Part shown: positions 1 to 12,045 of the stretch, one piece after another
How the letters are laid out: the number at the start of each line of letters is the position of its first letter
How positions within the stretch are numbered: position 1 is the stretch's first letter
DNA from: a virus
Virus genome (UHGV): UHGV-0169025
Reading direction: 5' to 3' (one strand)
DNA length: 12,045 bases
Notes under the pieces: generated by a model
What the model was told of the DNA's origin: nothing
Database searches by the model: none
What the model saw: the letters and a program-made list of their open reading frames with translations, nothing else
Position numbers and translations under genes: made by a program

Positions 1-49
1 TCACGAAGTCACCTGTCACTCTGTCTGGCTGCCAGATAAGGATTGAGTA

Positions 50-751
50 ATGGCTGATTCGAATCTCAATGAGCCGGTAATCATTCAGGCTACACGACTC
101 GACACATCAGTCCTTCCACGCAATATATTCAGCCAGTCTTACCTGTTGTATGTCATTAATCAGGGGGCTGATGTCGGCGCAATTGCCGGGAAGGCAAATC
201 AGGCTGGTCAGGGCGCTTACGATGCCCAGGTAAAAAACGATGAACAGGATGTCGAACTGGCTGATCACGACGCAAGAATCACCGCAAACACAAAAGCGAT
301 AAATCTCCTTGAGGTCAGGTTAACAACCGCCGAAGGGAAGATAGTCGTACTGCGTAGCGATGTTGATTACTTGCTGGATGAGGTTATCGATATTCAGGCG
401 CATCTGGTCACTGTTGACCAAAGACTGGATGACGTAGAAAACGATGTCTCTGGCATTAAGAGTGATTACGTATCGAAAACCGTAACCGAATTGCAGTCTC
501 TTGAGTCACCGCTGGATGTAAAAACATCATATTCAGTTGATGGAATTCAGGTTGTTGGAGCAAGAAATACCGGATGGACTGCAGCCACAGGTACGCCACT
601 TCTTGGCTCATTCAACGCTAACCAGTCATACACTGTCGGCACTACGTACACGCAATCCGAAGTCGCCGCTCTCGCTACAGGTTTGCAGCAGGCGCGGCAG
701 CGTATTCTGGCGCTTGAAACGGCACTTAGATTACATGGGCTGATTGACTGA
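50..751 (+). CDS. Phage tail needle (plug) protein, P22 gp26 family
   Basis: 233-aa ORF. The N-terminus [18 protein letters not shown]...[19 protein letters not shown], the heptad-rich central region and the C-terminus [19 protein letters not shown] fit my recollection of the trimeric coiled-coil P22 gp26. Stop overlaps the next start (TGATG at 749-753). Position before gp14/7/20/16-like genes matches P22 order. Confidence 0.85.
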
Positions 752-1206
752 TGATTACATTCAAACCAACGCGAAACATCGACCTGATCGAAGCAGTAGG
801 AAATCACCCTGACATCATCGCCGGGAGCAACAACGGTGATGGATACGACTACAAACCTGATTGCCGTTACTTTGAGGTGAACGTGCACGGTCAGTTTGGC
901 GGCATTGTTTACTATCAGGAGATTCAGCCGCTGACATTCGATTGCCACGCCATGTACCTGCCAGAGGTTCGCGGATTCAGCAAGGAAATCGGGCTGGCGT
1001 TCTGGCGATACATTCTGACTAACACCACTGTTCAGTGTGTCATATCGTTCGCTGCGCGCAAATTCCGCCACGGGCAGATGTACTGCGCAATGATTGGCCT
1101 TAATCGTGTAGGAACCATCAAGAAATACTTCAAAGGCGTGGATGACGTGACGTTTTACAGCGCCACACGCGAAGAACTAATCGACTTCCTGAATCACAGG
1201 AGATAG
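751..1206 (+). CDS. Phage protein at the P22 gene 14 position (gp14-like, infectivity/ejection-associated)
   Basis: 151-aa ORF, start overlaps the upstream stop by 1 nt, ends 2 nt before the gp7-like start. Assignment is positional (between gp26-like and gp7-like); I do not recognise the sequence itself. Confidence 0.7.
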   Translation: MITFKPTRNIDLIEAVGNHPDIIAGSNNGDGYDYKPDCRYFEVNVHGQFGGIVYYQEIQPLTFDCHAMYLPEVRGFSKEIGLAFWRYILTNTTVQCVISFAARKFRHGQMYCAMIGLNRVGTIKKYFKGVDDVTFYSATREELIDFLNHRR

Positions 1207-1208
1207 CC

Positions 1209-1904
1209 ATGTTATATGCATTTAAGCTGGGCAGAAAACTGCGTGGCGAGGAACCTTATTGCCCTGAAAAAGGCGGGAAAGGTGGCAGTTCTGATAAAAG
1301 TGCAAAGTATGCCGCAGAAGCTCAGAAGTATGCCGCAGACCTGCAAAATCAGCAGTTCAACACCATCATGAACAACCTGAAACCGTTTACTCCTCTGGCT
1401 GAGAAGTATGTCGGCAGCCTCGAGAACTTATCGTCTCTGGAGGGGCAAGGTCAGGCGCTTAACCAGTATTACAACTCTCAGCAGTACAAAGACCTTGCTG
1501 GTCAGGCGCGCTATCAGAGTCTGGCGGCAGCGGAAGCAACAGGTGGATTAGGTTCCACCGCAACCAGTAATCAGTTAGCAACAATCGCACCAACTCTTGG
1601 CCAGCAATGGCTATCTGGACAAATGAACAACTACCAGAATCTGGCAAATATTGGTCTTGGCGCTCTTCAGGGACAGGCAAACGCCGGGCAAACATATGCC
1701 AACAACATGAGTCAGATTTCGCAGCAAAGTGCGGCTCTTGCAGCGGCAAATGCTAATAGACCTTCCGGCCTTCAATCTGCAATAGGAGGGGCTGCCTCTG
1801 GAGCAATTGCTGGAGCACAGCTTGGCAGCATTGTTCCAGGTATTGGTACTGGTATTGGTGCCGCTGTTGGTGGCGGTCTTGGTCTGCTTGGCTCGTTGTT
1901 TTAA
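1209..1904 (+). CDS. Ejection (E) protein, P22 gp7-like
   Basis: 231 aa (P22 gp7 is about 229 aa). SD AGGAG at 1198-1202, 6 nt before ATG 1209. Q/N/A-rich low-complexity body and a C-terminal glycine-zipper hydrophobic tail (AIGGAASGAIAGAQLGSIVPGIGTGIGAAVGGGLGLLGSLF). Position matches P22 gene 7. Confidence 0.8.
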   Translation: MLYAFKLGRKLRGEEPYCPEKGGKGGSSDKSAKYAAEAQKYAADLQNQQFNTIMNNLKPFTPLAEKYVGSLENLSSLEGQGQALNQYYNSQQYKDLAGQARYQSLAAAEATGGLGSTATSNQLATIAPTLGQQWLSGQMNNYQNLANIGLGALQGQANAGQTYANNMSQISQQSAALAAANANRPSGLQSAIGGAASGAIAGAQLGSIVPGIGTGIGAAVGGGLGLLGSLF

Positions 1905-1914
1905 GGGGTAATCA

Positions 1915-3279
1915 ATGGCTACGTGGCAACAGGGTATTAATTCTGGTGGTTTTCTGGCTGGCATTGGTGCGCAAAACGAGAATGCGCCAAAGGCAAGCGA
2001 CATTAACGCAACGCTTGGTCTGATCCGCGAAAACAATGAACTAGCTCGCTCAGGTGCAAATAACGTTGGCCTGACCGCCTTACGTGGTCTGGCTGGAGTT
2101 GCTGATATTTATAAGCAGGAGCAGCAACAGAAAGCTATTAGGGCGTTCAATAAGGTTCACGCTGATGCATGGGCTTCTGGTGATCCATCGGGACTATTTA
2201 AGTTTGCCCAGGAAAATCCAGCGTTTGTTGCACAGGCACAACAGGCGTTTTCCGGTCTTAATGAGCAGCAACGCAACGATATGGGCGATTTAGCCATGAG
2301 GGCTAACGTCGCTCTTTCTCAGGGACCGGAAGCCTACAGTAAATTCATTACTGACAACAAGGACAGGTTAAATCGCGTTGGTGCTAATGCTGACTGGATG
2401 ATTCAGACAGGTATCCAGAATCCAGAGCAGCTATCACACATGCTGACTACTATGTCTATCGGTGCGCTTGGACCAGAAAAGGCGTTTGCTGTTCAGGATA
2501 AGATGGCTGGTCGTGAAATTGACCGAGGCAGGCTGGCAGAGACAATCCGCAGCAATCAGGCTGGCGAGGCGCTAACAGCGCGTGGTCAGAATATCACGAT
2601 GCGCGGTCAGGATTTATCGATGCAGAGAGCATCAATGAAAGGGGCGGTTGGGAATAATGAGCGTACAGTTCAGTTAGCAGATGGCAGAACTGTAACGGTA
2701 GGCGGGAAGCTTCACGGCGCTGGGGCTAATGCGTTCTACGAAGGTATCGACAACGAGGGGAATATGGTTCGCGTTCCTGCTGGCTCTATTGCCGCTCCGG
2801 CTACATCGGCAGCAAGCGCGCAGAATTACACAATGAAGAAAGATCTTGATGCAATTTCTGGTGCATCAATTGACGATCTTGGCTTCATGACTGGCATTAC
2901 AGGCTCTTCAGGTTCTCCTGCTCTTGGTGCAGATATTCGTAGCCGTGCATCTGGTGGTGATCAGAGGAAACTATACAACGCTGCACAGCGAATCCAAGGA
3001 AAGATGCAGAATCAGGGCATTGCAGCAGCCAGAGACATGGGGGCATCCGGTATCAACACCGTTGCAGAAGCAAAGATGTATTTTCAAGGTATGCCACAGG
3101 TTGATTTCTCAAGCCCTGAAGCACTGCAACAATCAATGCGCGACATTCAGCAATATACCGACAATTACAACCAACAATATAACGTTAATGTTGGTAAATC
3201 TCAGCGGCAGCAATCTCAACCTACACAGGTATCACAGCCAGCAGCCAGCAGTAACTTTTCTTCACTATGGGGTGATTAA
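1915..3279 (+). CDS. Ejection (E) protein, P22 gp20-like
   Basis: 454 aa (P22 gp20 is about 471 aa). SD AAGGGG 6 nt upstream of ATG 1915. Stop overlaps the next start (TAATG at 3277-3281). Assignment by position and size. Confidence 0.8.
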
Positions 3280-5144
3280 TGGCTAAAGCATGGAAAGATG
3301 TTATCGCCTCTCCACAGTATCAGGCGTTAACTGAAGAACAGAAAGCACAGGCTCAAGCGCAATATTTTGATGAGGTTGTTGCCCCTAAGGCTGGTGACAA
3401 ATGGGCTGAAGCAAGAGATCAGTTTTATGCAGCATACCCTCCGCCTCAGCAGCAGAAAGAAGAACCATCATTGATGCAACAAGCTGGTGATTGGCTCACA
3501 GGTGGTCAAAGTGCAGGGCAAATTGCAGAGCAGGCTGGTCGTGGTCTGGTAAACATACCATTCGACGTATTACAGGGCGGCGCAAGCCTGATTAATGCAA
3601 TCAGCCAGGGGCTTGGTGGCCCCAAGGTTTTGGATGATGTTTATCGTCCAGTCGATCGACCGACAGACCCCTACGCTCAAGCTGGTGAAACAATTGGCGG
3701 GTATTTAGTTCCAGGAGTTGGAACGGCAGGAAGCATGGCTATTGGATCACTGGCAGAGGCCGCAAATCAGAAAGGCGATTTCGCACAAAATGCAACTAAA
3801 AATGCCGGAGTTAACCTTGCCGCTCAGGGGGTTCTTTCCGCAGCAGCAAAGGGTATAGGGCGTGGAATTACTGCTGTTCGTGGCGAAATATCACCAGCAG
3901 ATCAGCAATTGCTCAAGCGTGCCGCTGCGGCAGATGTACCAGTTATGACATCGGATGTAGTTCCTCCAAAAACAAAACTTGGCAATCAACTGCAGGGTTA
4001 CTCAGAAGGAGTCATAGCTGGGACTGGACCAATGAGAGCCGCACAGCAGGATGCTAGAACCAAGCTTGTTAATCGCTTCACCGAAAAATACGGCGACTAC
4101 GATCCATCTGTAGTCGTTGATAGTCTAAAGTCAGGAGTTGCAAGGGAAAAATCGTTAGCCAAGTCAAAACTAAACAACCTGTCAGGAAGAATGGTTGGAA
4201 AGCCAGTTGATACAAGTGGCGCCATAAGAGCTATCGACGGAGCAGTAAACGAACTTGGGAAACTTAAAGGTGTTTCTGACACCCAGACCATTTCTGCGCT
4301 TAATGATTATAAGAATGCCATTCAGGAGATAACAAATGGAGATGATGCCTTTGAGTTACTTGATAAGCTGAGAACTCAGTTCCGCATTGACGTAAAAGGC
4401 GATCGTACAGTTCTGCCATCAATGTCGCAAACAATGGTCGACAGGGTCTACAACTCGCTAACCAATAGCCTTAGTAAATCTATAGCGAAAGGACTTAGCC
4501 CAAAAGATGCTTCAGCATGGAGAGCGGGAAAAGCTGATTATGCAAAAATGGCAACACATGCAACTCAAACGCGCCTTAAAAACGTTCTAAACAAAGGAGA
4601 TTTAACTCCCGAGGCTGTAAATACCATTGTGTATGGACAATATGGGTCAGATATAGCTCGATTGTACGGGAAACTCGATCAAAAAGGTAAAGACATGCTA
4701 AGGGCGGCATATATCAGCAAAATAGCTGACAAGGTAGGTGACAGCCCTCAGAAAATGATGACCGAGCTTGGCAAGCTGCAAAAACAAGCAAATGGTCAGG
4801 TGTTTAAAACCGTATTTGGTGGGAAGAACGGAAAAGAGATAGAGGGGATGTTATCTATTCTCGATGCTACCAAAAGAGCATCTGAGGCTAATGTTGTGAC
4901 GAAGACTGGCATGACACTCGCGCCTTTGGTAAGGGTTATTGGTAACCTAAAAACCGGAGGCGCGCTATTGGCTGGGGAAACAGGGATTGGCCTTATGTCG
5001 AGGGTTTATGAAAGCCCTATGGCTAGGAATGCGCTCTTACGTCTGGCAAACACTAAAGCTGGAACGCCAGCTTATGAAAGAGCGCTGAATAACGCCGCAA
5101 ATGCCATCAGACCAATACTTGCCAATGATGCAACTGATCGCTAA
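3279..5144 (+). CDS. Ejection (E) protein, P22 gp16-like
   Basis: 621 aa (P22 gp16 is about 609 aa). Translationally coupled to the upstream gene. Last gene of the + strand late block before the accessory region, as in P22. Confidence 0.8.
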   Translation: MAKAWKDVIASPQYQALTEEQKAQAQAQYFDEVVAPKAGDKWAEARDQFYAAYPPPQQQKEEPSLMQQAGDWLTGGQSAGQIAEQAGRGLVNIPFDVLQGGASLINAISQGLGGPKVLDDVYRPVDRPTDPYAQAGETIGGYLVPGVGTAGSMAIGSLAEAANQKGDFAQNATKNAGVNLAAQGVLSAAAKGIGRGITAVRGEISPADQQLLKRAAAADVPVMTSDVVPPKTKLGNQLQGYSEGVIAGTGPMRAAQQDARTKLVNRFTEKYGDYDPSVVVDSLKSGVAREKSLAKSKLNNLSGRMVGKPVDTSGAIRAIDGAVNELGKLKGVSDTQTISALNDYKNAIQEITNGDDAFELLDKLRTQFRIDVKGDRTVLPSMSQTMVDRVYNSLTNSLSKSIAKGLSPKDASAWRAGKADYAKMATHATQTRLKNVLNKGDLTPEAVNTIVYGQYGSDIARLYGKLDQKGKDMLRAAYISKIADKVGDSPQKMMTELGKLQKQANGQVFKTVFGGKNGKEIEGMLSILDATKRASEANVVTKTGMTLAPLVRVIGNLKTGGALLAGETGIGLMSRVYESPMARNALLRLANTKAGTPAYERALNNAANAIRPILANDATDR

Positions 5145-5165
5145 GGGTTGATGTCATGGATGTTG

Positions 5166-5804
5166 TTAATTGCGAATGGAATCGCGGAACTCTTTGCTTG
5201 ATAGAAAAGGATCTGTTCTCCTTAACTCATCATAGTTTTTATTAAACTTTCTTGCTTCACCTGGGTATCTGTTGAACAAAACATTGCAGAAAAAAGAGAG
5301 CAATAACTCACATATGAATGCTAATACCCTGAAAAATAAAGGTATAAAAAGAAGGGAAGGTTCATTGAAGTCTCTATTCCAAACAAAATAGACAATCATC
5401 CCGACATACCAAATTGATATCCCTATACTGATGATTGTTCCAACAGAGGTAACTACGATCCCGATTAAGTCGGACAGTCTGTTTGCCAGTAACTCATTTG
5501 AGTATCTTGCAATCATATACCGCCAACATTTTGCAATATCATCCTGATCTGTAGAGTCTTCTGGAATAGCTAGGCTTCTACATATTGAAGTAGCTCTTTT
5601 TTTCTCAACTCTTTTTGAGAGCCACCCATTAAAGAGATACATCAACACCTGCGTTGCTATTCCTGCACCAAGTGATATCAAAGACATCCCCAAAAATCGC
5701 CATCCTGGAGATAGTGACTGGTACTGCCAAACAAAAAAAATTAAAAAACCCAATGAGCCTATGACATAGGCTGATGTATCGCTATATATATCTATTTTTT
5801 TCAT
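5166..5804 (-). CDS. Predicted 4-helix inner-membrane protein at the sieA position; candidate superinfection-exclusion or abortive-infection protein
   Basis: Minus-strand ORF. Preferred start is ATG at 5804, preceded by SD AAGGAG (revcomp of 5815-5820); the ORF-track start at 5837 is a GTG. Four hydrophobic segments (AYVIGSLGFLIFFVWQY; FLGMSLISLGAGIATQVLMYLF; LIGIVVTSVGTIISIGISIWYVGMIVYFVW; LLFIPLFFRVLAFICELLLSFFCNVLF). Visibly AT-rich DNA. Lies directly downstream of and co-oriented with the Mnt-like gene. Confidence 0.65.
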   Translation of the reverse strand: MKKIDIYSDTSAYVIGSLGFLIFFVWQYQSLSPGWRFLGMSLISLGAGIATQVLMYLFNGWLSKRVEKKRATSICRSLAIPEDSTDQDDIAKCWRYMIARYSNELLANRLSDLIGIVVTSVGTIISIGISIWYVGMIVYFVWNRDFNEPSLLFIPLFFRVLAFICELLLSFFCNVLFNRYPGEARKFNKNYDELRRTDPFLSSKEFRDSIRN

Positions 5805-5854
5805 TGAGTAGCCACTCCTTAGTTTTGAGCAGAACACCGGATGATAATGTTTTG

Positions 5855-6106
5855 TTATGTGTCTTTTGGGATTCTATCCAGTAACTCGTTGGAAATTTTA
5901 TCAAGTAAAGATTTTATTTGTTTAAGATCTAATGATTTGTCTACTGATGAGACGTCATATGATAACGCATCCTCAAGAATTTGAACTATCTCTGAGTTCA
6001 TAGATCGACCGTTTCGTTTAGCCCTTTCCGCAATAGCACTACGCATGCCGTCAGGCATTCTAACCGTAAATCTTTCTATGAAATTTGATTCGTCTTTTTC
6101 TGACAT
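5855..6106 (-). CDS. Ribbon-helix-helix repressor, Arc/Mnt family (Mnt-like, positional mnt equivalent)
   Basis: RHH signature FTVRMPDGMRSAIAERAKRNGRSMNSEIVQILEDAL resembles the Mnt/Arc N-terminal fold (NGRSMNSE...Q...DAL). Start chosen at ATG 6106 (MSEKDESNF...) so the beta-strand sits near the N-terminus; the longer ORF-track start (ATG 6151/6154) adds a hydrophobic MMLLCFLLLICLANKK extension that looks unlikely. Divergent from the Arc-like gene as in P22 immI. Confidence 0.7.
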   Translation of the reverse strand: MSEKDESNFIERFTVRMPDGMRSAIAERAKRNGRSMNSEIVQILEDALSYDVSSVDKSLDLKQIKSLLDKISNELLDRIPKDT

Positions 6107-6155
6107 TTTCTTATTCGCAAGGCATATGAGCAATAAAAAACACAGTAGCATCATA

Positions 6156-6215
6156 TTGACATTATGAGCAATGGCATCATAATGGTGTCATGACATCATG
6201 GTGATGTCATTATGA
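6156..6215. promoter_or_regulatory. Divergent overlapping sigma70-like promoters (Pant-like rightward, Pmnt-like leftward) with palindromic operators
   Basis: Plus strand: TTGACA (6156-6161), 16-nt spacer, CATAAT (6178-6183). Minus strand: TGACAC (revcomp of 6184-6189), 18-nt spacer, CATAAT (revcomp of 6161-6166). Palindrome O1 CATTATGA-N9-TCATAATG (6160-6184) covers both core promoters. Perfect palindrome O2 ATGACATCA-TGG-TGATGTCAT (6190-6210) sits at the predicted rightward transcription start. A third CATTATGA copy is at 6208-6215. Confidence 0.5.
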
Positions 6216-6226
6216 CGGAGATATTG

Positions 6227-6403
6227 ATGATGAGCGATGTTCTTTACAGTGGTCGTAAAAGTCAGAGTTTCCAGCTTCGTTTGCCAGCGCGAATGAAGGA
6301 GGAGATCAGACGCGTAGCTGAAATGGATGGAATTTCTATCAACTCTGCGATTGTGCAGCGACTGGCTAAAAGCCTGAGAGAGGAAAGAGTTAATGCCCAG
6401 TAA
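6227..6403 (+). CDS. arc: Ribbon-helix-helix repressor, Arc-like
   Basis: 58 aa from ATG 6227 (SD GGAG at 6217-6220, 6-nt spacer); ORF-track start 6212 and ATG 6230 are alternatives. FQLRLPARMKEEIRRVAEMDGISINSAIVQRLAKSL resembles P22 Arc (FNLRWPREVLDLVRKVAEENGRSVNSEIYQRV). First gene of the rightward operon, as in P22. Confidence 0.75.
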   Translation: MMSDVLYSGRKSQSFQLRLPARMKEEIRRVAEMDGISINSAIVQRLAKSLREERVNAQ

Positions 6404-6476
6404 AAATAGTGAAGCCCGGCAGTGCGCGAACACAAACCGGGCCTCTATGTCAGTAACCGTATGCAAGGAAACTAAC
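6404..6476 (-). ncRNA. Candidate sar-like antisense RNA across the arc/ant-like intercistronic region
   Basis: Minus-strand promoter-like elements inside the first codons of the downstream gene: TTGGAA (revcomp of 6507-6512), 18-nt spacer, TACAAT (revcomp of 6483-6488), predicting a start near 6475. A GC hairpin (GCCCGG 6414-6419 / CCGGGC 6437-6442), read on the minus strand, is followed by TTCACTATTTTTA. The transcript would be about 70 nt and complementary to the SD (AAGGAA 6465-6470) and start of the 6477 gene. P22 has an antisense sar RNA at the analogous arc-ant junction. Confidence 0.35.
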
Positions 6477-7115
6477 ATGAGCATTGTAGCAAAATCAGAT
6501 TATAACTTCCAAGGATTCACCTTTAACCCTGTAACAGAGGGTGGGTCTATCTGGTTTACCTCCACCGAACTAGCTAAGGCTCTCGGCTATAAAAAAACTG
6601 ATGCCATCAGCCAAATTTATGCCCGTAATGCTGACGAGTTTTCCGACTCAATGTCATTGACCCTCAATATGAAGGTCAACGGAATAAACAATAGCTTACG
6701 TAACAAATCGGTCAGAGTTTACTCGCTCCGAGGCGCTCACTTGGTGGCGATGTTTGCTTCTACGCCCAAGGCCAAAGAGTTCCGCCGCTGGGTGCTGGAT
6801 ATTTTGGATCGGCAGGCAGAATGCTCACCGATTGCAAAACAGTTTACTGACGAAGAACTGGTTAATCTCTGCTACTTACAATTGTGGATGGAGAAGAGTC
6901 AACAAATGTGCAAACACATCTACCCAGGAATGAAGCAAATTGGTTCTGAGCTTTCAGGAAGGATTTACGATATTGCATATGAGACTCGCTACATGTCAGA
7001 AGAAACCAAGAAATCACTTCTTCGTGAAATGAAGAATCTTGATACCAACAATTTTGTCGTAAAGAACGCTCAGCCAATGCTGGCAAAACTGCGCGGCGAG
7101 GAATGGATTCATTGA
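6477..7115 (+). CDS. Phage antirepressor-like protein with N-terminal Bro-N/AntA-type domain
   Basis: Start ATG 6477 with SD AAGGAA (6465-6470, 6-nt spacer) is preferred over ORF-track start 6393, which overlaps arc. N-terminal region FQGFTFNPVTEGGSIWFTSTELAKALGYKKTDAISQIY...VRVYSLRGAHLVAMFASTPKAKEFRRWVLDILDRQ fits the Bro-N/AntA pattern as I recall it. C-terminal half not recognised. Confidence 0.7.
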   Translation: MSIVAKSDYNFQGFTFNPVTEGGSIWFTSTELAKALGYKKTDAISQIYARNADEFSDSMSLTLNMKVNGINNSLRNKSVRVYSLRGAHLVAMFASTPKAKEFRRWVLDILDRQAECSPIAKQFTDEELVNLCYLQLWMEKSQQMCKHIYPGMKQIGSELSGRIYDIAYETRYMSEETKKSLLREMKNLDTNNFVVKNAQPMLAKLRGEEWIH

Positions 7116-7134
7116 TTGGTGCGCCGGACGGCGC

Positions 7135-7165
7135 AAAAAGAAAACCGCCAGTGTGCTGCTGGCGG
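7135..7165 (-). terminator. Intrinsic-terminator-like hairpin oriented for leftward transcription
   Basis: CCGCCAG (7145-7151), 7-nt loop, CTGGCGG (7159-7165). Read on the minus strand the stem is followed by TTTTCTTTTT (revcomp of 7135-7144). A second 5-bp GC hairpin GCGCC-GGAC-GGCGC lies at 7121-7134. On the plus strand the run is A-rich and upstream of the stem, so it is not a convincing rightward terminator. Confidence 0.3.
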
Positions 7166-7203
7166 CCTATGTCACACCCTTACTACCACATAAGGAATGC
7201 CTA

Positions 7204-12045: not shown

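What the first reader, a model, noticed from the sequence alone, without database searches (positions are those of the whole stretch)
5166..5854. Uncharacterised 4-helix membrane protein in the sieA slot, co-oriented with an Mnt-like repressor
Between the conserved ejection gene (gp16-like) and the immunity switch, where P22 carries sieA, sits an AT-rich gene for a ~212-aa protein with four predicted transmembrane helices, a ~50-residue charged loop and a charged C-terminal tail. It lies 50 bp downstream of the Mnt-like RHH gene on the same strand, so it may be co-transcribed from the lysogenic leftward promoter. That is the expression logic expected of a prophage-encoded exclusion or abortive-infection function. 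I recognise no catalytic motif or named family. Its 3' end is only 21 bp from the gp16-like stop, with no terminator hairpin between the convergent genes. This is my strongest candidate for an undescribed phage-defence function in the window.
Basis: partly seen in the sequence, partly recalled or inferred. Interest (0 to 1): 0.65.

Follow-up and report, generated by a model that had tools for sequence, protein, structure and literature searches.

The report
Known type B SieA exclusion gene
The "uncharacterised" membrane protein is the P22-family superinfection-exclusion gene sieA in its divergent "type B" form. It differs by one residue from the E. coli HS prophage allele, which was shown in 2024 to block DNA injection by P22-like phages, so the finding is real but already described.

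Summary
The ORF is real: 5166..5804 on the minus strand, 212 aa, AT-rich, with four hydrophobic segments. It lies 50 bp downstream of an Mnt-like gene and 21 bp from the gene 16 stop. It is not an unknown family. It matches PHROG 7745 "SieA-like" (E 1.6e-20) and aligns to P22 SieA (28% identity, E 2e-24). It carries the published SieA motif FxRYPxEAxxFNK as FNRYPGEARKFNK. It is 211/212 identical (L62I) to the only SieA homologue found in the fetched 12.7-kb stretch of the E. coli HS prophage HS1, which spans the gene 16 to tailspike interval. Leavitt et al. 2024 (mBio, PMC10883804) defined SieA types A, B and C. They cloned the HS1 type B gene and showed it fully excludes P22, L, MG40, MG178, LP7 and most ejection-protein hybrids. 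Databases still call it "hypothetical protein", and Pfam, NCBIfam and PADLOC have no model. One question stays open. Unlike P22, this prophage lacks orf59a and the mnt terminator, and it has no good -35 before sieA. Read-through from the mnt promoter is therefore plausible but untested. Interest is low; novelty is "already known".

The parts
5166..5804 (-). sieA, type B: 212-aa superinfection-exclusion protein predicted to have four transmembrane segments. The stop codon is at 5166..5168.
   Evidence: ORF. PHROG 7745 SieA-like, E 1.6e-20. 28% identity to P22 SieA, E 2e-24. 211/212 identical to the E. coli HS prophage HS1 protein. Motif FNRYPGEARKFNK at residues 177-189. Hydropathy.
5805..5854 (-). 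50-bp leader between the Mnt-like stop and the sieA start. It holds the SD AAGGAG (5820..5815) and -10-like hexamers CATTAT (5849..5844) and TATCAT (5846..5841). It has no terminator.
   Evidence: Sequence. Bases 5805..5850 are shared with HS1, and 5815..5854 with AR_0058, where a different gene follows. CAAAACTAAGGAG is shared with P22. Folding z-score -0.42 and no terminator.
5855..6106 (-). Mnt-like ribbon-helix-helix repressor gene, 83 codons from the ATG at 6106. The 99-codon ORF from 6154 would start upstream of the predicted promoter's -10.
   Evidence: Pfam Arc PF03869, E 2.4e-17. 55% identity to P22 Mnt over residues 12-49 only. Sequence.
6150..6183 (.). Overlapping divergent promoter-like sites of an immI-type switch. 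Leftward: ATGCCA-16-TATGAT (6177..6150, towards mnt and sieA). Rightward: TTGACA-16-CATAAT (6156..6183, towards arc and ant). Palindromes at 6170-6211 could be operators.
   Evidence: Pattern scan, inverted repeats, and the P22 layout for comparison. These are consensus matches only.
3279..5144 (+). Gene 16 homologue, an ejection (DNA transfer) protein and one presumed target of SieA. Its last ~40 codons are identical to HS1 gp16 and travel with sieA.
   Evidence: PHROG 770, E 2.3e-242. Alignment with HS1 and P22 gp16. Mosaic joint at about 5022. Residue G544 corresponds to P22 G532, and K558 lies at the P546 position.
1915..3279 (+). Gene 20 homologue, an ejection protein and the other presumed target of SieA.
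   Evidence: 82% identical to P22 gp20. T326, T329, A336 and G338 match the wild-type, SieA-sensitive P22 residues T338, T341, A348 and G350.

Best explanation
The gene is sieA of a P22-like E. coli prophage, in the sequence class that Leavitt et al. 2024 named type B.

**Product.** The protein is a small polytopic inner-membrane protein. The inferred topology, which follows the published one, places a short N-terminus in the cytoplasm and has four membrane spans. A roughly 50-residue cytoplasmic loop lies between spans 2 and 3. The C-terminal tail carries the conserved FxRYPxEAxxFNK motif and is also cytoplasmic.

**Function.** Made from the prophage, it prevents superinfecting P22-like phages from delivering DNA across the inner membrane. 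It most likely interferes with assembly or function of the trans-envelope conduit that the ejection proteins gp20 and gp16 form.

**Shown here:** homology to P22 SieA, the motif, the conserved position, and 211/212 identity to the HS1 allele.

**Shown in the literature:**
- For the HS1 allele: complete exclusion of P22, L, MG40, MG178, LP7 and the L, Sf6 and CUS-3 ejection-protein hybrids, with only partial exclusion of the HK620 hybrid.
- For P22 SieA: inner-membrane location, blocked K+ release and DNA entry, and escape mutations in the C-terminal regions of gp16 and gp20.

**Inferred:**
- The allele in this window behaves the same as HS1 SieA.
- It is expressed in the lysogen.
- Its transcription comes from a weak leader promoter, from read-through from the mnt promoter, or from both.
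For: - PHROG 7745 "superinfection exclusion SieA-like", E 1.6e-20, covering profile positions 15-159 of 164.
- tblastn against 50,697 phage records hits only sieA genes of P22 and its relatives, 38 records at E 3e-11.
- Pairwise BLASTP to P22 SieA gives 28% identity at E 2e-24.
- The alignment shows a 30-residue N-terminal extension and an invariant RYPGEA..FNK, as published for type B.
- The motif regular expression matches in both proteins.
- The protein is 211/212 identical to the HS protein at NC_009800 325462..326100. That is the only P22 SieA hit in the fetched 12.7-kb HS stretch, which runs from the gp10 homologue to the tailspike gene.
- Experimental results and the type A/B/C scheme are in PMC10883804.
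- The gene order is that of P22: 26, 14, 7, 20, 16, then sieA and mnt on the opposite strand, then arc and ant, then the tailspike gene and, after it, the integrase gene on the opposite strand.
Against: - Nothing here tests this allele, which has L62I in the second span, or its expression.
- The mapping of locus tag EcHS_A0321 to the HS gene at 325462..326100 is by elimination. RefSeq shows only the new tag ECHS_RS01600.
- Pfam, NCBIfam and PADLOC have no SieA model. The family call therefore rests on PHROGs, BLAST, the motif and synteny.
- The molecular mechanism of SieA is unresolved in the literature. The options are direct contact with gp16/gp20 or occlusion of a host factor such as YajC.
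- The four-span topology is a prediction. The first span passes a hydropathy threshold only with 15-17-residue windows.
Confidence: 0.93

Rival explanations
1. This is an undescribed phage-defence or abortive-infection protein that merely occupies the sieA slot.
For: Pfam, NCBIfam and PADLOC return nothing significant. Every database name for it is "hypothetical protein". Identity to P22 SieA is only about 28%.
Against: There is significant homology to SieA across profile positions 15-159 of 164. The family motif is present. The protein differs at one residue from the experimentally tested HS1 SieA. P22 SieA acts at DNA entry rather than by killing the cell.
Confidence: 0.03
2. On regulation: in this prophage, sieA is the distal gene of an mnt-sieA operon driven by the leftward immI promoter. 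In P22, by contrast, it is transcribed from its own PsieA.
For: - Only 50 bp separate the two genes, with no terminator or stable hairpin.
- orf59a and the mnt terminator of P22 are absent.
- HS1 has a TTGATA-17-CATTAT promoter-like site before sieA. In the window the -35 position falls in the mnt 3' end and reads ATCCCA, and the scan reports no promoter in the spacer.
Against: - The -10-like CATTAT/TATCAT and the whole leader are conserved with HS1, where 106 bp of upstream DNA sufficed for full exclusion.
- A promoter-like site, TAAACA-18-TAAAAT with a TG, lies inside mnt at 5924..5895.
- The number of promoter-like sites in the region is no higher than in shuffled sequence, 4 against 4.4.
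- There are no transcript data.
Confidence: 0.4
3. The gene is an inactive remnant or has changed specificity, because of L62I or the different neighbouring genes.
For: One substitution relative to the tested allele. The upstream gene differs from HS1: an Mnt-like gene instead of an HTH plus S24 peptidase repressor.
Against: - The ORF is intact with a good SD.
- L to I in a membrane span is conservative.
- This exact protein occurs on at least 935 contigs in several enterobacterial species, which argues for maintained function.
- Types A and B, at about 25% identity, already show the same specificity.
Confidence: 0.04

Closest known systems
HS1 prophage SieA of E. coli HS (type B SieA; EcHS_A0321; Leavitt et al. 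2024, PMC10883804)
   Same: 211/212 residues are identical. The length is the same (212 aa), as is the position next to the gene 16 stop. The 46-bp leader and the last ~40 codons of gene 16 are also shared. This allele was shown to exclude P22-like phages.
   Different: There is one substitution, L62I. The upstream neighbour is an Mnt-like RHH gene here, but an HTH plus S24 peptidase repressor gene in HS1. As a result, the -35 region of the HS1 promoter-like site is not conserved.
Phage P22 SieA (type A, 162/164 aa)
   Same: It is homologous over its three spans, the long loop and the FxRYPxEAxxFNK motif. It has the same slot and orientation, a 21-22-bp convergent gap to gene 16, and a shared CAAAACTAAGGAG ribosome-binding region. 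The literature reports the same exclusion spectrum for types A and B.
   Different: Identity is only about 28%. The window protein has 30 extra N-terminal residues with an additional span and a longer C-terminal tail. P22 has orf59a, an mnt terminator and an annotated PsieA between mnt and sieA.
Type C SieA (Providencia, Morganella and Proteus prophages)
   Same: Same family and slot according to the paper. It also has an extra N-terminal span.
   Different: Type C is reported to have an N-terminal extension of about 40 residues and to be limited to those genera. No type C sequence was compared here.
Injection-blocking membrane proteins of other phages (HK97 gp15, Tuc2009 Sie2009, TP-J34 Ltp)
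   Same: They follow the same logic: a prophage-encoded membrane protein that blocks DNA entry by related phages, with escape through the phage's conduit or tape-measure proteins.
   Different: The paper presents them as analogous systems of phages with long non-contractile tails, not as SieA relatives. No sequence comparison with them was made here. This is an analogy, not family membership.
P22 SieB
   Same: It is also a prophage-expressed exclusion function of P22.
   Different: From general knowledge, not tested here: SieB aborts lytic growth after DNA entry and is encoded elsewhere in the genome. Nothing in this gene resembles it.

Membership tests
SieA superinfection-exclusion family (P22-like phages) | Significant sequence homology to P22 SieA over most of its length | tested here: met
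   PHROG 7745, E 1.6e-20, profile positions 15-159 of 164. BLASTP E 2e-24 with 28% identity over 148 residues. tblastn hits only sieA genes in the phage collection.
SieA superinfection-exclusion family (P22-like phages) | Conserved motif FxRYPxEAxxFNK near the C-terminus | tested here: met
   FNRYPGEARKFNK at residues 177-189, against FGRYPGEANGFNK in P22. The motif is as published.
SieA superinfection-exclusion family (P22-like phages) | Located in a P22-like prophage between the homologues of genes 16 and 9, antisense to the late operon | tested here: met
   The gene order is gp26, gp14, gp7, gp20, gp16, then sieA and mnt on the opposite strand, then arc, ant and the tailspike, followed by intS. 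P22 map for comparison.
SieA superinfection-exclusion family (P22-like phages) | Polytopic inner-membrane protein | tested here: inconclusive
   Hydropathy shows three strong hydrophobic segments plus a shorter N-terminal one. This agrees with the published TMHMM result for type B. Membrane location was shown experimentally only for P22 SieA.
SieA superinfection-exclusion family (P22-like phages) | Excludes P22-like phages by blocking DNA injection | not testable with these tools
   Exclusion was shown for the 211/212-identical HS1 allele, and the injection block for P22 SieA, in PMC10883804. This allele was not tested.
Type B SieA (HS1 class) | Close identity to HS1 SieA, with an N-terminal extension of about 30 residues that holds an extra span relative to type A | tested here: met
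   99.5% identity to the HS protein. The alignment with P22 SieA shows a 30-column N-terminal gap. The extra hydrophobic segment is at residues 11-26.
Known defence systems in PADLOC-DB v2 | Match to any PADLOC model | tested here: not met
   No families at E up to 1 for the SieA-like or the Mnt-like protein. No PADLOC-DB v2 model matched at that threshold.

The most novel reading that the evidence does not exclude
In this prophage lineage, sieA may have lost its autonomous expression signals. There is no orf59a, no mnt terminator and no usable -35. It would then have become the distal gene of an mnt-sieA operon, which would tie exclusion to the immI switch. More generally, the conserved ~40-nt leader (CATTATCATCCGGTGTTCTGCTCAAAACTAAGGAG) may act as a portable expression cassette behind which different cargo genes are swapped. 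Cargo seen so far: type B sieA here and in HS1, an unrelated 122-aa secreted-looking PHROG 2651 protein in strain AR_0058, and type A sieA behind a related ribosome-binding site in P22.
Probability: 0.3. Interest if true: 0.25.

Novelty: already known. Interest (0 to 1): 0.12.

Why it matters
As a discovery it matters little, because both the gene class and this allele (bar one residue) were characterised in 2024. The practical value is for annotation. This exact protein occurs on at least 935 contigs, is labelled "hypothetical protein" everywhere, and has no Pfam, NCBIfam or PADLOC model. Automated defence-system surveys will therefore miss type B SieA. It is also a reminder that the slot between gene 16 and immI in P22-like prophages carries variable cargo. 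At least one alternative occupant, a PHROG 2651 protein, has no assigned function.

Tried and rejected
- **Profile libraries.** Pfam, NCBIfam and PADLOC scans of the protein gave only sub-threshold noise: DUF3918, EI24/CysZ and an ABC permease model at E 0.04-0.2. I rejected these as chance.
- **Terminators.** I looked for a terminator in the mnt-sieA spacer and in the gene 16/sieA gap and found none. Two terminator-like hairpins inside the sieA coding region (5772..5756 and 5713..5685) are conserved in HS1. At 2 found against 0.6 expected they are hardly above chance, and I did not pursue them.
- **Leader promoter.** The scan reports no promoter in the 50-bp leader. I found -10-like hexamers by eye, and HS1 has a scan-positive site whose -35 is not conserved in the window. 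This leaves the regulation question open.
- **Source of the window.** I searched for it among complete E. coli genomes. The best record covers only 80% of the window, so it is a mosaic not present as such in that set.
- **Searches not run.** I did not run the large homologue searches or a structure prediction. Identity to a characterised allele had already settled the question, and the compute cost was not justified.
- **Locus tag.** I could not directly confirm that the old locus tag EcHS_A0321 equals ECHS_RS01600. This is inferred from position, from it being the only SieA homologue in the fetched stretch, and from the published description.

Full report
**1. What is in the sequence**

The window is the right arm of a P22-like prophage. 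On the plus strand lie homologues of the tail needle gp26 (50..751), gp14 (751..1206), and the ejection proteins gp7 (1209..1904), gp20 (1915..3279) and gp16 (3279..5144). On the minus strand come the gene in question (5166..5804) and an Mnt-like ribbon-helix-helix gene (5855..6106). Back on the plus strand are an Arc-like gene, an Ant-like antirepressor and two further ORFs. A third Arc-family gene sits on the minus strand, followed by a tailspike gene (8555..10729) and intS (10838..12031, minus).

- The ORF is 212 aa from the ATG at 5804, with an AAGGAG Shine-Dalgarno sequence 10 nt upstream.
- G+C is 0.36-0.40, against 0.45-0.53 in the structural genes.
- Hydropathy shows four hydrophobic segments, a 52-residue charged loop (61-112) and a charged 34-residue tail.
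- The gene is 50 bp downstream of the Mnt-like stop and 21 bp from the gene 16 stop.
- Neither gap contains a terminator.
- P22 has the same 22-bp convergent gap.

**2. What it is**

The protein does not lack a family.
- It matches PHROG 7745, "superinfection exclusion SieA-like", at E 1.6e-20, covering profile positions 15-159 of 164.
- A tblastn search of 50,697 phage records finds 38 records. All are sieA genes of P22 and close relatives, at 27% identity and E 3e-11.
- Pairwise BLASTP to P22 SieA gives 28% identity and E 2e-24.
- The alignment shows a 30-residue N-terminal extension and an invariant RYPGEA..FNK block.
- Pfam, NCBIfam and PADLOC return nothing significant.

**3. It has already been characterised**

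Leavitt et al. 2024 (mBio 15:e02169-23, PMC10883804) report the following.
- Escape mutations lie in the C-terminal regions of gp16 and gp20.
- Types B and C carry N-terminal extensions of about 30 and 40 residues with an extra membrane span.
- All types share the motif FxRYPxEAxxFNK.

The window protein has this motif as FNRYPGEARKFNK at residues 177-189.

The authors also cloned the type B gene of prophage HS1 of E. coli HS (EcHS_A0321), with 106 bp of upstream DNA, into Salmonella. It fully excluded P22, L, MG40, MG178 and LP7, and hybrids carrying L, Sf6 or CUS-3 ejection proteins. It excluded the HK620 hybrid only partially. This was the same spectrum as P22 SieA.

The window gene matches E. 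coli HS (NC_009800, 325462..326146) at 99.6% DNA identity. The HS protein there, ECHS_RS01600, is 212 aa and 211/212 identical to the window protein; the one difference is L62I. It is the only P22 SieA hit in the fetched 12.7-kb stretch of HS, which runs from the gp10 homologue to the tailspike gene. I therefore take it to be the published HS1 sieA. The old locus tag itself could not be displayed, so this last step is by elimination.

**4. How it works**

- **Shown in the literature for P22 SieA:** inner-membrane location, no K+ release, no DNA entry, no other effect on phage growth, and escape through gp16 G532W/P546S plus gp20 T338I/T341I/A348T/G350D.
- **Shown for the near-identical HS1 allele:** the exclusion spectrum described above.
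- **Inferred for this window:** the allele works the same way, by interfering with assembly or function of the gp20/gp16 conduit at the inner membrane.
- **Unresolved in the literature:** whether SieA contacts the ejection proteins directly or occludes a host factor such as YajC.

The prophage's own gp20 is 82% identical to P22 gp20 and keeps the wild-type residues at all four escape positions. Its gp16 keeps the glycine equivalent to G532 and has lysine at the P546 position. Phages of its own kind therefore look like plausible targets. This is inference.

**5. Regulation, the one open point**

P22 has mnt, orf59a and a terminator, and then a separate annotated PsieA promoter before sieA. Here sieA follows the Mnt-like gene after 50 bp with no terminator.

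The leader CATTATCATCCGGTGTTCTGCTCAAAACTAAGGAG is identical in HS1. There a scan-positive TTGATA-17-CATTAT site precedes sieA. In the window the -35 position falls in the 3' end of the Mnt-like gene and reads ATCCCA, and the scan reports no promoter in the spacer.

A leftward promoter-like site (ATGCCA-16-TATGAT, 6177..6150) overlaps a rightward one (TTGACA-16-CATAAT, 6156..6183) among palindromes, as in the P22 immI switch. Read-through from this promoter into sieA is plausible, and I put it at about 0.4. These are consensus matches no more frequent than in shuffled sequence, and there are no transcript data.

**6. Distribution and annotation**

- The gene is present in 31 of 5,426 complete E. 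coli genomes, and at 80% or more of its length in 21.
- Thirteen genomes share the whole gene 16 / sieA / mnt / arc arrangement of the window.
- The exact protein occurs on at least 935 contigs, and its 90% cluster includes Salmonella and Klebsiella entries. All are named "hypothetical protein".
- No sequenced phage in the INPHARED set carries type B. The paper likewise reports that the sieA genes of all 22 sequenced sieA-carrying P22-like phages, all of which infect Salmonella, are close relatives of P22 (type A) sieA.
- The window as a whole is a mosaic not found intact among complete E. coli genomes; the best record covers 80%.

**7. Verdict**

This is a type B SieA that differs at one residue from an experimentally tested allele. 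Novelty is "already known" and interest is low (0.12). The residual value is annotation transfer and the minor question of how sieA is transcribed when it sits directly behind mnt.

Noticed in passing
window 5815-5854; L004 (E. coli AR_0058) 2105-2540; L003 (P22) about 4332-4360: The ~40-nt leader upstream of sieA is also present in prophages where a different gene follows it. In AR_0058 that gene encodes a 122-aa protein with a signal-peptide-like N-terminus (PHROG 2651, unknown function, no Pfam hit). P22 shares CAAAACTAAGGAG, and AR_0058 even shares P22's AAGGAGGTTGGTGTG start region. The slot looks like a cargo-swapping site behind a conserved expression leader.
   Followed up: partly
window 6150-6215: The region between the Mnt-like and Arc-like genes looks like an immI-type switch. 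It has overlapping divergent promoter-like sites (TTGACA-16-CATAAT rightward, ATGCCA-16-TATGAT leftward). It also has a 22-nt palindrome at 6170-6211 and a perfect 9-nt inverted repeat at 6190-6198/6202-6210 that could be operators.
   Followed up: partly
window 5855-6106 (minus strand): The Mnt-like protein resembles P22 Mnt only in the N-terminal RHH part (55% identity over residues 12-49); the C-terminal half is unrelated. RefSeq marks the corresponding gene in strains NC22 and AR_0058 as a truncated pseudogene, although the window has an intact 83-codon ORF. In HS1 the same position holds an HTH plus S24 peptidase (cI/LexA-like) repressor gene instead.
   Followed up: partly
window about 5022 (inside gene 16, 3279-5144): There is a mosaic joint inside gene 16. 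Its last ~40 codons plus sieA are about 99% identical to HS1, while the rest of gp16 is only 54% identical. Several E. coli genomes match only from about 5022 rightwards. The published SieA escape sites in gp16 (G532, P546 in P22) lie just upstream of this co-inherited segment.
   Followed up: partly
window 7153-8452: Between ant and the tailspike gene lie three more genes. One is a second antirepressor-like gene (PHROG 1726, E 7.9e-102, no Pfam hit). One is a 73-aa PHROG 4977 gene of unknown function. The third is another Arc-family RHH gene on the minus strand (8165-8452), divergent from the tailspike gene. P22 has no counterpart of these.
   Followed up: partly
NZ_CP146561.1 and NZ_CP146567.1 (39.9-kb records in the E. 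coli set): Two records labelled as plasmids, about 39.9 kb each, carry the whole gene 16 / sieA / mnt / arc / ant region at 99.6% identity. They are probably circular P22-like phage genomes assembled as plasmids.
   Followed up: no
window 5756-5772 and 5685-5713 (minus strand, inside sieA): Two terminator-like hairpins followed by T-rich runs lie within the first 40 codons of sieA and are conserved in HS1. The count is 2 found against 0.6 +/- 0.8 expected, so this is probably chance.
   Followed up: no
window 8555-12031: The tailspike gene (724 aa) is followed directly by intS, with no gtrABC-type O-antigen conversion genes between them. The closest complete E. coli genomes cover only 65-80% of the window, so part of it is not shared with them. 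I did not check whether the unmatched part includes the tailspike receptor-binding region.
   Followed up: no

Follow-up and report, generated by a model that had tools for sequence, protein, structure and literature searches.

The intergenic control region at positions 6107-6229 (123 nt) of the viral genome UHGV-0169025 belongs to a P22-like E. coli prophage, in which it probably serves as operator and promoter of a secondary immunity switch of the immI type. We analysed a 12,045-nt stretch of this genome, hereafter the window, in which the region separates two divergent RHH genes. Judged from its sequence, the rightward promoter would drive an arc-like gene and the antirepressor gene ant, and the Mnt-like protein encoded on the other side most likely acts on an array of six boxes arranged as three dyads. 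We infer binding, repression and transcription starts from the features of the DNA, their conservation and covariation, and the P22 paradigm. The basic immI architecture has been known since the 1980s, and the region is a specificity variant of that well-known switch, not a new kind of system. immI decides whether an incoming or resident P22-like phage expresses its antirepressor, leading to prophage induction.

Genes and setting of the switch

The switch lies in the late operon, between a gene-16 homologue and the tailspike gene, a position given by the PGAP annotation of E. coli ACN001, the P22 map and a Head_binding domain. The ACN001 prophage is a 99.8% identical relative, at whose end IntS adjoins a tRNA-Arg gene. 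In 24 of 5426 complete E. coli genomes the 631 bases around the switch recur, with identities of 98.7-99.8%, and the switch region is also present in IMG/VR prophage contigs. A megablast search of the phage collection returned phage JEP4 as its sole match, over ant only, and found the intergenic region in no sequenced isolated phage there. No experimental work on operators of this class turned up in the literature library that was searched.

Gene order around the switch follows the immI plan. A DNA-transfer (gp16-like) gene (3279-5144) and a leftward sieA-like gene in the sieA position precede the Mnt-like RHH gene (5855-6106, minus strand). Across the control region lie the Arc-like RHH gene (6230-6403, plus strand), a putative sar-like antisense RNA (6400-6477, minus strand) and the antirepressor gene (6477-7115, plus strand). 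Two genes without known function separate ant from a third RHH gene (8165-8419, leftward), which is followed by the tailspike gene (8555-10729) with its Pfam Head_binding domain. The Pfam domains Arc, Bro-N and P22_AR_C show a divergent RHH gene facing an RHH (arc) gene, with an antirepressor operon behind the latter. Domains, synteny and promoter/dyad layout all match P22, which bears out an initial annotation that had read the region as an immI-like switch with Mnt/Arc-type control of an antirepressor operon.

Both repressor candidates belong to the Arc/Mnt family in their RHH domains. The Mnt-like protein (83 aa, start ATG 6106, reading strand ERFTVRMP) matches Pfam Arc at E=1.6e-17. By BLASTP it aligns with P22 Mnt over residues 12-49 only, at 55% identity; its C-terminal part is unrelated to P22 Mnt and is without a homologous C-terminal tetramerisation domain. 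As far as these alignments go, the gene resembles Mnt only in its RHH domain. The Arc-like protein (57 aa from the PGAP start, reading strand SFQLRLP, Pfam Arc E=9e-12) is a small single-domain RHH protein with 42% identity to P22 Arc and is encoded by the first gene of the ant operon. The third RHH gene encodes a full-length Mnt homologue, 47% identical to P22 Mnt over 73 residues with the C-terminal part included. This gene has a dyad of its own, TACCG-TTT-CGGTA at 8483-8495, and that putative operator (TACCG-N3-CGGTA), sought in the switch, is absent from it.

The residues predicted to read DNA differ from those of P22. P22 Arc contacts bases through Gln9, Asn11 and Arg13 in the Arc-operator structure, and we take the aligned reading-strand positions to have the role described for them in the Arc/Mnt literature. 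At these positions the Mnt-like protein has R-T-R, whereas P22 Mnt has H-N-R, and the Arc-like protein has S-Q-R (Ser, Gln and Arg at the positions of Gln9, Asn11 and Arg13), whereas P22 Arc has Q-N-R. The RHH domains of both window proteins match P22 Mnt (PDB 1MNT), P22 Arc (1ARR/1PAR) and AmrZ (3QOQ) in sequence, with E-values of only 1e-5 to 1e-8 and with different base-contacting strand residues. Since the operator sequences also differ from the P22 ones, a distinct specificity is likely, as the initial annotation had supposed.

Antisense control of ant also appears to have a counterpart. The putative 78-nt sar-like RNA, whose transcript is predicted to run from about 6476 to 6405, would cover the ant ribosome-binding site and is predicted to form two hairpins with a U-run after the second (MFE -33.8 kcal/mol, z=-6.3), the same shape as P22 sar (z=-5.3). 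A search of this RNA against Rfam returned no family at threshold, and only a chance-level symR match at 6408-6479. A Psar-like promoter on the minus strand (6483-6512; TTGGAA, 18 nt, TACAAT, with TG before the -10) lies inside the start of ant, in a position analogous to the annotated P22 Psar. The Ant protein itself has Bro-N and P22AR C-terminal domains (Pfam) and is 29% identical to the C-terminal part of P22 Ant.

Promoters, boxes and dyads of the control region

A comparative set of related switches separates conserved elements from lineage-specific ones. Two IMG/VR scans, one per RHH protein, together with annotated relatives gave 147 divergent-RHH loci with 77 distinct intergenic sequences. 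We call class A the 21 distinct intergenic sequences next to an RFTVR strand, and class B the 33 next to RFN[I/V]R, with examples in E. coli 55989, Salmonella phage Oslo and Klebsiella phage KP12. Aligned from the -35 hexamer, the 21 class A sequences are gapless and share TAGCATCATA-TTGACAT, then ACAATG(A/G)CATCATAATG(G/A)TG, then (G/A)CATCA-N3-TGATG.

The rightward promoter is kept in both classes. The promoter proposed in the initial annotation was confirmed on the plus strand at 6156-6183 and is of the Pant-like sigma-70 kind: TTGACA (6156-6161), 16 nt, and CATAAT (6178-6183), scoring 11/12 against the consensus in a promoter scan. All 54 distinct relatives (21/21 in class A, 33/33 in class B) carry it without a shift in position, and its position is the counterpart of the annotated P22 Pant. 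Transcription is predicted to start near 6190. On its sequence the promoter should be strong, and it is overlapped by dyad-symmetric elements.

Six boxes in three dyads cover this promoter. The 8-bp boxes fit TRRYRTYA (core CATCA) and begin at 6146, 6157, 6172, 6183, 6191 and 6202. Paired 11 bp apart, they make up three dyads of 21 bp. The first, with its centre at 6155, overlies the -35 hexamer, the second (centre 6181) the -10 hexamer, and the third (centre 6200) the predicted start. Dyad 1, GTAGCATCA-TAT-TGACATTAT (6145-6165), is imperfect and joins box a (6146-6153) to box b (6157-6164); box a reads TAGCATCA throughout class A (21/21), and direct repeat D1 falls in this dyad. Dyad 2, ATGGCATCA-TAA-TGGTGTCAT (6171-6191), joins box c (6172-6179) to box d (6183-6190), fits CATCA-N3-TGRTG and carries direct repeat D2, 19 nt from dyad 3. 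Its boxes are conserved in class A, with box c reading TG(A/G)CATCA in 21/21 sequences and box d mostly the CACCA-like TGGTG (16/21), which resembles box c of class B.

Dyad 3 is the perfect palindrome of the array. It has the form ATGACATCA-TGG-TGATGTCAT (6190-6210; repeat I3 of the repeat search, and the perfect palindrome of the initial annotation), joins box e (6191-6198) to box f (6202-6209), and covers predicted +1 to +21. Its CATCA-N3-TGATG arms are conserved across class A around a variable 3-nt spacer, AAA or TGG, and box f reads TGATG(T/C)(C/T)A in 19/21 sequences. Dyad 3 is the positional counterpart of P22 Omnt.

Direct reading and the repeat search located every motif that had been listed beforehand, each at the coordinates given for it. 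CATTATGA (6160-6167) and TCATAATG (6177-6184) are 100% complementary 8-nt arms with a 9-nt spacer; the 9-nt arms of dyad 3, ATGACATCA (6190-6198) and TGATGTCAT (6202-6210), are likewise 100% complementary across their 3-nt TGG. Another ("third") copy of CATTATGA lies at 6208-6215, and GTCATGAC at 6187-6194. We gauged chance by shuffling the 123 nt between the genes 20,000 times with dinucleotides preserved, allowing spacers of at most 12 nt for arms of at least 9 nt. A perfect inverted repeat arose in 2.4% of shuffles with arms of at least 9 nt and in 8.1% with arms of at least 8 nt, and two such repeats with distinct centres in 0.3%. A single palindrome is only modestly unusual in so CAT/ATG-rich a stretch; the pair is unusual.

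Motifs were also counted across the 12-kb window. CATCA-N3-TGRTG has two sites, both in this region, against 0.10 expected, and ATGACATCA with at most one mismatch has 13 matches against 4.0 expected, four of them in this region. TRRYRTYA, a pattern defined post hoc, averages 0.36 per 123 nt over the window, and six copies were reached in 0 of 5000 shuffles. Position and conservation are stronger evidence than palindrome statistics.

The other palindrome is a feature of one lineage. Palindrome 1, CATTATGA-N9-TCATAATG (6160-6184; repeat I4), sits at the P22 Oarc position. Part of box c together with the -10 hexamer makes up its right arm. The left arm (…ATGA at 6164-6167) occurs only in the window lineage and is missing from 19 other distinct class A sequences, which read CATTACCC, CATCACCC or CATTATC(T/C) at that site; the class A consensus over 6163-6169 is ACCCACA. 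The region had been described as nested palindromes built from a repeated 8-9-mer. The palindromes are real, but six TRRYRTYA boxes in three 21-bp dyads describe the region better, because the boxes are kept in the 19 sequences from which the left arm is absent.

For the leftward promoter there are at least two candidates, with putative -10 hexamers at 6150-6155 or 6161-6166, and the choice between them is ambiguous. The initial annotation had proposed TGACAC (6190→6185), 18 nt and CATAAT (6166→6161) on the minus strand. Both motifs are present; in that register TGACAC matches TTGACA at 1 of 6 positions, and a promoter scan with spacers of 16-18 nt did not list the pair, listing ATGCCA-16-TATGAT instead. 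This latter candidate, A, occupies 6150-6177 on the minus strand (ATGCCA 6177→6172, 16 nt, TATGAT 6155→6150; 9/12 match), with a predicted start near 6143. In the form ATG(C/T)CA-16-TATGAT it occurs in 21/21 class A sequences, a conservation confounded with that of box a and the -35 hexamer. Candidate B reads the originally proposed promoter as ATGACA (6191→6186), the good -35 hexamer, shifted outward by one base, then 19 nt and CATAAT (6166→6161), on the minus strand at 6161-6191 with a predicted start near 6154. It is present in 8 of the 21 class A sequences, and its -10 coincides in position exactly with the one annotated for P22 Pmnt. Neither candidate is strong.

The start codon of the Mnt-like gene is better defined. 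ATG 6154, which had been raised as a leaderless option, was rejected, as it is not conserved in frame. Of the 19 other class A sequences, 17 have it in another frame or with a stop after it, and starting there would lengthen the protein by 16 residues of hydrophobic character. The conserved N-terminus of the homologues (MSEKD/MTEKD…) starts at 6106, and the PGAP start in ACN001 corresponds to it. We therefore place the start codon at 6106.

Covariation, mosaicism and candidate sites for the Arc-like protein

Box sequence changes with the reading strand of the divergent RHH protein. CATCA boxes stand at the same positions in all 21 class A sequences, and CACCA/AACCA boxes at the homologous positions in all 33 of class B. 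The class B boxes read TAGCACCA, TGGTG(C/T)TA (also given as TGGTKCTA), TGGTT(N)TA, TAGAACCA and TGGTATCA/TGACACCA. CATCA averages 4.9 copies per region in class A against 0.85 in class B, and ACCAA 0.14 against 3.1. Other strands accompany other repeats: KFNLRFP goes with TGGTGCCA/TGGCACCA or GGGGCCAA/TTGGCCCC, KFMVRFP with GTGACAT-C-ATGTCAC, PFGLRMP with CACGGTG…CACCGTG, and the P22 strand HFNFRMP with GGTCCAC-G-GTGGACC. Such covariation would be expected of a divergent RHH protein that reads the boxes, and we treat it as supporting evidence, not proof; the boxes lie next to the reading head in the DNA, so the association may partly reflect linkage. The comparative set amounts to a natural table that matches RHH reading strands to operators, pairing Thr with TGA..TCA and Asn with TGG..CCA-type boxes, and could be of use in designing orthogonal small repressors.

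The window and the 55989-type module differ mainly in a block around the operators. From about 6243 onward, across arc, the arc-ant spacer and the beginning of ant, the two are 97-100% identical; identity is 70-87% in the Mnt-like helices (5973-6047) and only 33-60% at about 6060-6230, which holds the Mnt-like N-terminal arm, the reading strand and the operators. Their Arc proteins are identical at 54 of 57 residues (95%), with identical reading strands, and the 55989-type module has no counterpart of palindrome 1. A nearly identical Arc, judged by sequence, occurs with two box classes, which is hard to fit to a scheme of one operator per protein.

Candidate sites for the Arc-like protein are dyad 2 over the -10 hexamer and the lineage-specific palindrome at 6160-6184. 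Possible answers to its occurrence with both classes are that it reads features common to the box classes, that two N-terminal arm substitutions (S2K and S7T) matter, or that the palindrome at 6160-6184 is a newly made Arc site. A comparison of the Arc strands SFQ, AFN, VFN, SFL, GVM, KLN and NFM with their intergenic DNA yielded no consistent covarying element. An AWTGG pair 11 bp apart, considered as the Arc operator, holds in classes A and B and fails in other classes. GGTG, which classes B and C conserve just ahead of the -10, was likewise set aside as an Arc site, an extended -10 (TGn) fitting it equally well. Box c reads TGACATCA with ND/NE-type Arc and TGGCATCA with other Arc types (16 vs 5), a weak lead that may be linkage.

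A broader scheme can be drawn from these patterns, although we give it little credence. One box family, in six copies on one promoter, would be read by two RHH repressors, and immI specificity would evolve by swapping a cassette at about 6060-6230 that carries only the Mnt-like reading head and the boxes, while Arc-sar-Ant stays constant and works with either class. If so, the Arc-like protein would be tolerant of operator class, unlike P22 Arc.

Proposed regulatory model, alternatives and known systems

We propose that the box array sets the state of the ant operon. The strong rightward promoter would drive the arc-like gene and then ant. The Mnt-like protein (RFTVRMP) most likely binds the boxes as dimers on adjacent boxes; this dimer-of-dimers binding is assumed, the protein being without the tetramerisation domain of P22 Mnt. 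It would bind most strongly at the perfect dyad 3 (6190-6210), then at dyads 2 and 1. In a lysogen, occupancy of the boxes would occlude RNA polymerase and keep ant off, as Mnt does at Omnt in P22. During infection the promoter would fire until the Arc-like protein accumulates and, late and by analogy with P22, shuts it down, and the sar-like RNA would limit ant translation by the same analogy. A weak leftward promoter would serve the Mnt-like gene. It overlaps the rightward promoter and so likely gains from repression of the latter, as in P22.

Two other arrangements of the repressors deserve weighing, neither of them favoured. One, which builds on the initial annotation, has two operators as in P22, an Arc-type site at 6160-6184 between the hexamers and a Mnt-type site at 6190-6210, with overlapping divergent promoters and a leftward start near 6154. 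Both palindromes are perfect and their positions match P22 Oarc and Omnt, the leftward CATAAT (6166-6161) lines up with the Pmnt -10, and the left arm is derived in exactly the lineage with the SQSF...PARM Arc variant, so that it could be a newly evolved Arc site. Yet that arm is lacking in the 19 other class A sequences, including L122 with the same SQSFQLRLP strand; the 55989-type module, with its 95%-identical Arc, has no such palindrome; box c and the -10 fully explain the right arm; and the leftward -35 offers either a 1/6 match or a 19-nt spacer. We consider this arrangement unlikely. Slightly better placed, though still doubtful, is an arrangement in which both RHH proteins read one box family, the Arc-like protein reading features common to classes A and B and differing in the pairs it occupies cooperatively, with the classes set by the Mnt-like head alone. 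In its favour, the same Arc strand SFQLRLP stands beside CATCA and CACCA boxes, box d of class A is mostly TGGTG (16/21), CACCA-like and resembling box c of class B, and in the KFNLR classes the Arc-like KLNLRLP has the same K-N-R pattern as the Mnt-like strand. However, the two proteins of P22 have unrelated operators, and RHH sheets normally read the central base pairs of an operator, which here differ between classes.

That the palindromes and repeats are a by-product of CAT/ATG-rich composition and back-to-back hexamers, with no operator function, is very improbable. Single perfect repeats with 8-nt arms do arise in 8% of shuffles, and CATAAT with its complement ATTATG explains part of palindrome 1. 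But only 0.3% of shuffles contain two distinct palindromes, box positions are kept in 21 diverged lineages while flanks and spacers vary, box sequence follows the reading strand, and the layout matches the experimentally defined operators of P22. The preferred reading remains the six-box array bound by the Mnt-like protein. A distinct Mnt/operator class would mean no mutual repression of ant between classes, with effects on superinfection immunity and prophage cross-induction. The gain is incremental, the architecture being long known; most notable are the table of strands against boxes and an Arc that appears to be independent of class.

P22 immI is a close model for the layout. Both modules lie between gene 16 and the tailspike gene and combine a divergent RHH gene, an Arc-like RHH gene and an antirepressor gene with a strong TTGACA promoter, dyads on its hexamers and start, and a two-hairpin antisense RNA, in the window a predicted one, opposite the start of ant. 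In P22, ant is repressed by Mnt, and both Pant and Pmnt by Arc. The P22 record annotates Pant, Pmnt, Oarc, Omnt, sar and terminators; its promoter is TTGACA-N17-TATATT, with Oarc running from the last -35 base into the -10 hexamer. The Omnt dyad centre lies 15 nt past the -10 in P22, and that of dyad 3 17 nt past it in the window. The operators themselves are unrelated in sequence to P22 Oarc, ATGATAGAAGCACTCTACTAT, and Omnt, GGTCCACGGTGGACC: the window has three related dyads from a single box family, P22 two unrelated operators. Ant is 212 aa in the window and 300 aa in P22, and ant is followed in the window by extra genes and the third RHH gene.

The locus belongs to a family known for its variety. 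The P22 paradigm comes from Sauer, Susskind, Youderian and colleagues (cited in PMC2629481), and the ant moron has been described as highly mosaic in P22-like phages, with 'ten types in sixteen genomes' (Villafane et al. 2008, PMC2629481). The window adds a further type to the 'Ant moron' variants of epsilon34, L, ST64T, CUS-3 and others; that study compared gene content, and did not describe operator boxes or their covariation with the reading head. In Kapi1, a related E. coli P22-like lysogen, mnt was reported not to be expressed and the mnt-arc-ant locus to be unlike that of P22 (PMC12922286), so regulation in these phages may differ from P22. Class B (the 55989 type, Oslo and KP12) is also close to the window. 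It has a homologous promoter, the same six box positions and an Arc 84-95% identical, and in the 55989 type the arc-sar-ant DNA is nearly identical to that of the window. Its boxes, TAGCACCA, TGGTKCTA and TAGAACCA, differ from the TRRCATCA of the window, and its Mnt-like proteins carry the strand RFN[I/V]RLP and longer, different C-terminal domains.

Mosaic breakpoints around the switch

Comparison of the window with the corresponding module of E. coli 55989, which carries another operator box class, reveals sharp mosaic breakpoints at window positions ~6060 and ~6230. DNA of the arc-sar-ant segment is 97–100% identical between the two prophage types; the DNA-reading head of the Mnt-like protein and the operators share only 33–60% identity, and the C-terminal domains of the two Mnt-like proteins are unrelated. 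The RefSeq/PGAP annotation of the E. coli ACN001 prophage lists the Mnt-like gene as a pseudogene, with the remark "missing C-terminus" (L001 6111–6257, equivalent to window 5960–6106). The ORF is intact in the window, encoding 83 aa, and its conservation extends to 20 IMG/VR copies. An unusual C-terminal domain in the Mnt-like protein, rather than true decay, is the probable reason for the pseudogene call.

Operator variants and half-sites

Among the collected copies, the window-type intergenic region has a single variant: the IMG/VR copy L016 has TAG in place of TGG as the spacer of dyad 3, the perfect palindrome proposed as an operator for the Mnt-like protein, a change of the middle base (window 6200) that leaves both arms intact. 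Near-perfect ATGACATCA half-sites also occur beyond the switch: TTGACATCA-N5-TGATGCCAT within the tailspike gene (9008–9030), TGATGCCATCA within the antirepressor gene ant (6599–6609), and ATGCCATCA with one perfect ATGACATCA where the gp16-like gene ends (5101–5157). Matches to ATGACATCA outside the switch number nine, against ~4 expected for the whole window, and these half-sites may be due to chance.

Putative counterparts of P22 Mnt, the mnt terminator and sar

Judged by sequence, the full-length homologue of P22 Mnt is the third RHH protein (gene at 8165–8419, minus strand), with 47% identity over 73 aa, C-terminal domain included. Its gene is divergent from the tailspike gene and does not adjoin arc. 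The region upstream (8420–8554) contains a 5-N3-5 dyad, TACCG-TTT-CGGTA (8483–8495), kept in ACN001 and MS1657 and carrying one mismatch in 55989.

The spacer that separates the Mnt-like gene from the sieA-position gene holds a terminator-like hairpin, AGCCTATGTCATAGGCT, with a T-rich tail after it (5756–5772, minus strand), comparable to the P22 mnt terminator. A putative sar-like antisense RNA with its promoter-like site occupies 6400–6512 on the minus strand. The site reads TTGGAA-18-TACAAT (6512→6483), and folding predicts a 78 nt RNA with two hairpins and a terminal U-run (z=-6.3), opposing the ant ribosome-binding site. No Rfam family matched this RNA at threshold. Its shape is the same as that of P22 sar.

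Follow-up and report, generated by a model that had tools for sequence, protein, structure and literature searches.

The minus strand of positions 6402-6476 very probably encodes a diverged homologue of the sar RNA of phage P22, which most likely blocks translation of the antirepressor gene ant. These positions lie in a window of 12,045 nucleotides (the whole stretch of DNA that was analysed, from the UHGV virus genome UHGV-0169025), which is the immI ('ant moron') region, in the late operon, of a P22-like (Lederbergvirus-type) E. coli prophage. The element has the sequence anatomy of sar and is homologous to P22 sar, its structure is that of a minus-strand RNA, and its promoter is conserved at synonymous sites of ant. 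It is a diverged, unannotated member of the sar family, as is expected in a P22-like immI region. By analogy with the genetics and biochemistry of P22, the element would be transcribed from the minus strand and would repress ant translation.

The arc-ant region of the prophage

The ORF list and domain searches gave the gene order ejection-protein genes, sieA-like, mnt-like, arc, ant, second antirepressor, small ORF, second mnt-like, tailspike and integrase. The mnt-like gene (5855-6109, minus strand; Pfam Arc, E 1.6e-17) encodes an Arc-family repressor and is divergent from arc. At 6150-6211 the promoter scan and an inverted-repeat search revealed overlapping divergent promoters with operator candidates, an arrangement that is also found in the P22 annotation. 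These are a Pant-like promoter, TTGACA-16-CATAAT (6156-6183, plus strand), a Pmnt-like promoter (6177-6150, minus strand) and palindromic operator candidates such as ATGACATCA/TGATGTCAT (6190-6210). The arc-like repressor gene (6212-6403, plus strand; Pfam Arc, E 1.2e-11), which is annotated in RefSeq with a PGAP start equivalent to 6230, is followed by ant (6477-7115, plus strand). The product of the latter contains Bro-N and P22_AR_C (Pfam) and was assigned to the PHROG 'anti-repressor Ant'.

Further downstream a second antirepressor gene (7204-7929; PHROG 1726 'anti-repressor') was found, as well as another mnt-like gene for an Arc-family repressor (8165-8422, minus strand) just before the tailspike gene. 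In total the region holds three ribbon-helix-helix repressors and two antirepressors, an immI more elaborate than that of P22. The mnt-arc-ant stretch of 1.3 kb was present in 92 of 5,426 complete E. coli genomes. For E. coli strain EN-1077 (RefSeq record CP159209) the prophage adjoins tRNA-Arg and yfdC, and the annotation across the region consists of CDSs only, without any ncRNA.

The predicted antisense RNA and its target

The sar-like antisense RNA (6402-6476, minus strand) is predicted to be about 71-75 nt long, as judged from two covariance models (R1 and R2, see below), its fold and its homology to P22 sar. With the spacing of P22, in which the -10 hexamer is followed by 3 nt, CAT and then +1, its predicted 5' end is G6476, and the predicted 3' end falls within the T-run 6406-6402. 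The first-pass annotation, made from the letters of this DNA, had proposed the folding of 6404-6476 as a check on such an RNA, and the outcome was favourable: the minus strand formed two hairpins with a free energy of -33.3 kcal/mol, against a mean of -17.4 for shuffled sequences (z = -5.07), and none of 200 shuffles folded as well. Stem-loop 1 of the MFE fold (GUUAGU...ACUGAC; 6449-6476, minus strand) carries in its apical part the anti-Shine-Dalgarno sequence UUCCUU, the complement of 6465-6470. Stem-loop 2 (6411-6445, minus strand) is a GC-rich terminator hairpin, GAGGCCCGG...CCGGGCUUC, and the minus strand continues 3' of the stem 6445-6411 with ACUAUUUUU. This includes the T5 run of the terminator (6402-6406), part of which falls in the arc stop codon TAA (6401-6403). 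The GC hairpin at 6414-6442 with a T-rich run beside the arc stop that had been described earlier proved to be the core (GCCCGG...CCGGGC) of this longer stem.

A simple terminator scan did not list the hairpin 6411-6445, which is not evidence against it because its apical part exceeds the 8-nt loop limit of the scan. The efficiency of the terminator is uncertain, since the U-run sits 4 nt (ACUA) from the stem; the U-tract of P22 sar, AACUUU, is weaker than that of the window.

The target site (6465-6479, plus strand) consists of the ant Shine-Dalgarno sequence AAGGAA (6465-6470), a 6-nt spacer and the ATG at 6477-6479, the start that PGAP uses in CP159209. It had been claimed that the antisense RNA covers both the Shine-Dalgarno sequence and the start codon. 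This should hold for the former and for the whole intercistronic region, but the ATG is probably left uncovered, given that the P22 spacing places the 5' end at G6476. The intercistronic distance of 73 bp (6404-6476) is indeed comparable, as had been stated, to that of P22 (68 bp).

Comparison with P22 sar

The P22 sar RNA (Rfam RF00262) is reportedly the subject of Liao et al. 1987, Wu et al. 1987 and Schaefer & McClure 1997. For P22 its expression during infection and its repression of ant translation through pairing at the ribosome-binding site are documented (PMC12197685, PMC7968456), with sRNA-seq in PMC13397905. In the P22 RefSeq record sar is a minus-strand misc_RNA between arc and ant, with Psar in the first ant codons and a terminator that reaches the arc stop. 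Like the window element, it is located on the strand opposite to ant in the arc-ant intercistronic region of an immI that has mnt, Pant/Pmnt and arc upstream. Likewise, its extended -10 is at the identical distance to the ant start codon (TGcTATACT in P22 and TGcTACAAT in the window, with identical spacing), and the 5' end of the RNA abuts the ant ATG. The fold of P22 sar has the same outline of two hairpins (z = -5.26), the first hairpin carrying the anti-Shine-Dalgarno sequence and the second being the terminator that overlaps the arc stop. Pairwise alignment revealed the common blocks TTGCTAyAmT, nnnCAT, CATGTTrGTTT, TTACTGACA and GAnGCCC...GGGCTTC.

The two elements differ in length (about 68-69 nt for P22-type sar, and a predicted 71-75 nt here), in the apical part of the terminator hairpin, which is different and bulged in the window (GUUUGUGUUCGCGCACUG), and in the -35, which unlike that of P22 sar is TTGGAA with an 18-nt spacer. 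The genes that they precede are also different. The window Ant combines Bro-N with P22_AR_C and the P22 Ant P22_AR_N with P22_AR_C, so that the C-terminal domain P22_AR_C (29% identity) is all they have in common. The first-pass annotation had suggested that the layout is kept although the downstream gene differs, and this was thereby borne out.

In megablast and blastn searches against phage records the arc-intergenic part gave no P22 match; the homology became visible only by direct alignment and with covariance models. The Rfam model RF00262 did not match the window even at E <= 10, and its gathering threshold of 43 bits was not reached, whereas P22 as a control scored 97.8 bits. Among 20 sources with an R1-positive element the gathering score was passed by four (P22, SPN3UB, L201 and L145) and failed by 16; those that pass include two Erwinia prophages. 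In phage SPN3UB, whose ant is 95% identical to that of the window, the upstream element passes RF00262 at 48 bits. Intermediates such as SPN3UB link the window element to the Rfam sar family. RF00262 recovers only P22-like hairpins, probably on account of a narrow seed.

Related elements

A pattern scan of IMG/VR yielded about 110 sar-like sites, which represent 48 distinct RNAs, and two hairpins are present in all of them. The sites precede antirepressors with three types of N-domain, i.e. P22_AR_N, Bro-N and KilA-N with ANT. Unrelated pattern matches (L004, L031 and L047) were excluded after folding, as was a group with a GTTTACTGAyCAG tandem repeat next to the start codon (L050, L058, L067, L084 and L098), which is not sar-like and may represent an operator array.

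From the sar-like RNAs the covariance model R1 was built on 30 aligned representatives (A3). A second model, R2, was a leave-clade-out model containing P22-type and other variants without any window-type sequence; the seed sequences of both had been gathered with a pattern that fixes stem 1. R1 scored the window at 79.6 bits and P22 at 73.8 bits. R2 found 6402-6476 on the minus strand with 55.3 bits (E 1.8e-9), the next best score in the 12-kb window being 10 bits. This score and the feature-by-feature match given above uphold the earlier claim that the element is the equivalent of P22 sar at the arc-ant junction.

To avoid circularity, a comparison set of 80 loci was collected by means of the Bro-N Ant protein and not of the RNA, and was searched with R1. 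At E <= 1e-3 there were 42 matches, all on the strand opposite to ant. About half of these exactly abut the ant ATG and the rest are no more than about 50 nt upstream of the start of the recorded match, apart from six that are 400-1,200 nt upstream and presumably adjoin a different gene. The genera with matches belong to the Enterobacterales and include Buttiauxella, Intestinirhabdus, Erwinia, Citrobacter, Pantoea, Serratia, Rahnella, Klebsiella, Xenorhabdus, Morganella, Arsenophonus and Lonsdalea. The lengths of sar in the loci of the A5 alignment cluster at 75 and 72 nt.

Some individual loci deserve mention. A record titled Chryseobacterium sp. 18061 (L180) carries a sar-like element of 59.9 bits beside a Bro-N ant typical of Enterobacterales; the label may reflect contamination or mislabelling. 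Phage JEP4 (L002) has the same sar and ant module at 2834-3080 with 96-98% identity. The similarity begins precisely at the arc stop, and the small gene before it has no sequence relation, which suggests that the sar terminator is a recombination boundary of the module. In two IMG/VR contigs with KilA-N and ANT antirepressors (L069 and L086) the sar body abuts an upstream ATG and the -10, TGcTAyATT, lies about 27 nt further inside the gene, in L086 adjoining an internal Met (MNNVANK). Judged from this placement, the sar of these loci would have a 5' end about 27 nt longer, covering the start codon.

The strand of the conserved fold

In the 42 related elements 95.3% of the cells were paired and compensatory changes occurred in 13 of the 18 base pairs, counts that are somewhat inflated by the fitting of the A5 alignment to the model and that come from loci which are not phylogenetically independent. 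Helix 1 had such changes in seven of its eight pairs. Helix 2 was 98.3% paired, with compensatory changes in six of ten pairs and with many G-U pairs, on the minus strand only. The observed values were reached by none of 500 shuffles, and controls with a slid register gave at most 63% pairing.

Any hairpin forms on both strands, and the hairpins might act on the plus strand as structure of the arc-ant mRNA, be it a processing site, an attenuator or a fold that sequesters the ribosome-binding site, with no antisense RNA involved. The Shine-Dalgarno sequence indeed lies within the complement of stem-loop 1, and 76.5% of the cells can pair on the mRNA strand. The latter value is, however, to be set against the 95.3% on the sar strand. 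The difference resides in 139 G-U pairs of the minus strand, which become C-A mismatches on the mRNA; only two cells show the opposite sense (A-C on the sar strand, G-U on the mRNA strand). This G-U bias indicates that the selected fold belongs to the minus-strand RNA. In addition, the T-run is 3' of the hairpin on the minus strand only, the -10 box is kept at synonymous sites (see below), and at the homologous site of P22 experiments have defined sar as a minus-strand RNA. A role of the hairpins in the mRNA without an antisense RNA is therefore extremely unlikely.

The Psar-like promoter

On the minus strand a Psar-like promoter is found at 6483-6512, in codons 3-12 of ant. It consists of a -35, TTGGAA (6512-6507), an 18-nt spacer and an extended -10, TGcTACAAT (6491-6483), in which the TG (T6491, G6490) is one base upstream of the -10 hexamer. 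The promoter scan recovered TTGGAA-18-TACAAT at 6512-6483 with 9 of 12 matches, in agreement with the first-pass annotation, which had named this pair and had placed it within the first dozen codons of the gene that starts at ATG 6477. The match alone is not above chance, as the scan gave four sites in 1.4 kb and 2.9 were expected from shuffled sequence. Elsewhere in the same codons there is a perfect TATAAT (6504-6499, minus strand), 16 nt upstream of the conserved -10, which arises from D-Y-N codons. It was rejected as an alternative promoter, being without a good -35 and replaced by TGTAAT, TGAGAT or TAAGAT in relatives; in this prophage a minor, longer antisense RNA might start from it.

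In nearly all of the 42 related loci the -10 box, TAyAmT, is at the same distance from CAT. Its trace in the coding sequence was followed in 38 ant representatives of less than 85% identity. Codon 4 is ATA, GTA or TTA in 34 of these; of the four exceptions, three are mis-registered starts. It ends in A (NTA) in 37 of the 38, which corresponds to a wobble entropy of 0.18 bits. Where codon 4 encodes Ile it is always ATA (18/18), a codon that enterics use rarely. Codon 3 ends in T in 33 of the 38, those codons being ANT (wobble entropy 0.69 bits). At codons 2 and 5-15 the wobble entropy amounts to 1.0-1.95 bits, so these neighbouring wobble positions vary freely. In the hexamer TAnAnT, the constraint on codons 3 and 4 concerns T(-12), A(-9) and T(-7). 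This pattern is hard to reconcile with protein coding alone and indicates that the promoter is under selection. Such a signature at synonymous sites illustrates how the opening codons of a gene can be constrained by a regulatory element embedded in them.

These data also bear on the view that the promoter match is due to chance and that the terminator merely stops stray leftward transcription from downstream, no discrete regulatory RNA being made. It would fit with promoter-like sites being about as frequent as in shuffled sequence, and with the second minus-strand terminator that is present 700 bp downstream. It does not account for the conserved wobble positions, nor for the fixed distance of the -10 from both terminator and ATG across genera and across three types of antirepressor N-domain. 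Stem-loop 1, moreover, covaries and would not be needed by a bare terminator. The probability of this view is consequently next to negligible.

The start of ant

The intercistronic stretch could itself be coding, with Ant being made from ATG 6393 as a protein of 240 amino acids and the conservation of the region being that of an N-terminal extension. The ORF 6393-7115 is open and its ATG overlaps the arc stop (ATGCCCAGTAA). Of 40 related loci (A5), 29 keep the ant frame free of stops across sar, which exceeds chance when compared with 10 and 9 for the other two frames. In 19 of the 40 an ATG in this frame occurs close to the arc stop, and the long version is the one annotated in GenBank for SPN3UB, KP12 and Oslo. 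However, P22 and ten others have the frame interrupted, 21 of the 40 loci are without the ATG, and ATG 6477, the PGAP start, is preceded by a good Shine-Dalgarno sequence at a 6-nt spacing. The extension peptide varies freely, and the changes preserve the RNA pairing and not the amino acids. Neither the G-U strand bias nor the wobble signal of the -10 is explained by a longer protein, which would also be compatible with the presence of sar. That the conservation of the region reflects an N-terminal extension is very unlikely. The peptide from 6393 showed no conservation beyond that imposed by the terminator DNA.

Proposed mode of action

The following picture is modelled on P22. A strong, Pant-like promoter would drive the arc-ant mRNA. 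From the opposite strand, the leftward extended -10 promoter written into ant codons 3-5 would direct transcription from about G6476, directly upstream of the ant start codon. The antisense transcript of about 71-75 nt would span the whole arc-ant intercistronic region and end at the intrinsic terminator, the U-run of which overlaps the arc stop codon. It is expected to fold into two hairpins and to display the anti-Shine-Dalgarno sequence at the tip of the first. Because the RNA is cis-encoded, it is complementary to the Shine-Dalgarno sequence at 6465-6470, and its perfect complementarity to the arc-ant mRNA from Pant would permit a pairing that occludes the ant ribosome-binding site. Less antirepressor would then be made, in addition to the transcriptional control by Arc and Mnt. 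In P22 transcription from Pant interferes with Psar, which is likely a further layer.

Several small RNAs resemble the element in part. The c4 RNA of phages P1/P7, which takes part in immI antirepressor control, is likewise a small phage RNA that blocks antirepressor synthesis near a ribosome-binding site. It is, however, released by processing from the operon transcript of the same strand, whose upstream sites it targets, and is not a convergent cis-antisense RNA. No sequence relation between c4 and the window element was seen. The block of antirepressor synthesis by c4 through pairing around a ribosome-binding site is described in PMC12197685. The SymR antitoxin RNA (RF01809) is also cis-antisense, about 77 nt long, covers the Shine-Dalgarno sequence of its target and resembles the element in its two-hairpin outline. 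No other Rfam family matched the interval, but at 21.8 bits (E 0.054 in a 301-nt search) SymR remained below its gathering score of 61, and its context is unrelated; identity with SymR was rejected and the match was taken as architectural resemblance. The OOP RNA of lambda differs from the window element in locus and sequence, and it targets the 3' end of the cII mRNA via RNase III cleavage instead of occluding a ribosome-binding site. This short cis-antisense RNA of the phage is transcribed from its own promoter, ends at an intrinsic terminator and tunes the decision between lysis and lysogeny (PMC12197685).

The occurrence of the element shows that the sar circuit extends beyond P22 and its near-identical relatives and is a widespread and modular form of prophage antirepressor control in E. 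coli and other Enterobacterales. Induction and cross-talk driven by Ant are probably buffered post-transcriptionally in many lysogens. Most copies of sar are missed by current annotation (the Rfam model and RefSeq/PGAP), and they would be found by a covariance model of broader scope, such as R1.

A second antisense candidate

A second, unannotated antisense unit is probably present upstream of the second antirepressor gene (ATG 7204), at about 7134-7222 on the minus strand. Its extended -10, TGcTACATT (about 7222-7214, minus strand), lies in codons 4-6 (N-V-A) of that gene and its terminator, GGCCGCCAG-CAGCACA-CTGGCGG followed by UUUUCUUUUUG, at 7170-7134 (minus strand). The candidate RNA (about 7134-7208, minus strand) is predicted to be about 70 nt long, to cover the start codon and the Shine-Dalgarno sequence of the second antirepressor gene and to fold into two hairpins (z = -2.9). 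It matched no Rfam family over 7134-7208, and with only 3 bits from R1 it was rejected as a member of the sar sequence family.

The two units may be instances of something more general. In that case sar would be one member of a much wider portable control cassette, made up of a -10 in codons 3-5 of the target, an anti-Shine-Dalgarno hairpin and a terminator, which serves antirepressors with three unrelated N-domains (P22_AR_N, Bro-N and KilA-N) across the Enterobacterales, and the locus would carry two such units in tandem, the second being an undescribed antisense RNA. The chances for and against this combined proposal are judged to be about even. The terminator of the second candidate and its TGCTAnAnT box are kept in more than 25 distinct related loci in which the N-termini of the second gene differ, and its terminator stem shows some covariation.
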